Source of the DNA: Candidatus Dormiibacterota bacterium
Lineage (GTDB): Bacteria; Chloroflexota; Dormibacteria; Aeolococcales; Aeolococcaceae
Direction of reading: 5' to 3'
DNA length: 64,000 nucleotides
NCBI GenBank assembly: GCA_963768105.1
Contig: CAVYGR010000003.1
Span: forward strand, 331,848-395,847
In this document: positions 1 to 64,000 of the stretch, piece by piece
Numbering within the stretch: position 1 is the first letter of the stretch
Layout of the letters: every line of letters starts with the position of its first letter
Program-made: the position numbers and the translations under genes
The notes under the pieces: generated by a model
The model's database searches: none
Told to the model about the DNA's origin: nothing
What the model saw: the letters and a program-made list of their open reading frames with translations, nothing else

Positions 1-299
1 ACAGCGAGTGCAAGGGCGATCAAAAGGGTTGCTATCGGACGGCGATGGGCGATCACGCTCTTGACGCTGCGCTCTTGGCACGGTCGGTGCCGAACGAGCG
101 GTTACGGTTCGCGCTTGGAAGGGTGGCGAAGTAGTGCGATGTCCCGGGTCACGAACTGTCGCTCGCCGACCCGTGGTATGAATGGTTTGCAGCGTCGCAA
201 AGAGCCGCGGCACCAGGAACAAGCGGGTGCAGCACGGCCGTTGGTGAGGCAGGAATACCTGCCTGATGTGGCGTGCGCCAGCAGGAGTAACCTGCTGAG

Positions 300-1271
300 A
301 TGCGCCACAGGGGACACTCGGCGTCGCGGCGGGTCGGGCTGACGGCCGGCTGTGGCCTGGTCATGCTGCTCAGCAGCCTGGGCCATTCAGAGACAGTGGC
401 GGGTGCCACCGGTGACCCGGTGATCGCTGCAGCCGGCGATATCGCGTGCGACCCCGCCTCGACCTCGTACAACGGCGGCGCGGGGACGCCGACGGCCTGC
501 CGGGAGCAGGCCACATCGGACCTGCTGGTGAACGGCGGTTTCGCCGCTGTCCTCGATCTCGGTGACAACCAGTACGCATGCGGCTCGCTGGCCGCTTACG
601 ACACCTCGTACGACCCGAGCTGGGGCCGCTTGAAGTCGATCACTCACCCTGCTCCCGGCAACCACGAGTACCAGACGTCGGGAGGCACCGGCTGCAACTC
701 GAGCAACGCGAGTGCGGCCGGGTATTTCCAGTACTTCGGCGCGGCCGCGGGGCCGTCGGGAAAGGGCTACTACAGTTTCGACATCGGCAACTGGCACATC
801 ATCTCCCTCAACTCTCAGTGCGGAAAGGTCGGCTGCGGCCCCAGCTCACAGCAGGGTGTCTGGCTCAAGAACGACCTCGCCCTCCACCCGACCGGGTGCA
901 AGCTTGCCTTCTGGCACATCCCAGTGTTCAGCACAGGCGCCACGTCAAGCGGCGCAAAGGCATTCTGGACCCTGCTGTACGCGGCCCACGCCGACCTGGT
1001 CCTCAACGGTCACTACCACGCGTATGAGCGCTTCAACCTGCAGTCGCCGTCGGGCACCGCCGACTCCAACGGGATCCGCGAGATCATCGTCGGCACTGGT
1101 GGCGAGGATCACGCTGGGCTCGGCCCCAAGCCTCCCAACACGCAGGTGCTCAACAACACGGCATTCGGTGTGCTCGAGCTGACCCTTCATCCCACGTCGT
1201 ACGACTGGAGGTTCATGCCGGTCCCAGGCGCGAGCTTCTCCGACTCGGGAACCACCGCCTGTCACACGTGA
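300..1271 (+). CDS. secreted calcineurin-type metallophosphoesterase
   Basis: ORF with a hydrophobic N-terminal signal-like segment. Metallophosphoesterase motifs read in the translation: GDIACD, GDNQY, GNHEY, GHYHAYERF. Confidence 0.8.
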   Translation: MRHRGHSASRRVGLTAGCGLVMLLSSLGHSETVAGATGDPVIAAAGDIACDPASTSYNGGAGTPTACREQATSDLLVNGGFAAVLDLGDNQYACGSLAAYDTSYDPSWGRLKSITHPAPGNHEYQTSGGTGCNSSNASAAGYFQYFGAAAGPSGKGYYSFDIGNWHIISLNSQCGKVGCGPSSQQGVWLKNDLALHPTGCKLAFWHIPVFSTGATSSGAKAFWTLLYAAHADLVLNGHYHAYERFNLQSPSGTADSNGIREIIVGTGGEDHAGLGPKPPNTQVLNNTAFGVLELTLHPTSYDWRFMPVPGASFSDSGTTACHT

Positions 1272-1530
1272 GGTGACCGCCCCGGTGGTTCTTGAGCTCC
1301 AGGGTTGGAGCCGAGAGCATCCGGGGTGCAATTGGCACGGCGGTCGCGCCTGAGACCTGACCCCGCGCCCAAGCCGCCTTCAGCCAACCTTAAGGACACG
1401 TAAAGAGGCGCTCCGTATGGTCCGCCACCATGAAGCGAATCCTCGTCAAGGGAGTATCAATTACCTCCGTCAACGGCTTACATTGCGACGCGCGTTTGAA
1501 GGGAAGCGCACAACGAAGAGGAGATGAGAG

Positions 1531-2082
1531 ATGAGAGCCTGGCCACGCGTCACCGGGCCGGCGCTCGCGGTGGTCCTGGGGTTGGCCATCGCCGGTTGCA
1601 GCGCGAGTACGACGACCACGCCGACCCCGACGGCGAGCAGCGCCCATACGGCCAGTCCGCCGGCGACTGGAGGTAGCGCCGGACATGGCACCAGCTTCAA
1701 CGTCCAGGTGAACTTCACCGGCGCCGACAGCGCGCAGGGATCGTTCACCGCAGCCACCGTGGGCGGGGCTCCGTGCTCCGACTACGCGAGCACCGCCTTT
1801 GATTGGACGATCGGTATCGGACCACCGAATGGAACTCCCACCACTGTTGGCGGCATCCTGATCAACTTCCTCATCACGATGCCGCAAAGCATGTTTCACG
1901 GCGCCGGTACGTACGCGGGGGTTGTACAAGGCGTCAGCGTCGGCAGCGACGACTTCTCCGGCACCGATTCGACGATGACACTCAACGGCGACGGGACCGG
2001 CAACGCGTCATTCACGAATCTAGCGGGCGCGGCCTCAGGGCAGACCGAGTCCGGAACCGTGACCTGGACGTGCGCCGGGTGA
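1531..2082 (+). CDS. lipoprotein, unknown function
   Basis: Basic N-terminus followed by the lipobox LAIAGC. SD-like GAGGAG just upstream of the ATG. Thr/Pro-rich linker after the Cys. Confidence 0.65.
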   Translation: MRAWPRVTGPALAVVLGLAIAGCSASTTTTPTPTASSAHTASPPATGGSAGHGTSFNVQVNFTGADSAQGSFTAATVGGAPCSDYASTAFDWTIGIGPPNGTPTTVGGILINFLITMPQSMFHGAGTYAGVVQGVSVGSDDFSGTDSTMTLNGDGTGNASFTNLAGAASGQTESGTVTWTCAG

Positions 2083-2242
2083 TCGTGTCTAGAGCCGCGT
2101 GAATCGGAACCCCCACCGCCACCGTCCCGCCACCGGCCGCACGCAAGCGACCTGGCCGCCGAGAGTTGGCGCTCGCCCTGGCGGCGATCGTGGCGCTGCT
2201 CTGCGGCGCCGTGGTGGCAGTTCTTGTGTGTGGTAGAAAAGC

Positions 2243-2818
2243 GTGATGGCCGAGGTACTACTCTTTCACCACGCGCAGGGAAAGACACCCGGATTCGTTG
2301 CGTTCGCCGACGAGCTCCGCGCAGCCGGGCACACGGTGCACTCCCCGGATCTCTACGAGGGCAAGACGTTCGCCACGCTCGACGAGGGCGTTGGCTACGC
2401 CAAGCAGGTGGGCTTCGACACGATCCTCGAGCGGTGCCGGCTCGCCGCAGAGAGCTTGCCGAACGACCTCGTCTATGCCGGCTTCTCGCTCGGCGTGATG
2501 GGAGCGCAGATGCTGGCCCAGACGCGTCCCGGCGCGAAAGGCTGCTTGCTGTTCAGCGCCGCTTTCCCGGCCACCGAGTTCGGCGCCTCGTGGCCGCCGC
2601 GGGTGCCGCTCCAGATCCACATGATGGAGGCGGACGAGTGGGCGATGGAGGACCTTCCCGCCGCGCGCGAGCTCGTGGAGACCACCGAGGGCGCGGAGCT
2701 GTTCTTGTATCCCGGCGATCGGCATCTGTTCGCTGACAGCAGCCTGCCCGACTACGACGAAGGTGCCGCGAGGCTGCTCATGCAACGCGTGCTCAGCTTC
2801 CTCGGCAACATCGAGTAG
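2243..2818 (+). CDS. dienelactone hydrolase family protein
   Basis: 191-aa ORF. The N-terminus LLFHHAQG..GF..FADELRAAGH.VH.PDLY is as recalled for actinobacterial DLH-family proteins. Start could be GTG 2243 or ATG 2246. Confidence 0.75.
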   Translation: MMAEVLLFHHAQGKTPGFVAFADELRAAGHTVHSPDLYEGKTFATLDEGVGYAKQVGFDTILERCRLAAESLPNDLVYAGFSLGVMGAQMLAQTRPGAKGCLLFSAAFPATEFGASWPPRVPLQIHMMEADEWAMEDLPAARELVETTEGAELFLYPGDRHLFADSSLPDYDEGAARLLMQRVLSFLGNIE

Positions 2819-3024
2819 CTGCGTAGCTTGCGAAGGGCCCTTTTCCGTAGAGCGTTTGGCGCGATCACACGGGCGCGGTGCGGGCCGCATCGCCTGCCGC
2901 CCGAGTGCGATTGCGCGCTTCGTCATCGCTCATCGTCACGGCCGTGACCTGTGCAACCGCCCCCTGCACTGCCCATACTCTCCGCGACGGTTCGTCCCTC
3001 GGGGGCACAAGCGGAGGACAGCGG

Positions 3025-3357
3025 ATGTACGGAACCATCATGCGGGCCAAGGTCAAGCCGGGCCATCGCGCGGAGTATGAGAAAGCGATGCGCGAGATGG
3101 TGCCCAGCGCCGATGCCTACGGCCAAGGGATGCACTCGTACGAAGTCGCGTGGGAGGACAAGGATCCGGACCGGATCGTGATGATCATCCGCTTCAAGGA
3201 TCGCGAGAGCTATCTGGCGAACGCCAACCGGCCCGAGACCGACACGGACTACCGCCGGCAGCTCGAGTACCTCGACGGTGAGCCGGAGTGGATCGACGTG
3301 AACTATGCCGAATACGTCGGGAAGCCGTTGGGAGCGGCCGGCTCGGCGCCCGCCTGA
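3025..3357 (+). CDS. small ABM-like (antibiotic biosynthesis monooxygenase fold) protein
   Basis: The C-terminal 110 codons of ORF 2878-3357 look protein-like from the internal ATG at 3025 (MYGTIMRAKVKPGHRAEYEKAM...). The upstream part is low complexity. Family call is by resemblance only. Confidence 0.55.
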   Translation: MYGTIMRAKVKPGHRAEYEKAMREMVPSADAYGQGMHSYEVAWEDKDPDRIVMIIRFKDRESYLANANRPETDTDYRRQLEYLDGEPEWIDVNYAEYVGKPLGAAGSAPA

Positions 3358-3398
3358 GGGTGCTGCGGAGCGGCGAGGTCACGGCTTCCGGGCGGACG

Positions 3399-4850
3399 TC
3401 AGCTCGCGGCGCGTGCGGACCGCCGTTGGTGCCGCCGAGTGTTCGACCACGCCGCGTCGATGGCCTTGATCTCGCCGCTGAGCGACGCTGCCGTAGCCAC
3501 ATAACTGGAGCGCACGTAGCGCTCATGATTGACCTCCAACCGCTGCGGCTCGTACACGTAGTTGACCATCACCCCATAGGACTGCCCGCCCCTCGGTGAG
3601 AGATCCGCGTCGGGGTTGACGCGCTCGAGCCGCGCGCCATTGGAGAGATGGAAGTGGCCAACGCTGTCGGCGATGTGGCCACGGACCTTGACATGCAACA
3701 GGTCGGCGAGTGCCAAGCGCCCCGCCAGCCGAGCAACCGCTGGATCGTGTGGTCCGGGCGCTGTCAGCAGCCGAGACAGCGACTCCAGCTCGTCGCCTGA
3801 CTTCGCGAGGCGACGCAGCTCGTCATGATGGCCCGCGGTGAGCGCGCGCAGGCGCTCGTCGGTGAAGGCGTCATCGTCGGCATGATTCGCGACGGCCTTG
3901 GCCAGGCTGGGGACGGGCGACAGGGTCGCAAACGTGCGCAGCGCCGGCAGCTCCGCGGAGAGTTCGCGAACCACCTGTTTGATCAGGAAGTTCCCAAACG
4001 AGATGCCGCGCAGGCCGGGTTGGCAGTCGCTGATCGAATAGAAGACGGCGGTGTGAGCGTCCCGGGCTTCGGCAATGGGTCGCTGCACGCCGATCAGCGG
4101 AGCGATCGCGGTTGGCAGCTCGCGGGTGAGGGCGATCTCCACGAAGATCAGCGGTTCCCCGGGCAGCAACGGGTGAAAGAACGCGAAGCACCGCCGGTCG
4201 GCGGCGAGCCGCAGACGCAGGTCGTCCCATCCGTGGATCTCGTGCACCGCCTCGTACGCGATCAGCCGTTCCAGCGTCGCGGCAGGCGTGCTCCAGCTGA
4301 TCTGCTCGAGACGCAGGAAGCCACCGTTGAACCAGGACGACAGCAGGTGGCGCAGGTCGGCATCTACGCCGCGGAGGTGCGGACGTGCTGGGAGCAGCTC
4401 GAGCAGCCGGGCGCGCAACTTGACCAGCGCCGCCGCACCGCCGGCGACCATGTTGAGTCGTCGGAACAGCTCTTGGCGCGGCGCCTCCGTAGCCTCGGCA
4501 AGTGAGATGACGGCGTCATCGCTGGGATCCGCCTGCCACCGTGCCACTGCCGCCGCGACCGCTTCGGACGGCGGTGAGAACGAGGCGGCGAGTACCTCCA
4601 GGAATGCGGCGTCGTCGGCGCCGCTCATGCGCTCGAGGGCACGAACCACCTCGGTCGCCAATGCCAGTCCGGACGCCTCACCGCGCCGAGCGATCAGGCG
4701 CTGGCATGTTGCAGCGAGGTTCGCCGTGCTGTTGGTGCGCCCGTTGCCATGTCCGAGCATGGCCCTGCCCCGCTCCGCAACCAGGGTGACATGCTCGAGC
4801 CACGACCGTGGTGTCATCGCGAGCAAGTATCGGTCACTTTGGGGGCTCAT
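3399..4850 (-). CDS. malonyl-CoA decarboxylase
   Basis: 483-aa ORF with MCD-family blocks FFHPLLPGEPLIFVEIALT, YSISDCQPGLRGISFGNFLIKQVV and TLSPVP. Confidence 0.85.
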   Translation of the reverse strand: MSPQSDRYLLAMTPRSWLEHVTLVAERGRAMLGHGNGRTNSTANLAATCQRLIARRGEASGLALATEVVRALERMSGADDAAFLEVLAASFSPPSEAVAAAVARWQADPSDDAVISLAEATEAPRQELFRRLNMVAGGAAALVKLRARLLELLPARPHLRGVDADLRHLLSSWFNGGFLRLEQISWSTPAATLERLIAYEAVHEIHGWDDLRLRLAADRRCFAFFHPLLPGEPLIFVEIALTRELPTAIAPLIGVQRPIAEARDAHTAVFYSISDCQPGLRGISFGNFLIKQVVRELSAELPALRTFATLSPVPSLAKAVANHADDDAFTDERLRALTAGHHDELRRLAKSGDELESLSRLLTAPGPHDPAVARLAGRLALADLLHVKVRGHIADSVGHFHLSNGARLERVNPDADLSPRGGQSYGVMVNYVYEPQRLEVNHERYVRSSYVATAASLSGEIKAIDAAWSNTRRHQRRSARAAS

Positions 4851-4982
4851 CGAGACGAGTTTACGCAGCCGTCACCCACCGACCTGGCGGCGGCTGAGAC
4901 AGGAATCTTCAAGTCGTTGAATGCCCGGGCAAGTTCCTGTGGACGGACCAGCTTCACACCCGGAGGGAGTGTGCTCGGTCGA

Positions 4983-5486
4983 CTATCCGCTGTACCGCCC
5001 GATCATGACCGAGCTGGCGGCCGACCCAACCAGCACGTCCACATCGTGCTTCAGGAGCACCGCTACGAAAGCGTCAACCTCATCGGCATTGGTGCAGCCC
5101 TGACACCCCTGGATCTCGTCGTCTCGAGTGCGCAGGACGACACCGATACTGGCCCGCCCGGGATGGACCTCAACCTCGCGAAGATCCGCATACGCGAAGT
5201 CCCGGTGGATATTTCTCTTGTGCCTCCCGAAGAGAACCGAGCGCGCGGTCATGTCAAACGCGACGCCAGTGGCCGTGGCCGTGAGGCTCCCGAGCTTCCA
5301 GTGCAGCGTGATCCGTTGAGAACCATCGGGATCGCGCGCCGCCGGAGGTTGCGTGCTGGGCGGCGCTTCCGCATGGATGTACCTCCACATCGACCCGTCC
5401 CACCACTGATTCTCGTCCGGACTGAGGAGGGCATCGGGCAACGGGTCAGACTCAACGCGCTCGCCGTCGCGCACCTGGAAACTCAT
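4983..5486 (-). CDS. hypothetical protein
   Basis: 167-aa ORF with reasonable composition. Its ATG overlaps the stop of a small upstream ORF (ATGA). No family recognised. Confidence 0.5.
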   Translation of the reverse strand: MSFQVRDGERVESDPLPDALLSPDENQWWDGSMWRYIHAEAPPSTQPPAARDPDGSQRITLHWKLGSLTATATGVAFDMTARSVLFGRHKRNIHRDFAYADLREVEVHPGRASIGVVLRTRDDEIQGCQGCTNADEVDAFVAVLLKHDVDVLVGSAASSVMIGRYSG

Positions 5487-5587
5487 CCTGTTGCTTCATG
5501 AACCATCATGCCGTTGGTCACGCCCTGGACCGAGTTGGTCCAGGGCGTGCTCGGGGAGGTGTATTTCGGCGAAGCCTTACTGGTCAT
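5483..5587 (-). CDS. candidate 34-aa small ORF, translationally coupled to 4983-5486
   Basis: ATG at 5587 is preceded by GAGGGG about 9 nt upstream. GC3 is high in the first 25 codons. The TGA overlaps the downstream ATG (ATGA). Translation: MTSKASPKYTSPSTPWTNSVQGVTNGMMVHEATG. Confidence 0.25.
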   Translation of the reverse strand: MTSKASPKYTSPSTPWTNSVQGVTNGMMVHEATG

Positions 5588-5738
5588 CTCGTGACCCCTC
5601 GTGACGCTCGAGCCCTGCGGCCTGTCAGCCGTGTCTCGGGCGTCATCCAGCCTGTTACCGCGACCGTAACAATCACAGCAACACAGGCGGAAGCTTTCCA
5701 ACGCTCTGGGTCAGCGTGGTCGGAGGAGACCGTCCTCG

Positions 5739-5987
5739 CTAGCGCTGATCGATCGTTGTGTGCGTACCACCCGCGGGATCAACAACGTCTCGGCGCTGTG
5801 TGAAGCGACCGGGACCAGCCCAGGATGACCAGAAGACCATCGAGAGCACGATTCCCAGGGCTCCAACGCCCATCAGGATCCAGCCGATGGTGTGGATGTC
5901 GAGCGCACCGTTCGTTGGGTTGACGTGAAGGGCAAAGGTGAGGATCGCGCCAACCGCTAGCAGAAGTATCCCAACTCCCAGACCCAT
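5739..5987 (-). CDS. small two-TM membrane protein (DUF6458-like)
   Basis: Internal ATG at 5987 gives MGLGVGILLLAVGAILTFAL...IGWILMGVGALGIVLSMVFW, two clear TM helices. The AT-richer putative promoter region lies upstream (6030-6110). Confidence 0.6.
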   Translation of the reverse strand: MGLGVGILLLAVGAILTFALHVNPTNGALDIHTIGWILMGVGALGIVLSMVFWSSWAGPGRFTQRRDVVDPAGGTHTTIDQR

Positions 5988-6178
5988 GCTTGCTACCTCC
6001 TGGTTTGAGTCACCCGAGATTGCCAATAGGGTGGCTATGGTCCTTTATCTCATAATTTGGACTGATTGGCGCATTTTTAAGCAGCTTTGGCTACGCCCGG
6101 TTTAACGGATTTTCCCAACGGCCATGCGGTCGCGGGGAATCGCGTCGATTACCGCTTGCGGTGCTCCCGGCGGGCAGG

Positions 6179-6361
6179 TCAGAGGTTGATGGTGAACTTG
6201 GTTCCCAGAAGGATCAGAGGCCAGAGCAGGATCGCCAGGAGCGCGGACAGGAAGCTGCCCAGGGTTTTCAGGTCGGAAAAGTAATGGTGACCGATGGCCA
6301 CGATCACGCCAATCACCACCCACACCACGAAGACGAGCGATATAGGACGCGAACGCCTCAT
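6179..6361 (-). CDS. small membrane protein (60 aa)
   Basis: ATG at 6361 is preceded by a strong SD (GAAGGAGAG) 6 nt upstream. Translation MRRSRPISLVFVVWVVIGVIVAIGHHYFSDLKTLGSFLSALLAILLWPLILLG has two hydrophobic helices. Confidence 0.55.
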   Translation of the reverse strand: MRRSRPISLVFVVWVVIGVIVAIGHHYFSDLKTLGSFLSALLAILLWPLILLGTKFTINL

Positions 6362-6531
6362 GGCATCTCTCCTTCGCGCAAAGCGCCGAGCCAGCGGCGA
6401 CGATCTTACAGGCGCAGCGAAGGCGGCGAACGCTTGGCCGCATCGCATGCGGTCCCGTGAGCTGTCCGAGCGATACATCCAGCACGCCCCGTTCAAACGG
6501 CGTCCAGTCGGGATGACCCGAGTTCTGTGGG

Positions 6532-6804
6532 CTAGCGGACCGACGGGATTTCGTGGCGCGCGTACAGTCGGTCGGTGGGGATGATCCGGCGGTCTACAGT
6601 CCGATCGACGCGCTCGCCAACGGTGTCGACGCCATCGAGGCCTGACACGACCAGAGTGAACGTCGCGCCGGCCAAGTCATTCTCCACGACCGTAATGCGG
6701 AATTCGGAGACGGCAGCGGTCGTCGGTGTACACAGTGGAGAAGGCGCGGGTCGACCTGAGCGGCCGTTGCAGGCGTGCCCGAAGTGTGGAACTGAACGGC
6801 TCAT
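6532..6804 (-). CDS. hypothetical protein (N-terminus uncertain)
   Basis: The C-terminal ~60 codons have high GC3 and protein-like sequence (EFRITVVENDLAGATFTLVVSGLDGVDTVGERV...). The N-terminal third is low complexity, so a frame problem is possible. Confidence 0.3.
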   Translation of the reverse strand: MSRSVPHFGHACNGRSGRPAPSPLCTPTTAAVSEFRITVVENDLAGATFTLVVSGLDGVDTVGERVDRTVDRRIIPTDRLYARHEIPSVR

Positions 6805-6964
6805 CCCGCTGAGCTTCCAGGTCTCTCGGTTGGATGCGGACGATCAGGACCGCCCCGAGGTCCGAGCCATGCGGCCGACAGCCAAGTGTGGTGGCTGCGG
6901 TGCGCTTGTCTACGCCGAGGGTTTCACCTATCGGCGGGCGCCGAGAGAGCGGTTCTCAAACTAG
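6767..6964 (+). CDS. candidate small zinc-ribbon protein
   Basis: A TTG start gives LQACPKCGTERLIP...AKCGGCGALVYAEGF with CPxCG and CGGCG pairs. It overlaps the 5' end of the minus-strand ORF 6532-6804, so at most one N-terminus is right. Confidence 0.3.
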   Translation: MQACPKCGTERLIPLSFQVSRLDADDQDRPEVRAMRPTAKCGGCGALVYAEGFTYRRAPRERFSN

Positions 6965-7702
6965 CCCGCCAACCAGCCTCACGTTGGATGATCGGACCCG
7001 ACGACGGGCAAACCCTGAAGCGCCGACCTCCAGACGGGACGTCCGCAGAGCCTTGACCCCGGCCTCTCGCAGCATCGTTGGCGAGGTCTTAAGACTTGGT
7101 GCCCCCGTGTGACACGCCCGCGACGCGTCGTAGGCGTCGCAGTCGCCGCAACGACGGAGACTTGTTGGAAGTGACGGCGACGCCTCCAGCGCCACAGGGG
7201 GTGAGGGCAGCTGAGACGTCGCCGTCGGAAGGGATTGAGTTTCGAGTGAATCCCATCGTGGCGCCATATCCAGGTGTCCGGAGCGCGGATTCGGTAACAA
7301 AGCCAGAGCGACGACCCTCCACTCGTATTCGCGCGCATCCAAAGGGTCGACCCATCAGCGGTCGTGCCCGGTGGGACGGAAGGTGGCGGGTCAGGACACG
7401 TTGAGTGCGCAATCCTGCCGCTACCCCCCATCCGCGACCGTGACTTGACGGGCAGGGTGTCTGCCAGCATCAAGAGGACGGTGCCGAATCAGTAGACCCG
7501 GCGCCGACGGTGACAAAGTCGTATGGCGCTCGTCTGCCCGCCAGCGTACCGTCGTCTGGGTCTGCAGCATGAGCCTCGGTCCGCTTGGTTCGTACACTGA
7601 GGCGCATGGTGAGCCAATGGTGCGCAGGGTACAGCAACGGTGCTCGCGAACTGTGCGCAGAGGCTGTAGAACGCGGCGCGCGCCTCTGACAGAGTTCGTC
7701 AA

Positions 7703-7984
7703 ATGAGCGCACCGCACGTCGCCCCGATGCGGGAGGCAAGATTACGCCAGCGGATCTGGGTTGCCGGCAAGATCCGGTTCCTTCGAGGCAAGACTGACAA
7801 GAACGCAGCGAACCTCGAGTGCGAGGTCACCGACGGCACCGGCAGCCTGCTCCTCGTCTTCCAGGGCCGGCGGCGCATCCCCGGCATCGCGGTCGGCGCA
7901 CTCCTGGTGGCCGAGGGAATGGTGGGCTCGTGGAGCCGCCGCCTTGCAATCCTCAACCCGGACTACGAGCTCATCGCCGACTAG
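7703..7984 (+). CDS. OB-fold nucleic-acid-binding domain protein
   Basis: 93-aa ORF. VAGKIRFLRGKT....LECEVTDGTGSLLLVFQGRRRIPGI..GALLVAEGMVG matches recalled actinobacterial OB-fold proteins. Confidence 0.65.
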   Translation: MSAPHVAPMREARLRQRIWVAGKIRFLRGKTDKNAANLECEVTDGTGSLLLVFQGRRRIPGIAVGALLVAEGMVGSWSRRLAILNPDYELIAD

Positions 7985-7985
7985 A

Positions 7986-8777
7986 CTAGCGGACCCACGT
8001 CCCCGCGCCCGCCATCGCGCTGAAAAGGGGGCGTGCCGCGCGACCGTCGGCGACGCATGCCGCTCCAACTCCGCGACGGCGCGCCTCGGTCACCGCGCGG
8101 AGTTTGGTACGAGCGCGGCCGCCGATTGCCGAAAGCAGCGCCTCCGGGTCGTGCGTCGAGAGCCGGTCGATGATGGTGGTCGCGTCAGCGGGATCGCGCA
8201 GCAACCCCGGAGTGTCGGCGAAGATCATCAGCCGCGAGGCACCGAGCGCAACCGCGATCTCGGCAGCGAGACGGTCCCCGTCGACGTTGATGGCGGTCCC
8301 GTCCTGCGCGGCGATGGGCGGGCTGATCACCGGAGTCAGGCCCCGCGCGATCAAGCTTTCGAGCAAACTCGCGTCAACCGAGTCGATGCTCCCGACGTGG
8401 TTCGCGTGCAGCACCTTGGTCCGGCCGTTCTCGTAAACGCGCAGGTCGGGACGGCGCGTCCCGCGAACAGCCCCACCGTCGAGCCCGCAGAGTCCGAAGG
8501 CGTTCACGCCCAACTGCCGGAGCCGCTCCACGATGCGCTTGTTCGCCTTGCCCGCGTACGCCATCAGGAAGTGATCCATGGTCGTCGAGTCGGTGAAACG
8601 GCTCACATCACCGCGTGCGGACTCGACCATCCGTGGTGGCGCGCCCAGACGCGTCGAGAGATCGTCGAGGTCCCGGCTGGCGCCGTGGACGACGACGACC
8701 CGCTCGGTGGTCGCGGCGATGTCTTCGAGGAGCGGGTCGAGCCGGCGCACGCTCCCGCCGATCTTCACGACGATCAT
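7986..8777 (-). CDS. lysZ: [LysW]-aminoadipate kinase (acetylglutamate-kinase family)
   Basis: MIVVKIGGSV N-terminus and the amino-acid kinase fold. Last gene of the lys operon. Its ATG overlaps the lysY stop by 1 nt. Confidence 0.88.
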   Translation of the reverse strand: MIVVKIGGSVRRLDPLLEDIAATTERVVVVHGASRDLDDLSTRLGAPPRMVESARGDVSRFTDSTTMDHFLMAYAGKANKRIVERLRQLGVNAFGLCGLDGGAVRGTRRPDLRVYENGRTKVLHANHVGSIDSVDASLLESLIARGLTPVISPPIAAQDGTAINVDGDRLAAEIAVALGASRLMIFADTPGLLRDPADATTIIDRLSTHDPEALLSAIGGRARTKLRAVTEARRRGVGAACVADGRAARPLFSAMAGAGTWVR

Positions 8778-9823
8778 CAGATCGGATACAGACCGCCGAA
8801 CTCGAGGCCGAGCGTCTCGGGGAACCCATAGCGGACGTTGAACGCCTGCAGCGCCTGTCCCGCCGATCCCTTGACGAGGTTGTCGAGCGCTGCGGTCACC
8901 ACCACGCGGCGCGATTCCGGGTCGCGCTCGAAGCGCACGTCGCAGTAGTTCGTGCCGCTGAGCAGCTTGGGATTGGGAGAGTGATGCAAACCGGTGCGCG
9001 CCTTGACGATGCGCACAAACGGCTCGGACGCATACCGGGTCCGGTATAGCTGCCAGAGTTCGCGATCGTCAACATCGCTGGTGAGAAAGGCGTGCGCGGT
9101 GATGAGCACGCCGCGGACGGCCTCAACGGCCGTCGCAGAGAACGCCAGCACCGGGCCGACAGCACCCAGGTGCAGCTCCTGGATGATCTCCGCCGAGTGC
9201 CGGTGTCCGGTTGGAGCATAGGAGCGGACTTCGCCGCTGCGGTGTGCATGGTGCGTCGCCTCGCCCGGTTGCGCACCGCCCGCCGACGAACCGACCTTTG
9301 CCTCAACCACGATCGGCATCGCGCCATCGAGCAGCCCGGTGCAGGCGAGAGGCGCGAGGCCGAGGATCGACGCGGTAGCGAGGCATCCACCGGTCGCGAT
9401 GAGCGACGCGCCGGCGATCTCGGCGCGGTGCAACTCGGATAGCCCATAGACGGAGGTGGCGAGCAGCTCTGGAGCCGGGTGATTCCATCCATACCAGTGC
9501 GGATAGTCGGCGGGGTTGCGAAGCCGGAAGTCGGCACCGAGGTCGATGCACACCGGGGCGGCATCGCGGAGCTGCCCGATCGCCTGGCTCAACTCGCCGT
9601 GCCCCAACGCCGAGAACACCACGTCAACAGCACGGAGTGCATCGCGGGACGAGAATCGAAGTTCGGTCCGCCCGCGAAGTGGGGGGTGCACCACCGCAAC
9701 CGGCTTACCGATGAGGCGCTCCGACGTCACCTGGACGATCTCGACCTCGGGATGACCGGCGAGGAGACGCAGCACCTCACCGCCCGCATAGCCGGCGCCT
9801 CCGACCACCGAGACGCGAATCAT
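8777..9823 (-). CDS. lysY: [LysW]-aminoadipate-6-phosphate reductase (ArgC family)
   Basis: Internal ATG at 9823 gives MIRVSVVGGAGYAGGEVLRLLAGHPEVEI, the ArgC Rossmann N-terminus. ATGA overlap with the lysK stop. Confidence 0.88.
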   Translation of the reverse strand: MIRVSVVGGAGYAGGEVLRLLAGHPEVEIVQVTSERLIGKPVAVVHPPLRGRTELRFSSRDALRAVDVVFSALGHGELSQAIGQLRDAAPVCIDLGADFRLRNPADYPHWYGWNHPAPELLATSVYGLSELHRAEIAGASLIATGGCLATASILGLAPLACTGLLDGAMPIVVEAKVGSSAGGAQPGEATHHAHRSGEVRSYAPTGHRHSAEIIQELHLGAVGPVLAFSATAVEAVRGVLITAHAFLTSDVDDRELWQLYRTRYASEPFVRIVKARTGLHHSPNPKLLSGTNYCDVRFERDPESRRVVVTAALDNLVKGSAGQALQAFNVRYGFPETLGLEFGGLYPI

Positions 9824-10896
9824 CGGTCGCCCAGCGCACGGTCGAGCACGTCCACGGCGTGCTCCAGCTCCGCGACCGAGACGCACTCCTCGGGGGTGTG
9901 GTCGAGGCGCGCGTCGCCGGGTCCGTACGCAACTCCCGGACAACCCCACGCGGGCACGAGCACGTTGAGGTCGGAGGTGCCGGTCTTGACCTTGAATCGT
10001 GGCGTCCCACCGGCCGCGCGGATCGCGCGAATCACGCCGCGGGCGATGGGGCTGTCACGACCGGTGCGAACGCCGGGTACTTGACTGAGGACCGTCAGCT
10101 CGCCGCCCGGGGCAGCGGATCCAGCGACCTGTAGAAGCGCCTCGACATCGCATCCGGGCGGGGTTCGCACGCCGATGTCCACGCTTGCCCGATCGACAAG
10201 GCCGTCGCTCTCCGACCCAAGTCGCAGCACGCGGACGTCGATGCAATCGAACACGCCCGCGTCGCGGTTCGATGCCCGGGCGCAATCCCTGAGGGCTCGA
10301 ACGACGTCGACGCAGCGATCGGCCGCGCTCGGTTCCGGCCCAGCGCTGTGCGCCTGCGGCTGGGTGACGCTCGCGCGCATCCGCAGGCTGCCCTTGTAGC
10401 CGATGGTCACGGCGTCCCAACCGCTCGGCTCGAGAATGACCAGGCTGTGCGGGGGAGGCATCGACGTCGCCAGATGATGCGCCCCGCTCGAGGTGGTCTC
10501 CTCTTCGACCGCCCCGATGACGACGAAACGCCGCCCACCGTCGCGCCGTTGGCGGCTGACCGCGGCGATGGCCGTCGCGAGCGGACCCTTGGCGTCGACC
10601 GCTCCTCGACCATGCAGGCGGTCGCCGTCGCGGCGGGCCTCGACGTGACCGGCGACGGTATCGAGGTGTCCGACCAGCGCGATCGTCTCCGGTCCGGCGC
10701 CCCACGCGGCGATCACGTTGCCGGCGGCATCGACATCAACGTCGAAACCGGCATCGAGGAGGCGCCAGACGAGCATCGCAGCGAGCGCATCCTCATCGCC
10801 GCTCACGCTGGGCACTGCGAGCATCGCGGTGAGGAGCTCCACGACGTCGACGCGCGTGTGCGGACGCGCCTCCGCCCAGGCACCTCGGTCACGCAT
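9820..10896 (-). CDS. lysK: [LysW]-lysine hydrolase / M20 deacetylase family
   Basis: The region after ATG 10896 of the long ORF reads as an M20 peptidase (PSVSGDE, LVGHLDTV, GRGAVDAKG, EEETTSSG). 8-nt overlap with the lysX stop. Upstream ORF sequence is shadow. Confidence 0.82.
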   Translation of the reverse strand: MRDRGAWAEARPHTRVDVVELLTAMLAVPSVSGDEDALAAMLVWRLLDAGFDVDVDAAGNVIAAWGAGPETIALVGHLDTVAGHVEARRDGDRLHGRGAVDAKGPLATAIAAVSRQRRDGGRRFVVIGAVEEETTSSGAHHLATSMPPPHSLVILEPSGWDAVTIGYKGSLRMRASVTQPQAHSAGPEPSAADRCVDVVRALRDCARASNRDAGVFDCIDVRVLRLGSESDGLVDRASVDIGVRTPPGCDVEALLQVAGSAAPGGELTVLSQVPGVRTGRDSPIARGVIRAIRAAGGTPRFKVKTGTSDLNVLVPAWGCPGVAYGPGDARLDHTPEECVSVAELEHAVDVLDRALGDR

Positions 10897-11761
10897 GAAC
10901 GGCGACCTTCGACGCCTGAGCGATCTCGGCGACGTGGTCGGCCACGTGTCCGGGGATGTCGACGCCCGTGACCTCGACCGAGTTGCGAAACTCCATCGTC
11001 GCGTTGACCTCGCTGACAAGCATGCGGTCGCCGTCCTCGAGCAGGTCGACCGCGAGCACGCCGCCACCGACCGCGTCCGCGGCTCGGAGCGCGAGCCCGC
11101 GCACCTCATCGTCGACCGCGCAGTTGCTCGTCCGTGCGCCGCGGGCGGTGTTGGTGACCCAGTGCTGGCTTTCGCGATAGATGGCGCACACCACGGCGTC
11201 ACCCACGACAAAGGCGCGGATGTCGCGACCCGGCTTGTCGACGTGGCGCTGCAGATAGAAGACGGAGTGTTCTGGCCCGCCGAGCAGCGCCTTGTGCTCG
11301 AACAGCGCCTCGGCGGCGTCGCGGTCGTTGATCCGCGCCAGCAGGCGGCCCCACGAGCCGGTGACAGGCTTGAGCACCAGCGGGAATCCCAGCTCGTCGG
11401 CCGCGCGCAGCGCACCGTCGGGGCTGAACGCAATCATGGTCGCCGGCGTGGGCAGTCCGGCCGCGTCGAGGAGTGCCGACGTATCCAGCTTGCTCGCGCA
11501 CACCGCGGCGACCGAGTGACGGTTCACGGTCGCGACCCCCCAGGATTCGAGAACTCGCAGGGCGGCAAGCCCGCGCGTTTGCGAGAGGCTGCGCTCGAGC
11601 ACGACGTCCCAGCGGCGCTGGGGCTGCGGGAGCGCCAGCGTCAGCTCGCGGTCATCGACGATCTCGACATCGACATCGCGGCGGACGAGCGCGTCCCGTA
11701 GCAGCTTCTCCTCGACTCGCATGCGCGAGCAGAGCATTCCGACTCGCAACCGGTCATTCAC
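10889..11761 (-). CDS. lysX: LysW-alpha-aminoadipate ligase (RimK/ATP-grasp)
   Basis: 290-aa ATP-grasp protein directly downstream of lysW. GTG start at 11761. Confidence 0.88.
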   Translation of the reverse strand: MNDRLRVGMLCSRMRVEEKLLRDALVRRDVDVEIVDDRELTLALPQPQRRWDVVLERSLSQTRGLAALRVLESWGVATVNRHSVAAVCASKLDTSALLDAAGLPTPATMIAFSPDGALRAADELGFPLVLKPVTGSWGRLLARINDRDAAEALFEHKALLGGPEHSVFYLQRHVDKPGRDIRAFVVGDAVVCAIYRESQHWVTNTARGARTSNCAVDDEVRGLALRAADAVGGGVLAVDLLEDGDRMLVSEVNATMEFRNSVEVTGVDIPGHVADHVAEIAQASKVAVHA

Positions 11762-11912
11762 CCCAGTCGACGTCCTCCGGCGGCGCGAGCACGAAGCGCG
11801 AGGGGTCGAGGCCGATCACCTCGAGCTCGGCGTTGCATTCGAGGCAGGTCACGACCTCGCCCCGCTCGACACCGTCGTCGAGCGCGATCCGCGCGTTGCA
11901 CTCAGGACACAT
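11754..11912 (-). CDS. lysW: amino-group carrier protein LysW
   Basis: Hand translation: MCPECNARIALDDGVERGEVVTCLECNAELEVIGLDPSRFVLAPPEDVDWGE. It has two CxxC pairs and an acidic C-terminus ending DWGE. It sits between lysU and lysX. Not in the supplied ORF track because it is under 60 aa. Confidence 0.85.
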   Translation of the reverse strand: MCPECNARIALDDGVERGEVVTCLECNAELEVIGLDPSRFVLAPPEDVDWGE

Positions 11913-12411
11913 GGTGCTCCTCCTCAAGCGCGGCCCAGCCGCCCTGTCTGATCAGTTCCAGCAGCGACCCCGCCTCGATGATGCGAAGCGCGACCCCGGA
12001 TGGCGGTTCACCTTGGAGGACGCCGGTGGGTCCGGTGATCACTCCGCCGAGAGTGTCGACGCTCACCCGATCGCCGTCGCGGAGCGCTCGATGGGCCTCC
12101 TCGCAGCGGATCACCGGCAGACCGATGTTCACCGCGTTGCGATAGAAGATGCGCGCAAAGCCGGCCGCGACCACCGCGGCGACACCGTTCTGCTTGATTG
12201 CCAGCGGCGCGTGCTCGCGAGAGCTGCCGCAGCCGAAGTTCCGCCCCGCGACGATGACGTCCCCCGGCTGCACGGTCTCGACGAAGTCGGGCCGCGCCTC
12301 GATGAGACACGCGCGCCGCAGCGCATCCGGGTCGGTCGTGACGTTGTACCGGCCCGGCATGATCGCGTCGGTGCTGATCCCGTCCCCGAGCAGGAAGACG
12401 CGGCCGCTCAC
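11902..12411 (-). CDS. lysU: homoaconitase small subunit (LeuD family)
   Basis: GTG at 12411 (GTGA overlap with the lysT stop) gives VSGRVFLLGDGISTDAIMPGRY...GRNFGCGSSREHA, the LeuD signature. Confidence 0.88.
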   Translation of the reverse strand: MSGRVFLLGDGISTDAIMPGRYNVTTDPDALRRACLIEARPDFVETVQPGDVIVAGRNFGCGSSREHAPLAIKQNGVAAVVAAGFARIFYRNAVNIGLPVIRCEEAHRALRDGDRVSVDTLGGVITGPTGVLQGEPPSGVALRIIEAGSLLELIRQGGWAALEEEHHVS

Positions 12412-13646
12412 GAGGCGGCGCCCAGGCTGACGGGGTCGGTGATCGCCCCGGTCACGGCCGATGTGGCGGCAACCGCAGGCGACGCCAGGAAGATGAGGGC
12501 GTCGGGACTGCCCATGCGGCCCGGGTAATTGCGATTGCTGGTCGACATCACTCGCTCGCCGGGACCGACCACGCCGTGCTGACGGCCCAGACACGGCCCG
12601 CACCCAGGGTTGAGCACCAGCGCGCCTGCACGCGCGAAGATCTCGATGTAGCCGGCGGTGAGCGCCTCGAGATACACGCCGCGCGACGCCGGCACGACGA
12701 TGGTGCGGGTGCGAGGGTGGACGGTTCGCCCGGTGAGGATCGCCGCCGCCACCGCGAGGTCGCTGAGACGGCCGTTGGTGCAGCTGCCGATGAAGACCTC
12801 GTCGAGCGGCGTGCCCGCGACCTCGTCGATGTCGTGGACGTTGTCGATCGCCGGATGCACCGCAATCTGCGGACGCAGCGCGCCGGCGTCGATCAACAGC
12901 GTCCGTGCGTAGGCGGGACGCACCGGGTGCAGGTCGACGTCCTCGCCGCCGGCGTGGCGCTGGGCCACCTCGTCGGGCTCGACCAACCCGGTCTTGGCGC
13001 CGAAATCCGTGCTCAGGTTGCACAAGGTCAGGCGCTCCTCCACGCTCATGGCCCGCACCGCCTCGCCGGTCCATTCCACCGCGCAGTAGTCGGCGCCGTC
13101 GGCGCCGAGCTGCCGGATCGCATGGAGCGCGAGATCCTTGGCGTACACGCCGTCCGGCAGTGCTCCGCGCACGTCGATGCGCACCGTCTCGGGAATGCGA
13201 AACCAGGTCTTGCCCGTGGCGAACACCACGCCGATGTCGGTGGAGCCCAGCCCCGTGGCAAAGCAGCCGAGACCGCCGTACGTCGTGCTGTGCGAGTCGG
13301 CCCCGACCACGATCCCACCCGGCCGGGCCAGCCCACGGTCGACCATGACCTGGTGACAGATGCCTTCGGCGAAGAGGTTGGTGATCGAGTGCTCCACACA
13401 GAACTCCCGGATCACCCGATGCAACTCCGCCGCCGCGACCGTGTTGGCGGGCATCACATGGTCGAAGTTGAAGACGATCCGGGTCGCGTCCCACAGCGGC
13501 GATCCAAGCCGGCGGAACGCCTCGATGGCGAGCGGGCCGGTCACGTCGTGCGCCATCGCAACGTCCACCTCGGCGATCACCGTGTCGCCCGCCTGGACCG
13601 TCCGTCCAAGCCGGCGGCTGAACAACTCCTCGGTCAGTGTTCCCAT
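12408..13646 (-). CDS. lysT: homoaconitase large subunit (LeuC family)
   Basis: 412-aa aconitase-family large subunit (AHDVTGP, GADSHT-like GADSHSTTYG, IGSCTNGR, PGCGPCLG). Confidence 0.9.
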   Translation of the reverse strand: MGTLTEELFSRRLGRTVQAGDTVIAEVDVAMAHDVTGPLAIEAFRRLGSPLWDATRIVFNFDHVMPANTVAAAELHRVIREFCVEHSITNLFAEGICHQVMVDRGLARPGGIVVGADSHSTTYGGLGCFATGLGSTDIGVVFATGKTWFRIPETVRIDVRGALPDGVYAKDLALHAIRQLGADGADYCAVEWTGEAVRAMSVEERLTLCNLSTDFGAKTGLVEPDEVAQRHAGGEDVDLHPVRPAYARTLLIDAGALRPQIAVHPAIDNVHDIDEVAGTPLDEVFIGSCTNGRLSDLAVAAAILTGRTVHPRTRTIVVPASRGVYLEALTAGYIEIFARAGALVLNPGCGPCLGRQHGVVGPGERVMSTSNRNYPGRMGSPDALIFLASPAVAATSAVTGAITDPVSLGAAS

Positions 13647-13655
13647 CTCTGGCTC

Positions 13656-14783
13656 CTAGGTCCGCGCCCAGCTGACGATCAAGGCGTCGAGCGCGGCCGT
13701 GTCCAGCGGCCCGGCATCGCCGCGTCGCTTCACCTCGGCGGTGAGACGTCGCAGGCGGTCCTCGTCGAGGTCGACCCCCAGCCTCGACGCCCGATCGCCG
13801 ACGGCGTGGCGCCCGGTCAGACGATGGCCGGCGAGGATGCTCCGCTCTCTGCCGAATCGCGCCGGGTCGAGCACCTCATACGCCCCGGGGTCGACGAGGA
13901 CGGCCTTCGTGTGCATGCCGGCCTTGTGATGGAAGGCCGTCGGCGCGGTCACCGCGGCGTTGAAGGGGATCGCCACCCCGAGGATCTCGGCGAGCATCGC
14001 ATCGAGGTCGGGCAGCATCTCGAGCCGGTAGTGCTCGACCAGCTCGGGTTGCAGCGTGTGCAACCGCGCCATCATCGACGAGAGGGGCACGATGCCGTTG
14101 CGTTCCCCGATGCCGAGGATCGTCGTGTCGATGTGGGTCGCTCCCGCCTCGAGCGCCGCGAGCGCGTTTGCGACGGCGCACCCGGTGTCGTCGTGCGCGT
14201 GGAACTCGATGTCACAGCCGACCGCGCGGCGGACCCGAGCGACCAGATCGTGGACCTGCGAGGGCGTTGCCACCCCGACGGTGTCGGCGAGCCCGACGCG
14301 GTCGACGCCGGCCCGGTCGATGGCGGTGTAGATGCGGAGCAGATCGTCCGGGTCGGAGCGGAAGGAGTCCTCGGTGCTGAACCTCGCCTCGCGACCCGCC
14401 CCGCGGATCTCGGCCACCACCTCGCTGCCGATCTCGATGATCTCGTCGATGCTCAGACCGTGCGAGGCGAGGCGCAGCCGCGATGAGGTCGCGATCAGCA
14501 CGTCGACGCCGTCGACACCGGTGTCGATCGCAAGCCGTGCGTCGTCGAGGTTGCAGCGGATATGCGTGAGCAGCCGGAAGCGTCGCTCGGTCATGGCGAT
14601 CCGGCGGAGATCGGCCTCCGAGCTGGGCGACGCGACCGGCGAGGTGAGCTCCATGTAGTCCGCCCCGAAGCGATCGAGCGCGGAGGCGATGGCGAGCTTC
14701 TGCTCGATCGTGAAATGGGCGAGGGCGAACTGCTCGCCCTCGCGAAGCGTGCTGTCGATGATCCGAAACGAGGTGATGTTCAT
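13656..14783 (-). CDS. hcs: homocitrate synthase
   Basis: 375 aa. IIDSTLREGEQ and HAHDDTGCAVANALAA motifs of the HCS/IPMS family, without the LeuA regulatory domain. First gene of the lys operon. Confidence 0.88.
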   Translation of the reverse strand: MNITSFRIIDSTLREGEQFALAHFTIEQKLAIASALDRFGADYMELTSPVASPSSEADLRRIAMTERRFRLLTHIRCNLDDARLAIDTGVDGVDVLIATSSRLRLASHGLSIDEIIEIGSEVVAEIRGAGREARFSTEDSFRSDPDDLLRIYTAIDRAGVDRVGLADTVGVATPSQVHDLVARVRRAVGCDIEFHAHDDTGCAVANALAALEAGATHIDTTILGIGERNGIVPLSSMMARLHTLQPELVEHYRLEMLPDLDAMLAEILGVAIPFNAAVTAPTAFHHKAGMHTKAVLVDPGAYEVLDPARFGRERSILAGHRLTGRHAVGDRASRLGVDLDEDRLRRLTAEVKRRGDAGPLDTAALDALIVSWART

Positions 14784-14815
14784 GTCGTCCGTAATGTGCT
14801 GGTGGACAAAAAGAA

Positions 14816-14840
14816 AGAGCCCCTTCGGGGAAGGGGCTCT
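14816..14840 (-). terminator. intrinsic-terminator-like hairpin in the lys operon leader (candidate attenuator)
   Basis: Minus strand reads AGAGCCCCTTC-CCC-GAAGGGGCTCT followed by TTCTTTTTG. It ends 32 nt upstream of the hcs ATG. There is no upstream minus-strand gene it could terminate. Confidence 0.5.
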
Positions 14841-15037
14841 TCGCGGAATCTGATCCGGCGCTACGCGGACGCCGTCACTTCAAACGTGCGCAGATGAACC
14901 CACTCCTCGAGAGCGAGCGGGTTTTTTTGGCGAAGTGGACGGATGTCTGCACGACCGCAGCAGCGTAGCAGCGCCCGGAGCATCGCGTCAAGGCCAAGCG
15001 GTGCGCGTCCGTCCGCGGCGAGCGATGATCGTGGTAC

Positions 15038-16103
15038 ATGGTGTGGGCTATGTCGAGATTCCGCCGCGCATCGCTCGGCGCGGGGTTCGGGTACTCGCCG
15101 GGCGAGCAGCCGGCAGATGCGGACGGGTGGCTGAAGCTGAACACCAACGAGTTGCCGCTGCCGCCGTCGTCGCACGTTGCCGCGGCGGTCGCCGCCGCGG
15201 CAGCCGACCTGGCTCGCTATCCCGATCCATCAGCGGAGCCGCTGCGCTCCGCGCTCGCCCGCTATCACGGCGTTGCACCGACGCAGGTCTTTGTGGCCAA
15301 CGGCGCCGACCAGGTGCTCGATTGCCTGTATCGAGCCTTCGCCTCACCCGGCGACACGGTGGTCCGGACCGACCCCGGGTACTCGCTGCTGCCGGTGCTC
15401 GCCGCGCTCTTCTCGGCACGCGACGTGGCGGTGTCGCTGGCGCCCGACGGTGCCCTGCCGTCAGGGTTCGCAACCGAGCCCGGCGTGGTCCGCGTGATCG
15501 TGAATCCCAACTCCCCGACCGGACGCTGGATCGAACCCACGGAACTCGAGACAGCGTTGCAAGGAGCTGCAGGGATCGTAGCCGTCGACGAGGCCTACTG
15601 CGACTTCGCCCCCGGGTCATGTGTCGGCCTACTGCGTTCGCACCCGAACTGGGTGATCGTCCGGACCCTGTCGAAGTCGCATGCCCTCGCCGGGCTGAGG
15701 GTTGGATACGCGCTCGCCGCTTCCGATGTCATCGACGACCTCCTCGCGGTGAAGGAACTCGTACCCCGTCGATCGCTGTGCCATCGCCGGCGCGATCGCG
15801 GCACTCGACGACGAGGGCCATCACCGCCGCATCGTCGATACGGTCGTGCACGAGCGCTCGCGATTGACAGACGGACTGCGAGACCTCGGCTGGGACGTGG
15901 CACCGTCGGGAGCGAACTTCATCTTCGCGCGGCCGCCCTCGTGGACAACCGCCGCCGCGGTGGCCGGGCGTCTGCGTGACCAGCGAATCCTCGTACGCCA
16001 TTTCGACGTCCCCGGGCTCGACGACCGGCTCCGGATCAGCGTCGGTGATCGGGCGGCGGTGGACCATGTGCTCGCCGCGGTTGGTGAGATGCAGCCCGCG
16101 TGA
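15038..16103 (+). pseudogene. hisC: histidinol-phosphate aminotransferase, apparent +1 frame break near 15758
   Basis: The N-terminal 240 codons are in one frame (LNTNELP, NPNSPTG, TLSKSHALAGLRVGY). The C-terminus continues in another frame (SYPVDRCAIAGAIAALDDEGHHRRIV...FIFARP...LRISVG). One extra base lies between codons KE and SYPVD. Confidence 0.8.
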
Positions 16104-16174
16104 CGTCCGCGGTCCCGCGCGCGGCCGCTCGGGTCCAAGATCGGGAAATCCTGACCGGCCCGTAGAATCCGCCC

Positions 16175-17425
16175 ATGACAGGCCTCGATGCGGTGCCGCC
16201 CGGTGCGCGAGCGCTCGGTCGCGCGGATGGATTCGGCGATTGGCTGATGGGCTCGGCGGCCGCTCGCCGTCGGCTCACCGACCGTTTCATCGACACCTTC
16301 GAGTCGTGGGGGTACGGCTTCATCGTCACCCCGCTCATCGAGCCGCTCGACACCATCGCGGCGGGGGTGAACGCCGCCCGTCAGTCGGGCCTCTTCCGCT
16401 TCATGGACTCCGACGGCGCCCTGCTCGCGCTCGTCGGTGAGCGAACCGTCAGCGTTGCCCGTGTGGTCGCGACGCAGCTCCACGACGGACCATTCCCGCT
16501 GCGGCTCTGCTACGCCGGGGCGGTGCTGCGCAACCAGGCGCTCAACACAGGACGGCGGCGCGAGAGCCTGCAGGCGGGCTGCGAGCTGGTGGGCGCCACC
16601 GGGCTCGCTGCCGATGCCGAGTGCATCGCGCTCGCCGCGTCGGCCCTCGAGCGAGGCGGTGTCCATCACGTGCAGGTCGATGTCGGCCATGCCGACTTCA
16701 TCCCCGGATTGCTCGACTCCGCCGGACTCGACGAGGCCGCACGTGATGCCGTCCTGGGCGCGCTCGCCAGGCGCGACCTCGTCTCGGTCGAAGCGGCGCT
16801 CGAAGGTACCGATGTGGCCGACGCCGAGCGCCGCCTCCTGCTCGCATTTCCGACGCTGCGCGGCGGACGTGAGATCCTCGACACCGCGGCGAGCGGTCTC
16901 CATGGTGAGCGTCCCACGCGCGCGCTGCGCGAGCTTGCGCAACTCTGGGACCTGCTCGAGGCGCACGCGATCACCGACCGCGTGCATCTCGACCTCGGCG
17001 CGGTCCGCGACTGGGACTACTACACCGGCCCGACCTTCGAGGTGTTCAGCGAGGACTCCGGGTTTGCCCTCGGCGCCGGCGGGCGGTACGACACACTGCT
17101 CTCGCGGTTCGGCGCCGCGCTCCCGGCCACCGGCTTCGTGCTCCATGTCGATCGCTGTCACGACAGCATCGGGCGCCGTGACGGCGCGGGACCGGCACCC
17201 GCGGCGCTCGGCATCAGCTGGGACTCGGCTGACGCACAACCGATCGCGCTCGACGCCGCTCGCAGGCTGCGCGAGCGTGGCGTCGCGTGTGCATGCAATC
17301 TCTTGCCGGGCGGTGATGGCGCCCTGCGCGTGACCGCGAACGGCGCGTTCTGGTCGAACCATGGCAGCGACGAACGCGGCACCGTCGACGCGGCGGTGCA
17401 CGCGCTGTCCCAGCGCGAACTATGA
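16175..17425 (+). CDS. hisZ: ATP phosphoribosyltransferase regulatory subunit (HisRS-like)
   Basis: 416-aa class-II aaRS-like protein immediately upstream of a short-form hisG, with an ATGA overlap. Confidence 0.8.
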   Translation: MTGLDAVPPGARALGRADGFGDWLMGSAAARRRLTDRFIDTFESWGYGFIVTPLIEPLDTIAAGVNAARQSGLFRFMDSDGALLALVGERTVSVARVVATQLHDGPFPLRLCYAGAVLRNQALNTGRRRESLQAGCELVGATGLAADAECIALAASALERGGVHHVQVDVGHADFIPGLLDSAGLDEAARDAVLGALARRDLVSVEAALEGTDVADAERRLLLAFPTLRGGREILDTAASGLHGERPTRALRELAQLWDLLEAHAITDRVHLDLGAVRDWDYYTGPTFEVFSEDSGFALGAGGRYDTLLSRFGAALPATGFVLHVDRCHDSIGRRDGAGPAPAALGISWDSADAQPIALDAARRLRERGVACACNLLPGGDGALRVTANGAFWSNHGSDERGTVDAAVHALSQREL

Positions 17426-18075
17426 ACGGTCTTCGCATCGCGCTGCCGGGAGGCACGCTGCTCGAGGGAGCCTGCGCACTGCTCGACAGCGCAGGTATGG
17501 TGCGCCTCGACCCGAGCCGTTTCGACCGCGAGCTGAGCATCACCGAGGCGGGTGCGTCCTACGTCAAGGTGCGCCCGACCGACGTTCCCGTGTATGTGGA
17601 GATGGGCGCGTGCGAGTGCGGCATCGTCGGCAAGGACGTGCTCTGGGAGAGCAGCCGCGAGTGCTACGAGCTCGCCGATCTCCGCTTCGGGATGTGCCGC
17701 CTGGTGCTCGCCGCGCCGCGCGATTCTCCGCTCGCGAAGGGCGCATGGCCTGCGTCGTTGCGCGTTGCGACCAAATATCCGGAGGCGGCTCGCCGGTTCT
17801 TCGACGCGCGCTCGGTCAACGCCGTGCTCATCCGGCTCCACGGTTCGGTGGAGCTCGCGCCCGCGACAGGGCTCGCCGACTGCGTCCTCGACATCACCGC
17901 GACCGGTCGGACCCTGGCGACCAACGGCCTCGTCGAGGTCGCAGAGGCGGGGGTGTCCACGGCCCGGCTGATCGCCAACGTCGCGGCGCTGAAGACGCGC
18001 AACCGGGCGGTCGGGGACCTCGCGGCATCGCTGCGGCGCGCCGCGGCGTCGCGCCGCAGCGAGGGCGCCGCATGA
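17422..18075 (+). CDS. hisG: ATP phosphoribosyltransferase, short form
   Basis: 217 aa. LRIALPGGTL...YVKVRPTDVPVYVEMG...GIVGKD signature. Confidence 0.9.
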   Translation: MNGLRIALPGGTLLEGACALLDSAGMVRLDPSRFDRELSITEAGASYVKVRPTDVPVYVEMGACECGIVGKDVLWESSRECYELADLRFGMCRLVLAAPRDSPLAKGAWPASLRVATKYPEAARRFFDARSVNAVLIRLHGSVELAPATGLADCVLDITATGRTLATNGLVEVAEAGVSTARLIANVAALKTRNRAVGDLAASLRRAAASRRSEGAA

Positions 18076-19415
18076 GCATCGAGCTGGCACGCCTGAACTC
18101 GCGGCAGTTCCAGGCGCTGATTCGCGAGCGTGAACGCGAGGGCTTCATCACGCCGGCGCTCGACCTCGCGAGCCAGCGCCGGCTCGCGGGAATCTTCGGG
18201 CGAGACATCAGCGCGCGTGACGCCGTGCGCGAGATCGTCGCCGACGTTCGCGCCCGCGGTGATGCCGCACTCCGCGAGTGGACGTCGCGAATCGATGGAG
18301 TCGACGTCACGACAGCGCACATTGCGCCGGCAGCGCTGGAGGAGGCGTGGCAGCGCCTCGAGCAACCGGTGCGCAATGCGCTGGTGGCGGCCGCGCAGCG
18401 CCTGCGGGAGTTCCACGAGCTGCAGGTGGATGTCACCGATCGCGGCGCGGGCGGCGCCTGGCTGCGTCCGGTACCGCTGAGTCGGGTCGGGTGCTACGTG
18501 CCGGGAGGACGCGCGGCGTATCCGAGCACCGTGCTCATGTCGGTGATTCCAGCCCAGGTGGCAGGTGTCGAGCGAATCGTGATCACCAGCCCACCTGCGG
18601 CCGGCGGTGGTGTACATCCGCTGGTGGCCGCATCGGCGCACCTGCTCGGCATCACCGAAGTCATCGCGGCCGGTGGGGCCCAGGCGATCGCGGCACTGGC
18701 GTATGGCACCGCGAGCATCGACCGGGTGGACAAGCTCGTCGGGCCGGGCAACGCCTTCGTCACCCTCGCCAAGCACGAGGTCTTCGGTGCGGTCGGCATC
18801 GACCAGCTGGCCGGACCGAGCGAGATCCTCGTCATCGCCTCCGCCGGCGCGGATGCCGAGCTGATCGTAGCGGACCTGGTCTCCCAGCTCGAGCACGATC
18901 CACTGGCGTGGGCCGTGTGTCTGACCGACGATGCGTCGCTCGCCGCGTCGATCCCGACACGTTTCAGCGACGTCGCGGGCGAGGCGGCGCGGAGCGCGAT
19001 CATCGCGATGGCCGCCGGGACACACGCCGCGGTGGTGCGCTGCGACTCGCTCGATGAGTGCCTCGTGCTGGCGGCCGGCTTTGCGCCGGAGCACCTTTCC
19101 CTCCAGGGAGCGGCCGCCGAGGGTTTGCACGAGCGGGTTCGCAATGCGGGCGCGGTGTTCATCGGCGCGATGTCACCGGTGAGCATCGGCGATTACGTGG
19201 CGGGACCGAACCACACGCTGCCGACCCAGGGCGCCGCCCGCTACCGCGGACCCCTCGCGGTGATGGACTTCGTGCGCTGGCCGAGCTTCGTGCGGCTGTC
19301 GCCCGAGGAGTTCGATGCGCTGGCCCCGGTGGCGACGTCCCTTGCCCACGCCGAGGGTTTGCAGGCCCACGCGGCGGCGATCCAGGCACGCATCGGCATG
19401 CGCGAGCGGACGTGA
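18072..19415 (+). CDS. hisD: histidinol dehydrogenase
   Basis: ATG at 18072 (ATGA overlap with hisG). Blocks read: GGRAAYPSTVLM, QLAGPSEILVIA, EHL. Confidence 0.92.
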   Translation: MSIELARLNSRQFQALIREREREGFITPALDLASQRRLAGIFGRDISARDAVREIVADVRARGDAALREWTSRIDGVDVTTAHIAPAALEEAWQRLEQPVRNALVAAAQRLREFHELQVDVTDRGAGGAWLRPVPLSRVGCYVPGGRAAYPSTVLMSVIPAQVAGVERIVITSPPAAGGGVHPLVAASAHLLGITEVIAAGGAQAIAALAYGTASIDRVDKLVGPGNAFVTLAKHEVFGAVGIDQLAGPSEILVIASAGADAELIVADLVSQLEHDPLAWAVCLTDDASLAASIPTRFSDVAGEAARSAIIAMAAGTHAAVVRCDSLDECLVLAAGFAPEHLSLQGAAAEGLHERVRNAGAVFIGAMSPVSIGDYVAGPNHTLPTQGAARYRGPLAVMDFVRWPSFVRLSPEEFDALAPVATSLAHAEGLQAHAAAIQARIGMRERT

Positions 19416-19420
19416 CTCCG

Positions 19421-20002
19421 ATGGAGCGTTCGGCGTCGAGGCGGCGCGACACTCGAGAGACACAGATCAGCGCGGACGTGGTCATCGACGGTGCGGGGGT
19501 CGCCGCGATCAGCCTGCCGCTGCCGTTCTTCCGCCACATGATCGAGGCCTTCGTCAAATACAGCGGCATGGACATCACCCTCAGCGGCAGTGGCGACGTC
19601 GACGTCGACGCGCACCATCTCGTCGAGGACGTGGGCCTCGTCCTCGGTGGTGCGATCAGCGACGCGCTCGGCGATCGAGACGGCATCCGGCGGTTCGGTG
19701 ACGCCTACGCGCCGCTCGACGAGTCGCTGGTGCGCTGCGTCGTCGACTATGGGCGCCGCCCCACGCTGGTGTACGCGATGGACCAGTTGCACGGTCGCAT
19801 CAACGACTTCGACGTCGACGTCCTCGCCGAGTTCGTCAAGGCGTACGCGCAGGCAGCGGGGGCGACCATTCACTTGGACTGCATCCGCGGCGACAACCTG
19901 CATCACATCGCCGAGGCGGCATTCAAAGCGCTCGGGCTCGCGACTCGCGATGCGTTTCGCGTGATCGGCGGCGGTGTTCCCTCGACCAAGGGAACGCTGT
20001 GA
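19421..20002 (+). CDS. hisB: imidazoleglycerol-phosphate dehydratase
   Basis: ATG at 19421. RETQISADV, DAHHLVEDVGLVLG and NLHHIAEAAFKALG motifs. Confidence 0.9.
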   Translation: MERSASRRRDTRETQISADVVIDGAGVAAISLPLPFFRHMIEAFVKYSGMDITLSGSGDVDVDAHHLVEDVGLVLGGAISDALGDRDGIRRFGDAYAPLDESLVRCVVDYGRRPTLVYAMDQLHGRINDFDVDVLAEFVKAYAQAAGATIHLDCIRGDNLHHIAEAAFKALGLATRDAFRVIGGGVPSTKGTL

Positions 20003-20642
20003 GCCTCCTGGTCGGCGTCTGCGACTACGAAGTCGGGAATCTGCGCAGCGTCGAGCGCGCGCTGCGGGCTTCCGGCGCGGTGGCGGCCATCAGCGACGAC
20101 CCCGACACGATCGCCGCCTGCGCCGGCATCGTTCTCCCTGGCGTCGGCGCCTTTGCGGTGGCCGCACGGGCGCTCCGGGACAGGGGCCTTGGCGAGGCAG
20201 TCCGGCACGTTGCGGCGGCCGGCGGACCGGTCCTCGGCGTGTGTCTCGGCCATCAACTCCTGTTCGAGCACAGCGACGAGGGGCCGGGGGAGCCGGTCTT
20301 GGTCTGCTCCGCGGCGAGGTCACGAGGCTGACGCCGGGGACGGGCCTGAAGGTGCCCCACATGGGTTGGAACACACTGACCAGCGTGGGCGCTTCGACCC
20401 TGCTGACCGGTATCAGCGCCGGCTCGTACATGTACTTCGTGCACTCGTACGCAGCTGTCCCGGTGCCGGGCGATGTCGCGGCAACCACGGATTACGGCGG
20501 AGAGTTTGCCGCCGCGGTGGAGAGCGGCAACATCGCGGGCACGCAATTCCATCCCGAAAAGAGCGGCGCCGCGGGGCTGCGCGTGTACGCGAACTTCGTC
20601 GCATCCTGTGCACTCCATGCCGCCGCGAGGACGGTGAGCTGA
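19999..20642 (+). pseudogene. hisH: imidazole glycerol phosphate synthase glutaminase subunit, apparent frame break near 20290
   Basis: The N-terminal frame carries GVCLGHQLLFEHSDEG. The C-terminal frame carries GLGLLRGEVTRL..VPHMGWN..YFVHSY..FHPEKS. The junction lies in G/C runs (gaggggccggggga). Confidence 0.85.
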
Positions 20643-20646
20643 CCCG

Positions 20647-21381
20647 GTGATTGTCATCCCCGCCATCGATGTGCTCGGCGGCCGGTGCGTGCGCCTGCGC
20701 CAGGGCCAGTATGGGGATGCGACCGTCTACGAGGATGACCCTGCCGACGCCGCGCACAGGTTCCTCGATGCCGGCGCGACCCGCCTCCACGTGGTGGATC
20801 TCGACGCGGCGCGCGGCGTCCCGCTGACGCAAAGCGCGGACGCTGTCGGGCGCATCGTTGCGCTGTGCCGGGGCGTCCGGTGCGACGTCCAAATCGGCGG
20901 CGGGGTTCGCTCGGTGGAAGGCGCGCTGGCCTGGTTGAACGCCGGAGCGACGCTCGTGGTGCTCGGCAGCGTCGCGGTCCGCGACCCCGATACGGCGACC
21001 GCGATCTGCGAGGCGACCGAAGGGCGGGTGCTCCTCGGGCTTGATGTACGCGGCGGTGTGGCCCGGGTGCAGGGTTGGACCGAGGACGGGCTGACCGCGA
21101 CCGAGCTGGTGACGACGTGGCGCGCATGGCGCGCCGCCGGAGTCGTGTACACCGACACCGCCCGCGACGGCCTTATGATCGGCCCGGATCTCGAAGGTTT
21201 GGGTACCTATCGCCGGCTCTACGGCGGCCCGGTGTTCATGTCCGGTGGGATCAGCAGCCTTGCCGATATCGCCGCCTGCGCCGACGCGGGCGCGGCCGGG
21301 GTGGTGGTGGGGAAGGCCTTCTACGAGGATCGCATCGACTTGGTCGCCGCGCTGCAGCCGGATGCGCACCCGGCCAGATGA
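20647..21381 (+). CDS. hisA: ProFAR isomerase
   Basis: [18 protein letters not shown]-terminus, 244 aa. ATGA overlap with hisF. Confidence 0.9.
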
Positions 21382-22136
21382 CGCTCGCCAAGCGAGTGAT
21401 CCCGTGTCTCGACGTCAGTGCAGGGCGCGTCGTCAAGGGCGTTGCGTTCGTCGACCTGCGCGACGCGGGCGATCCAGCCGAGCTAGCCTCGCGATATGAC
21501 CAGGACGGGGCCGACGAGATCGTGTTCCTCGACATCACCGCGTCCAGCGATGAGCGCGCCATCCTGCTCGAGGTGGTGCGGCGGACGGCCGATCGCTTGT
21601 TCATCCCGCTCACCGTCGGCGGCGGGGTTCGCAGCGTCGAGGACATCGATGCCCTCCTGCGCGCCGGCGCCGACAAGGTGTCCCTCAACACCGCGGCACT
21701 CGAACGGCCCGCGCTCGTCGACGAGGCGGCCGCCACCTTCGGCTCGCAGTGCATCGTCGTGGCGGTGGACTCGAAGCGCTCAAACGGCCGCCACACGGTG
21801 CATGCGCGCGGCGGCCGCGTCGACACCGGTCGCGATGCGGTCGAGTGGGCGGCCGAGGCCGCCGGTCGCGGTGCGGGCGAAGTGCTGATCACGTCGATGG
21901 ACCGTGATGGGACGGGCTCCGGGTACGACCTCGCCTTGACCGCCGCGGTCGCGGCGGCCGTGCCGGTGCCGGTGATCGCCAGCGGCGGAGCCGGCTCGCC
22001 GGAGCACCTCCGCGAGGCGCTCACCGAGGGCCGCGCCGATGCGGCGCTGGCCGCCTCGATCTTTCACTTCGACGCGCATCGGCTCCCTCAGACCAAGCGG
22101 TACCTGCGCGAGCATGGTGTCGAGGTCCGCCTGTGA
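21378..22136 (+). CDS. hisF: imidazole glycerol phosphate synthase cyclase subunit
   Basis: ATG at 21378. [22 protein letters not shown] and PVIASGGAG motifs. Confidence 0.92.
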
Positions 22137-22471
22137 GCGATCACCCGGCCCCGCGCTTCGGCGCGGACGGGCTGGTCACCGCGGTGGTGCAGGACGCGAC
22201 CACGTCCGAGGTCCTCATGGTCGCGCACATGAACGAGGCCGCATGGGAGACCACGTTGCGTCGCGGCCGGGCGACGTTCTTCAGCCGTTCGCGGCAGCGG
22301 CTGTGGGAGAAGGGCGAGAGCAGCGGCAACACGATGCACGTGCGCGAGGTGCGCATCGACTGCGACGGCGACGCGGTGTTGATCCGGGTGGAGCCCGACG
22401 GGCCGGCCTGCCACACCGGCGAGCGGAGCTGCTTCTTCAGGTCGATCGATCCCGCCGAATACGAAAGTTGA
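22133..22471 (+). CDS. hisI: phosphoribosyl-AMP cyclohydrolase (no fused HisE domain)
   Basis: 112 aa. [52 protein letters not shown]. Confidence 0.9.
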
Positions 22472-22775
22472 CTAGCGGGATAGGGATTCGCTAGGATGCG
22501 GCATCACGATGGAGAGCGCGGACGTCCACATGCTGACCCGGCGGTTCTGGCTGGACTGGGGACGTATCCGCGCGGGTGTTTCAGTCTGTAGCGGCTAGTC
22601 CTTCGCGCTGAGGCACCGGACGGTGCCTCACGCCGTCGCGGCGAGATCGCGGCAAGCACAAGGAATCGGCCCACACGCGCGCTGCCGCGCGCGTCAACAC
22701 GGAACCGAGAACAGAATCCATGCCCCATCCGATGTTTCCACCGGCACCGCCGCGGTCGACGGTGGCCGTCTGACC

Positions 22776-24502
22776 ATGTGCAACGCGTGCGGATGCGGCG
22801 TCGACCTCGACGAGATGTCGGCGGCGGAGCGAATCAAGGCGCGGGGCAACGGCCTTCGGGGCACGATCGGCGACGAGCTGCTCGAGGATACGCCGGTGTT
22901 CAGCGACGACGCCGGCGTGCTGCTGAAATTTCATGGGGTGTATCAGCAGGACGATCGCGATGGCCGCAGGGAGGCGCGCCGCCTCGGGCTCGACAAGCAC
23001 CACATGATGATGATCCGCACTCGCATTCCCGGCGGCATCCTCGGTCCCGATGCGTATCTCGCCCACGACCGCATCGCCGAGGAGTGGGGGAACGGCACGC
23101 TCCGGGTCACGACGCGTCAGGACTTTCAGCTCCACGGGGTGCTCAAGGGGGATCTCAAGCGGGCGATTCGTGCGATCAACGACGGGCTGCTGACGACCCT
23201 CGGGGGCTGCGGCGATGTGGAGCGGAACATCATGTGCTGCCCCGCTCCATGGCGCGACCGCTTGCACGAAGAGATCCATGCGCGACTCGCGACCCTCGTG
23301 GAGGGGCTGAGCCCGACCACCCGCGCGTACAACGAGATCTGGCTCGACGGCGAGCTCGCGGCATCCAACCAACCGGATCCACCCGATGCGCTGTACGGCG
23401 ATCGCTATCTGCCTCGCAAGTTCAAGACCGCGATTGCCATCGAGGGTGACAACTGCGTGGATGTCTACGCCAACGACCTCGGGCTGGTGGCCCACCCGGC
23501 TGCCGGACGGCACGCTCGACGGATTCGACGTGCTGGTCGGGGGTGGCCTCGGACGCACCGCCAACAAGCCGAACACGTGGCCGGCTGTGGCGCAACCACT
23601 CGGATACGTGCCCGCGCACCATGTGGTCGAGGTCGCACGGACGGTGGTCGCCGTGCAGCGCGACTACGGCAACCGCGTGGATCGACGCCACGCTCGGCTG
23701 AAGTACCTGCTCAGAGATCGCGGCATCGAATGGTTCCGCGCCGAAGTTGGGTCGCGACTCTCGTTCGCCCTCGCGCCGCCACGCCAGCTCCACTGGACAT
23801 CGGCCGACGATCATCTCGGCTGGCACGAGCAGGGTGACGGCCTCAGCTGCTACGGGCTGTTCGTCGAGAACGGGCGCATCCAGGACACCGACGCCGGCGG
23901 GCTCCGCTCCGCGCTGCGCGAGGTCGTCCAGACCCTTCGGCCGCAACTTCGGCTCACGCCGCAGCAGAACGTCCTCATCGCCAACCTCGACGATGCCGGC
24001 ACGCGACGCGCTCACCCAGATCCTGGCGCGCTGGAACGTCGCTCCATCGGCATCAGTGCCGAGCGCGATCCGGCATTCGATGGCGTGCCCTGCGTGGCCG
24101 ACGTGCGGCCTCGCGGTCGCGGAGTCCGAGCGTGTGATGCCAACCCTGATCCGCGAGATCGACGTCCTCCAGCGCGACGCCGGCCTTGCGAACTCGCGGA
24201 TCAGCTACCGTATGACCGGCTGCCCCAACGGGTGCGCGCGGCCCTATCTCGGCGATGTCGGTTTCGTCGGCACCACCCTTGGCAAGTACGACGTGTTCCT
24301 CGGCGGTGACGCCGCAGGAACCCGCCTCAATGAGCTCTACGCGCGCAACGTCAGATTGGAAGAGATTCCCGATGTGCTCCGCGGACCGCTCATCGAGTAC
24401 GCGCGCACGCGCACCGGCGGTGAGGGCTTTGGGGATTGGTGTGCTCGCCAGGGTCTCGACGCCCTTGCCGACCGCCATGCGATTGCGGCGGTGAGCGCAT
24501 GA
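22776..24502 (+). pseudogene. sir: ferredoxin-type sulfite/nitrite reductase, two apparent frame breaks (~23495, ~23998)
   Basis: Three consecutive frames each carry the conserved continuation. Frame 1: LRGTI..FHGVYQQDDRD..GGCGDVERN..RKFKTAI. Frame 2: DGFDVLVGGGLGRT...RLKYLL. Frame 3: ACPAWPTCGLA...MTGCPNGCARP. An alternative start is ATG 22815. Confidence 0.85.
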
Positions 24503-25206
24503 CCATGGAGGCGGCGCCGGAGGGGACGGCGGAGGAGATCCTGGCGTGGACGTACAAGCGGTTTGGGCGGGTGGCGCTGGTGGCCAGCTTCCAGGCGGAG
24601 TCGCTGGTGCTGATCGACCTGGTCTGCGCTCTGGGGGTGGAGCCGGAGGTGCTGACCCTGGACACGGGGCGGCTCCCCGAGGAGACCCACGAGTACATCG
24701 AGGCGGTGCGGGCGCGCTATCCGATCCGGCTGCGCATCCTGGCGCCGGACGCGGAGGAGCTGGAGGCGATGACCGGGGCGCACGGGAGCATGCAGTTCCG
24801 GCGCTCGCTGACGTTGCGCAACGAATGCTGCGCGGTGCGCAAGGTGAACCCCCTGGCGCGGGCGCTGGAAGCCTACGACGCCTGGATCACGGGGCTGCGC
24901 CGGGAGCAGACCCCGACCCGGGCGGGGACCCCGGTGGTGGCCGCGGACCGGGGCCACGGGGAGATCACCAAGGTGGTGCCCCTGGCGGCGTGGACGCGGG
25001 CGGAGGTATGGGCCTACCTGGAGCGCCGGGGGATCGAGGCGCACCCGCTCTACGCGGCGGGCTACACCTCGATCGGCTGCGCGCCGTGCACCCGGGCGAC
25101 CCGGCCCGGGGAGGCGGAGCGCGCCGGGCGCTGGTGGTGGGAGGGGAACTCCGACAAGGAGTGCCTGCTCCATCCACCGCTGGAGCGCGAAAGGTCGGTG
25201 GTGTGA
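24499..25206 (+). CDS. cysH: adenylyl-sulfate (APS)/PAPS reductase, Fe-S type
   Basis: ATG at 24499 overlaps the sir stop. Cys pairs NECCAVRKV and SIGCAPCT (4Fe-4S type). C-terminal RWWWEG..KECLLH (canonical ECGLH). Confidence 0.88.
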   Translation: MTMEAAPEGTAEEILAWTYKRFGRVALVASFQAESLVLIDLVCALGVEPEVLTLDTGRLPEETHEYIEAVRARYPIRLRILAPDAEELEAMTGAHGSMQFRRSLTLRNECCAVRKVNPLARALEAYDAWITGLRREQTPTRAGTPVVAADRGHGEITKVVPLAAWTRAEVWAYLERRGIEAHPLYAAGYTSIGCAPCTRATRPGEAERAGRWWWEGNSDKECLLHPPLERERSVV

Positions 25207-26543
25207 GCACAGCCGCGTACTACCCGGTGGTGCTCGATCTGCACGAGCGCCATTGTGTCGTGCTCGGTGATACGGAGATCGCGACCGAGAAGGCCGCCGG
25301 CTTGCGCGGCGTCGGCGCGTCGGTGGTCCATGTGCGGCGGGCGTTCCAGCCCGGTGATCTGGTGGGCGCGTTCCTGGCGATCGATGCCACCGGCGACCCC
25401 GTGAGTCACATCGGCGCGCGTGCGGAGGCGGACGCGGAGCGCGTGCTCCTCAACGTCGTCGATGTCGCGCAGCGCTGCGACTGGATCGCTCCGGCGGTGG
25501 TCCGCCGGGGTCCGCTCCAGGTCGCGATCTCCACATCAGGCGAGAGTCCATTTCTGGCGCGGGTGCTGCGCGAGCGGGTCGAGGCGTGGCTGGGCGAGGA
25601 ATGGGGCCCGTTCACCCGCCTGGTCGGGCGCACCCGCCTCCGTCTTCGCCGCGCCGGCGTCGCCGGGCCGGCACAGCAGCGCGTCTATCAACGCCTGCTG
25701 CGCTCGGAAACCCTGGCGATGCTCCGTGCCGGCCGCAACGACGCGGCGCAGGCGCTCGCTCTGGCGATCGAGCAGAGCGCATACGCCGCCGACAACTCGC
25801 CGTCGATGGGGGAGGTGGTCCTCGCCGGCGCCGGGCCGGGAGATCCAAGTCTGATCACCATGGCAACGCGAGCGGTGCTCGCCGATGCGGACATTGTGCT
25901 GCACGACGCACTCGTGGACCCCGAGGTCCTGCGGCTGTGCGGTGCGCAGACGCGCGTCGTCGACGTCGGCAAACGCGCGGGCCGTCAATCGATCACACAA
26001 GAGGACATCAACCAGGCGATGATCGGGTCTGCGAGCTCGGGCGAACTCGTGGTCCGCCTCAAAGGCGGAGACCCGTTTCTCTTCGGCCGTGGCGCTGAGG
26101 AGGTGGAGGCGGTGCAGCGAGCCGGGATTCCCGTGCGCGTCATCCCCGGAGTGAGCGCGGCGCTCGCCGCTCCCGAGGTCGCCGGCATTCCTCTGACTCA
26201 TCGTGGCCTCGCCGGATCGGTCGCCATCGTCACCGGCCACCGTGCCACCGGCGCGCCCGCGGATCTCGAGCGTCTCGCAGGGAGCGTCGACACGCTCGTG
26301 GTGTTGATGCCGTCGCAGCTCGACGCGATCACTCAGCAGCTGTCGGCAGTTCTGGGACCCGACCGGCCCGCGGCGATCATTTCGCGCGCCACCACGCCGC
26401 ACCAGCGGGTGCTGCGCGCAGCGCTCGGGAGGATCGCCGCCGCCGCGCAGGCGGCACGCATCGCGCCACCGTCGACGCTCGTGGTCGGAGATGTCGTCAA
26501 CGTGCTTGCGGTCTCCGGACGGCCGCTCACCGACGCGGAGTGA
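25203..26543 (+). CDS. cysG: siroheme synthase (precorrin-2 dehydrogenase/ferrochelatase + uroporphyrinogen-III C-methyltransferase)
   Basis: GTG at 25203 overlaps the cysH stop. N-terminal Rossmann/CysG-N region, then the SUMT block VVLAGAGPGDPSLIT...VVRLKGGDPFLFGRG. Confidence 0.85.
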   Translation: MSTAAYYPVVLDLHERHCVVLGDTEIATEKAAGLRGVGASVVHVRRAFQPGDLVGAFLAIDATGDPVSHIGARAEADAERVLLNVVDVAQRCDWIAPAVVRRGPLQVAISTSGESPFLARVLRERVEAWLGEEWGPFTRLVGRTRLRLRRAGVAGPAQQRVYQRLLRSETLAMLRAGRNDAAQALALAIEQSAYAADNSPSMGEVVLAGAGPGDPSLITMATRAVLADADIVLHDALVDPEVLRLCGAQTRVVDVGKRAGRQSITQEDINQAMIGSASSGELVVRLKGGDPFLFGRGAEEVEAVQRAGIPVRVIPGVSAALAAPEVAGIPLTHRGLAGSVAIVTGHRATGAPADLERLAGSVDTLVVLMPSQLDAITQQLSAVLGPDRPAAIISRATTPHQRVLRAALGRIAAAAQAARIAPPSTLVVGDVVNVLAVSGRPLTDAE

Positions 26544-28021
26544 CAGTCTCTTCGAGAGTTCGCGCCGGGGAGGTCGGGGCCCACGATGCGGGCTCCGGTG
26601 AAGAACCGGAGCAGGTCCGCGTTGCCGTGGCCGCCGATACCGCTGCCGGTCCAGAAGCTCTGCGTCGAATCGGGACTAGATCGAGAACGCTGGTGCCGTT
26701 GAGCTTCACCTCACCCGCGGCGAGGCGCCGTCCCAGCGCCATGCCCGCGCCGATGTCCGACGTGAAGACATAGGCGGCCAGACCGCCTTCGAGACTGTTC
26801 GCGAGCTTCAACGCACCGGCGTCTTCCGTCACCCGGTGCACAACGAGCACGGGACCGAAGATCTCATCGATCGTATCGGCCGGATCTGCGCCGGTGACGA
26901 CGGTCGGCGAACGGAAACCGCCGTGGGACACGCGATCGGCAAACGGCGCACGCGCCGTGGCGCCCTGGCTTTTCAGGCGGCGAACCGCATCGTCGACCCC
27001 CTGAGCCTGGCGGCGATTCGCCTGCGGTCCGAACGTCGTGTCGACGTCGAAACACGACCCGGGGCGCAACCGCATGATGCGATCGAGCACCGAATCGAGG
27101 AGCGCGTCGTACAGAGCCGCATGGACGAACACCGTGCCGGGGCGCTCGCACCACTGCCCGTTGAGCTTCGTAAAGCCCATGACGAGCGCCTCGGCGGTCC
27201 GCTCGACATCGGCGTCGGCGCGAACGAGAGCGGGGTTGTTGCTCCCGCACTCGAGCTGCAGTGCCTTGAGATCTCCAGCGGCGGCAGACGCCACGGCCCG
27301 GCCCGCTCGGCGGCTACCGGTGAACGTCAGGCAGCGAATCCGCTTGTCCCCCGCGAGCTGGGCGCCGGCGTCCGCGTCGCCATGGACGAGCTGGAACAGC
27401 GCTCGCGGAGCGCCGTGCGCCGCAACCGCGCCGGCCATCGCCGTCGCCAGCACGGCGGCTGCGTGTGGGGCATCGGGAGACGGCTTGAGCACGACCGGGC
27501 AACCGGCGGCGAGCGCGTAGGCGGTCTTCTTGACGGCCGTGAACGCGGGAGCATTGAAGGGAGCGAGGACCGCCGCGGGTCCCCAGGGAATGCGCAGCAC
27601 GTGAGCATCGCCACCGGGCGATGGGAGGATACGTTCGCCGGCCGCCGTTCGCGCCTGCGCCGCGGCGCCGCGGACGACCTCGGGAAGCGCCGCCGCGAAC
27701 ATCCTGGTCACTCCGATCGGCACGCCGCTGTCGATCGTGTCGGCAATCGTGAAGGCATCCTGCAACGCATCGAGGCGGTTCGCGAGGTCGAGCAGCAGGG
27801 CGACTTCGATCGTCCACCGACCGGTCCACCCACTCGCCGGTCGCATGATCGCGCGCCGCCGCCGCGATCGCGCGATCGATTGTCGCCGCCGAGGACCGCG
27901 CCGAGCGGGCGAACTCCGCTCCGGTGTCGGGGTCGACGAGCTCTACTCCGTCGAGTGCCGGGTCACGCCACTCGCCGTCGACCACGTCGCGCTGCTGCGG
28001 GAGCGGAGGGCGACCGCTCAC
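26527..28021 (-). pseudogene. NAD(P)-dependent aldehyde dehydrogenase, at least two apparent frame breaks (~27802, ~26680); 3' end unresolved
   Basis: GTG at 28021 lies 1 nt after the stop of the GS-like gene. The N-terminal frame ends ...GEWVDRSVDDRS. The core frame carries ALLLDLANRL...PWGPAAVLAPFNAPA...VVLKPS...LECGSNNP. The conserved C-terminal block STQSFWTGSGIGGHGNADLLRFF is in a third frame. Confidence 0.78.
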
Positions 28022-28022
28022 C

Positions 28023-29378
28023 TCAGATGCTGTCCAGGTACCGCTCGCGCTCCCAATCGGTCACCGAGTGCATGAACTCGTGCCACTCGAACTCCGCGAG
28101 CGCGTGAAAATGTTTGACAACATCCTCACCAAACGTCGTGACGGCGAAAGGACTGTGCAGGAACGCATTCGCGGCATCCAGCAGCGTTGCGGGCAGGGTG
28201 CTGACGCCTCTCGCATACGCGTCGCCGGTGCTTACCGGCCCGGGGTCGGTCCGCTGATCGATGCCGTCGATCACCGAGGCCAGCAGTCCCGCCAGCGCGA
28301 GGTAGGGGTTGACGTCGGCACCCGGCAGACGAAACTCCAGCCGCGTCGCCAATGGCGCGCCGGCGAGGACGCGAGTGGTCACCGTGCGGTTGTCGAAGCC
28401 CCAGGTGAGCCCGTTGCCGGCGAAGTCCCGGCTGGTGGTCCGGCGATAGGAGTTGATGCTCGGCGCATACCAGCACATCAGCTCCGCCGCGTGGGCGAGA
28501 GCGCCGCCGACGGCGTGGCGCAGCGCATCGCTGACCCCTCGCTCCCCCGCGGCGTCGTGAAAGAGTGTTGCGCCCGATGGATCGCGAAGAGAGGCGTGGA
28601 TGTGGCATGACGACCCCAGGTCATCGGTCATGGGTCGCGGCATGAAGCTCGCCGTGTAGCCGTGACGCGTGGCGTAGTCCTTCACGGCCTGCTTGAAGAG
28701 CACATGGCGGTCGGCCATCTCCAGCGGCTCGGCGTATTCGAGGTTGATCTCCCACTGACCGAGGCCGTACTCGACCTGCGCGACATCCACGGGGACGCCG
28801 CTGTCGTCGAGAGCTCGCCGGAGTCCGCGAAAGAACGGCTCCATCGCGTTGCCCTCGGTGATGTTGTAGTCCGCGCGGACGTCGGTGGTCGGGGTCATCG
28901 AGCGATATCCCGACGCGCGCAGCTCGCTAGGCGTACCTCGATACAGGAAGAACTCCAACTCGGTGGCCGTGTACGCCCGCAACTGCCTCGCGGCCAGCGC
29001 GGCGATCTGCCGCCGCAGAATGGTCCGCGGCGCGACCGCGAGGTGGGAGCGGTCGTGCTCGTCGACGAAGTCGGCCAAACAGATGGCGGTGTCGTCGAGC
29101 CAGGCGGCGCGCCGGAGTGTGCTGAGGTCGGGCACCAATGCGAAGTCGTGCCAGCCGGTGTGAACGCCGGCGAAGTCAACGTGCAGCCCGTCGAGTGACT
29201 GGGCCATGTCCCACGCGTACACGCACGTGCAGATGTGGAGCCCCTCGTCAACCTTGGTCGCGAACACGCGCGGGGTCATCCGCTTGCCGAACATCCGGCC
29301 CTGAATGTCGGTGCCGGCGATGATGACGGTGTCGATGCCCATGCGCTCGAGGTCGCCGATCGCGAGGCGATCATTCAT
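28023..29378 (-). CDS. glutamine-synthetase-like gamma-glutamyl ligase (GlnA3/GlnA4/PuuA-like)
   Basis: ATG at 29378 (ATGA overlap with the SDR stop). GS catalytic-domain blocks TELEFFLY, GSSCHIHASL, NSYRR. Confidence 0.82.
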   Translation of the reverse strand: MNDRLAIGDLERMGIDTVIIAGTDIQGRMFGKRMTPRVFATKVDEGLHICTCVYAWDMAQSLDGLHVDFAGVHTGWHDFALVPDLSTLRRAAWLDDTAICLADFVDEHDRSHLAVAPRTILRRQIAALAARQLRAYTATELEFFLYRGTPSELRASGYRSMTPTTDVRADYNITEGNAMEPFFRGLRRALDDSGVPVDVAQVEYGLGQWEINLEYAEPLEMADRHVLFKQAVKDYATRHGYTASFMPRPMTDDLGSSCHIHASLRDPSGATLFHDAAGERGVSDALRHAVGGALAHAAELMCWYAPSINSYRRTTSRDFAGNGLTWGFDNRTVTTRVLAGAPLATRLEFRLPGADVNPYLALAGLLASVIDGIDQRTDPGPVSTGDAYARGVSTLPATLLDAANAFLHSPFAVTTFGEDVVKHFHALAEFEWHEFMHSVTDWERERYLDSI

Positions 29379-30154
29379 CGCGCTAGCCATCCGCCGTCGA
29401 CGACCAGCTGCGTGCCGGTGATGAAGGAGGCGTCGTCCGACAGGAGGAATGACACAGCGGCGGCGACGTCCTCCGGCTGACCCATGCGCTTGATCAGCAG
29501 ACGGTCGAGCACGATCGCTGGGATCTCGAAGTTGGCGGGATCGACACCCGGGATGAAACCGGTGAGTACCGGGCCGGGTGCCACCGCATTGACGCGTGTC
29601 CCCTGGCCGGCGAGCTCGACGGCGCACGCCTTGGTGAGCATCTTCACGCCGCCCTTGCTCGCGTTGTAGTGGGGTTGCGCGAAGCCGCTCGACGACACCA
29701 CCACCTCGGCCTCGACGGTGGAGAGGTTAACGATCGCGCTCGGTGTGGCCCGCGCCAGCATCGGCGCCGCCACCTGCATCACGATGAACTGACCCTTGAG
29801 GTTGACGTCAATAACGAGGTCCCACTCCGCGTCGGTGACGTCGGCGAGCGAGCTCATGGTCACGATACCGGCGTTGTTCACGACGTAGTTCAGGGCCCCC
29901 CACCGCCCGACAACGGCGTCGAGCGCCGCCTGCACGGCGGTGCGGTCCCGGACATCGACGCCGAACGCAAGTGCCTCACCTCCGGCAGCCGCGATGGCGT
30001 CGGCGGTCTCACCGGCGCGCTCCGGGCGCACGTCGGTGCACGCCACTCCGCATCCCTCGTCCGCGAGGCGTCGTGCGATCGCCCGTCCGATGCCAGACCC
30101 GGCACCTGTGATGACGGCAAAGCGGCCGGCGTGCCGTTGCGGTGTGGAGCTCAG
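29375..30154 (-). CDS. short-chain dehydrogenase/reductase, no canonical start codon upstream of the Rossmann motif
   Basis: The reading frame is open upstream of the track ORF and encodes RFAVITGAGSGIGRAIARRLADEG. There is no ATG, GTG or TTG between the upstream stop and this motif. The only candidate start is CTG at 30154, overlapping the stop of the upstream gene (CTGA). Confidence 0.7.
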   Translation of the reverse strand: MSSTPQRHAGRFAVITGAGSGIGRAIARRLADEGCGVACTDVRPERAGETADAIAAAGGEALAFGVDVRDRTAVQAALDAVVGRWGALNYVVNNAGIVTMSSLADVTDAEWDLVIDVNLKGQFIVMQVAAPMLARATPSAIVNLSTVEAEVVVSSSGFAQPHYNASKGGVKMLTKACAVELAGQGTRVNAVAPGPVLTGFIPGVDPANFEIPAIVLDRLLIKRMGQPEDVAAAVSFLLSDDASFITGTQLVVDGGWLAR

Positions 30155-31134
30155 CTGGGTGCCACCGCTTGCGCCAGCGGCGCGCTCGAACGAGCGACAT
30201 CGCCGATGAATTCGACCAGACCGCGGAAGTAGGTCGCCTGGTCGTCATACATCGCCATGTGACCCGCCTTCGGGCACAAGAGGAAGCGGCCGTTCGGGAA
30301 GCGACGCGCCATCTGCTCGATGTGTGCCGGGTCCATGGTGTCGTAGGTGCCGCCGATCGTGAGCGTCGGAACGCGGATGTCTTTCAGCGACTCGGTCCGG
30401 TCCCAGTCCGCCAGCAGGCCGCTTGCCCCGAGCTCGCTCGGGCCCTGCATCGGCACGTAGATCGAGCGATTGACATGACCGAACGAACGGACCACCGGCT
30501 CGGGCCAGTCCTGCGCAGGCATGCGAAGCACGTGCTGCTCATAGTGGTCGTTCAGCAACTCCATGTACTCCGGCGTCTCGGTCTCACCGATGGACTCCAG
30601 GTGTTTGATCTGCGCGAGCTGCTCCTGGTCCATCGTCGGCATGAGCACTGTGCGCGCGTACTCGTTGTAGGCGGGAATGCTCGACATCATGTTCGAGATC
30701 ACGAGGCCCTTCAGATGCTGCTGGTGTCGCAGGGCGTACTCGATCGCGAGGATCCCGCCCCACGAGTGTCCGAGGAGGAAGAAGTTGGTCGCGTCGAGAC
30801 CGAGCGCGGTACGCACCTGCTCGACCTCGTCGACGAACCGGTCCACCTGCCAGAGGTCGGGATCGTCGGGTTGATCGCTGTAGGCGGAGCCGAGCTGATC
30901 GTAGTAGTAGTACTCGATGCCCGCTGCGGGCAGGAAGCTGTCGCACGCCTCGAAGTACTCGTGCGTCGCAGCCGGACCACCGTGCAGGAGCAGCAATTTC
31001 GCCGTGGGATTGTTCCCGACGCGCTTGGTCCAGACACGGAACTCGCCCTTGGGCGTCGTGATCGGGATCATCCTCGCGCCACCGCCGAGGATGTCGGCCC
31101 GGCCGATGTTGTCCAGGTACGTCTCGGCGTTCAT
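30151..31134 (-). CDS. proline iminopeptidase-family alpha/beta hydrolase
   Basis: ATG at 31134. LLLLHGGPA and GHSWGG nucleophile elbow, 327 aa. Confidence 0.82.
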   Translation of the reverse strand: MNAETYLDNIGRADILGGGARMIPITTPKGEFRVWTKRVGNNPTAKLLLLHGGPAATHEYFEACDSFLPAAGIEYYYYDQLGSAYSDQPDDPDLWQVDRFVDEVEQVRTALGLDATNFFLLGHSWGGILAIEYALRHQQHLKGLVISNMMSSIPAYNEYARTVLMPTMDQEQLAQIKHLESIGETETPEYMELLNDHYEQHVLRMPAQDWPEPVVRSFGHVNRSIYVPMQGPSELGASGLLADWDRTESLKDIRVPTLTIGGTYDTMDPAHIEQMARRFPNGRFLLCPKAGHMAMYDDQATYFRGLVEFIGDVARSSAPLAQAVAPS

Positions 31135-31373
31135 CGCGTCTCCAGTGGGTGGATTATCGGGGCGGCCTCTTGCAGGCAGTAGGGTAGCCATGGGATGGCG
31201 GCGGTCGCAATCCGAGCCTGCGTGCACAGCCCTTGGCAAGGGTCGGGGGAAATCTGCATACTGCGGTCGGCCACGCCGACGTCCCCGATTTCGTCCTGCT
31301 GACGCAAGGCTGTTGCGCACTCGGCAACCGACCGCACTGCCGTTCTTCAGTCACGTCCAGAGGGAGTACACGG

Positions 31374-32878
31374 ATGAGCACTGCTGACCCTGGCCACGCA
31401 CTCGTCCACAATGCCGTGAGCACGAGGGGCGTGCTCTTCCAGTCGGTGACCACCATGGGTCCCGGCGTGGGCCTGGCATTCTCGATCGGCGTTGGCGCCG
31501 GGTTCGCCGGGGGAGGCCTGACGCTCTCGGTGGTCGTGGCGCTGATCGCGTGCCTGCTCGTGGCATTCAGCATCGGCCAGCTTGCGCAGCATCTTCCATC
31601 CGCAGGCGGCCCCGCCGCGTACGCGGCGCGCGGGCTCCATCCGATCGTCGGCGCCATCGTCGCGTGGGGATACAGCTTCACCTATCTGCTGGCGCTCCCA
31701 TTCCTCGCGCTGTTGATGGGCTTCTTCCCGGCCGGCATTCTGGTCACGCAGTTCGGGTGGAACTTTGGCGTCAGCTGGGTCGCCTGCGCGCTGATCGGGC
31801 TTGCCATCAGCTTCGTCATCAACTACGGAGGCATCAAGGAGAACACGCGCGTCGGGGTCGTCCTCGGGGCGTTCGAGATCGCCGCGTTCACCGCCCTCGC
31901 GATCACCCTGATCGCCGTCGGCAAGCACAACGGCATCGACAACCTGAGCACGAAGTACGCGAATGTCACCGGCTTCGTCGGGTTCTCGGGTGTGTTCGCA
32001 GGATCTGTCTACGCGATCCTCGCGTTCATCGGGTTCGACGCCGCAGCGCCGCTTGGCGAGGAGGCGAGGAATCCAAAGCGCGCGGTGAAGTTTGCGGTCA
32101 TAGGATCGGCCCTCATGGTCGGCATCTATTACCTGTTCGCGATGTACGGCGCGGAGGCCTATCTCGGCCCGCAGGGCTTCTCGTCCTTCGGAACCTTGAA
32201 CAACAGCGACCCGTGGATCCAGCTCGCAAAGGATGTGTGGGGGACCGGCTGGCTGATCATCCTGCTCGCGCTTCTCAACAGCGCGGTGGCGAATACCAAC
32301 GGCATCGCCAACGCATCCACCCGCGTGTTCTGGGCGCTGGGTCGCGCGCGCATCCTGCCCAAGGCCCTCTCCGACACGCACCCGAGGCTGGGCACGCCGC
32401 GCGTGGCCACGATCGGAATCTTCGCGCTCGCAGTCATTCTTACGCTCTGGCTCGGTGAGGCCTACACGCCGACCGTCGCCTATGGGCTGCTCGGAACCAT
32501 GGTGGTGGACTCGTCATCCCGATCTACATGATCATGAACATCGCGAGCTTCGGCTACTACTGGCGGTTCGCGCGCAAGGAGTTCAACGTGCTCAAGCACG
32601 TGATCATCCCGATCCTGGGTGTGGCCGCCTTCGTCTTCCCGTTCCTGGCCGGCCTGGGGTTGGCGGTGGTGTCGTTCATCGCTCCGCTCACGCCCCCGAT
32701 CAGCTATGCGGGTCCGGTGGTGATCGGGCTCTACGTCGTCGAACTCGTCGTGGTCATCTACCACTGGCAGGCACACCCCGATCGGGTCATCGCTATGGGC
32801 AACACCCTCGCCGACGACGGCTCGATCAGCGGAGAGGTGCCACCGCCGATCGCGATTCCGGGTGTGGTCCCGGGCTGA
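31374..32878 (+). pseudogene. APC-family amino acid/amine permease, apparent frame break near 32505
   Basis: ATG at 31374 with AGGGAG SD. Ten or more TM segments. The last two TM helices continue in another frame (LVIPIYMIMNIASFGYYW...). The junction is at ggtggtgg. Confidence 0.8.
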
Positions 32879-32879
32879 G

Positions 32880-33659
32880 ATGGGCCGTCTCGACGGCAAA
32901 GTCGCCGTCGTGACCGGCGCCGGCAGCGGGATCGGTCGAGGCATCGCCTCGGTATTCGCCGCCGAAGGCGCTCAGGTCCTGGCGGCTGACCGCGACGCGA
33001 AGGGTCTCGATGAGACCCGGCGGCAGCTGGACGCCTCGGGCACCACCGGGCCAGGCTCGCTGCAGGTTGCGGTCGCCGATATTTCGGATGAGCCCCAGGT
33101 GCTGGCACTCGTCGAACGCGCGGAGTCCACGTGGGGCAAGCTCACGACGTGGTGCTCGAATGCGGGGATCTCGATGGCCGGAACGCTGGAGGAGACCAGC
33201 GTCGAGGACCTGGAGCGAATCTTCGCGGTCAACGTGCGCGGTCCGTTTCTGGGAGCCAGATGCGCCATCCCGGCGATGCGACGCGCCGGAGGCGGCAGCA
33301 TCATCAACACGGGCTCCGTCAACAGCTTTCTTGCGGAGCACGCGCTGTGCGCCTACACGACCAGCAAGGGTGCGGTTCTGATGCTCACCAGGAGCATCGC
33401 ACTCGACTACGCGGCCGAGGGCATCCGCTGCAACTGCCTGTGTCCTGGCTTCGTCGACACGCCGATCAACGTCCCGCACTACAACCGTCTGGGTGGCATC
33501 GACAAGATTCGGGCATCGCTACCGGAGTGGATCCCGGCCGGTCGCGCCGGTGAGCCGGAGGAGATGGCATACATGGCACTCTTCCTCGCAAGTGACGAAA
33601 GTCGATATGTGACCGGGACCGCCATGGTGGTCGATGGCGGCTTGAGCGCCGGGGCCTGA
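32880..33659 (+). CDS. short-chain dehydrogenase/reductase
   Basis: LDGKVAVVTGAGSGIGRG, NAGI and YTTSKGAV motifs. Confidence 0.85.
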   Translation: MGRLDGKVAVVTGAGSGIGRGIASVFAAEGAQVLAADRDAKGLDETRRQLDASGTTGPGSLQVAVADISDEPQVLALVERAESTWGKLTTWCSNAGISMAGTLEETSVEDLERIFAVNVRGPFLGARCAIPAMRRAGGGSIINTGSVNSFLAEHALCAYTTSKGAVLMLTRSIALDYAAEGIRCNCLCPGFVDTPINVPHYNRLGGIDKIRASLPEWIPAGRAGEPEEMAYMALFLASDESRYVTGTAMVVDGGLSAGA

Positions 33660-33676
33660 GAGGAGGAGATTTCGCG

Positions 33677-34477
33677 ATGGAGCAGAAGCTTTCCAGCGGC
33701 GTCACGCTGCACGTCGTCGACGAGGGCGGTGGCTCGCCGATCGTCTTCGTGCACGGCGTGATGATGAGCGGCCGGTTCTTCGCGAATCAGGTGAGCGGAC
33801 TTCGCGGCGCACGTCGGGTGGTCGTACCCGACCTCCGCGGCCACGGCCAGTCGGAGAAAGTCCTCTCGGGGCATACCGTCGCCAACTATGCGCAGGATCT
33901 GCGCCTGCTCCTCGAGGCGCGGTCGATCCAGCGTCCCGTGCTCGTCGGCTGGTCGATGGGCGCCATGGTGGTCTACGAATATCTGAAGGCGTTCGGGTCG
34001 AGCTCCGTGGCGGGAGCCGTGATCGTCGACCAGCCGCCATCGGACTTCGCCTGGGAGGGATATCCCTACGGTGTGCTCACCGTCGAGGCGCTCGCCGAGA
34101 TGGTGGAGGGGCTGCAACTCGACCAGCGCGCGGTCGCGGAGGAGTTCGCAGGGTTGATGCAGCACGAACCGCAGGCGGACGTCAGCGGTTGGATGGTGGA
34201 GGAGATCATGCGGGTGCCATCAGCGGTGGCTTCCACCATCCTCGTCAACCAGACCCTTCGCGACTACCGTCCGTTCCTGGCGGACATCTCATGTCCGACC
34301 CTCGTCGCGTTTGGGAAGGACCCGAAGCTCACGCCGCCCGAGGCCGGCGAATACATCGCGAGCCAGATACCGGGTGCCCGATTCGAACTCTTCGAGCACT
34401 CGAGCCACGTTCCCTTCCTGGAGGAGGCTGATCGGTTTAACAAGGTCGTCAGCGAGTTTGCGACGGCGCTCTTCTGA
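33677..34477 (+). CDS. alpha/beta hydrolase
   Basis: IVFVHGVMMSGRFF, DLRGHGQS and GWSMGA nucleophile elbow. GAGGAGGAG SD upstream. Confidence 0.8.
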   Translation: MEQKLSSGVTLHVVDEGGGSPIVFVHGVMMSGRFFANQVSGLRGARRVVVPDLRGHGQSEKVLSGHTVANYAQDLRLLLEARSIQRPVLVGWSMGAMVVYEYLKAFGSSSVAGAVIVDQPPSDFAWEGYPYGVLTVEALAEMVEGLQLDQRAVAEEFAGLMQHEPQADVSGWMVEEIMRVPSAVASTILVNQTLRDYRPFLADISCPTLVAFGKDPKLTPPEAGEYIASQIPGARFELFEHSSHVPFLEEADRFNKVVSEFATALF

Positions 34478-34488
34478 CGGCGTTCATC

Positions 34489-34515
34489 CTCAGCCGCGGA
34501 TGGACCACGGCTGAG
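34489..34515 (+). terminator. hairpin after the alpha/beta hydrolase gene (weak terminator candidate, no U-tract)
   Basis: CTCAGCCG-11 nt-CGGCTGAG, 12 nt after the stop codon. Confidence 0.3.
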
Positions 34516-34603
34516 CGGGCGGAACTTGACGGAGACGGATCGCGAGAGGTAGGTTCGCCACCCACGGCAAGCGTCGGCGCCCCAGATGAAGATGGAGGTG
34601 GCC

Positions 34604-36034
34604 ATGCATCGGAAGCAACTCACCACGACGGGCCGGATCGCGGTTGCGAGGCTGTGCGCGGTCGCGCTCGGCGTCGGAGTCGCCGTCCTCGGCATCGGTG
34701 GGCGTCCGGCCCAGGCGCTGGCCGCCGGCCCGGTCACCCTCACTGGCACCTTTCGTGACGGGGCGACGTACCTGATCCAGGTGCCCGCCGCCTGGAACGG
34801 AACGCTGGTGCTGTACAGCCATGGATACGTTGTGCCCGGAACCCCGAATCCCGCTCAGGACGTTGGCGACCCGCTCACCGGCCAGTGGCTGCTCAGTAAC
34901 GGCTACGCGCTTGCCGGGTCGTCCTACGCCACGACCGGATGGGCGATCAAGGAGGCAATCCCCGACCAGATCAGAACGCTGAACACGTTCGACCGCCTGG
35001 TGGGCAACCCACATCGCACCATCGCCTGGGGTCACTCGCTCGGCGGCATGATCACCGCGGGGCTGATCCAGGAAGATCCCGGCCGCTTCACGGCCGCGCT
35101 GCCGATGTGCGGCGTCGTCGCCGGCGGTGTCGGCACCTGGAATGTCGCGCTCAACTCCGCATTCGCGGTGCTGCAGCTGCTCGGCCCTGGATCGGGTCTG
35201 CAGGTCGTGAACATCACCAACCCCGGCAATCTCACCCGCGCTGAGGGGTTGTTTGCCGCGGCCCAGGCCACGCCTCAGGGCCGGGCACGGATCGCGCTCG
35301 CGAGCGCGCTCGGTGACATCCCCGGGTGGTTCGACCCCGCAAGCCCGGAGCCTGCGCCCACCGATTACGTGGGGCAGGAGCAAAACCAGTTCCTGTGGGA
35401 GACGCAGGTCGACGGTCCGTTCGCGTTTGCGTTTCGCGCCGAGCTCGAGGCGCGAGCCGGCGGCAATCCGTCATGGACGACGGGCGTCGACTTCGCCACC
35501 AATCTCTCACGCTCGGCCGATCTCGCCGAGGTGCAGGCGCTCTACACCGCGGCGGGCCTGAGCTTGAGCACCGACCTTGCGGCGCTCAACGCCGCACCGA
35601 GAATCACCGCTGACCCCGGCGCCGTCGCCTACCTGAAGGACAACATCGTCTTCAACGGCAACCTCGCACAGCCGGTGCTCACCCTGCATACCACCGGCGA
35701 CGGCCTGGTCGTCAACGAGGATGAGGGTGCCTATCGCTCGGTCGTCCAGGATGCCGGCAAGTCGCCGCTCCTGCGCCAGGACTTCGTGAGCCGTGCGGGT
35801 CACTGCACCTTCACGCCGGCGGAGACGATCGCCGCCTTCCAGACGCTGATCCACCGCGTCAACACGGGGAGCTGGGGCGACAGCACGGATCCAGGCGTCT
35901 TGAACGCCGAGGCCGCGGCGCTGGGGCCCGCCTACAACGTGCTCCCGCCGACCTACGTTAACGCGGCGCCGCCGAGTTACGTCGACTTCACCCCCAAGCC
36001 CTTCCTCCGTCCGTACGACCTTGGGGCCCACTGA
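34604..36034 (+). CDS. secreted alpha/beta-fold hydrolase, unknown substrate
   Basis: ATG at 34604 is preceded by GGAGGTG. Signal-like N-terminus ending AQALAAGP. GHSLGG nucleophile elbow. Confidence 0.6.
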   Translation: MHRKQLTTTGRIAVARLCAVALGVGVAVLGIGGRPAQALAAGPVTLTGTFRDGATYLIQVPAAWNGTLVLYSHGYVVPGTPNPAQDVGDPLTGQWLLSNGYALAGSSYATTGWAIKEAIPDQIRTLNTFDRLVGNPHRTIAWGHSLGGMITAGLIQEDPGRFTAALPMCGVVAGGVGTWNVALNSAFAVLQLLGPGSGLQVVNITNPGNLTRAEGLFAAAQATPQGRARIALASALGDIPGWFDPASPEPAPTDYVGQEQNQFLWETQVDGPFAFAFRAELEARAGGNPSWTTGVDFATNLSRSADLAEVQALYTAAGLSLSTDLAALNAAPRITADPGAVAYLKDNIVFNGNLAQPVLTLHTTGDGLVVNEDEGAYRSVVQDAGKSPLLRQDFVSRAGHCTFTPAETIAAFQTLIHRVNTGSWGDSTDPGVLNAEAAALGPAYNVLPPTYVNAAPPSYVDFTPKPFLRPYDLGAH

Positions 36035-36048
36035 CCGGCGGCCAGCGG

Positions 36049-36924
36049 TTAGGTGCGGCGGCCCGCGCGCATGCGACGGCGTCCGACCTCGACCGCAGCC
36101 CCGCCGGCAAGGATCAGGAGTGCCGGGAGCATGAAGCCGGAACCACCGCCGCCGGTGCCTGGCACCGAGGGGGAGCCGCCGGAGCCACCACCGGAACCGC
36201 CGCCGCCAGAGCTACCCGAGCCGAGGGTGCACGCGCCCACCGGCGGCGTGATCCGGTTGCTGTGCAGCGTGAGCGCGCCGTTGCGCGCGAGCGCGCGCCC
36301 GGTGAGGATGTTGGCACCGGTCGTGATGGTGATGCTGGTGAGTGCCATCAGGTTGCCCTGGAAATGTGTCGCGGTCCCGAGCGTCGCGGAGCTTCCGACC
36401 TGCCAGAACACGGCGCACGCCTGCGCGCCATTGGTGAGGCGCACGACCGCGTTGCTCGCGGTGGTCAGGGTGCTGCCGATCTGGAAGATGAAGACGCCTC
36501 GGCCGCTCAATGTCAGCGATCCGGTCAGTTGCGCCGACGACGAGAACTTGTAGACACCGGGGGTGAGGTTCTTGCCGCCGAGGTTCTTACCGGTGAGATC
36601 GGATGTCCTGGGTGCGTTGGCGGCGTCGGTGTACGCGGTGACGAGATCGTTCTTCGCCTTGAGCGCCACCCCATCGTGCACATGCTTGACACCGGTCACG
36701 ATGCCGGGAGGAAAGCCAGTCACCGCCGAGCCGGCGTGGAGCCCCAGGTTCCCGGTGATCACCGTTGGGCCCGAGTTGGTGATCGTGGACCCGGCAAGCA
36801 CAGTGAAATTGAGCGCGGTGCCCAGGCGCGGACTCGTTGCCGCGAACGCCGCTCCGGGCCAGGCGGCGGCGATGACGGCGACGAAGACAACCAGCGGAGA
36901 TACGGTGGGGAGGCGTTTCAACAT
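36049..36924 (-). CDS. DUF3494/ice-binding-like family surface protein with C-terminal sorting-signal-like tail
   Basis: ATG at 36924 (AAGGTGG upstream) and a signal peptide. LGTALNFTVLAGSTITNSGPTVITGNLGLHAGSAVTGFPPG is typical of DUF3494. Gly/Ser linker, then VPGTG, a hydrophobic stretch and an RRRMRAGRR tail. Confidence 0.78.
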   Translation of the reverse strand: MLKRLPTVSPLVVFVAVIAAAWPGAAFAATSPRLGTALNFTVLAGSTITNSGPTVITGNLGLHAGSAVTGFPPGIVTGVKHVHDGVALKAKNDLVTAYTDAANAPRTSDLTGKNLGGKNLTPGVYKFSSSAQLTGSLTLSGRGVFIFQIGSTLTTASNAVVRLTNGAQACAVFWQVGSSATLGTATHFQGNLMALTSITITTGANILTGRALARNGALTLHSNRITPPVGACTLGSGSSGGGGSGGGSGGSPSVPGTGGGGSGFMLPALLILAGGAAVEVGRRRMRAGRRT

Positions 36925-37133
36925 GGAGCCCACCTTGGCGCCATTCCCCGTCGAATCCTGGCGAATGCAAAGTTGCAACTCTCTGGGGGTGGAACCGTTG
37001 CATGTTCCTGGCCCTGCGCGCTGTCTGAACACCGCATCTGCGTTTGCGTCTGTACGCAAGCGAACATTCGCGAGGTCGCGGCGTCGGACTTGGGCTGTCG
37101 ACGACGCGCGGTGTTGGGACCGCCCAACGATTC

Positions 37134-37559
37134 CTAGTGCAGGTTGAACAAGGTCCCGGTGAGTGCAAATGGCACATGCCCTGAGGTCGCAAAGAAGGCG
37201 AACAAGGCGAGCGCGGCACCGAGCAGGGAGACGTCGCGATAGAAGCTGCCCTCCTGGGTGCGCCGCTCGGTCGCGTCGGTGAAGGTCCAGTACGGGTGGA
37301 AGAGCAGTCCGGCCGGGACGAGAAACGCCACGAGCAGCAGAGCGCCGATGTCCGGCCACACGCCGACGACGATCGAGAGGTCAGCCACGATGAAGAGCAG
37401 CCCGGTCGGCCAGCCCGCCAGGTAGGGGATGGGGAGCTTGCGCCCGACGCCCGCCACATAGCGGGCATGGTTGACGATGTGACCGCGCGCCGCGAACGCG
37501 AACATCCCGGCAAACAGAATCCGGCCGGCCAGCAGCACGACCCCGGCGAAGGTGCTCAT
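37134..37559 (-). CDS. DoxX-family membrane protein
   Basis: Internal ATG at 37559 of the long ORF. 141 aa with four hydrophobic helices. Separated from the true ABC ATPase stop by about 218 nt. Confidence 0.7.
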
Positions 37560-37777
37560 CGCAATGATGCCGTGCTGCCGCTCGCCACGTTCGTCCGCCT
37601 CACCTCCCACGTCGCGCGGGGCTTGTATTTCACGAGTAACAATAGATTCTAGCACGGGCTTGGGGTGGCCCAGCCGCAGTCGCGGCGGGGGCGCCAACCA
37701 CGGAACGAGGTCCGAGCGGTCTCCGGGTGCGGTGGCGAGCGATACCGAGGGGCCCAGGCGGTCGGACGCCGGTTGCC

Positions 37778-38543
37778 TTACAGAACTTTTGAGAGGAACG
37801 CCTTGGTCCGCTCGTGTTGCGGATTTGCCAGGATCTCGCGGGGTACTCCCGAACTCGACGATCACCCCCCCATCCATGAACACGAGCGCGTCTCCCACCT
37901 CCCGAGCGAATCCCATCTCATGGGTGACCACGACCATGGTCATGCCGTCCTGAGCGAGCGCCCGCATGACGTCGAGCACCTCGCCGACGAGCTCCGGATC
38001 GAGTGCTGACGTGGGCTCGTCGAAGAGCATCAGCTTGGGCTGCATCGCGAGCGCCCGCGCGATCGCGACCCGCTGCTGCTGACCGCCCGACAGCTGGTTT
38101 GGGTAAACACGGACCTTGTCTCCGAGACCGACGCGGTCGAGCAGGACGCGCGCCTGCTCCCCGGCTGCGCGCTGGGGTATTCCCTTGACGCGCATCGGGG
38201 CCTCGACGACGTTCTCGAGCGCGGTCATGTGCGGGAAGAGGTTGAAACGCTGGAACACCATGCCGATCTCAGCGCGCTTCCGGCAGACCTCGCGTTCGGG
38301 CAGCTCGTAGATCTTGCCGTCTCGTTCCCGGTAGCCGACCAGTTCACCGTCCACCGAAAGCCGCCCGGCGTCGATCTTCTCGAGGTGGTTGATGCAGCGG
38401 AGGAAGGTACTCTTGCCCGACCCGGAAGGACCGACGATGCACATCACCTCTCGTGGCGCGACCTCGAGATCGATGCCGCGAAGCACCTCGAGACGTCCGA
38501 ATCGCTTGTGGACGTTTTCGGCACGAACCATCGGGGTCGCCAT
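37778..38543 (-). pseudogene. polar amino-acid ABC transporter ATP-binding protein, apparent frame break near 37830
   Basis: Walker [25 protein letters not shown], Walker [13 protein letters not shown]. The canonical C-terminus [20 protein letters not shown]-stop (TAA at 37778) lies in another frame. The break creates a spurious fusion ORF to DoxX. Confidence 0.85.
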
Positions 38544-38550
38544 CAGCGCG

Positions 38551-39549
38551 TCACTGGTGTCGGCTGTAGATGGGGAGGGGTTCGACCGGGGCATCCGGAG
38601 GCGGTTCGTGGAAACGGAACAGCATCCGGCGGAAGCGCTGCAACGGAGTCATCGGCAACTGTCGGGCCGAGCCCCGCGCGAAGTACCGCTCGAGGTAGTA
38701 CTGGCCGAAGGTCAGCACGGACGTCATGAGCAGGTACCAGATGCTGGCGACGATCAGGAGCTCGATGACGTCGAAGTTGGCGTTGGAGATCTCGCCTTGA
38801 ATGTAAAACAATTCGCCGACGGTGGCGATCGATGCGAGGGACGATGTCTTGAGCATCGAGATCGTCTCGTTACCGGTTGGCGGAAGGATCACACGCATCG
38901 CCTGCGGCAGGACGATCCGGCGCATCACCCGCACTCGGGGCATGCCGAGCGCCTGCGCGGCCTCGGTCTGACCATGATCCACCGAGATGATGCCGGCCCG
39001 GACGATCTCCGACATGTAAGCGGCCTCGTTGAGACCCAGCCCGAGGATTGCCGCCAGGAACGGGGTGTCCACCTTGTTGGTGACGGCGACCCATTCGAGA
39101 TGGGTGAACGGAATGCCGATCGTCAGGTGGGGAAGGACGAACGCGAGGTTGTACCAGAAGAAGATCTGCACCAGGACCGGGGTACCTCGGAAGAACCAGA
39201 TGTAGAACCAGCTGACCGTCGATACCACCGGGTTGACCGACAGGCGCATCACCGCCAGCAGCACCCCCAACACCACCCCGATCGCCATCGCGATGACCGT
39301 CAACTCGAGGGTGACCAGGATGCCGCGGAGGATCAGCGGGTGGAAGAAATAGGTGCCGACGGCTTTCCAACTCAAGAGCGGCGCGGAGACAAACGTGTAG
39401 ATCGCGTCGGCCGCTGCCGCGAGGACGACCACCGCAGCCACCCAGCGCCATGGATGACGCACCGGGATTGCGGTGATTGCTTCCGGTCGCCCTCGCACGC
39501 TCGACAGCGGAACCGGTTGGTCTGTCGCGGCCTCGGTCCCGGTGTTCAC
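38551..39549 (-). CDS. amino-acid ABC transporter permease
   Basis: GTG at 39549. EAAQALGM...RIVLPQA EAA-loop region and multiple TM helices. Confidence 0.85.
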
Positions 39550-39596
39550 AGCGTTGGGCGAATGCTGTCAGCGACGGCGAGCTTTGGGCACGGCCC

Positions 39597-40583
39597 TCAG
39601 TACGAGGGCACGCAACTCTGGCCCACCGAGTTGTTGTCGTTGATGGTGACGCCTGAGCTGGGAATGGCGCCGGACTGCACCCCCCAGGTCGTCAGGATGT
39701 GGGTGTAGAAGCCGTTGTCGATGAGGTACTTGATCGCGTCCGAGACGGCCTTCTCCAGGCCGCCGGACTTGACCATCGCCACCCCGTACGGCGCCACGCT
39801 GCACGCCTGCCCACCGATCTGCACCTTGCCGTTCTCCAGCTTGACCTGGTACGCCGCGACCGGTTGATCGGCCCATCCGAAGTCAGCCCGGCCGGACAGG
39901 AGCGCGGTGTTTGCCTGGGTCTGCACTGAGTAGCTCTGGACCGTGATGTCCTGCTTCCCTGCCGAGGTGCAGTGGTCGGTGTCGCCTGGGATCTTGGTGC
40001 CGCCCGGCTTCATCCCCATGTAGCCCCACGCGTCCAACTCTTCGACCGTCCCCGATTCGACCGCGATCGAGTGACCGCACATGTCTGACGCCTGGGAGAT
40101 CGTCGGGCCGCCGGGCTTGACCAACCAGGCTTCGCCGGCCTGGTAGTAGCTGACGAAGTCGATTCCCTTCGCCTCGCGCTGGCTCGTGGGGGTGAAACTC
40201 GAGAAGGCCATCTGATACTTGGCAGGGCTCTCGAGGAGGGCCGGGATGATGTCCGAGAAGGTGACGTTGTTGACGGTGCACTCCACTCCGAGCACCTTGC
40301 AGACCGCCTTGGCGAGATCCACGTCCCATCCCACCACCGCACCGCTATTGGGATCGACGAACTCATTGGGCGCGTAGGTGGCATCGGTGGCGATCTGGAG
40401 CGGAGCCGCGGCCGCGACCGCGGCGGGCACCTCGGCGGCGATCGTCGCCTGCTTCGCCGGGCCGCTGGCGGCTGAACTCGTGGCCGTGGGGGGAGTGCTC
40501 GACCCGCCGCAGGCTGCCAGCAGCGCAGCCGGGAACACCAATGCGATTCCGGCACGACGCGAGAAATTGACCGTGCGACCCAT
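39597..40583 (-). CDS. amino-acid ABC transporter substrate-binding lipoprotein
   Basis: ATG at 40583 (GGGGAGAG upstream), lipobox LLAACGG. Family-3 SBP-like ATDATYAPNEF...GWDVDLAKAV. Confidence 0.82.
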   Translation of the reverse strand: MGRTVNFSRRAGIALVFPAALLAACGGSSTPPTATSSAASGPAKQATIAAEVPAAVAAAAPLQIATDATYAPNEFVDPNSGAVVGWDVDLAKAVCKVLGVECTVNNVTFSDIIPALLESPAKYQMAFSSFTPTSQREAKGIDFVSYYQAGEAWLVKPGGPTISQASDMCGHSIAVESGTVEELDAWGYMGMKPGGTKIPGDTDHCTSAGKQDITVQSYSVQTQANTALLSGRADFGWADQPVAAYQVKLENGKVQIGGQACSVAPYGVAMVKSGGLEKAVSDAIKYLIDNGFYTHILTTWGVQSGAIPSSGVTINDNNSVGQSCVPSY

Positions 40584-40882
40584 GTTCTCTCCCCGGCTGG
40601 CCGGCTGATTGAAGGCTGATTGAATAGGTGCGCCATTGTGGACCCCGTTCGGCGGCAGTGTCCAGCCTGTTCGTAAGGCCTTGACGGCAAGGCATGCCTT
40701 CGCGACGCCGCTGAGCCGCGCCTGAGAGCTTTCCTGCACGGATTTCGCCTGAACGGGATGCAACGAAGGCCGGGGAGCGAGCATTTGCGGGGGCGGTGTG
40801 CCATCTCACGCGCTTGACCCTCCGCCCAGGCGAATGCCAGCATGAGCCGCCCTCGTCGCCGCTCAGTCGTGGAGGATGTCGC

Positions 40883-41410
40883 ATGACGCAGTCGGTCGCT
40901 CTCACCATCAACGGTAGGCGGCGGGAGGACCGCGTCGAGCCCCAACTCCTCCTGGTCCATTACCTGCGCGAGGTGGCCGGGTTGACCGGCACGCACATCG
41001 CCTGCGACACCAGCCAGTGCGGTGCCTGCACCGTCCTGCTGGACGGGGAGGCGGTCAAGTCGTGCAGCGTCTTCGCCGTTCAGGCCCAGGGCCGTGACGT
41101 GACGACGATCGAGGGTCTCGCCGCCGACGGCATCCTGCATCCCGTGCAGCAGGCCTTCTGGAGCGAGCACGGGCTCCAGTGCGGCTTCTGCACACCCGGA
41201 TTCATCATGGCGGCCGCGTATCTGCTCCAGCAGAACCCGACGCCGAGCGACGAAGAGATCGATCGAGGGCTGGAAGGGAACCTCTGCCGTTGTACCGGGT
41301 ACACCAACATCAGGAAGGCGGTCCGAGCCGCCGCGCGCGCCATGAACGGCGGCACGGCGGAGGTGTCCGGTACCGTCGCATCCCCGGTCGCCGCGTCGGT
41401 GGAGGGCTAA
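40883..41410 (+). CDS. (2Fe-2S)-binding small subunit of a CoxSLM/xanthine-dehydrogenase-family molybdoenzyme
   Basis: ATG at 40883 with [19 protein letters not shown] and CGFCTPGF...CRCTGY cluster motifs. Confidence 0.9.
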
Positions 41411-41413
41411 CCC

Positions 41414-43753
41414 ATGGCCGTGACCACCATGATCGGCGCCCGCATTCAGCGGCGCGAGGATCCCAAGCTCATCACCGGGCACGGGCAGTTCATCGACGAC
41501 GTCAACCTCGTGAACATGGCACACATGTCGATCGTGCGCAGCCCGCATGCGCACGCGCGCATCAAGTCGGTCGACACCGCGGCCGCGCTGTTATCCAAAG
41601 GTGTGGTCGCGGTGCTCACCGCCGCCGACTTCAAACCGGTGATCCACGGGCCGCTTCCGGTGACGAACGCGTTCGTCCCGGACAAGAAGCAGATCCCGGA
41701 GCAGTTCCCGATCGCCTCGGACGAGGTGGTGTACGCAGGGGAACCGGTCGCGGTGGTGATCGCCGAGGATCGCTACACCGCCGACGACGCGGCACAACTG
41801 GTGGCCGTCGACTACGAGCCGCTGCCCGTGGTCATGGACCTCGAAAAAGCGATGGCACCGGGCAGCCCGCTGGTGAAGACTGACCGTCCCGACAACATCG
41901 GCTGGGACGCCGCGTTCCCCGCCGGCGATATCGACGCCGCCTTCGCCGAGGCGGAGGTGACCGTCAAGGAGCGGATCGGGCAACAGCGTCTGTTCCCGAC
42001 ACCGATGGAGACGCGCGGCTGCGTCGCCGACTATGTGCCGTTCGACAACCGCGTGACCCTGTGGACATCCACGCAGGTCCCGCACTTTGTCCGGCTGTTC
42101 GTGGGCGGTGCGCTCGGGGTCCCGGAGTCGCAAATGCGCGTGATCAGCCACGACGTCGGCGGGGGATTCGGTTCGAAGATCCGGCCGTATGGTGAGGAGT
42201 ACCTGTGCACCGCCGCGTCCAAGCTGAGCGGGCGGCCGGTGAAATGGATCGAGGACCGCACCGAGAGCCTGCAGGCGACGACGCACGGACGCGGTCAGAT
42301 CTTCGACGTGGAGGTCGCCGCGAAGCGCGACGGCACGCTTCTTGGACTGCGCTTCACGCAGCTCCTCGACATCGGCGCGTACCACGGCGTGTTCAGCGCC
42401 TTCCAGGTGGTCGCGTGCCTGCTCGGCGGCGGCCCCTACGAGTGGAAGGCGATCAACGCCCGCAGCATCGGCATCTTCACCAACCGCACATCGACCGATC
42501 CCTATCGCGGCGCCGGGCGACCGGAGGCCACCCACCTCGTCGAGCGTGCTGTCGATCTTGTCGCCCGCGAGATCGGGATGGACCCGGCCGAGATCCGGCG
42601 CAAGAACTTCGTCAAAAGCTTCCCGCACGTCAACAACTTTGGCCTCACCTACAACTCCGGTGATTACCCCAAGACCCTGGATCGCGCGATGGCGAACATC
42701 GACTATGCGGCCTTGCGCAAGCGTCAGGAGGAATTGCGCGCCAAGGGACGCTACACGGGCATCGGGTTCAGCACCTACGTCGAGATCTGCGGCCTGGGCC
42801 CGAGCGCGGCGACGGCTCCCGCTGCCGGCATCGCGCTGGTCGAGTCGTCGATGGTGCGGGTGCATCCCACCGGCTCGGTGACCGTGTCGGTGGGCACACA
42901 CTCGCACGGCCAGAGCCACGAAACCACGTTTGCGCAGATCACGGCCGACGCCCTTGGTGTGCCCTACGACTCCGTCGAGATCCACCATGGCGATACCGGT
43001 GACACGCCGTTCGGGTATGGCACGTACGGCTCGCGCAGCCTGGCCGTCGGCGGCATGGCGATCATGGCGTCGTGCCACAAGGTCGTCGAGAAGGCACGCA
43101 AGCTCGCCGCGCACGCGTTCGAGGCGTCGGAAGAGGACATCGTCGTCGACCAGGGGCGCTATTTCGTCCGCGGCAATCCCGGCGAGGCGAAGGTGCTCGC
43201 CGAGCTGGCATTCGCCTCGTACGGCGCCGGCCTGCCCGAGGGCATGGAGCAGGGGCTCGAGGCGGTGTCGTACTTCGACCCGCCGAACTTCGTCTGGCCG
43301 TTCGGCTGCCACATCTGTGCGGTGGAGGTGGACCCGGAGACCGGCGCCGTCAGCATCGACCGCTACGTGGCGGTCGACGACTGCGGCAACGTCATCAATC
43401 CGATGGTCGTCGACGGCCAGCTCCACGGCGGCATCGCCCAGGGCATCTCCCAGGCGCTGTTCGAAGAGGTCCGCTACGACGACGAGACCGGACAGATGCT
43501 CAACGGGACCATGCTCGATTACCTGATCCCGACCATGGCGGAGATGCCGATGTTCGAGCTGGACCGCACGGTGACCCCGAGCCCGACCAACGAGCTGGGT
43601 GTCAAGGGCATCGGGGAAGCCGGAACGATCGCGTCGAGCGTCGCGGTGATCAACGCGATCACCGATGCGCTGGCACCGTTCGGTATCAAGCACGTGGAGA
43701 TGCCGGCGCGACCGGATCGTCTCTGGTCGATGATCAAGGAGGCACGCGCATGA
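41414..43753 (+). CDS. molybdopterin-binding large subunit, form-II CoxL-like
   Basis: 779 aa. The active-site loop reads PYRGAGR (form II AYRGAGR type), not the form I AYxCSFR loop. Confidence 0.88.
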   Translation: MAVTTMIGARIQRREDPKLITGHGQFIDDVNLVNMAHMSIVRSPHAHARIKSVDTAAALLSKGVVAVLTAADFKPVIHGPLPVTNAFVPDKKQIPEQFPIASDEVVYAGEPVAVVIAEDRYTADDAAQLVAVDYEPLPVVMDLEKAMAPGSPLVKTDRPDNIGWDAAFPAGDIDAAFAEAEVTVKERIGQQRLFPTPMETRGCVADYVPFDNRVTLWTSTQVPHFVRLFVGGALGVPESQMRVISHDVGGGFGSKIRPYGEEYLCTAASKLSGRPVKWIEDRTESLQATTHGRGQIFDVEVAAKRDGTLLGLRFTQLLDIGAYHGVFSAFQVVACLLGGGPYEWKAINARSIGIFTNRTSTDPYRGAGRPEATHLVERAVDLVAREIGMDPAEIRRKNFVKSFPHVNNFGLTYNSGDYPKTLDRAMANIDYAALRKRQEELRAKGRYTGIGFSTYVEICGLGPSAATAPAAGIALVESSMVRVHPTGSVTVSVGTHSHGQSHETTFAQITADALGVPYDSVEIHHGDTGDTPFGYGTYGSRSLAVGGMAIMASCHKVVEKARKLAAHAFEASEEDIVVDQGRYFVRGNPGEAKVLAELAFASYGAGLPEGMEQGLEAVSYFDPPNFVWPFGCHICAVEVDPETGAVSIDRYVAVDDCGNVINPMVVDGQLHGGIAQGISQALFEEVRYDDETGQMLNGTMLDYLIPTMAEMPMFELDRTVTPSPTNELGVKGIGEAGTIASSVAVINAITDALAPFGIKHVEMPARPDRLWSMIKEARA

Positions 43754-44565
43754 TCACCGCGGCATTCGAGTACGCGCGGCCGGGTTCCGTCGACGAAGCC
43801 CAATCGCTGCTGAAGCAATACGGTGCCGACGCCAAGGTCATCGCCGGCGGGCAGAGCCTGATCCCGCTGATGCGGCTGCGCCTGAGCCAGCCCACCGCCC
43901 TGGTGGACATTCAGCGCATCCCGGGCCTCAACCAGGTCCGCCGGGACAACGGGACCGTGGAGATCGGTGCGCTGATGCGTCACGTCGACATCCAGCGCAA
44001 CGCCACGTTGCGAGAGACGCTGCCGATCCTCGTGGAGATGGCCAACGACGTCGGCGACAACCAGGTGCGCAACCTGGGGACCATCGGCGGCGTGATTGCG
44101 CACGGCGACAGCGCCGGCGACTACAACTCGCTCGCGCTCATGCTCGACGCGGAGATCGTCACCAACAAGCGCCGCCACCGGGCCAGCGAGTTCTACCGCG
44201 ACATCTTCACCACCGCGCTCGAGCCGGACGAGGTGGTCACCGCGGTGCGCTTCCCGGTGTCGACCGGCCGCTTCGCGTATACGAAATTCCGCCGCCGCCT
44301 CTATGACTGGGCGATCGCCGGCGTCGCGGTGCAGGAGACCGGTTCGTCGTGGCGGGTGGGTTACGTGAACCTTGCGAGGACACCGCGCCGGGGCATAGCC
44401 GTCGAGGACGCGCTCGCCGGCGGCGCGTCGCCGGCCGAGGCCGCCGCCCGCTGTGGCGCGGACATCGAACCGACCGGCGACGTGCGCGCGACCGCCGAGT
44501 ACAAACGCCACCTCGCCGAGGTGCTCACCGCGCGGACGCTGCAGCAGGCGACAATGGCGGCTTGA
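43750..44565 (+). CDS. FAD-binding medium subunit (CoxM-like)
   Basis: ATG at 43750 (ATGA overlap). KVIAGGQSLIPLMRLR and NLGTIGGVIAHGD motifs. Confidence 0.87.
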   Translation: MITAAFEYARPGSVDEAQSLLKQYGADAKVIAGGQSLIPLMRLRLSQPTALVDIQRIPGLNQVRRDNGTVEIGALMRHVDIQRNATLRETLPILVEMANDVGDNQVRNLGTIGGVIAHGDSAGDYNSLALMLDAEIVTNKRRHRASEFYRDIFTTALEPDEVVTAVRFPVSTGRFAYTKFRRRLYDWAIAGVAVQETGSSWRVGYVNLARTPRRGIAVEDALAGGASPAEAAARCGADIEPTGDVRATAEYKRHLAEVLTARTLQQATMAA

Positions 44566-46049
44566 AGCGGATCAGCCACTGGATCGGTGGCCAGGTAGTC
44601 GCGGGAACATCGGGGAAGCACGGACCGGTCTACGACCCGGCAACGGGAGCGCAGACCGGATCCGTCGATCTCGCCTCGGCCGCCGAGGTGGACGCGGCGG
44701 TCGAGACCGCAGCGGGTGCGTTCCGGGAGTGGCGGGCCACGTCGCTGTCGCAACGGACCGCGATCCTGTTCGGCTTCCGCGACCTGCTCCACCGCCACCG
44801 CGACGATGTCGCGGCGCTCATCACCGCCGAGCACGGCAAGGTGATCTCGGACGCGCAGGGCGAGGTGGCCCGGGGGCTCGAGAACGTCGAGTTCGCCTGC
44901 GGTGTGCCCCATTTGCTCAAGGGCGGCTTCTCGGAGCAGCCGTCGCGGGGCGTCGACGTGTATTCGATCCGGCAGCCGCTGGGCGTGGTGGCCGGCATCA
45001 CTCCGTTCAACTTTCCGGCGATGGTCCCGATGTGGATGTTCGCCAACGCGATCGCGTGCGGCAATACCTTCATCCTCAAGCCGAGCGAGAAGGACCCGTC
45101 GCCGTCGTTGTTCTTCGCCGACCTCTGGCAACGGGCGGGGCTTCCCGACGGCGTCTTCACAGTGGTCCAGGGGGCCCGCGAGGCAGTCGACCGGCTGCTC
45201 GACCACCCCGACGTCGCGGCGCTGTCGTTTGTCGGTTCGACGCCGGTGGCCCGCCACATCTACGAGACCGGCACGCGCAACGGCAAGCGGGTGCAGGCCT
45301 TGGGCGGGGCCAAGAACCACATGGTGGTGCTCCCCGACGCGGATCTGGAGGCTGCCGCCGACGCGGCGGTGTCCGCCGGCTATGGATCCGCCGGCGAGCG
45401 CTGCATGGCGATCTCGACCGTGGTGGCGGTCGGCGACATCGGCCAGCGCCTCGTCGAGGCGATCGCCAAGCGCATTCCCGCCGTGAAGGTCGGCCCCGGG
45501 AGTGACCCCACCTCCGAGATGGGACCGCTGGTGACCCGTGAGCATCGCGACAAGGTCGCGACCTATCTGGACACCCAGGCGCTCGGCGGCGCCAGCCTGG
45601 TGGTGGACGGTCGCGACCACGCACCCGACGGCGACGGGTTCTTCCTCGGTCCATCCCTCGTCGACGGGGTCATGCCGGGGATGAAGGTGTACGACGACGA
45701 GATCTTCGGGCCGGTGCTCTCGGTGGTGCGCGTCGACACCTACGACGAGGCGATCCGCCTGGTCAATGACAATCCCTACGGCAACGGGGTGGCCATCTTC
45801 ACGCGCGATGGCGGCGCCGCTCGCAAGTTCCAGTTCGAAGTGCAGGTGGGCATGGTCGGCGTCAACGTCCCGATCCCGGTCCCGGTCGCCTATTACAGTT
45901 TCGGTGGATGGAAGGCCTCGCTCTTCGGCGACACGCACATGTACGGCCCGGATGGGATTCATTTCTACACGCGCACCAAAGTGGTGACGGCCCGATGGCC
46001 GGAGCCCGGCCCCGGCAGGGTGGATCTCGCCTTCCCCAGCAACGTGTGA
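44562..46049 (+). CDS. mmsA: CoA-acylating methylmalonate-semialdehyde dehydrogenase
   Basis: TTG at 44562 (TTGA overlap with the coxM-like stop). HWIGG, ITPFNFPAMVPMWMF..AIACGNTFILKPSE and GERCMA motifs. Confidence 0.86.
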   Translation: MKRISHWIGGQVVAGTSGKHGPVYDPATGAQTGSVDLASAAEVDAAVETAAGAFREWRATSLSQRTAILFGFRDLLHRHRDDVAALITAEHGKVISDAQGEVARGLENVEFACGVPHLLKGGFSEQPSRGVDVYSIRQPLGVVAGITPFNFPAMVPMWMFANAIACGNTFILKPSEKDPSPSLFFADLWQRAGLPDGVFTVVQGAREAVDRLLDHPDVAALSFVGSTPVARHIYETGTRNGKRVQALGGAKNHMVVLPDADLEAAADAAVSAGYGSAGERCMAISTVVAVGDIGQRLVEAIAKRIPAVKVGPGSDPTSEMGPLVTREHRDKVATYLDTQALGGASLVVDGRDHAPDGDGFFLGPSLVDGVMPGMKVYDDEIFGPVLSVVRVDTYDEAIRLVNDNPYGNGVAIFTRDGGAARKFQFEVQVGMVGVNVPIPVPVAYYSFGGWKASLFGDTHMYGPDGIHFYTRTKVVTARWPEPGPGRVDLAFPSNV

Positions 46050-46105
46050 CCTGCGTCCGCCGCCGCGGTGGAAGATCGTTGACGCCCTGATAGGCTAGGG
46101 CGCCG

Positions 46106-46981
46106 ATGACCGAATGGACCGGCGTGCGCGACAAGCGCGTCCTCATCACCGGCGCAACTCGGGGGATCGGGCTGGCGGGTGCCGAAGCACTGGCCCGCCG
46201 AGGAGCACAGATGGCAATCGTCGCCCGCGACGACGCGCGTGCCGCCGATGCGGTGCGGCGCATCGAGGCGGCCGGGAGCTCCAGGGTTGACGTGCTCTAT
46301 GCCGACCTGAGCTCGCAGGAGTCGGTGCGTGCCCTGGCCAGGGAGGCGCTCGAACGCTACCCGCGCATCGGGGTGCTGGTCAACAACGCAGGCGCGTGGT
46401 TCACGACCCGACAGGTGACCGTCGACGGCATCGAGCAGACCTGGGCACTCAACCACCTCGCACCGTTCCTGCTCACCACCCTGCTGCTCGAACGCCTCAC
46501 GGCGTCGGGGCCCGCACGCATCATCACGACCTCGTCGGATGCGCACAAGGGCAAGCTGATCCCGTTCGACGACCTGAACGCCGAACGCTCGTACCGGGGC
46601 CGCGGCTTCACGCGCTACGGCGAGACCAAGCTCGCCAACATCCTCTTCACGATGGAGCTGGCGCGCCGTCTCGATGGAACGGGCGTCACCGTGTACTGCT
46701 TCCATCCCGGGCTTGTCTCCACCGGTTTCAACCGCAACAACGGCATGCTGATGAGCGCCGGGATGGCGATCGTCAAGCCGTTCTCGCGCACCCCGAGGAA
46801 GGGGGCGGAGACGATGGTGTGGCTCGCCGACTCTCCGGACGTGTCAACGCAGAGCGGGGGCTACTACGTCGATCGCGCTCGCGCCGTTCCCAGCCGGCCG
46901 GCGCAGGACCCGGCGGTCGCACGACGGCTGTGGGAGGTCAGCGAAGAGCAAATCCGTCAGACCTCGGCTACGAGCGCCTGA
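46106..46981 (+). CDS. short-chain dehydrogenase/reductase (retinol-DH-like)
   Basis: VLITGATRGIGLA, NNAG and YGETKLAN motifs. Confidence 0.85.
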   Translation: MTEWTGVRDKRVLITGATRGIGLAGAEALARRGAQMAIVARDDARAADAVRRIEAAGSSRVDVLYADLSSQESVRALAREALERYPRIGVLVNNAGAWFTTRQVTVDGIEQTWALNHLAPFLLTTLLLERLTASGPARIITTSSDAHKGKLIPFDDLNAERSYRGRGFTRYGETKLANILFTMELARRLDGTGVTVYCFHPGLVSTGFNRNNGMLMSAGMAIVKPFSRTPRKGAETMVWLADSPDVSTQSGGYYVDRARAVPSRPAQDPAVARRLWEVSEEQIRQTSATSA

Positions 46982-46990
46982 CCTCGGTGT

Positions 46991-47524
46991 TCAGCGGTGC
47001 CCGAAGCGCCGGAACCATGGCCGGCGGCGCCAGGCCAGCTCGCCGCTCAGGGTTTCGTTGCGAATCAGCTCGCTGTGCAAGACGGTGACCAGCTCCCGCT
47101 CGCGACGCACGTACTCGGTCTGTTCCACGGCGCGGTTGGCGTGCTCCTCGAGGGCGCGCGCCCGCCACATGTCCACCTCCGCGGTGAGCGCGGCCACCTG
47201 AGCCTCATGCTCCTGGACCTGCTCGCGGAGCTGGATGATGTCGACCAGGTTGTCCATGGCCAGCAGGCGCAGGGCACGCACCGTTTCGGGGCTGTACGGC
47301 TCGTCGACCGACTCGGTCTCGAACAGTGCCGCGGCGAGCCGCTGCTCGCTGCGACCCACGAGGTGGAGGGTCGGCACGTCGTCGTCCAGCTCGAGTGGTG
47401 GCGGCTCGGGGGCGAGCGGTGGACCTGGCGGGATCCCCGTGGTCCCGGCGGGAAGGAGTTCGAGCGGCCATGACGGCGACCTCCTGGAAGACGTAGGTGG
47501 AATGACGTGAGTTCGCTCGGGCAA
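46991..47524 (-). CDS. hypothetical coiled-coil protein (start uncertain)
   Basis: The C-terminal 100 aa are heptad-like (DIIQLREQVQEHEAQVAALTAEVDMWRARALEEHANRAVEQTEYVRRERELV). The opposite-strand ORF looks like a shadow. Confidence 0.45.
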   Translation of the reverse strand: MPERTHVIPPTSSRRSPSWPLELLPAGTTGIPPGPPLAPEPPPLELDDDVPTLHLVGRSEQRLAAALFETESVDEPYSPETVRALRLLAMDNLVDIIQLREQVQEHEAQVAALTAEVDMWRARALEEHANRAVEQTEYVRRERELVTVLHSELIRNETLSGELAWRRRPWFRRFGHR

Positions 47525-47571
47525 GGCTACAACGGATGCAGCCGGAGTGGCCGCCCCTTTAGGCTTCAGCG

Positions 47572-51476
<3,905 letters not shown>

Positions 51477-51524
51477 CGTTCGACACCGTCCCGGCGACCC
51501 CCGACCCGGTACTCTAGAGGGGCC

Positions 51525-51749
51525 ATGGCAGTCGTACGTCTCGCGAACGGGGATGACCTCACGGTGAAGCTCACCGTGCGCGAGGTCATCGCCAAGCTCA
51601 ACGTCCCCGAGGGAGGCCCGACCTTCATCGAGCTTCCGGGCGAGGATGGTCCGTTCCTGGTCCGCCCCGAAGCCGTGCTCGCGGTCATCAACGACCAGCG
51701 GCGCGGCGTTTCCGGATTCCGGGTCGCGCAGGGAGCCGAGGCGAGCTGA
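51525..51749 (+). CDS. small conserved-looking protein (DUF3107-like by resemblance)
   Basis: 74 aa: MAVVRLANGDDLTVKLTVREVIAKL...FLVRPEAVLAVINDQRRGVSGF. It occupies the position where cysO sits in mycobacterial mec-cysO-cysM clusters, but has no C-terminal GG. Confidence 0.5.
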   Translation: MAVVRLANGDDLTVKLTVREVIAKLNVPEGGPTFIELPGEDGPFLVRPEAVLAVINDQRRGVSGFRVAQGAEAS

Positions 51750-51754
51750 GCGGC

Positions 51755-52717
51755 GTGAGCACGCCGCAGCATCCAGCCCAACCGGCATTCACGATCGTCC
51801 CCCGGGCGCTGGGGGAGACGATCACCGAGCGGATCGGCAACACGCCGCTGCTGCGCATCCGCCTGTTCGAGCGCGAGTGCCCGGACGTCTCGGTCTATGC
51901 GAAGGCGGAGTTCATGAACCCGGGCGGCTCGGTCAAGGACCGCCCGGCGCTGCGCATGATCGAGGAGGGGGAGCGATCGGGCCGGCTCACCCACGACCGG
52001 GTCATCATCGACAGCACCAGCGGGAACACGGGCATCGCGTACGCGATGATCGGCGCCGCCAAAGGCTATCGGGTGCGGCTCGTGATGCCCGCCAACGTGA
52101 GTGATGAGCGCCGCAAGCTGGTCGCCGCCTATGGCGCCGAGGTCGAGTACAGCGACCCACTCGAAGGCAGCGACGGCGCGATCCGTATGGTTCGTGCCAT
52201 GTATGACGAGAATCCCGACGCCTTCTTCATGCCCGACCAGTACAACAACGACGCCAACTGGCGCGCGCACTACGACGGGACGGGGGTGGAGATCTGGGAG
52301 CAGACGCGCGGCACGGTGACCCAGTTCGTCGCCGCGCTGGGGACCAGTGGCACCTTCATGGGGGTCACCCGGCGTCTCAGGGAAATGAACGCGGACATCC
52401 GGTGCATCAGCGTGCAGCCCGCGGAGCCGTGGCATGGCCTCGAGGGGCTGAAGCACATGGCGACCTCCATCGTGCCGAGCATCTACGACGCATCGCTTGC
52501 CGACGAGGACATCGGCGTCGAGACCGAACCCGCCTACGACGTCGCGCGCGAACTGGCACGGACCGAGGGCATCCTCGCCGGGCATTCGAGCGGGGCGGCG
52601 CTCTGGGCCGCCGGCGAGGTTGCCAGAAAGATCGGGCGCGGCGTGATCGTCACGGTGCTGCCCGATGGCGGCGACCGCTACCTCTCGACCGGGCTGTATG
52701 GGCGCAGCAGGCGTTGA
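51755..52717 (+). CDS. cysM: cysteine synthase B-type (CysM, PLP-dependent)
   Basis: GNTPLL, NPGGSVKDRPA, STSGNTGIA and GTSGT motifs. Followed by a JAMM gene with a TTGA overlap. Confidence 0.88.
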   Translation: MSTPQHPAQPAFTIVPRALGETITERIGNTPLLRIRLFERECPDVSVYAKAEFMNPGGSVKDRPALRMIEEGERSGRLTHDRVIIDSTSGNTGIAYAMIGAAKGYRVRLVMPANVSDERRKLVAAYGAEVEYSDPLEGSDGAIRMVRAMYDENPDAFFMPDQYNNDANWRAHYDGTGVEIWEQTRGTVTQFVAALGTSGTFMGVTRRLREMNADIRCISVQPAEPWHGLEGLKHMATSIVPSIYDASLADEDIGVETEPAYDVARELARTEGILAGHSSGAALWAAGEVARKIGRGVIVTVLPDGGDRYLSTGLYGRSRR

Positions 52718-53167
52718 ACCTGCGCCGCGCGACCATCGACCCCGCTGCTGAACAGCGGATCCGTGAGCTGGCTGCCGCCGCGTATCCGAATGAGGGATGC
52801 GGCGTGCTGCTCGGGCGTCGCGATGGCACCGGCATGCTCGTCGTCGACGCAACGTCGGCTCGGAACATGTGGACCGAGCGCAGCGCCGACCGCTACGACC
52901 TCGACCCCGGCGACTTCCTCCGCGCCGATCGCGATGCGCGCGCGCGCGGTCTGGACGTCTCGGGCATCTGGCACTCGCACCCGGACCACCCGGCGCGGCC
53001 GTCGCAGTTCGACACCGACCGTGCGTGGCTCGACTACGTCTACATCATCTGCCGGACCACGCGATCCGGGCGCGGAGGACATGAACGCCTTCGCTCTCGA
53101 GGCCGAGGGCGGGCCGATGCCGCAGATCGATCTGGATGTCGCGCCGGTCCCCGGCGGTAGGAAGTGA
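52714..53167 (+). pseudogene. mec: Mov34/JAMM metalloprotease (Mec+-like), apparent frame break near 53060
   Basis: NEGCGVLLG and HSHPDHPARPSQFD JAMM motifs. The C-terminus continues in another frame (DPGAEDMNAFALEAEGGPMPQIDLDV...), and that frame's TGA overlaps the der GTG (GTGA). Confidence 0.72.
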
Positions 53168-54573
53168 GCCCGGCCGGGGCAGCCCACCGGCGCCGGCGCG
53201 TGGAGACCGACCAGATTGCGCCCGCTGTGGGTGTGGTCGCCATCGTCGGGCGTCCCAACGTGGGCAAATCAACGCTGTTCAACCGGCTGACGGGGACGCG
53301 CCGCGCGATCGTCGACGAGATGGCCGGGTTGACGCGCGACCGCCTGTACGGCGTGGTGGAGTGGGGCGGCAGGCGTTTCACGCTGGTGGACACCGCCGGT
53401 CTCGACGTGCCCCTGCCGCGCGATGCAGCGGCGGACATCACCGCGTTGACCAAGGCGACCCGGGCGCAGGCGCGCATGGCCATCGAGGAGGCCGACGTCT
53501 GCTGCTTCATGGTCGATGTGCGTGATGGATTGACCGCGCTGGACGAGGAGATCGCGCAGACGCTTCGGCGTGGCGGGCGACCGGTCCTGCTCGTCGGCAA
53601 CAAGGCCGACAGCCAGGTGGACCGGTATCACGCCGACGAGTTGCACCGGCTCGGGCTCGGCGACCCGATGTTGATCTCGGCCCTGCAGGGCACCGACACC
53701 GGCGATCTGCTCGACAGGATGGTGGCGGCGCTCCCCGCGCAGGGGTCCCCCGGCACCGAACCCGCCACCGGCGAGGTCAGCGTCGCGATCATCGGACGGC
53801 CCAACACCGGCAAGTCATCCTTGCTCAACGGGTTGGTGGGGGAGGAGCGCGCGCTCGTGTCGCCGGTAGCCGGCACGACGCGAGACGTCGTGGACACCGT
53901 GGTGTCGGTCGACGGTCGCGTGATCCGACTCGTGGACACCGCGGGCATCCGCAGACGCGGGGTGGTCACCGAGAACGTCGAGCGCTACAGCCTGCTGCGC
54001 TCGTTGCGCGCGCTCCAGCGCAGCGATGTCGGACTGCTGGTCATCGACGCCTCAGAGGGCGCGAGCGCCCAGGACCGTCACATCGCCGGCTACGCGGTCG
54101 AGGCCGGAGCGGGTCTCGTGGTGGCCGCGAACAAATGGGACCTGGTGCCCCACGAGGATCGTGTCGATGCAGCCTTTCTGAAGAAGCTGCAGGAGTCGTT
54201 CTCGTTCGTTCCGGGCGTGCCCGTCCTGACGCTGTCGGCAACGGAGCACCGCAATCTCCGGCGCGTGATGCCCGCGGTGCTCGCCGTCGCCGACGCGCGT
54301 GCCATCCACATCCCGACGCCGGCGCTGAACACGCTGATTCGCAATGCGCTCGACGAGCATCCGCCGCGCACGCACAAGGGACGGCGTCTGAAGATTCTCT
54401 ACGCGACCCAGGCGCGCAGCCCGGTGCCGACCATCGTGCTCTTCGTCAATGATCCGGAGTTGCTGCACTTCGCCTATCAGCGGTATCTCGAGAACCGCAT
54501 ACGAGCCGTGTTCGGTTTCGCCGGCGTGCGCCTGCGGATCGTCGCGCGCCACCGCGACGAACGCGACGACTGA
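53164..54573 (+). CDS. der: ribosome-associated GTPase Der/EngA
   Basis: Two G domains (GRPNVGKST, DTAGL, NKAD; GRPNTGKSS, DTAGI, NKWD) and a KH-like C-terminus. Confidence 0.92.
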   Translation: MSPAGAAHRRRRVETDQIAPAVGVVAIVGRPNVGKSTLFNRLTGTRRAIVDEMAGLTRDRLYGVVEWGGRRFTLVDTAGLDVPLPRDAAADITALTKATRAQARMAIEEADVCCFMVDVRDGLTALDEEIAQTLRRGGRPVLLVGNKADSQVDRYHADELHRLGLGDPMLISALQGTDTGDLLDRMVAALPAQGSPGTEPATGEVSVAIIGRPNTGKSSLLNGLVGEERALVSPVAGTTRDVVDTVVSVDGRVIRLVDTAGIRRRGVVTENVERYSLLRSLRALQRSDVGLLVIDASEGASAQDRHIAGYAVEAGAGLVVAANKWDLVPHEDRVDAAFLKKLQESFSFVPGVPVLTLSATEHRNLRRVMPAVLAVADARAIHIPTPALNTLIRNALDEHPPRTHKGRRLKILYATQARSPVPTIVLFVNDPELLHFAYQRYLENRIRAVFGFAGVRLRIVARHRDERDD

Positions 54574-54626
54574 ACGGCGGTGAGCGCGCCCCTGGGGCCG
54601 GCGCGCTAGAGTCGGTGGGCGCGCCT

Positions 54627-54700
54627 CGGGGAGTAGCTCAGATGGTTAGAGTACTGGTCTGGGGGACCAGGGGTCGCAGGTTCGAGTCCTGTCTCCCCGA
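54627..54700 (+). tRNA. tRNA-Pro (anticodon GGG)
   Basis: Hand-folded cloverleaf. Acceptor CGGGGAG/CTCCCCG, D arm GCTC..GAGT, anticodon stem CTGGT/ACCAG with loop CTGGGGG, T arm GCAGG-TTCGAGT-CCTGT, discriminator A. No encoded CCA. Confidence 0.9.
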
Positions 54701-54824
54701 CGGACGCGCAAGTTGATCTCAGTGCAGGGATTTCCAGTGCCATCCATTTGGCTCAATCCTGCGGGGACTAGCCCTCATCTTCGGATTGATGACTTTGCCA
54801 GCAAAACGTATCATACTTTCCAGT

Positions 54825-55823
54825 ATGAGCACCACGATCGATGGACACCTGAAGCCGCTGCGGCAGCGCGCTCCCGCCAGCCCGCCGCCGACCAGCAGGA
54901 GAGTCTCCATCGACCGCTGTGTCGACCTCATGGCGACGCGCTATCAGTGGGCCGACACCACCCGAGTCAACGCGCGCGACTACCTCGCCCGTGGTCGTTT
55001 CCTCGCCTTCTGCAATGCCCGGGGCATCGAGACCGTCGACCAGCTCAGCAATGAGGCGGTGCTCGACTTCATCGGTGATGTCCGCGACCGCGTGGGTGTC
55101 AGCCGCAACACTTTGCGCCGCTACCGCAACTACCTCCGGCGGCTTGCTGACTTCTGTGCCACCACGCCTGGGTTCGAGAATCCCTACTTCACCTCCAGCG
55201 CCGTGCCGAATGCTCCGAAGGAACCGCGGCGAAGGCGCTCCGACGCGCTGACCCACAGCGAAGAGCAGGCCCTGGTCGCCGCCCTCGTCGGACATCGCCG
55301 TGACAGTCTGATCGTCCGCGTGCTGTTGGCATGCGGCCTGCGCGTGAGCGAGCTCTGCGCGCTCTGCGTGGATGACGTGAAACTCACGGCTCGGCCGCCG
55401 CGCATACTCGTGTCCAAGGGACACCGTGACATGACCAAGAGTGGCGTCGATCGCCAGGTGACCTTCCGACAGCCCTACGCTCGGGAACTGGTCCGTGACC
55501 TCGAAGCGTGGATCGACCGACACCGGCCGGCGTCGCTCCACCCCGATCTCTTTATCTCGGAACGGAGTTCTTCAGGCGAACCAATCACCGTGACCGCGGT
55601 CCAGCAGATGCTGCAGCGAGCTTCGCTGCGTGCCGGACTTCGACCCATCCATCCACATCTCCTTCGGCGCACGTGGGCGACGCGCCTCGCCGACGCCGGC
55701 GCCACGGTAACGGACCTCATGCAGCAGGCTGGGTGGAGCAGCATCGAGATGGTGACCGTTTACTACGCCGGGTCTGAGGAGCGCGCGATCGAGCGGGTCG
55801 CGGGTCTGCGCGTCGAAGGCTGA
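54825..55823 (+). CDS. int: tyrosine-type site-specific integrase
   Basis: C-terminal catalytic region LACGLRVSEL...HPHLLRRTWATRL...GWSSIEMVTVYY (R..HxxR..Y). Start could be 54786, 54789 or 54825. Confidence 0.9.
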   Translation: MSTTIDGHLKPLRQRAPASPPPTSRRVSIDRCVDLMATRYQWADTTRVNARDYLARGRFLAFCNARGIETVDQLSNEAVLDFIGDVRDRVGVSRNTLRRYRNYLRRLADFCATTPGFENPYFTSSAVPNAPKEPRRRRSDALTHSEEQALVAALVGHRRDSLIVRVLLACGLRVSELCALCVDDVKLTARPPRILVSKGHRDMTKSGVDRQVTFRQPYARELVRDLEAWIDRHRPASLHPDLFISERSSSGEPITVTAVQQMLQRASLRAGLRPIHPHLLRRTWATRLADAGATVTDLMQQAGWSSIEMVTVYYAGSEERAIERVAGLRVEG

Positions 55824-55846
55824 TCGCGCGTTGGGTTCGCCGACCG

Positions 55847-56131
55847 TTATCCGTCGGTCAACGCAAACCCGACATCTAGGGTTGGCTGCACGTTCGCGAG
55901 CGCCTCGAGGAGGAGTCGAGCGGTGCGTAGCCGCACCGGCTTGCCGTGCAGGGCGTTGTACGACGTTCCACGACTGACGCCGGCTGCGTCGGCTAGGGCT
56001 TCGGCGGTCAGCCCTCGAGCGAGCATTGCTGCACGAAGGTGCCTGGTGTTGAACGACTGACCGACCCCGTCCCAGATGCGTCGCGGCTCTCGCTCTTGCG
56101 AGGGACTCGAACTTTCGACAGAGGCTGGCAT
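55847..56131 (-). CDS. XRE-family helix-turn-helix regulator
   Basis: LRAAMLARGLTAEALADAAGVSRGTSYNALHG is an HTH_3-like segment. The conserved 24-nt motif lies 35 nt upstream. Confidence 0.78.
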   Translation of the reverse strand: MPASVESSSPSQEREPRRIWDGVGQSFNTRHLRAAMLARGLTAEALADAAGVSRGTSYNALHGKPVRLRTARLLLEALANVQPTLDVGFALTDG

Positions 56132-56165
56132 TGGAGCGCTGATAGGGAATGAGTTTATCCGGTTT

Positions 56166-56189
56166 GTGCTTACGCAGCGCTTACACTTC
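56166..56189. promoter_or_regulatory. copy 1 of a conserved 24-nt element motif (GTGCTTACGCAGCGCTTACACTTC)
   Basis: 18/24 identical to copy 2. Contains GCTTAC twice, 11 nt apart. Upstream of the XRE gene. Confidence 0.45.
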
Positions 56190-56201
56190 GCCGAAAGGCC
56201 A

Positions 56202-56669
56202 TCACCGTCGCAGTGTCTGCTCGCACCTCGTCGTCGCGGTCACGTCAAGCGTGATCACGTCGAGGGGTGGCGCGTCACGATGCGTGCTCAGACACCGCTG
56301 AGCGATGTGTCGAGCGGATTCTGTGTTGACTCTGTGCAGGGCCTCACTCCATCGGATTGCCGAGCTCGGGTCGGTGGCCAGATCGGTGCGGAGGGCAACG
56401 TGCCAGCGACGGAGCGACTGCATCTCGAACACCAGCCCTTCGTGGCGATACCAGCAGCTCGGCCAACGCTCGGAGAGGTCGAACGCCATCGCCACCCAGT
56501 TCACCCAGGCTGCGAGTGAGGCCAGCTCGACGCTCTCCTGGTCGCCATACGATGGCGGAACGATCGCGTCCGCGACAACGGACGCGGCGGAGTGCTCGGC
56601 TGCCTTGAGCAGTCGGTCTCGCGCCTCGGCCTCGGACGTGGTGAGAGGACGCTCACGTTCGCCCGTCAC
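56202..56669 (-). CDS. DUF4913-like conjugative-element protein
   Basis: The Trp/Cys pattern LAAWVNWV...ERWPSCWYRHEGLVFEMQSLRRWHVAL resembles the recalled DUF4913 signature. GTG start at 56669. Confidence 0.55.
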   Translation of the reverse strand: MTGERERPLTTSEAEARDRLLKAAEHSAASVVADAIVPPSYGDQESVELASLAAWVNWVAMAFDLSERWPSCWYRHEGLVFEMQSLRRWHVALRTDLATDPSSAIRWSEALHRVNTESARHIAQRCLSTHRDAPPLDVITLDVTATTRCEQTLRR

Positions 56670-56781
56670 TCAGGCTGTCGACCAGCCATCGGCGGGCATC
56701 TGCAATGAAGCTGTCGATCCCTTCAAGGCGAAGCTCGATCGCCGCCAGCCGTCGCTCCGCCTCGTCGGCTCGCGCTGTCAT
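56653..56781 (-). CDS. candidate 42-aa coiled-coil ORF
   Basis: ATG at 56781 overlaps the stop of the upstream gene (ATGA). Translation: MTARADEAERRLAAIELRLEGIDSFIADARRWLVDSLSDGRT. Not in the ORF track. Confidence 0.25.
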   Translation of the reverse strand: MTARADEAERRLAAIELRLEGIDSFIADARRWLVDSLSDGRT

Positions 56782-57143
56782 GGGGTGAGTTCTCCGGGGG
56801 CGAGCGACGCCTCATACTCCAGCTGGGCTGCTTCGAGCATGGCGTCCACGGTTGGCGTGATGACGCCAGCAGTCGTTCTGCTCTCGACCATCTTGCGCAC
56901 GTCGGCCGCCTTGGCCTGACCCACATCGTCCGCGGCGCGCCGGATCAACGCATGTGCCGCGTGCTCGGAGACGCCCATGTCACGCAGCCACCCCTCGAGG
57001 CGACGACCCTCTCGCTCAACGAACTGGTGGTCGATCTCCAATGTCGCATCCACCCAGGTCGCGTCCTGAGGAAAATCAGGTACGCCGAGCATCTCGAGCA
57101 GGGCTCGTTGCGCGTCGGTCGCGCGGCGCTTCGAGGTTGGCAT
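56778..57143 (-). CDS. hypothetical element protein
   Basis: Protein-like sequence from ATG 57143 (or 57176): MPTSKRRATDAQRALLEMLGVPDFPQDATWVDATLEIDHQFVERE... It overlaps the relaxase 3' tail. Confidence 0.45.
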   Translation of the reverse strand: MPTSKRRATDAQRALLEMLGVPDFPQDATWVDATLEIDHQFVEREGRRLEGWLRDMGVSEHAAHALIRRAADDVGQAKAADVRKMVESRTTAGVITPTVDAMLEAAQLEYEASLAPGELTP

Positions 57144-59721
57144 GGCCGGCCGTACGGTCACGGTCTGCCTGCTCATATCGATCGGGATAGTCGAGCGCCG
57201 ACTCCTTCTCCTCGCTGCGGCTCCAGGAGTGCACGGTTCGTTCCTCTGCGCTTGGAGTGGGCTCCTTCCAGTGCATGATCCCGAGCGGGTCTCGCTCACG
57301 TGGCGTCGCCACCTCGTAGTGATGCGTGGCGAGGGTGGCCCTCGACATCGCCGTATACGTCCACTCGCGGCTGGCGCCATCCGAACCCACCACCATCGCG
57401 ATGTCCGCGGTCATGCCCTGGGCCTTATGGACGGTGAGGGCGTAGCCGCGGTCGAGAGCGTCGTATTGCCTGGTATCGATGGTCACCTGACCGTGGTCCG
57501 GACGCTCGAGGGTGAGCGTGCCCCGTTCAGGATCGACGCTGGTGACGACGCCACGGGTGCCGTTGCGTACCCCGGCGTGACGATCGTTGGTCAGGCAGAC
57601 GATCCGGTCGCCCGCCTGATAGTCCTTGTCTCTCACGCTCAGCGCCGGTCCGTGCACGCGTCCGTCCTCCACGGCCCTGGCACGGGCGAGCTCGTTGAGA
57701 GTCTCCACCTCGTCCCGGCGGCGGGCGAGCATGATCGCGTCGAGGCCGCTGGCGCTCAGAGCGCTGTGATGCGCGACCACCTCCGCCCGACGCTCCGGTG
57801 CCGACGGTGCAATGTGGACCCGGTCGTGTCGCATGTACTCGCGGTACGCCGCGCGCGCTTCGGCGTCGCGCAGGAGTGCGAGCGTCGCCCGTTCCCACGG
57901 ATCGACCTGGCGGATGTTCTCGGTGAGCTCGACCTTGCCGATGCGCTCGCCAAGGGTGCGCAATGGCGCCCCGGCCTCAATGGGCTGCAGCTGTTTGGGG
58001 TCGCCGACCAGCACCAGCTTGGCGTCGTCCCGCGCCGAGAGCGAGACCAGCTCGGCGAGCTGGCGGTCGCCGAGCATCCCGGCCTCGTCCACGACGAGCA
58101 CACCCCCAAAGGGGAGGTGGTCCATCTGCAGTTCGTTGAGCATCCCCGCCACCGTCCACGACGGGATGGCCGATCCCTCCTCGAGCCCCTGGGCCGCCTT
58201 GCCGGCCAGCGCACAGCCGACCACCTGAATGCCGCTCGCCTGCAGGGCTTCGCGGCACGCCTCCAGCGCATACGTCTTGCCGACCCCCGCCGCGCCCTCG
58301 ATGACCACGACGCCGGCGGACGTGCGGCAGACGGCATCGACCATCGTCCGCTGATCGCGGGTCAGCGTCGGCCGCGATGCAACGGCCGCCGCGACGTGCG
58401 CATCGCTCGCCACACCGACGTCGGCGTGTGCCCGCTCCTGGGCGGTGCTGAGCATCCGCTCCTCGAGGAGGAGCATCTCCGGCGTGGTGTACCGGAGGTC
58501 GCGGCCGGACTCGATCCAACGCGTGATCGTGTCGCCCTCCACCTCGCCGTCGTGCGCGGTGGGGAGCAGCGCCACCACCGCGTCGCGGTCGGCCAGGATG
58601 GCGTCGGCCGTCGCCTCGATGCGACTCCGGCTCATGCCCAGGGGTGCGTGCGCGGCGATGCCGCGGATCAGGTCGCGGCGCGTGAAGGTTGCCGATTGGG
58701 CGGTGAGTCCGTGGACACCGAGGATCTCGATGGGATCGCGCACGTCGAGCTGGCGCGGCAGCAGAGCATCGGGTTCGCGGTGCATCAGGTCGCGCATGCT
58801 CGCGCTGTCGAGTCCGACGCTGCCCGCCCGCTCACGCCATCGTGCGAAGAGATCCTCGGTGGCAGCGATCTCGTGCTTGCTCTCCCGGGTGTCGAGCGTG
58901 GCCACCTCCCGGCCGCTGGCCGACTCGATGGCCATCGCCCTCGCCGCGGCGTCGATCTGCTGGGACCGCCGCGAGAACTCGCGGCGCTGCGCCTCCGTGA
59001 TCCCGACGATGGCGAAGTACCCCTTGCCGTCGACCACGGTCGAGATCCCCAGTTCTCGCACGAGGCGGTCGCGCCACTCCGCCTGTGCGATCGCGCCGGC
59101 CGCGGCAGCGTGGCGGTACACGGGCTCGCTGTACAGCTGCCCCCAGGTGCCGTCGGGCCGCTGCGCCCAGTTGGGCACCGTCAGGTGGGTGTGCAGCTGT
59201 GGATCGACCGTGACAGTGCCGGTGGCCGGATCGGTCACGGGACGCGCGGTGCGGTGCACGAACTCGGCCATCACCAGGCGGGCGCGCACCGGTTCCGCAC
59301 GCTTGCTCTCGGGGTTGAACTGCCGCGCCCAGCCGGCGTGCGCCTGGAGGTACTCGGCGGCAGCGCGCACGCCCTCGTCGTGGATGCGCAGGATGGTCGC
59401 GCGAGTGTGGTCGTCGCCGAGCGCGTAGAGGATGCTCACGTCCTTGGGTGCGGACACGGCGACGTCGAACGCGACCACGTGCTGGCGCGACCAGTGGCGT
59501 CCCAGATCCTCCGCGGTGGTCGGGTGCTTGCCGCTCAGGACCGCGGCGAAGTCGGTGTCGGTGACCTCGCCGCGCAGCCCAAGCGCCTCCGCCCCGAGGC
59601 CCCGCCAGCGGCCCGGCGACTCGCCGCGGGCGGTGAAGTACTCGAGCTGCTGATCGGCCACGGCCTCGCGCAGGTAGCGAACCGCCTGCTCGACGCTGGT
59701 GAGTTTGCCGATGGAGATCAC
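57076..59721 (-). CDS. MobF-family relaxase fused to a RecD-like helicase (TraA/TrwC type)
   Basis: GTG at 59721 with GGAGGC SD. N-terminal relaxase region (YLREAVADQQLEYF, FDVAVSAPKDVS, DPQLHTHLTVPN). C-terminal helicase (EGAAGVGKTY, VVDEAGML, VGDPKQLQP, HKAQG). Confidence 0.9.
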   Translation of the reverse strand: MISIGKLTSVEQAVRYLREAVADQQLEYFTARGESPGRWRGLGAEALGLRGEVTDTDFAAVLSGKHPTTAEDLGRHWSRQHVVAFDVAVSAPKDVSILYALGDDHTRATILRIHDEGVRAAAEYLQAHAGWARQFNPESKRAEPVRARLVMAEFVHRTARPVTDPATGTVTVDPQLHTHLTVPNWAQRPDGTWGQLYSEPVYRHAAAAGAIAQAEWRDRLVRELGISTVVDGKGYFAIVGITEAQRREFSRRSQQIDAAARAMAIESASGREVATLDTRESKHEIAATEDLFARWRERAGSVGLDSASMRDLMHREPDALLPRQLDVRDPIEILGVHGLTAQSATFTRRDLIRGIAAHAPLGMSRSRIEATADAILADRDAVVALLPTAHDGEVEGDTITRWIESGRDLRYTTPEMLLLEERMLSTAQERAHADVGVASDAHVAAAVASRPTLTRDQRTMVDAVCRTSAGVVVIEGAAGVGKTYALEACREALQASGIQVVGCALAGKAAQGLEEGSAIPSWTVAGMLNELQMDHLPFGGVLVVDEAGMLGDRQLAELVSLSARDDAKLVLVGDPKQLQPIEAGAPLRTLGERIGKVELTENIRQVDPWERATLALLRDAEARAAYREYMRHDRVHIAPSAPERRAEVVAHHSALSASGLDAIMLARRRDEVETLNELARARAVEDGRVHGPALSVRDKDYQAGDRIVCLTNDRHAGVRNGTRGVVTSVDPERGTLTLERPDHGQVTIDTRQYDALDRGYALTVHKAQGMTADIAMVVGSDGASREWTYTAMSRATLATHHYEVATPRERDPLGIMHWKEPTPSAEERTVHSWSRSEEKESALDYPDRYEQADRDRTAGHANLEAPRDRRATSPARDARRT

Positions 59722-59742
59722 GCCTCCGAGCGTACTGGTAAA

Positions 59743-59766
59743 GCGCTCACAGATCGCTTACACTTT
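59743..59766. promoter_or_regulatory. copy 2 of the conserved 24-nt element motif (GCGCTCACAGATCGCTTACACTTT)
   Basis: 21/24 identical to copy 3. Lies 21 nt upstream of the relaxase GTG, in the divergent intergenic region. Confidence 0.5.
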
Positions 59767-59899
59767 GGGTCGAAAACGGGGTCAAAACCGCAGGTGAAAG
59801 TGTGTGTGAGATATAGGCGTGGGGCGGTGCTGCAGGGATGCGGAGGGCGGAGCTGATGGGAGTGTCGGGTGACGGTGAAGCTGAGGAGTTGAGGTGGTG

Positions 59900-60691
59900 A
59901 TGGCGGTGGAGATGGTGATGCCGGCGACGCTGCAGGGAGTGGCGGGGCTGGAGCGGGACTGGGAGGGCCCGGGTCCCCGCTTCGTCCAGATCACCGCGCG
60001 CTTCCACAACCGCTGTGGCGGCTGCGGCGGTGACGCGCCGGTCGGCACCCGCATCACCTACGACCGGCTCGAGCGCCATCCGTACCACCCGGGATGCGCG
60101 TGGGTTGCGATCGAGCAGCCGCCCTGGCTGATCCCCGTCCTCGCCGGCGATGCGCCGGCCCCCGGGCAGGTGATCGCGCATCCCAGCTACGGCTGGCTCG
60201 TGTGCGTGCGTGTGGCGGGGCGGACGTGGGCGGACAACGGCGTGAGCGCTGGGAGTGTCGTCGGCGTGGCCGCTCGGCGTGCGCTCCCCGAGGAGATCGA
60301 GCTGGCGCAATGGCGCGCGTACGCTGGCATGGGCGATGAGGCCGAGTGGTCCTGGCTGCAGCCCGAGCACGTGGGCGACATCGCGGAGTCCGTCGCCGAG
60401 TTCACCGGCTGGCCGATCACGCGCATCGCGCGCGAGCCCGCACAGTTCGTCGCGCCTCACCCCGGCGGGCTGTTGGTATTCGGCGAGGTCACCCCGCTCG
60501 ATGAGACCGAGCGCTGGATCGCCGCGGATCCCGAGGAGCGCTCGCTGTATCAGCGCGGCTATCGCTGGTGCCGCTGCTACTCGGTGCAGTGCCTTGCCGG
60601 CGAGGAGGGCCACGTCCACCTCGGCTCGGTCATTCCCGTGACACGCACCCAGTTCGACGCGGCCAACCAGCGGGGCTGGTCGCTGCACTAA
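59900..60691 (+). CDS. hypothetical Cys-rich protein, divergent from the relaxase
   Basis: ORF 59894-60691. An ATG at 59900 follows GAGGAG/GAGGTGG. RFHNRCGGCGG...HPYHPGCAW suggests a zinc site. No family recognised. Confidence 0.55.
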   Translation: MAVEMVMPATLQGVAGLERDWEGPGPRFVQITARFHNRCGGCGGDAPVGTRITYDRLERHPYHPGCAWVAIEQPPWLIPVLAGDAPAPGQVIAHPSYGWLVCVRVAGRTWADNGVSAGSVVGVAARRALPEEIELAQWRAYAGMGDEAEWSWLQPEHVGDIAESVAEFTGWPITRIAREPAQFVAPHPGGLLVFGEVTPLDETERWIAADPEERSLYQRGYRWCRCYSVQCLAGEEGHVHLGSVIPVTRTQFDAANQRGWSLH

Positions 60692-60746
60692 CCGCCCGTG
60701 TGTCCCGGGTGGGATGCGTCGTCAGGGGCGCGGCGTGTGCTGACGT

Positions 60747-61066
60747 CGCGGAGTCCGCGACGCTCGCGGGAAGCGCGAGCTCCGCGACAGTGCATCAATG
60801 CGCGGATCTCGCGAGGTACGCAAGATGCGCGATGTAGGCGATGGCAGCGGCACGCGCGAGACACGCGAGATGCGCGAGACGCGCGAGACATGCGTGATTG
60901 GCGGTGTCCGCAAGATCTGCTGAACGCGCGCGGTCCGCGAACCACGCGACACTCGCGAACGATGCGACATTCGCGAACGACGCGAGATGCGCGGAGTTCG
61001 CACCGTTGAGTCGATGCGCGCGACGAGCACCCGGCGCGGAACACGCGGGACGGGCTGCAGGCGCGA
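60747..61066. repeat. about 36 phase-locked tandem 9-bp repeats (nnCGCGAnn); candidate centromere/iterons
   Basis: Hand count: 21 of 36 consecutive 9-nt registers carry exact CGCG[A/G], and 9 more are within one mismatch. Example: cgcgcgaga cacgcgaga tgcgcgaga cgcgcgaga catgcgtga (60853-60897). Confidence 0.85.
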
Positions 61067-61157
61067 CATCAGCAGTGTGCGAACGATGCCCTCGACGCGC
61101 ACTTCGGCGATCCGGCGACCCATGTCCGGCCAGCGCGCAGCCGCGCGGCAGCGCGGG

Positions 61158-61505
61158 TCAGATCGTGTGGTCTGTGGGGTCCTGGGGCTTGGTGCCCAGC
61201 GCCCCGACGGGACGTCGGAGGCTCGCCTTGCCGGCGCGTGCCGGGAATGGCTGCCCGCGCTCGTGCTCCAGGTCATCGACCGCCGCAGCCAGCGCCTTGG
61301 TCGCGAGAGCGGTCAACGTCAGCCCCGGAGTCCAGTACACGGCGTTGCGGGCGCGTTCGAGTACCTCGGGGTCGAGCGACACGCCGACCGTGATCGCCCG
61401 CGCGGAACGCGGCACTTCCTGGTGCGCCGCCGGCCCTGTGGAGGAAGGTGGGAACACCGCAGCGAGGGGGTCGTCCCCCAGCGTGCTGCTACGCCGCGGG
61501 CGCAT
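61158..61505 (-). CDS. small partition-associated DNA-binding protein (RHH/ParG-like by resemblance)
   Basis: 115 aa, immediately downstream of and overlapping parA. ITVGVSLDPEVLERARNAVYWTPGLTLTALATKALAAAVDDLEHERGQPFP resembles recalled actinobacterial ParA-partner proteins. Confidence 0.55.
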   Translation of the reverse strand: MRPRRSSTLGDDPLAAVFPPSSTGPAAHQEVPRSARAITVGVSLDPEVLERARNAVYWTPGLTLTALATKALAAAVDDLEHERGQPFPARAGKASLRRPVGALGTKPQDPTDHTI

Positions 61506-62262
61506 GGCGCACCTCCTGCGCGATCACCTCGCAGGCTAGGCTGCGATAGTCGGCGGCGCCGCTGCAGCGCGGGTCGTACTGGGTGATGGGCTGCCCGAAC
61601 GACGGACACTCTGCGAGGCGCACGTTCTCGCGGATGACCGTGCTGCAGACCAGGTCGCCGAAGCGTCCGCGCAGGCGCTCCACCACCTCGGGACCATGCC
61701 GGGTGCGGGCGTCGACCCGGCACGCCACGATGCCGCTGACGCGCAGCCGCGGGTTGACGCGCTCACGGGCGGCCTCGACGCCGCGCAGCAGCTGCACCAG
61801 GCCGGCCATCGCCATGACGTGTGCCTCAACCGGGATGAACAGCTCCTCGACGCTGGCGAGGGCGTTGGCGGTGAGCGCGCCGAGCGCCGGCGGACAGTCG
61901 ACCACCAGGTAGTCCCAGCGGTCGGGGAGGTCGCCGATGAGCTGGGCGAGCCGCCCCTCCCCGGCGCGTATCTCGGCCAGCCTGCGCTCGGCGCCCAGGA
62001 GCCACATCGACGACGGCACGATGTCGAGCCCGAGGGTGCCGGTGTGGTGGACGGCATCGGACAGCCGCGCTCCACCGAGGAGGGCGTCGAGCAGCGTGCG
62101 CGATTCCGTGGGGGCGGCCACCCACGCCGAGGCGGACGCCTGAGGATCGAGGTCGATCAGGAGGACGCGCCGTCCGGTCTCGGCCAGCGCGGCGCTGAGG
62201 CTGACGGCGGTGGTGGTCTTGCCGGAGCCGCCCTTGTGATTGACGGTGGCGATGGTGCGCAT
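61489..62262 (-). CDS. parA: ParA/Soj-type partition ATPase
   Basis: Deviant Walker A NHKGGSGKTT, LLIDLDPQ, VVDCPP. Confidence 0.92.
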   Translation of the reverse strand: MRTIATVNHKGGSGKTTTAVSLSAALAETGRRVLLIDLDPQASASAWVAAPTESRTLLDALLGGARLSDAVHHTGTLGLDIVPSSMWLLGAERRLAEIRAGEGRLAQLIGDLPDRWDYLVVDCPPALGALTANALASVEELFIPVEAHVMAMAGLVQLLRGVEAARERVNPRLRVSGIVACRVDARTRHGPEVVERLRGRFGDLVCSTVIRENVRLAECPSFGQPITQYDPRCSGAADYRSLACEVIAQEVRHAPAA

Positions 62263-62291
62263 GGCGGCGATGCCTCCCAGATCGTCGGCCT

Positions 62292-62350
62292 CGCGAATCC
62301 CGCGAGAGTCGCGAACATCGCGGGATCCGCGGTGTCGCGAGGTTCAGCGA
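62292..62350. repeat. 5-7 copies of the same 9-bp CGCGA repeat upstream of parA (candidate operator)
   Basis: CGCGA at 62292, 62301 and 62310; CGCGG at 62319 and 62328 (all 9-nt steps); then CGCGA at 62336 and AGCGA at 62346. Confidence 0.7.
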
Positions 62351-62366
62351 CCACGATAGCGTCCGC

Positions 62367-62390
62367 GCGCTCACAGAGCGCTTACATTTC
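62367..62390. promoter_or_regulatory. copy 3 of the conserved 24-nt element motif (GCGCTCACAGAGCGCTTACATTTC)
   Basis: Lies between parA (104 nt away) and the SSB-like gene (36 nt away). Confidence 0.5.
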
Positions 62391-62426
62391 TATCCGGCAC
62401 GCGCCGTGCTCGGCTAGGCTGAGTCG

Positions 62427-63050
62427 GTGAGTGTCAATGCCGTGTGTCTCATCGGCTTGGTGGCTGTCCGTCCGACGTGGGACCAGGAGTTGTCGTTGGC
62501 ATCAGTGCTTGTCGTCACCGCTGGAGGCGATGGAGCGTTCCGCGAGCGCCATCGTGTTGTCGTCAAGCGGTCGATCACAGAGGTGGCGCTGGCGCTCGGC
62601 GTGGGCCAGCAAATCTTCGTGACCGGCACCGTGCAACGCGACCACAGGAACCGCGTGATCGTGGTGGCACGAGAGTTGTGGCCGATCGGGGACGTGCCGG
62701 GTGGGACGGCGGTCCAGCGCCTCGGTGGGAACACATGCGTCACCTCGCGAGCACCAGCGAGCAGGGCACTGGCGTCGCGTCTCGATCGGCGGTCCTCGAG
62801 AACGCCTGGTCTGGGTGCGGACGACCACCGTCGGGCGCGATCGCTGAGGGTAGGCCCCGTTTCCGGGTGCACCGTTCGGCCGCGCCGTCAGCGAGACGAT
62901 CGATGGGATCTGCGGTCGGTGCTTGCGGCATCGACGTCGTGGCGGTGGAGGATGGGATTGTCGCGGTTCAGTTCCTCATCCAGCCCCGCGTCGAGGCATT
63001 CTCGGCAGAAGAACCGGCTGCTGCGCACCCCATGGCAGGCGATGCACTGA
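62427..63050 (+). CDS. SSB-like OB-fold protein; only the first ~95 codons look genuine, 3' end uncertain
   Basis: VNAVCLIGLVAVRPTW....ASVLVVT....HRVVVKRSITEVALALGVGQQIFVTGTVQRD fits the SSB OB-fold pattern. The remaining ORF is low complexity and overlaps the convergent zinc-ribbon gene. Confidence 0.45.
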   Translation: MSVNAVCLIGLVAVRPTWDQELSLASVLVVTAGGDGAFRERHRVVVKRSITEVALALGVGQQIFVTGTVQRDHRNRVIVVARELWPIGDVPGGTAVQRLGGNTCVTSRAPASRALASRLDRRSSRTPGLGADDHRRARSLRVGPVSGCTVRPRRQRDDRWDLRSVLAASTSWRWRMGLSRFSSSSSPASRHSRQKNRLLRTPWQAMH

Positions 63051-63097
63051 TTCCACGACTGGTCAGAGCGGTCGTCGGGGATGATCGTTGCAGTCAT
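62888..63097 (-). CDS. small zinc-ribbon protein
   Basis: ATG at 63097 is preceded by a strong SD (AAGGAGA) 6 nt upstream. Translation MTATIIPDDRSDQSWNQCIACHG...FFCRECL carries CxxC pairs. Confidence 0.6.
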   Translation of the reverse strand: MTATIIPDDRSDQSWNQCIACHGVRSSRFFCRECLDAGLDEELNRDNPILHRHDVDAASTDRRSHRSSR

Positions 63098-63350
63098 CTC
63101 GGGTCTCCTTCGAGCGGTTGATGCATGCAAGCTCCAGGCCCGGACGCCGCTGCGCTGTCAGGGGCGCGGTTCGTGCGTCAGCTCGAACCCGGTGCGCAGC
63201 ACGTCACCCTTGACAGAAGGAGCAGCGGCGGGAGGGACCCTGCTGTCATGCGTCGGTCGGTCGGAGGAGCCGAGACGCGATCGCACGGCGTTCCCCGGCG
63301 CGTTGCCCGCGAGCGTGCTGGCGTCTCGCTTCGATGCGCAGGCGGGCGCC

Positions 63351-63806
63351 TCACTCCCAGCCCTCCTCGGAGCGGAAGGAGAAGTGCTCGGTGTCGGTCA
63401 CGATGATGTGATCCAACAGCGGGAGACCGACGATCTGGGCGGCGTTGCGCAGCGCCGCGGTGACGACACGATCCGCACGCGATGGTGTCGCGTCGGCAGA
63501 TGGATGGTTGTGGCAGACGATCAGCCCCGCCGCGTTCGCGCAGAGCGCCGGCACCAGCACGTCGCGGGGTTGCAGGCGGGCAGCATTGATCGTGCCTCGC
63601 GCCACCTCGGCGTAGCCGCTGATGCGATTCCGAGCGTTGACGAAGAGCACCAGGATGCACTCGGTGATCTCCTCGCCGATGATGTGCCGGGCGATGTCGA
63701 CAGCCTCACGCGGACTGTTGACCGGCGCGTGGTTGGGATAGGTCGCATCAGCGTCGCGAACGACCGAGAACGAGTAGCGGCGGGTGGTGACCCGAACTGC
63801 GGGCAT
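63351..63806 (-). CDS. radC: RadC-like JAB-domain protein
   Basis: ATG at 63806 with GGAGAG SD. The VCHNHPSADATPSRAD JAMM-like motif is typical of RadC/DUF2466. Confidence 0.86.
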   Translation of the reverse strand: MPAVRVTTRRYSFSVVRDADATYPNHAPVNSPREAVDIARHIIGEEITECILVLFVNARNRISGYAEVARGTINAARLQPRDVLVPALCANAAGLIVCHNHPSADATPSRADRVVTAALRNAAQIVGLPLLDHIIVTDTEHFSFRSEEGWE

Positions 63807-64000
63807 GGTGGCTCTCCGTGGGTGTGGATTCGACGCCCACGGGCCGGCAGGTGTCGCCGGCGCGGAAGAGGCCCGAGCCGCAGGCGAGCTCGTCTTGGGC
63901 CTTGCAGCGCCAAGAGGCGGCATCTGCCACGGTGGCGGAGGTGAATCCACACGGAGAGTCCAGGTGTGCGGTCAGTGGCTCCGACCAGCGATTGCGTAAG

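Follow-up and report, generated by a model that had tools for sequence, protein, structure and literature searches.

The window analysed here is a 64,000-nt stretch of DNA from a Candidatus Dormibacterota MAG (an uncultured soil bacterium; genome label G000), with a 2.68-Mb assembly that is 69.7% complete. The sole tRNA gene found in the window by ARAGORN, tRNA-Pro(GGG), lies on the plus strand at 54627-54701 and is single copy across the whole assembly. The initial annotation had correctly placed this tRNA beside an integrated element, but had ended it at 54700. A 60-bp attL core (54657-54716, plus strand) takes in 44 nt of the tRNA, from the anticodon stem to the 3' end, and 16 nt of downstream sequence, ending ...CAAGTTGA. 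The core is followed by the element-side attL arm, or P' arm (54717-54824, plus strand), which is AT-richer and near-identical to the attL arm of G007, the closest relative. The 125 nt past the tRNA (54702-54826) have a GC content of 49.6% versus ~68% for the window, in agreement with the AT-richness remarked on initially. This arm, which probably harbours the integrase arm sites and the int promoter, also shares 79% identity with the right arm of a junction, c6, of the genome G018, where the arm precedes an integrase that is 88% identical.

The tyrosine integrase of 332 aa (54825-55823, plus strand; ATG at 54825, with the longest ORF running from TTG 54786) is encoded 108-124 nt from the att core. 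Its PF00589 match (E=4e-29) spans profile positions 3-169 of 172, a full-length domain, and residues R173, H278-x-x-R281, W304 and Y313/314 are present, with K205 tentatively read from the sequence as the lysine. Degradation of the integrase, which had been raised as a concern, is therefore not seen: the protein is full length and its catalytic motifs are kept. Homologues with 97-99% identity adjoin tRNA-Pro in G004, G007 and G015. The neighbouring minus-strand gene (55847-56131) encodes a 94-aa XRE-family HTH protein, as first annotated. Its matches to HTH_31, HTH_3 and HTH_26 are borderline by the Pfam cut-offs (E=3e-5 to 2e-4), and it is a candidate repressor of the element. An operator-like motif, GCTTAC-N5-GCTTAC, is located 35 nt upstream of the XRE start (56166-56189, plus strand) and recurs in the upstream region of the relaxase gene (59743-59766) and upstream of parA (62367-62390, plus strand). 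The entire 2.68-Mb genome contains only four copies, compared with three in the window. The presence of one such motif before each of the XRE, relaxase and parA genes suggests that the three form a single regulon. The junction between integration module and backbone falls at ~56189-56250, just to the right of the first motif copy, where relatives lose collinearity (query 1472-1534).

The backbone begins with a minus-strand gene for a 155-aa protein of unknown family (56202-56669), which has a coding-type GC pattern and follows the relaxase gene in the same direction; its earlier 'DUF4913-like' label finds no match in Pfam or NCBIfam. The relaxase (881 aa; 57076-59721, minus strand) is a fusion of a MobF, TrwC-type domain (PF08751, E=2e-70) with an SF1B helicase (AAA_30, E=2e-50). 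It scores 216 bits against the NCBIfam MobF model NF041492, for which the cut-off is 100, and matches TraI/TrwC entries in the PDB at E=1e-21 to 3e-32, so that the MobF relaxase-helicase first proposed is confirmed. Inspection by eye, rather than structural alignment, locates Y16, Y28, H156, H177-T-H179 and a Walker A motif, GAAGVGKT, at residue 476. The predicted protein thus combines the features of the MOBF class, namely a TrwC-type HUH domain with paired tyrosines and a histidine triad and a C-terminal SF1B helicase. Its closest PLSDB matches are plasmid MobF relaxases, at only 28-31% identity. Upstream of the gene, the divergent intergenic region at 59722-59893 contains the second motif copy, two 11-nt direct repeats and a 7-nt inverted repeat. 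This region is a candidate oriT and relaxase promoter, the oriT being suggested by its position beside the MobF gene. On the other side of it, a plus-strand gene (59894-60691) encodes a 265-aa Cys-rich protein that has no family match in Pfam or NCBIfam; G007:C4 is among the sequences in which it is conserved along with the backbone.

A 9-bp phased array (CGCGrnnnn; plus strand) extends over 60729-61070 with about 38 units, resolved by TRF into sub-arrays of period 9/18. Twenty-two of 24 CGCG[AG] matches share one 9-nt phase over 60729-61062, and the contigs of G004 and G007:C4 end inside the array, a candidate centromere of parS-like iterons. To its right are two minus-strand genes, one for a 115-aa protein with a coding GC pattern (61158-61505), which overlaps the parA stop, and one for a ParA-type Walker ATPase of 257 aa (61489-62262; AAA_31 E=8e-45, CbiA E=1e-23). 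Upstream of parA, a short 9-bp repeat block (62292-62336, plus strand) holds five CGCG[AG] matches in a shared 9-nt phase of their own. The ATPase lacks an N-terminal HTH and scores 105 bits against the NCBIfam ParA_partition model, under the equivalog cut-off of 180. Of the parA and RHH-like gene pair annotated initially, ParA is borne out, whereas the RHH label of the 115-aa protein finds no match in Pfam or NCBIfam; the protein is a candidate centromere-binding partner of ParA. Together, ParA, this candidate partner and the iterated array resemble a type Ib partition layout. With ParA, the small downstream gene and the 9-bp array all present, it is plausible that the par genes allow extrachromosomal persistence, as had been proposed.

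Could the element be a conjugative, plasmid-like episome that integrates only occasionally, its integrated form being a side state? All copies observed are on chromosomal contigs, next to a tRNA gene that is either tRNA-Pro (G000, G004, G007, G015 and G016) or tRNA-Leu (G007:C4), and no replication initiator was identified. We therefore regard this as very unlikely, notwithstanding the ParA pair, the long centromere-like array and the plasmid origin of the nearest PLSDB relaxases. Note that bona fide ICEs such as SXT/R391 also have partition systems (PMC4489591).

The remainder of the window contains two ORFs of unknown family that converge and overlap (62427-63097), one on the plus strand from 62427 and one of 69 aa on the minus strand (62888-63097). 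Neither matches Pfam or NCBIfam, and their respective 'SSB-like' and 'zinc-ribbon' labels find no support in these profiles. The RadC assignment is sound: a 199-aa JAB-domain protein (63351-63950, minus strand) matches PF04002 at E=3e-35 and the NCBIfam RadC family at E=1e-35. An ArdC-N anti-restriction gene follows just beyond the window, as an ORF of 180 aa versus 288 aa in G007. The relaxase, XRE, ParA and RadC genes are all on the minus strand; among the named genes, the integrase is on the plus strand. The lower third-position GC ascribed to several genes of the element holds for int (GC3 0.78), the 155-aa gene (0.77) and radC (0.79), but not for the relaxase (0.87), the 265-aa gene (0.90) or parA (0.92), given 0.88 for a core neighbour.

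The boundaries of the element can be read from an alignment (A1) of the attL of G000 with the attL, attR and unoccupied site of G007. The 60-bp core is common to all four sequences, divergence starts right after it, and the flanks of the three G007 sites swap exactly as predicted for site-specific integration. In G007, whose copy is 97-98% identical, the attR is a 60-bp direct repeat (the 3' part of the tRNA and 16 nt) ~90.6 kb downstream of tRNA-Pro, which provides the repeat at a plausible distance that the initial annotation had called for. The empty site it had likewise sought in relatives is found, base-resolved, on a sister-strain contig, G007:C3. With 11 substitutions per 1.57 kb in its flank, this unoccupied allele is evidence of polymorphism among strains rather than of excision in a clonal lineage. 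tRNA-Pro(GGG) is the integration target and stays intact after insertion. For the G000 copy itself, only attL is assembled. The sole attR-like repeat in G000, on contig C7, is a degenerate 47-bp att copy with 2 mismatches and an attR-type arm. This arm has 66% identity to the G007 attR arm. The repeat, with unrelated cargo before it and non-syntenic DNA after it, probably marks where a different unit of a composite island ends on the right.

The element is collinear with G007:C1 (97-98% identity), G015:C19 (94-95%) and G004:C4 (95-98%), and also with sequences in G016 and G006. Host DNA is less alike, at 84-89% in the der-tRNA flank and 70-78% over a 16-kb core stretch; between these species, the element has 94-98% identity and core DNA about 70-89%. 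A relaxase homologue is present in 13 of 19 same-genus genomes and was not found in the other six, and no close homologue (E <= 1e-250) was seen across 200 further genomes, which represent 123 genera. These observations bear on the notion of a prophage, or of a gene block conserved in the chromosome beside a tRNA, which we find hardly credible. An integrase beside a tRNA is also typical of prophages, but the genes here are those for a relaxase, ParA, RadC and ArdC, and phage structural or packaging genes are not seen. Conserved core, the outcome that the initial annotation had set against its own reading, is contradicted by the six genomes in which no relaxase homologue is found, the unoccupied site and the identity in excess of core. 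An actinomycete-type AICE (TraB/FtsK-type transfer of double-stranded DNA, and Rep) was also considered and rejected, since a MobF relaxase is encoded here and VirB4 and T4CP are encoded in the element's relatives; FtsK_SpoIIIE had no match among the ORFs covered by the general profile scan.

The genes for transfer are found in the relatives. The ~90.6-kb unit between tRNA-Pro and the 60-bp repeat in G007 encodes an AAA_10/HerA-type VirB4-like ATPase, a T4CP, a T2SSE (TadA/VirB11-like) ATPase and a TadE-like gene. The T4CP gene is co-directional with those for the T2SSE ATPase (532 aa, TadA/CpaF-size) and the TadE-like pseudopilin; the VirB4 gene of this unit is ~30 kb further upstream. The relaxase, VirB4 and T4CP genes of G007 are each split across frames, which may reflect either long-read assembly error or real decay. 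An intact VirB4 orthologue on G015:C14, 96-98% identical to the G007 gene, matches the VirB4 ATPase domain structure 4AG5 at E=2e-20. G015 likewise has an unbroken T4CP gene, ~10 kb away from an att copy, whose product carries T4SS-DNA_transf, TraG-D_C and TrwB domains. An att-bounded unit with transfer genes, together with a base-resolved unoccupied site, identifies the family from its sequences as an ICE. We consider it quite likely that the window contains the left end (attL side) of a self-transferable ICE in tRNA-Pro(GGG), from a family limited to one Candidatus Dormibacterota genus. The attL side of an ICE or IME, as initially put forward, is supported by the att repeat, the unoccupied site and the full-length integrase.

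The status of the G000 copy is less certain. Its contig ends 1.4 kb past the window, at window coordinate 65424, so that at least 10.7 kb of the element is present. The initial remark that no T4SS is in view is true well beyond the window, as no ICE-type VirB4 or T4CP is found in the window, the contig remainder or the whole G000 assembly. Self-transmissibility had been said to depend on genes beyond 64000; for the family this is answered by the VirB4 and T4CP genes, the VirB4/VirD4-type genes sought downstream, inside the att-bounded G007 unit, whereas neither is found in ICE-type form in the G000 assembly. The contig end and the lack of both genes in the assembly mean that this copy could be truncated or a mobilizable derivative. 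As an IME or truncated remnant, it would have kept int, oriT/relaxase and par, with mating-pore genes lost or never there, and would depend on another T4SS, either a co-resident ICE or the chromosomal cluster of T4CP, T2SSE ATPase and AAA_10 (VirB4-like) ATPase that is syntenic across the genus and could act in trans. The contig break 10.7 kb into the element, the shortened ArdC ORF and the several copies and contexts of the relaxase backbone per genome, indicative of modular reshuffling, would all fit. We nonetheless judge this unlikely for three reasons: (i) all of the element DNA in the window (54717-64000) is collinear with the left end of the G007 ICE at 97-98% identity; (ii) the MAG is only ~70% complete, and mobile elements are often missing from genome bins; and (iii) a short att-bounded version ending just after ArdC is seen in no relative.

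For the self-transferable ICE that we favor, the tyrosine integrase would act on the 60-bp core to recombine the circular form of the element with the chromosome, and insertion would rebuild the tRNA at attL and leave a partial tRNA copy at attR. The visible part would constitute the end for integration, regulation, DNA processing and maintenance, with int, XRE, MobF and the probable oriT alongside it, the ParA pair and array, RadC and, past the window, ArdC-N; the XRE, relaxase and parA genes may be controlled jointly through the operator-like motif. Following excision, the relaxase would nick oriT and a T4SS would export single-stranded DNA. A unit of the G007 type (~90.6 kb) would supply the VirB4-like ATPase, the VirD4-type coupling protein, the TadA/VirB11-like ATPase and the TadE-like pseudopilin.

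The same tRNA carries tandem arrays in related genomes. In the complete chromosome of G018, the tRNA is accompanied by 11 att copies (attP-like junctions) over about 150 kb, each junction retaining a ~120-bp conserved arm and core, and one alone of the 11 precedes this integrase. The attR arm of the ICE matches these junctions, and G000 has at least one further junction, that on C7. On the evidence of these repeats, tRNA-Pro(GGG) is a tandem-accretion hotspot, with accretion/CIME-type arrays in relatives. The ICE integrase may explain the long integrase-less cassette arrays at tRNA-Pro in these genomes.

The element is of a familiar kind, but none seems to have been described before in the phylum Candidatus Dormibacterota. 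It resembles the T4SS-type ICEs of monoderm/Terrabacteria with MOBF relaxases (e.g. actinobacterial ICEs, and conjugative plasmids) in its tRNA-targeting tyrosine integrase and TrwC-SF1B relaxase; the family also shares their VirB4-like ATPase, with a catalytic domain matching Thermoanaerobacter VirB4 (4AG5), their VirD4-type coupling protein and their ArdC, RadC and ParB-like 'establishment' genes. It differs in the distance of its relaxase from the nearest plasmid MobF (28-31% identity), in its uncultured Dormibacterota host, for which no ICE description was found in the literature searched, and in the clustering of the G007 T4CP with a TadA/CpaF-size ATPase and a TadE-like pseudopilin. VirB11-type ATPases have been reported as rare outside MPF-T (PMC4027160). 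SXT/R391 is likewise an ICE with its own partition system, implying a maintained extrachromosomal phase. Its system is reportedly the actin-type SrpMRC, whereas the element described here has, judging by its genes, a small Walker-type ParA, a 115-aa candidate partner and a 9-bp iterated array. Partition in SXT/R391 ICEs is active (Carraro et al. 2015, PMC4489591).

ICEs, IMEs and CIMEs are known to accrete in tandem at a shared att site, as with ICESt1/ICESt3 of Streptococcus thermophilus (reviewed in PMC5812530 and PMC5704250), and Dehalococcoides carries ssrA-specific island arrays (PMC3146451). As in the tRNA-Pro arrays, successive units are set apart by direct att repeats that stem from a small RNA gene's 3' end, many units are without a recombinase, and integration modules and cargo are phylogenetically discordant. 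The tRNA-Pro arrays are distinguished from both by their extent, the single chromosome of G018 having at least 11 junctions spread across about 150 kb, by junctions that keep a ~120-bp arm and core, and by a recombinase that is a tyrosine integrase on a ~90-kb MobF/VirB4 ICE.

The boundaries of the element can be read from a near-identical copy in G007, a relative of the same genus. There, the same integrase gene lies next to the tRNA, and a partial copy of the tRNA is found ~90.6 kb downstream, 224 bp from the contig end; this is the direct repeat of the tRNA 3′ part that the initial annotation had proposed as a means of defining attR. A second G007 contig, C3, runs from the left flank through an intact tRNA-Pro into the sequence that follows the distal repeat of the other contig, providing the unoccupied site that had likewise been called for. 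In a four-way alignment, a 60-bp core is common to attL, attR and the unoccupied site, and the flanks are swapped exactly as predicted by site-specific integration. Of these 60 bp, 44 nt are tRNA sequence, starting from the anticodon stem, and the other 16 nt lie downstream; the core ends with CAAGTTGA. The attL arm in the window, carrying TCTCAGTGCAGGGATTTCC, is nearly identical to the G007 attL arm, which places the element boundary at 54716/54717. The two G007 alleles differ by 11 substitutions over 1.57 kb of common flank. The unoccupied site is thus the allele of a co-occurring sister strain, and G007:C3 shows a strain-level presence/absence difference rather than excision within one clone.

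Reading frames in the window were chosen by codon-position GC and then subjected to profile searches. The tRNA-Pro(GGG) gene (54627–54701, plus strand; ARAGORN) is the sole tRNA in the window, and the 125 nt on its 3′ side, described earlier as AT-richer, have a GC content of 49.6% versus ~68% for the window. The ARAGORN and profile searches bear out the gene list and order of the initial annotation, with strands corrected as follows: the tyrosine integrase (54825–55823; full-length PF00589, E = 4e-29) is on the plus strand, and the XRE-type HTH protein (55847–56131), the 881-aa TrwC relaxase–SF1B helicase fusion (57076–59721), ParA (61489–62262) and RadC (63351–63950) are all on the minus strand. 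The relaxase is assigned to MobF by NCBIfam (216 bits, against a cut-off of 100) and also matches the solved TraI and TrwC structures. The 155-aa, 265-aa, 115-aa, ‘SSB-like’ and 69-aa ORFs have no match in Pfam or NCBIfam, and the labels DUF4913-like, RHH-like, SSB-like and zinc ribbon find no profile support in these databases. A lower third-position GC, reported for several genes of the element, holds for the integrase, the 155-aa gene and radC and fails for the relaxase, the 265-aa gene and parA.

The initial annotation, with no T4SS in view, had left the element as either an ICE or an IME. The G007 unit settles this choice for the family, since an AAA_10/HerA-type ATPase, identified as VirB4-like, and a coupling protein (T4CP) lie inside its att bounds; the copy in the window's own genome (G000) may be either. 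The unit also encodes a full-length ArdC, a ParB-like protein and a 532-aa T2SSE (TadA/VirB11-like) ATPase. A TadE-like pseudopilin heads the ATPase/T4CP cluster; the T4CP is co-directional with the TadA-size ATPase and the TadE-like gene, and ~30 kb upstream of them, still within the unit, is the VirB4 gene. Such an arrangement is unusual because VirB11-type ATPases are reported to be rare outside MPF-T (PMC4027160). In G007, the VirB4-like gene is split across two frames; its counterpart in G015, which is 96–98% identical, is an intact large ATPase gene, and the last 360 residues of its product match 4AG5, the solved structure of a VirB4 ATPase domain (E = 2e-20). G015, which we take to be an Illumina-era palsa MAG, also has an intact coupling protein with T4SS-DNA_transf, TraG-D_C and TrwB domains, ~10 kb from an att copy. 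A single att-bounded unit thus combines an integrase, a MobF relaxase, VirB4 and a T4CP, the combination by which ICEs are usually defined from genomes, and we conclude with high confidence that the window element is an integrated member of an ICE family. Readings as a prophage or as an AICE were both rejected on gene content.

The T4CP in G015 adjoins defence-like cargo. The right part of the ICE in this genome (C14:28000–48000 and 76000–85599; L046 and L047) encodes KwaB-like, DUF6079 (E = 1e-288) and DUF5677 proteins, together with a 993-aa AAA_21/SMC-like ATPase.

The copy in G000 may be incomplete. The assembly comprises 2.68 Mb in 9 contigs and is 69.7% complete; the window corresponds to C3:331848–395847. 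C3 stops 1.4 kb beyond the window, at window coordinate 65424, and no contig-end overlaps joining it to another contig were found. No ICE-type VirB4 or T4CP is present anywhere in the assembly, and the sole VirB4-like match is a 29–31% paralogue on C2. The 1.4 kb of C3 past the window contains an ArdC-N gene and one small ORF. In this stretch (window coordinates 64124–64991), the ArdC-N ORF encodes 180 aa, whereas the G007 protein has 288 aa and an M78-like domain in addition to ArdC-N; an overlapping ORF in another frame (64124–64831) suggests a frameshift, which may be genuine or introduced by assembly.

No exact repeat of 12–40 nt from the tRNA 3′ end is found elsewhere in G000. A blastn-short search detected just one further copy of the att core, 47 bp long with 2 mismatches, on C7; it does not belong to a tRNA gene, is located 5.5 kb from the end of the contig and is a direct repeat when C7 is read in reverse. 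The left arm of this copy shows 66% identity to the attR arm of G007, compared with ~50% for unrelated flanks. The DNA preceding the repeat is unrelated cargo (TetR, MarR, YceI, DUF1905 and DinB genes). We rejected the repeat as an outer attR bordering core chromosome because no close homologue of the S9 peptidase gene after it was found in 18 relatives and the 14 kb beyond is a non-syntenic mosaic. The C7 repeat is an attR-type junction but probably an internal one, the right end of another unit in a composite island at the same tRNA.

Two further regions of G000 carry secretion-type genes. Contig C5 (36.9 kb) was considered as a missing part of the T4SS, since genes for a T2SSE ATPase, a T2SSF-like protein and a VirD4-type T4CP, the last split across two frames, lie in C5:1–9900; it was rejected because these genes are syntenic with core genes at 70–78% identity in all relatives tested, far from tRNA-Pro. 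The cluster is syntenic across the genus (G018:C1:339500–350300; G003:C1:1736000–1747000; G004:C7:432000–445000) with a core-like identity of 70–76%, and appears to be an unusual case of a vertically kept T4SS-like system that could act in trans on mobilizable elements. It also includes a ~880–940-aa AAA_10 (VirB4-like) ATPase, and its neighbors are the core genes for SDR, ThiC, GlnA and Dxs. On C2 (345500–354800), the VirB4-like ORF (29–31% identical to ICE VirB4) is found ~7 kb from tRNA-Gln(CTG) (353695–353769), and a tyrosine recombinase at 354044–354799 is 30% identical; this region could represent another integrated element, or what remains of one.

The tRNA-Pro site is a frequent target in the genus, where many partial copies of the tRNA 3′ part are found downstream of tRNA-Pro. 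The complete chromosome of G018 has 11 copies over ~150 kb (C1:2177203–2330560; L034–L045). In every one of them, the core is preceded on the left by a conserved arm of ~120 bp in which TTCCAAC-type motifs recur, whereas the sequences on the right belong to one of about three classes that are found repeatedly. This arm–core–arm makeup identifies them as attP-like junctions, as tandem accretion predicts. They delimit segments of 1.5–83 kb, and an integrase of the window type (88% identity) follows only one of the 11, c6, whose right arm is 79% identical to the window attL arm. A 136-bp fragment from the 5′ end of this integrase gene is also present (G018:C1 2324444–2324579).

Several features of these arrays bear on how their cassettes might move. 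The ICE attR arm is 70–84% identical to the arms of the array junctions, the internal junctions are complete and attP-like, and this integrase family is the only recombinase family found beside the tRNA-Pro att site in the genus. On these grounds we tentatively raise the possibility, which we consider rather less probable than not, that the ICE integrase is the trans-acting recombinase of the long, mostly integrase-less tRNA-Pro(GGG) cassette arrays of Dormibacterota. In such a scheme, the ICE would dock beside cassettes and carry them along on excision through the use of alternative att copies, and the captured cassettes would then be exported through the T4SS, including its putative Tad-like parts. 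ICE and array together would form an integron-like platform that captures genes and spreads them between species.

The backbone of the element appears to be modular. The joint between the Int–XRE module and the relaxase backbone lies at ~56189–56250, where relatives carry 1.9-kb and 6.6-kb insertions. The same backbone, including the 265-aa gene and a relaxase with 98% amino acid identity, is found at G007:C4:1–9400 (L018), joined to a different tyrosine integrase that has SAM_3 and Int_M domains and whose gene overlaps tRNA-Leu(CAG) at its 3′ end. This looks like a swap of the integration module within one ICE family.

Candidate control and maintenance sequences are also evident in the window. 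The entire 2.68-Mb genome contains only four copies of the motif GCTyAC-N5-GCTTAC, and three of these are upstream of the XRE (56166–56189), relaxase (59743–59766) and parA (62367–62390) genes of the element. This placement suggests one operator and one regulon, with the XRE protein perhaps as the controller. Beyond a small gene downstream of parA is a phased 9-bp CGCGr array of ~38 units (60729–61070), in which 22 of 24 CGCG[AG] matches share one 9-nt phase; a shorter block upstream of parA (62292–62336) has five more units in its own 9-nt phase. The layout of parA, small gene and 9-bp arrays resembles that of a type Ib partition locus, and ICEs with active partition, such as SXT/R391, are already known (PMC4489591). 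Contigs G004:C4 and G007:C4 end within the homologous array, which therefore also breaks assemblies.

The distribution of the family is narrow. When species-representative genomes were scanned with the integrase, matches came solely from Candidatus Dormibacterota MAGs, from palsa sites and a series labelled MFD (Stordalen Mire palsa and the Danish Microflora Danica survey, respectively); one is a complete 3.34-Mb chromosome. A relaxase homologue was not found in 6 of 19 genomes of the genus, no close homologue was found in 200 genomes sampled across 123 other genera, and among plasmid MobF proteins the closest, exclusively from Actinomycetota, are only 28–31% identical. Positions 54717–64000 are collinear with G007:C1 (97–98% identity), G015:C19 (94–95%) and G004:C4 (95–98%), and also with G016 and G006. 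By comparison, the adjoining der–tRNA flank is 84–89% identical to same-genus MAGs, and a 16-kb core stretch is 70–78% identical among relatives. The element is thus younger than the divergence of the species that carry it, and these identities point to its recent horizontal transfer between species.

Candidatus Dormibacterota is an abundant, uncultured phylum of soil and permafrost, and we found no description of its conjugative elements in the papers searched. The ICE family, delimited to the base and with its att core defined, the candidate regulator–operator set and the evidence of recent interspecies spread together offer an entry point to horizontal gene flow in the phylum. The integrase and attP may possibly serve as a future genetic tool, and the family may provide both the enzyme and the vehicle behind the unusual tRNA-Pro cassette arrays of the genus. 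Tandem accretion is well described (PMC5812530, PMC5704250), and Dehalococcoides offers a known case of arrays at a small-RNA gene (PMC3146451). In its mechanism the element is a classical tRNA-targeting ICE, ordinary biology in an unfamiliar host.

Follow-up and report, generated by a model that had tools for sequence, protein, structure and literature searches.

A long array of unspaced 9-bp CGCG repeats is the probable centromere of a type Ib partition system on an integrated mobile element of Candidatus Dormibacterota

Introduction

Among described partition systems, that of plasmid pCXC100 from Leifsonia xyli subsp. cynodontis comes closest to the locus analysed here. Its centromere consists of nine unspaced 9-bp direct repeats, to which dimers of the ribbon-helix-helix (RHH) protein ParB bind cooperatively, with 18 bp needed per dimer, and hydroxyl-radical footprinting by Huang et al. 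placed these dimers every 9.07 ± 0.08 and 8.96 ± 0.09 bp (PMC3074162). A centromere of contiguous 9-bp repeats bound by an RHH ParB is thus an established design. The ParB of this plasmid (structure 3NO7) also has an extra C-terminal loop, described in the pCXC100 paper as unique to that protein. The small RHH proteins omega (pSM19035) and ParG, which acts at parH (TP228), are both repressors and centromere binders; they use arrays of short contiguous repeats and are autoregulated (PMC5016525). On plasmid R388, an stb operon that encodes the ParA-like StbB lies beside oriT and trwABC, with a site, stbS, of 9-bp direct repeats; here StbA, whose gene precedes stbB, is a helix-turn-helix (HTH) protein, the repeats form two sets of five with 2-bp spacers (an 11-bp period), and StbB is dispensable for stability (bioRxiv 10.1101/2022.04.29.490116).

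We analysed a 64,000-nucleotide stretch of DNA from a Candidatus Dormibacterota bacterium (hereafter the window), which carries a long array of 9-bp repeats next to par genes. The locus displays the hallmarks of a type Ib system, with a small ParA that has no HTH domain, an RHH-like gene directly downstream and short-repeat arrays adjoining the operon. With pCXC100 it shares this layout of a small RHH gene after a Walker-type ParA, a DNA-binding domain that is homologous at the profile level, C-terminal loop included, and unspaced 9-bp direct repeats, the 18-bp contacts of pCXC100 ParB having a counterpart in an 18-bp super-period here. In the prediction for the DNA-binding protein here, as in pCXC100 ParB, a disordered N-terminal tail is followed by the RHH core and then by an additional C-terminal loop that closes with GRP. 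The two systems differ in that pCXC100 has a single centromere of nine repeats in ~90 bp upstream of parA, with the consensus AGNTGGAAA, whereas ~39 repeats with the consensus CGCG-RnRYn occupy ~350 bp downstream of parB here, and six more lie upstream. Moreover, the ParA of pCXC100 has 317 residues compared with 257, pairwise sequence similarity between the two DNA-binding proteins is undetectable, and pCXC100 is an actinobacterial plasmid, whereas the present locus belongs to an integrative element of Dormibacterota.

A sequence-only reading of this DNA had taken the 9-bp unit for an unrecognised par-site design and perhaps a new centromere type. This claim lacks support, nine unspaced 9-bp repeats having been footprinted as the centromere of pCXC100 (PMC3074162); the principle is already known, and the locus reveals no new one. 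Our combined findings make it probable that the array serves as the chief partition site (centromere) for a type Ib ParA/ParB system, which forms part of a TrwC-relaxase mobile element integrated at a tRNA-Pro gene.

Results

The par locus lies on an integrated mobile element

The left part of the element contains the following features.

54627..55823, + strand: element boundary (ARAGORN tRNA, Pfam integrase)
54627-54701, + strand: tRNA-Pro(GGG) (ARAGORN)
54786-55823, + strand: tyrosine integrase (Pfam Phage_integrase, 3.9e-29)
57076..59721, − strand: TrwC/MobF-type relaxase-helicase (Pfam TrwC, 2.1e-70, and AAA_30; NCBIfam MobF and TraA_Ti)
59894..60691, + strand: 265-aa convergent ORF whose stop borders the array (high GC3, called in related contigs)

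The housekeeping gene der/engA, recognised by its Pfam EngA domains, lies directly to the left of the element boundary. This arrangement, together with the relaxase, the integrase and the tRNA-Pro gene, places the par locus on a mobile element integrated at tRNA-Pro. The element extends past the right end of the window. In related contigs the gene order is a ParB_N/HTH protein, SSB, ArdC, RadC, ParA, a 115-aa protein, a gap, an ORF of ~265 aa, TrwC and the integrase. The 265-aa ORF had no match in Pfam or NCBIfam; it is conserved, has cysteine-rich motifs (CGGCGG...HPGC) and in every case separates the array from the relaxase operon.

The closest genomes are metagenome-assembled genomes (MAGs) of Candidatus Dormibacterota, some of which contain two or three related copies of the element. 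Multiple copies occur in palsa_871 (loci L001, L004 and L011), palsa_863 (L002 and L009) and palsa_834 (L008 and L010). The RHH proteins of these copies are 80-97% identical, and the CGCG core is common to all of them, which raises the question of whether there is centromere-based incompatibility between copies or whether strains were mixed during binning.

A phase-locked 9-bp array fills the gap between convergent genes

60729..61079, no strand assigned: main array, 39 contiguous 9-bp registers; proposed centromere
61158..61505, − strand: predicted 115-aa ParB-like centromere-binding protein (profile homology to 3NO7, AlphaFold model)

The convergent stop codons of the 265-aa ORF (59894-60691, + strand) and the gene for the 115-aa protein (61158-61505, − strand) are separated by a gap of 466 bp, which the array fills, just as the sequence-only reading had described. 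A CGCG core recurs every 9 bp over ~350 bp, in unspaced units with a period of exactly 9. Position matrices gave a + strand consensus of CGCG-R-n-R-Y-n, approximately CGCGAGACA; read on the strand of the par genes, the unit is T-c-T-CGCG-c-a. Forward orientation scored better in 30 of the 36 units scored.

The phase-locked CGCG repeats reported earlier were reproduced in a register table starting at 60747. Among 36 registers, CGCG[A/G] is matched exactly in 21, as previously counted by hand, with one mismatch in eight rather than the nine reported, with two mismatches in four and with more in three. The earlier limits of the array, 60747-61066, held for the registers that they enclose but proved slightly too narrow: with the nearly invariant GC as criterion, the array spans 60729-61079, and the central GC is in register in 37 of 39 units. 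The phase is lost after ~61080, in keeping with the decay toward 61110 that had been noted.

Autocorrelation revealed the 9-nt peak that the sequence-only reading had predicted. Over 60747-61066, identity at lags 9, 18 and 27 was 0.50, 0.52 and 0.53, against 0.29 expected from 1000 dinucleotide-preserving shuffles (z = 7.9, 7.9 and 8.5, respectively, that is, z≈8 at each lag). In a sliding 150-nt scan the array was the top lag-9 peak of the 64-kb window (0.567, with a mean of 0.312 and a standard deviation of 0.046). The Rayleigh phase statistic for CGCG occurrences reached 20.4 at period 9, the highest period-9 value in the window, and did not exceed 1.9 at the other periods from 5 to 21. Tandem Repeats Finder detected only the two cleanest blocks of the array and scored period 18 above period 9. 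The main array thus has an 18-bp super-period, which fits the overlapping binding mode of pCXC100. A search of Rfam returned chance-level matches only.

The main array is not coding

Four mechanically predicted ORFs cross the array, none of them with a Pfam match. One, the minus-strand ORF 60722-61276, reads as repeated Ser-Arg-Ile/Val, so the repeats might be thought to encode a protein with a three-residue repeat of this kind. No stop interrupts that frame across the array in the window, nor in 11 of the 14 loci examined, and the internal gaps in the array alignment, mostly of 9, 18, 27, 36, 54 or 63 nt, would also keep a reading frame. However, the openness is automatic because the unit TCG-CGN-NTN cannot make a stop codon, and stops do occur in this frame in L002, L008 and L060, the last of which has an RHH protein identical to that of the window. 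The array of L003, in addition, contains a 1-nt phase shift.

The pattern of identity and substitution also argues against translation. Lag-3 and lag-6 identity in the array fell below the shuffle expectation (z = -2.2 and -3.4), which is the opposite of the coding signal expected in a 68% G+C genome. When the window array was aligned with those of 11 close relatives, the mismatch fractions at unit positions 1 to 9 were 0.085, 0.013, 0.013, 0.087, 0.040, 0.084, 0.114, 0.143 and 0.130. At the central GC, these close relatives had ~10-fold fewer substitutions than in the spacer, with a 9-nt pattern that protects the central GC and no 3-nt pattern. Gene calling in related contigs yielded no gene spanning the array, the only calls there being of 32 aa (L062) and 72 aa (L070). 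The conserved protein-coding gene that the sequence-only reading had named as a challenge to its own proposal was thus sought through gene calls, Pfam matches and codon periodicity, none of which pointed to one. The main array is not coding, and we give almost no credence to a protein repeat as its explanation.

The par operon is preceded by a second, shorter array

61489..62262, − strand: ParA, a 257-aa Soj-like deviant Walker A ATPase (Pfam, NCBIfam and PDB matches)
62287..62341, − strand: short upstream array of six units; proposed operator, possibly a second partition site
62369..62386, − strand: TGTAAGC-N4-TGTGAGC direct repeat; proposed promoter or regulator site of the par operon

The ParA protein has the Walker motif KGGSGKT and does not have the N-terminal HTH domain. 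It matched Pfam AAA_31 (7.9e-45) and also CbiA, had ParA_partition as its top NCBIfam match, and aligned over its full length with ParA/Soj structures in the PDB (5e-52 and 1e-47). It is 31% identical to the ParA of a pCXC100-like Arthrobacter locus. The 3′ end of parA overlaps the start of the 115-aa gene by 17 nt.

Six units of the same kind lie in front of parA, with CGCG at + strand positions 62292, 62301, 62310, 62319, 62328 and 62336 (spacing, listed on the strand of the par genes, of 8, 9, 9, 9 and 9). On the minus strand they read TCGCGACAC CGCGGATCC CGCGATGTT CGCGACTCT CGCGGGATT CGCGAGGCC, followed by the ribosome-binding site and ATG. This upstream array, the second-best period-9 CGCG phase peak in the window, is located between a promoter-like element and the ribosome-binding site and ATG of parA, which is where a type Ib operator is expected; we therefore propose that it is the operator, and consider this likely. 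Which way these units point with respect to the main array is ambiguous: scoring of the spacers did not discriminate between orientations, and the idea that the upstream array is inverted was therefore dropped.

The promoter-like element is a direct repeat, TGTRAGC-N4-TGTRAGC, that has three matches in the window compared with 0.06 expected (56168-56185, 59745-59762 and 62369-62386, all on the − strand). One of these lies just upstream of the relaxase gene and another upstream of parA, where the form TGTAAGC-N4-TGTGAGC is conserved in relatives. A sigma-70 promoter scan returned no match, and the sole terminator-like match in a terminator scan was the palindromic part of the TGTAAGC element. 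It is possible that this repeat is an element-specific promoter or regulator site that controls transfer and partition genes together.

The upstream array also bears on whether the main array could be an iteron-type replication origin of the element, which the sequence-only reading had kept as an alternative. Such an origin would fit the intergenic location of the array on a mobile element and its make-up of tandem direct repeats. Typical iterons, however, are 17-22 bp long and spaced, whereas the units here are contiguous and far shorter, at 9 bp. There is no adjacent AT-rich stretch in the sequence, no replication initiator (Rep) gene was called within 10 kb on either side in the related contigs, and the unit of the array recurs as the operator-like array before parA. 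We consider an iteron origin highly improbable and do not retain it beside the centromere.

The arrays are conserved in related elements and change by whole units

Arrays near homologues of the 115-aa gene, which the sequence-only reading had expected in related elements, were found in all close loci and in more distant syntenic ones, down to 53% protein identity, but not downstream of the gene in one relative, and a simple scan gave no general 9-bp signal around more distant family members. In 11 of 11 close Dormibacterota loci, [CT]CGCG is phase-locked downstream of the 115-aa gene; in L007, for example, 26 of 29 occurrences fall in one phase. The arrays of these close relatives are homologous and differ by whole units; one block of TCGCGYRTS units, for instance, has four copies in the window but nine in L007. 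In most close loci the three strongest period-9 CGCG peaks correspond to the upstream array and to either half of the downstream one. L003 does not follow this pattern, nor does L004, whose contig stops within the array. Overall, the loci form a natural series with 17-29 exact in-phase CGCG cores (28-44 registers where counted), in which whole units have been gained or lost.

Three syntenic elements whose 115-aa homologue is 53% identical (L067, L069 and L070) have 28-29 registers in the downstream gap. The central GC is kept in 27 of 29 units of L069 and in 22-26 of 28 in L067, while the bases that flank the core differ, and the upstream region has five units in 9-bp phase. In these 53%-identity elements, too, the top period-9 CGCG peaks are the two par arrays. 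The upstream array is kept in all close loci, and it retains the 9-bp phase with degenerate cores in L013, L067 and L069. In L067 the insertion of an acetyltransferase gene (4127-4690) has parted the array from the RHH gene, and the array still adjoins the convergent ORF of ~270 aa.

The syntenic locus L013 (4294-4421; 47% identity) has the upstream 9-bp array and no long downstream array, since its convergent genes are only ~90 bp apart. The module can thus do without the long array. When 50 distant family loci were scanned for lag identity, period 9 was not enriched near the gene, and for this reason we do not extend 9-bp arrays to the family as a whole. A distant member from a Nitrospirae MAG (L052, 4230-4300) is directly followed by ~8 contiguous 7-bp GGTCAAC-like repeats, which suggests that the repeat period varies within the family. 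Two other signals at 9/18 bp were set aside as unrelated: a strong one in L027 stems from a collagen-like Gly-X-Y coding repeat, and that in L047 is a near-perfect 18-bp repeat of 5.7 copies (CCTCGCTACCTTGCCTTA) at 6007-6109, 2 kb downstream of a family member.

Such variation could be read as the mark of a non-functional minisatellite produced by replication slippage, or of an array that acts only as a protein roadblock or terminator between convergent genes: the number of units varies among near-identical elements, one relative (L013) is without the large array, and no intrinsic terminator was found between the convergent genes that flank it. Yet the core holds its phase and is conserved in relatives with as little as 53% protein identity, although their spacers diverge, and the same unit is found at the operator position of parA. 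Neutral slippage would not keep a degenerate array with an invariant central dinucleotide. An array of this kind is in our judgement very unlikely.

The 115-aa protein is a probable remote homologue of pCXC100 ParB

The protein encoded next to the array is disordered at its N-terminal tail, where the motif R-x-T-x-G-x-x-P-L is conserved. A strand-helix-helix core is predicted at residues ~36-83, and the tail G-x-P-F-P-x-R...GRP is conserved as well. Searches of PDB, Pfam and NCBIfam with the single sequence gave no match. In a collection clustered at 90% we found 40 homologues, in which the motif NAVYWTPG is invariant, and a profile search of 1.84 billion representatives recovered 1,724 clusters (at 50% identity) with a cut-off of E ≤ 1e-3 and 792 with E ≤ 1e-10. 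Neither Pfam nor NCBIfam has a model for this family. Its members lie beside ParA genes in Dormibacterota, Chlamydiota, Bipolaricaulota, Nitrospirota, the Cardinium plasmid pCher and others.

Profiles of the family pointed above all to one described protein. With 25 sequences, the sole match in the PDB was 3NO7, the RHH domain of pCXC100 ParB (E 0.33); with 70 sequences, 3NO7 was the top match and was covered over the whole domain (E 0.014). We also compared the family with that of pCXC100 ParB, using for the latter a profile built from three Arthrobacter/Pseudarthrobacter plasmid homologues and the visible part of the 3NO7 chain. The three homologues came from querying PLSDB by tblastn with 40 aa of pCXC100 ParB; all matches were Arthrobacter or Pseudarthrobacter plasmids (51-53% identity), and none was from Leifsonia. 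The alignments with hhalign had probabilities of 93.7% (E 1.8e-7) and 95.2% (E 2.7e-8) and matched 66-69 columns, comprising the strand, both helices and the extra C-terminal loop through GRP.

The AlphaFold model of the monomer has helices at 46-58 and 64-83, with pLDDT >90, an extended segment before them and disordered ends. Comparing this model with the PDB by Foldseek gave nothing significant, the best match being SegB, an RHH protein that binds centromeres (E 5.4); the strand of an RHH protein forms in the dimer only, which bears on a search with a monomer. From the profiles, rather than from structure, we conclude that the 115-aa protein is probably a remote homologue of pCXC100 ParB, and we infer an RHH fold for it. 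The label RHH-like given to the gene in the sequence-only reading is in this way borne out by the hhalign match to the RHH domain of pCXC100 ParB, and the profile searches that had been proposed there for both proteins identified a Soj-like ParA and 3NO7 as the best match.

As a positive control, the pCXC100-like par locus of plasmid pACHL01 proved to have a 9/18-bp phased array just upstream of parA. The same plasmid locus (L063, 2170-2260) contains a perfect run of CAGCCT hexamers between parA and the pCXC100-like parB, which probably codes for a Gln-Pro repeat in a ParB N-terminus that is longer than annotated.

Partition compared with a role in transfer

The main rival to the centromere reading is that the module of ParA, RHH protein and array serves conjugative transfer instead of, or besides, vertical segregation, and positions the excised element or its relaxosome. 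VirC1/VirC2, which act with overdrive on Ti plasmids, provide a precedent for such a role. The location of the array would suit it, ~1 kb from the start of the TrwC-type relaxase gene and between the par genes and the relaxase operon, and TGTRAGC-N4-TGTRAGC precedes both parA and the relaxase gene. ParA, the RHH gene, the array, the 265-aa ORF and TrwC stay syntenic in relatives, and R388, where the stb operon and a site of 9-bp repeats lie beside oriT/trwABC, sets a second precedent (bioRxiv 10.1101/2022.04.29.490116). R388 indeed resembles the present locus in combining a TrwC relaxase, a ParA-like ATPase and 9-bp direct repeats near transfer genes on a mobile element.

R388 differs in several respects, however: StbA belongs to the HTH proteins, spacers of 2 bp give its repeats a period of 11 bp, and stbA comes before stbB. 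In the window, the repeats follow one another without spacers, the DNA-binding protein is of RHH-like type and the gene order is the reverse. The ATPase matches Soj/ParA over its full length but VirC1 only in the first 50 residues. VirC2 is absent among the PDB matches of the 115-aa family profile searches, and the DNA-binding protein has its nearest characterised homologue in a bona fide partition protein. We thus regard a role in transfer as unlikely, and partition as the better account of the module.

Other partition systems share single traits with the locus. The par2 system of plasmid pB171 has repeats of 6 bp, in ~17 and 18 copies. As in par2, arrays flank parAB here, one upstream at the promoter and one downstream of parB (parC1-parA-parB-parC2 in pB171, an order taken from constructs, PMC4270457), although the two arrays are very unequal in the window, with 6 and ~39 units. 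Omega and ParG are likewise small RHH proteins of type Ib systems that act on arrays of short repeats; neither system has a 9-bp period, however, omega using 7-bp heptads in mixed orientation and ParG repeats with AT-rich spacers. The profile searches of the PDB with the 115-aa family did not recover omega or ParG.

Discussion

Our combined findings lend good support to the suggestion of the sequence-only reading that the array is a centromere, through the Soj-like ParA, the RHH homologue of pCXC100 ParB, the upstream array and the conservation of the arrays in syntenic relatives. The analysis shows directly that the arrays are periodic, how they are conserved and evolve, and which proteins are encoded beside them, while binding of the array, its cooperativity, stimulation of the ATPase and partition itself are proposed by homology with described systems. 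By homology to pCXC100 ParB, dimers of the 115-aa protein would bind successive 9-bp units cooperatively, each centred on a CGCG core and overlapping its neighbours as in pCXC100, and would coat ~350 bp as one continuous nucleoprotein filament. The conserved disordered N-terminal tails, with their R-x-T-x-G-x-x-P-L motif, may then stimulate the ATPase of nucleoid-bound Soj-like ParA, such that copies of the excised circular element would be positioned and separated at cell division. As the element is integrated here, a partition function would be relevant only to its excised form. The six-unit upstream array would presumably be bound by the same 115-aa protein, making the par operon autoregulated, and may double as a second, weaker partition site, like parC1 beside parC2 in pB171 par2.

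What is unusual about this locus is the size and placement of its main site, which has ~39 units over 350 bp where pCXC100 has nine over 90 bp, and which lies downstream of parB, paired with a short operator-like array upstream. Also new are the core sequence CGCG, the location on an integrative element that encodes a relaxase and belongs to an uncultured phylum, and the link that profile comparisons suggest between a large unannotated protein family and pCXC100 ParB. A more far-reaching reading, which we think improbable when its parts are taken jointly, is that the array carries an RHH filament ~4x as long as that of any characterised type Ib centromere, that it links segregation of the excised circle with control over the place and time at which the transfer machinery gains access to the element, as StbA/StbB do on R388, and that the NAVYWTPG family, with its ~1,700 clusters in many phyla, is a major unrecognised class of centromere-binding proteins.

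If the centromere reading is confirmed, the pCXC100 mode of overlapping RHH dimers on unspaced 9-bp repeats would extend to integrative elements of Dormibacterota, an uncultured soil phylum. It would also provide a functional lead for a family of hypothetical proteins of ~100 aa that comprises 1,724 clusters and has no Pfam model. The natural series of arrays would then be a convenient system in which to relate centromere length to the assembly of the partition complex, and to study incompatibility between related elements that reside in the same cell.

Follow-up and report, generated by a model that had tools for sequence, protein, structure and literature searches.

A phased 9-bp CGCG repeat upstream of parA on an integrated Dormibacterota element is a probable type Ib partition operator/centromere, with a larger array downstream

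A short repeat with a CGCG core recurs in 9-nt steps directly upstream of a parA gene of an uncultured soil bacterium of the Dormibacterota and again downstream of the same operon, which raises the question of what binds it and to what effect. The window analysed here is a stretch of 64,000 nucleotides. The operon belongs to an element integrated beside a tRNA-Pro(GGG) gene (54627-54701) which carries a tyrosine integrase, an XRE regulator, a TrwC relaxase, the parA gene with a gene for a ribbon-helix-helix (RHH) protein, an SSB-like gene and RadC. Beyond the window the contig continues for another 1.4 kb. One relative lies inside a 2.2-Mb contig, which indicates that such elements are chromosomal. 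The repeats are distributed as follows.

62283-62354, no strand assigned: whole repeat block upstream of parA, about eight slots of 9 nt in the phase 62292 + 9k
62292-62332, no strand assigned: five perfect units with a CGCG core in exact 9-nt steps, the cores being palindromic (YCGCGR)
60729-61102, plus strand: large array of about 42 slots in one 9-nt phase, with 24 perfect CGCG cores and nine that match three of the four bases

The plus strand from 62290 to 62352 reads, unit by unit, cTCGCGAat, cCCGCGAga, gTCGCGAac, aTCGCGGga, tCCGCGGtg, TCGCGAgg and tTCAGCGAcc. All the motifs which an earlier note on this DNA had listed are present: CGCGA at 62292, 62301 and 62310 and CGCGG at 62319 and 62328, which make up the five exact 9-nt steps, followed by CGCGA at 62336 and AGCGA at 62346. 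A degenerate CGTC at 62283 precedes the perfect units. The last two motifs had been described as out of phase. This is correct for 62336, which comes 1 nt early and is the sole displaced unit of the block, but not for 62346, which equals 62292 plus 6 x 9 (54 nt), so that the degenerate seventh unit AGCG is back in phase. Measured from the parA ATG (62262, minus strand), the perfect and named cores are situated 30-88 nt upstream, in agreement with the 30-90 nt given before, while the whole array of 62283-62354 lies 21-92 nt upstream.

The large array is polar, with CGCGA on the plus strand, and runs for about 370 bp without a single phase slip. Among its CGCG cores, 24 of 30 fall in one phase (Rayleigh z = 21 at period 9). 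The open reading frames overlapping it have a GC3 of 0.62-0.76 against at least 0.84 in real genes, and on this ground a coding function of the array was rejected. The orientation of the upstream block had been said to match that of the large array. This is literally true but carries no information, since YCGCGR, the core of the upstream units, reads the same on both strands: against a weight matrix derived from the large array (24 units), these units obtain nearly equal scores in the two orientations (8.5 vs 7.7 bits), while the large array itself is polar by this matrix (+2.3 vs -1.7 bits per unit). The simplest structural reading is a two-fold symmetric dimer on each palindromic core, and the downstream units would add a secondary preference for their A-rich 3' flank (CGCGAGA).

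Two other features of the downstream region were recorded. Tandem Repeats Finder scored an 18-nt super-period above the 9-nt period between 60854 and 60993 (94% vs 85% matches), which recalls the 18-bp contact of the ParB dimer of plasmid pCXC100. A Cys-rich ORF of 265 aa (59894-60691; ORF265 in the following), which matched no family, is convergent with the RHH gene, and its stop abuts the large array. The synteny of parA-RHH, the 265-aa ORF and the relaxase gene is kept in the diverged relatives L065 and L067.

CGCG is common in the window (19 per kb, in DNA of 68% GC), and a compositional origin of the repeats was therefore considered. When the window was scanned for at least four CGCG at a fixed step of 6-13 nt, only step 9 gave runs, at 60747, 60855, 60927 and 62292. 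A pattern of four such cores was matched 6 times, whereas dinucleotide-preserving shuffles predict 0.01 matches. Throughout the 2.68-Mb assembly, every period-9 run of at least four cores belongs either to the upstream block or to the large downstream array, while other fixed steps within 5-15 nt give 0-1 such runs. The phased repeats are nonrandom and chance is excluded, as the earlier note had argued from their recurrence on both sides of the operon. With the repeats also kept in relatives, a product of base composition is already refuted, and its probability is negligible.

The two genes of the operon are the following.

61489-62262, minus strand: parA, encoding a 257-aa Walker-type ATPase (AAA_31, 7.9e-45; CbiA, 1.4e-23; GC3 0.92)
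61158-61505, minus strand: gene for a predicted 115-aa RHH centromere-binding protein, parB-like, on the basis of profile homology and an AlphaFold2 (AF2) model

ParA has ParA_partition as its best NCBIfam match. It possesses no N-terminal HTH extension, as the AAA_31 match covers residues 1-174 and the KGGSGKT motif is at residues 10-16. Judged from the sequence, its size and architecture are those of type Ib and not of type Ia with an N-terminal HTH. The 115-aa ORF overlaps the parA stop by 17 nt and has a GC3 of 0.84, like a real gene. By sequence alone, its product gave no match in Pfam, NCBIfam or the PDB (phmmer). The alignment of its family, consisting of 40 mostly metagenomic proteins, revealed an invariant core R-A-R-N-A-V-Y-W-T-P-G with a short hydrophobic alternating segment before it and a long helix after it. 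The AF2 model has an extended stretch (residues 38-45) followed by two helices (46-58, 64-83), with pLDDT above 90; the modelled layout is that of a ribbon-helix-helix monomer. A Foldseek search with the monomer returned no significant match, the best RHH protein being SegB with E = 6. When the locus was compared with a plasmid collection by blastn and tblastn, no close relative was found, only generic ParA matches and one Cardinium plasmid. In the genome collection, 59 loci encode relatives of the 115-aa protein, and about 35 of them, from many phyla, have a ParA gene directly upstream.

Profile comparison connected the 115-aa family to a known partition protein. The top match of the family profile in the PDB was 3NO7, the RHH domain of pCXC100 ParB, at E 0.46. 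A bridge profile was built from the 3NO7 fragment through five homologues on actinobacterial (Actinomycetota) plasmids, and this five-homologue profile matches 3NO7 at 7e-18. In hhalign, the 115-aa family aligned to the bridge profile with 95.4% probability and E 1.7e-8, over the strand, both RHH helices and a shared C-terminal G-PF...GRP tail; aligned directly to the 3NO7 sequence it gave 69% and E 4.3e-5. About 29% of the RHH-domain residues are identical with 3NO7, a level that pairwise searches miss. By these profiles the relation of the 115-aa product to pCXC100 ParB is one of remote homology and not of close membership in its family. In footprints, pCXC100 ParB covers nine unspaced 9-bp repeats that make up about 90 bp in front of parA; the RHH dimers, each with its centre on one repeat, bind with moderate cooperativity and contact 18 bp apiece, and the footprint periodicity is 9.0-9.1 nt (PMC3074162). 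In type Ib systems including pCXC100, this single upstream site doubles as centromere and operator (PMC3074162). The five plasmids with closer homologues of pCXC100 ParB (four of Micrococcales, one of Propionibacteriales) showed no obvious 9-bp array upstream of parA, so the array is not universal in the superfamily. The Actinomycetota plasmid loci L062-L064, which encode closer homologues, carry a few copies of a AGTACTGTTA-like motif upstream of parA, partly inverted, in place of a 9-bp tandem array.

To follow the repeats among relatives, a close set of 11 loci with 80-98% identity, all from Dormibacterota MAGs, and a diverged set were compared. The diverged set, with RHH identities within 47-54%, comprises L013 (ParA 71%, RHH 47%) and L065 and L067 (RHH 51-52%). 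All 11 close loci have their period-9 CGCG runs in two places and nowhere else, one ahead of parA and the other past the RHH gene. Upstream there are always five cores (11 of 11), while the downstream array varies in length and composition and has up to nine perfect cores in a row. Among the 12 copies of the upstream block, none of 24 core columns varies against 8 of 26 non-core columns (Fisher p = 0.004), a contrast which is suggestive and not independent evidence since the copies are kin. The diverged relatives carry more weight as evidence of conservation. L013, L065 and L067 all have a 9-nt-phased CGCG-type block at the same position upstream of parA, and of the downstream arrays of L065 and L067, one has 13 of 18 cores (z = 9.0) and the other 17 of 26 (z = 13.3) in one phase by the Rayleigh test. 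L013, also of Dormibacterota, keeps the upstream block and the promoter motif described below (both within 4291-4420) and has no large downstream array. The two sites are thus not obligatorily paired, and the upstream block looks like the ancestral type Ib site to which the long array was added later. When the flanks of upstream and downstream repeats were compared in the diverged relatives for lineage-specific covariation, only the CGCG core was in common.

Several MAGs carry more than one locus of this type: L001, L004 and L011 come from one MAG, and so, pair by pair, do L008 and L010, L002 and L009, and L005 and L006, giving 2-3 parA-RHH modules per MAG with the same CGCG repeats. If these MAGs are not chimeric, co-resident elements share their repeat specificity, and cross-regulation or incompatibility would be possible. 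Among distant members of the RHH family, from Bipolaricaulota and others, ACGGGAAC is positioned 10 nt before the parA start at L016, L017, L019, L020, L022, L025, L028, L034 and L054 and is found again at +190 inside parA in most of these nine; at L024 and L030 it lies at -77 and -83. The distant loci carrying it have no 9-bp CGCG array. It may be the own binding motif of these distant members or a coding coincidence.

The position of the upstream block was next related to the signals for parA expression, which are the following.

62367-62390, minus strand: 24-nt motif AARTGTAAGCGNTNYGTRAGC, common to three intergenic regions of the element
62353-62358, minus strand: TATCGT, a -10-like TANNNT hexamer, with no other TANNNT within 100 nt ahead of parA
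62273-62278, minus strand: Shine-Dalgarno sequence GGGAGG, 10 nt before the parA ATG

On the minus strand the 24-nt motif has the form AARTGTAAGCG-N-CTGTRAGC. The corresponding pattern GCTYAC-N5-GCTYAC is found in the window only at 56168 (to 56191), 59745 (to 59768) and 62369 (to 62390), with one unrelated match in the rest of the genome. The three sites precede the XRE gene, the relaxase gene and parA, and the motif is invariant in the 12 copies of the locus. A TANNNT hexamer is situated exactly 10 nt after it at the parA, relaxase and XRE genes and also in L013, L065 and L067. The motif with its hexamer is probably the common promoter/operator of the element, as read from this recurrence. 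A terminator-like match at 62367-62381 was rejected, being part of the same motif, and a scan with a generic sigma-70 consensus found no promoter. The distance from the motif and hexamer to the start codon is about 7-20 nt at the relaxase and XRE genes versus a leader of about 84 nt at parA, which is filled by the repeat block and the strong Shine-Dalgarno sequence. The relaxase gene has a GTG start 7 nt after the hexamer, which suggests a leaderless mRNA. From TATCGT, transcription of parA is predicted to start near 62346, by which the block would fall within roughly the first 55 nt of the leader. If TATCGT is the promoter hexamer, the block would cover about +3 to +64, a placement suited to blocking open-complex formation or promoter escape.

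On the other side of this intergenic region, the divergent SSB-like ORF starts with a GTG at 62427, and a TANNNT match, TAGGCT (62415-62427), ends 6 nt ahead of it, which makes this another possible leaderless start. The SSB-like ORF has no Pfam match; only its first 95 codons or so have the look of an OB-fold, and the remainder up to 63050 is weak, with GC3 of 0.75.

With the block inside the predicted leader, it could instead act as RNA, in the form of a structured 5' leader which controls parA translation or mRNA stability. The leader does fold at -41.9 kcal/mol with z = -2.0, and that of L013 reaches z = -2.9. However, self-complementary CGCG cores pair trivially, the leaders of L065 and L067 fold no better than shuffles (z about 0), and the same repeat in the non-transcribed-looking downstream array is left unexplained. 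The structured-RNA reading was rejected as covariation is lacking (RNAalifold term only -0.08) and Rfam gave no match, and we regard it as very unlikely.

Taken as DNA, the block is probably a type Ib operator/centromere bound by the 115-aa RHH protein, for which the downstream array would be another, larger site. Binding, cooperativity, the promoter position, repression and partition are what we infer in the following picture. The stretch 62283-62354 would serve as tandem sites for dimers of the RHH protein encoded after parA, with a single dimer on every palindromic CGCG core. Through cooperative binding of neighbours at a spacing of 9 bp, the dimers would cover some 70 bp, from just past TATCGT to about 5 nt short of the Shine-Dalgarno sequence. 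At high levels of the RHH protein, the occupied block would impede RNA polymerase in initiating at the promoter or escaping from it, which would make the operon self-repressing. The array of 42 slots beyond the RHH gene would be coated by this protein too, and ParA would move the resulting nucleoprotein complexes, so that the excised, plasmid-like form of the mobilisable element is partitioned. The earlier note had proposed that the block is an operator of the parA-RHH operon and that one protein would recognise both it and the downstream array. This proposal gains support, at the level of sequence, from the homology to pCXC100 ParB, the recurrence of the two sites, the invariant cores and the position between the conserved promoter-like element and the Shine-Dalgarno sequence. 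Since the upstream site of type Ib systems is usually also the centromere, it may be too narrow to regard the block as an operator alone.

The roles of centromere and operator could be divided between the two sites in more than one way. The earlier note had assigned the operator to the upstream site and the centromere to the downstream one. The reverse assignment, with the upstream block as principal centromere in the canonical type Ib manner and the downstream array as an accessory, be it an expansion, a sink or a second centromere, is in our view less likely than not. It agrees with pCXC100 and other type Ib systems, in which one upstream site serves as centromere and operator alike (PMC3074162), with the presence of the upstream block only in L013 and with the constancy of five cores upstream while the downstream array varies in length and composition. 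Against this, the downstream array has about five times more sites, stays in phase over its roughly 370 bp and is kept in relatives of about 52% identity; the slip-free phase and this upkeep point to selection on protein coating rather than drift. An arrangement which keeps the original assignment and adds titration was also considered, in which the upstream block serves as operator alone, the polar array of 42 slots is the centromere and the two compete for one RHH pool. With about five times more sites, the array would titrate the repressor. We think this rather unlikely. If it is true, par expression would go up on excision and replication, with more arrays per cell, and down as a single integrated copy. 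The module would then be a sensor of copy number or lifestyle made from repeat arithmetic alone, and cross-talk could arise between co-resident elements, as related MAGs carry 2-3 with the same repeat.

The genomic neighbourhood allows another function for the two proteins. The locus is positioned between the TrwC relaxase gene, with a candidate oriT, and genes of leading-region type (SSB-like, RadC); VirC2 is an RHH protein too, and ParA has a marginal match to VirC1 in Pfam. ParA and the RHH protein might accordingly be conjugation accessories of the VirC1/VirC2 type, and the repeats overdrive-like enhancers which recruit the relaxosome. The VirC1 match, at 25.1 bits against a cutoff of 24, is confined to the first 50 residues, which are generic P-loop, while the best family matches of ParA are partition ATPases. 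The RHH protein has no Pfam match to VirC2 and is homologous to a proven centromere-binding protein, and the repeat block lies in the parA leader, not at oriT. On balance this function is improbable.

The repeats might also be bound by another protein of the element, the XRE regulator or the Cys-rich ORF265, in place of the RHH protein. At L065, in the stretch 3434-4260, a GNAT acetyltransferase gene parts the RHH gene from the phased array, which still adjoins the ORF265 homologue. In contrast, L013 has an ORF265 homologue and no large array, tandem sites 9 bp apart from centre to centre are the documented mode of the RHH family, and the XRE protein pairs more plausibly with the 24-nt motif at the three promoters. 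Recognition by one of these proteins is, in our judgement, quite improbable.

The reading of the block as a type Ib operator/centromere was compared with known systems. The locus shares with type Ib a small ParA, an adjacent downstream RHH gene and an array upstream of parA over the inferred promoter. Closest in layout is pCXC100 of Leifsonia xyli subsp. cynodontis (3NO7; PMC3074162), where a small Walker ParA likewise precedes a small RHH protein whose N-terminal tail is flexible, and unspaced 9-bp repeats fill about 70-90 bp directly upstream of parA. The two differ in several respects. The pCXC100 repeat is the non-palindromic direct repeat AGNTGGAAA, whereas here the CGCG core is palindromic and polarity is confined to the downstream array. 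pCXC100 has one cis site, upstream of parA, whereas the element has a second array of 42 slots downstream of the RHH gene. ParA has 317 aa in pCXC100 and 257 aa here, and pCXC100 is an actinobacterial plasmid in contrast to an integrated mobilisable element in a Dormibacterota chromosome.

The bracketing of the operon has a parallel in par2 of the enterobacterial plasmid pB171, also of type Ib, where cis repeat sites lie on both sides of parAB as they do here. In par2 one ParB binds at the two sites, the upstream one of which overlaps the promoter; the repeats are 6-bp B-boxes, compared with 9-bp units here. The best analogue for tandem palindromic YCGCGR units is found in the met-box arrays of MetJ, in which individually palindromic 8-bp boxes abut in tandem and each takes one RHH dimer with cooperative neighbours. 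MetJ differs in having co-repressor-dependent binding, a metabolic regulon and no ParA partner. The gene order of pB171 par2 is parC1-parA-parB-parC2 (PMC4270457). In the type Ib systems omega/delta of pSM19035 and ParG/ParF of TP228, RHH dimers bind 7-bp heptads and 4-bp boxes 8 bp apart, respectively (PMC3074162). The omega and ParG sites overlap the par promoters, and one protein both regulates and partitions (PMC3074162). Both systems have other unit lengths and sequences than the present repeat, and no sequence similarity to them was detected.

The locus is thus a known design in a new setting, with a palindromic core, a long second array and an integrated element of an uncultured phylum, and it leaves the understanding of partition systems unchanged. 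For the protein family, the probable role proposed here would assign a function to a ParA partner labelled as hypothetical in every database, whose hosts include Dormibacterota, Bipolaricaulota and Chlamydiota among many phyla. It would extend the rule known from pCXC100, RHH dimers on tandem sites 9 bp apart from centre to centre, to a very distant relative with a different palindromic core. For the organism, it documents a two-site module, a putative operator together with a long array, on an integrated mobilisable element of an uncultured phylum. Partition systems on SXT/R391 ICEs stabilise the excised form (PMC4489591). The possession of a two-site partition module by an integrated element suggests that it spends time as a low-copy extrachromosomal circle.
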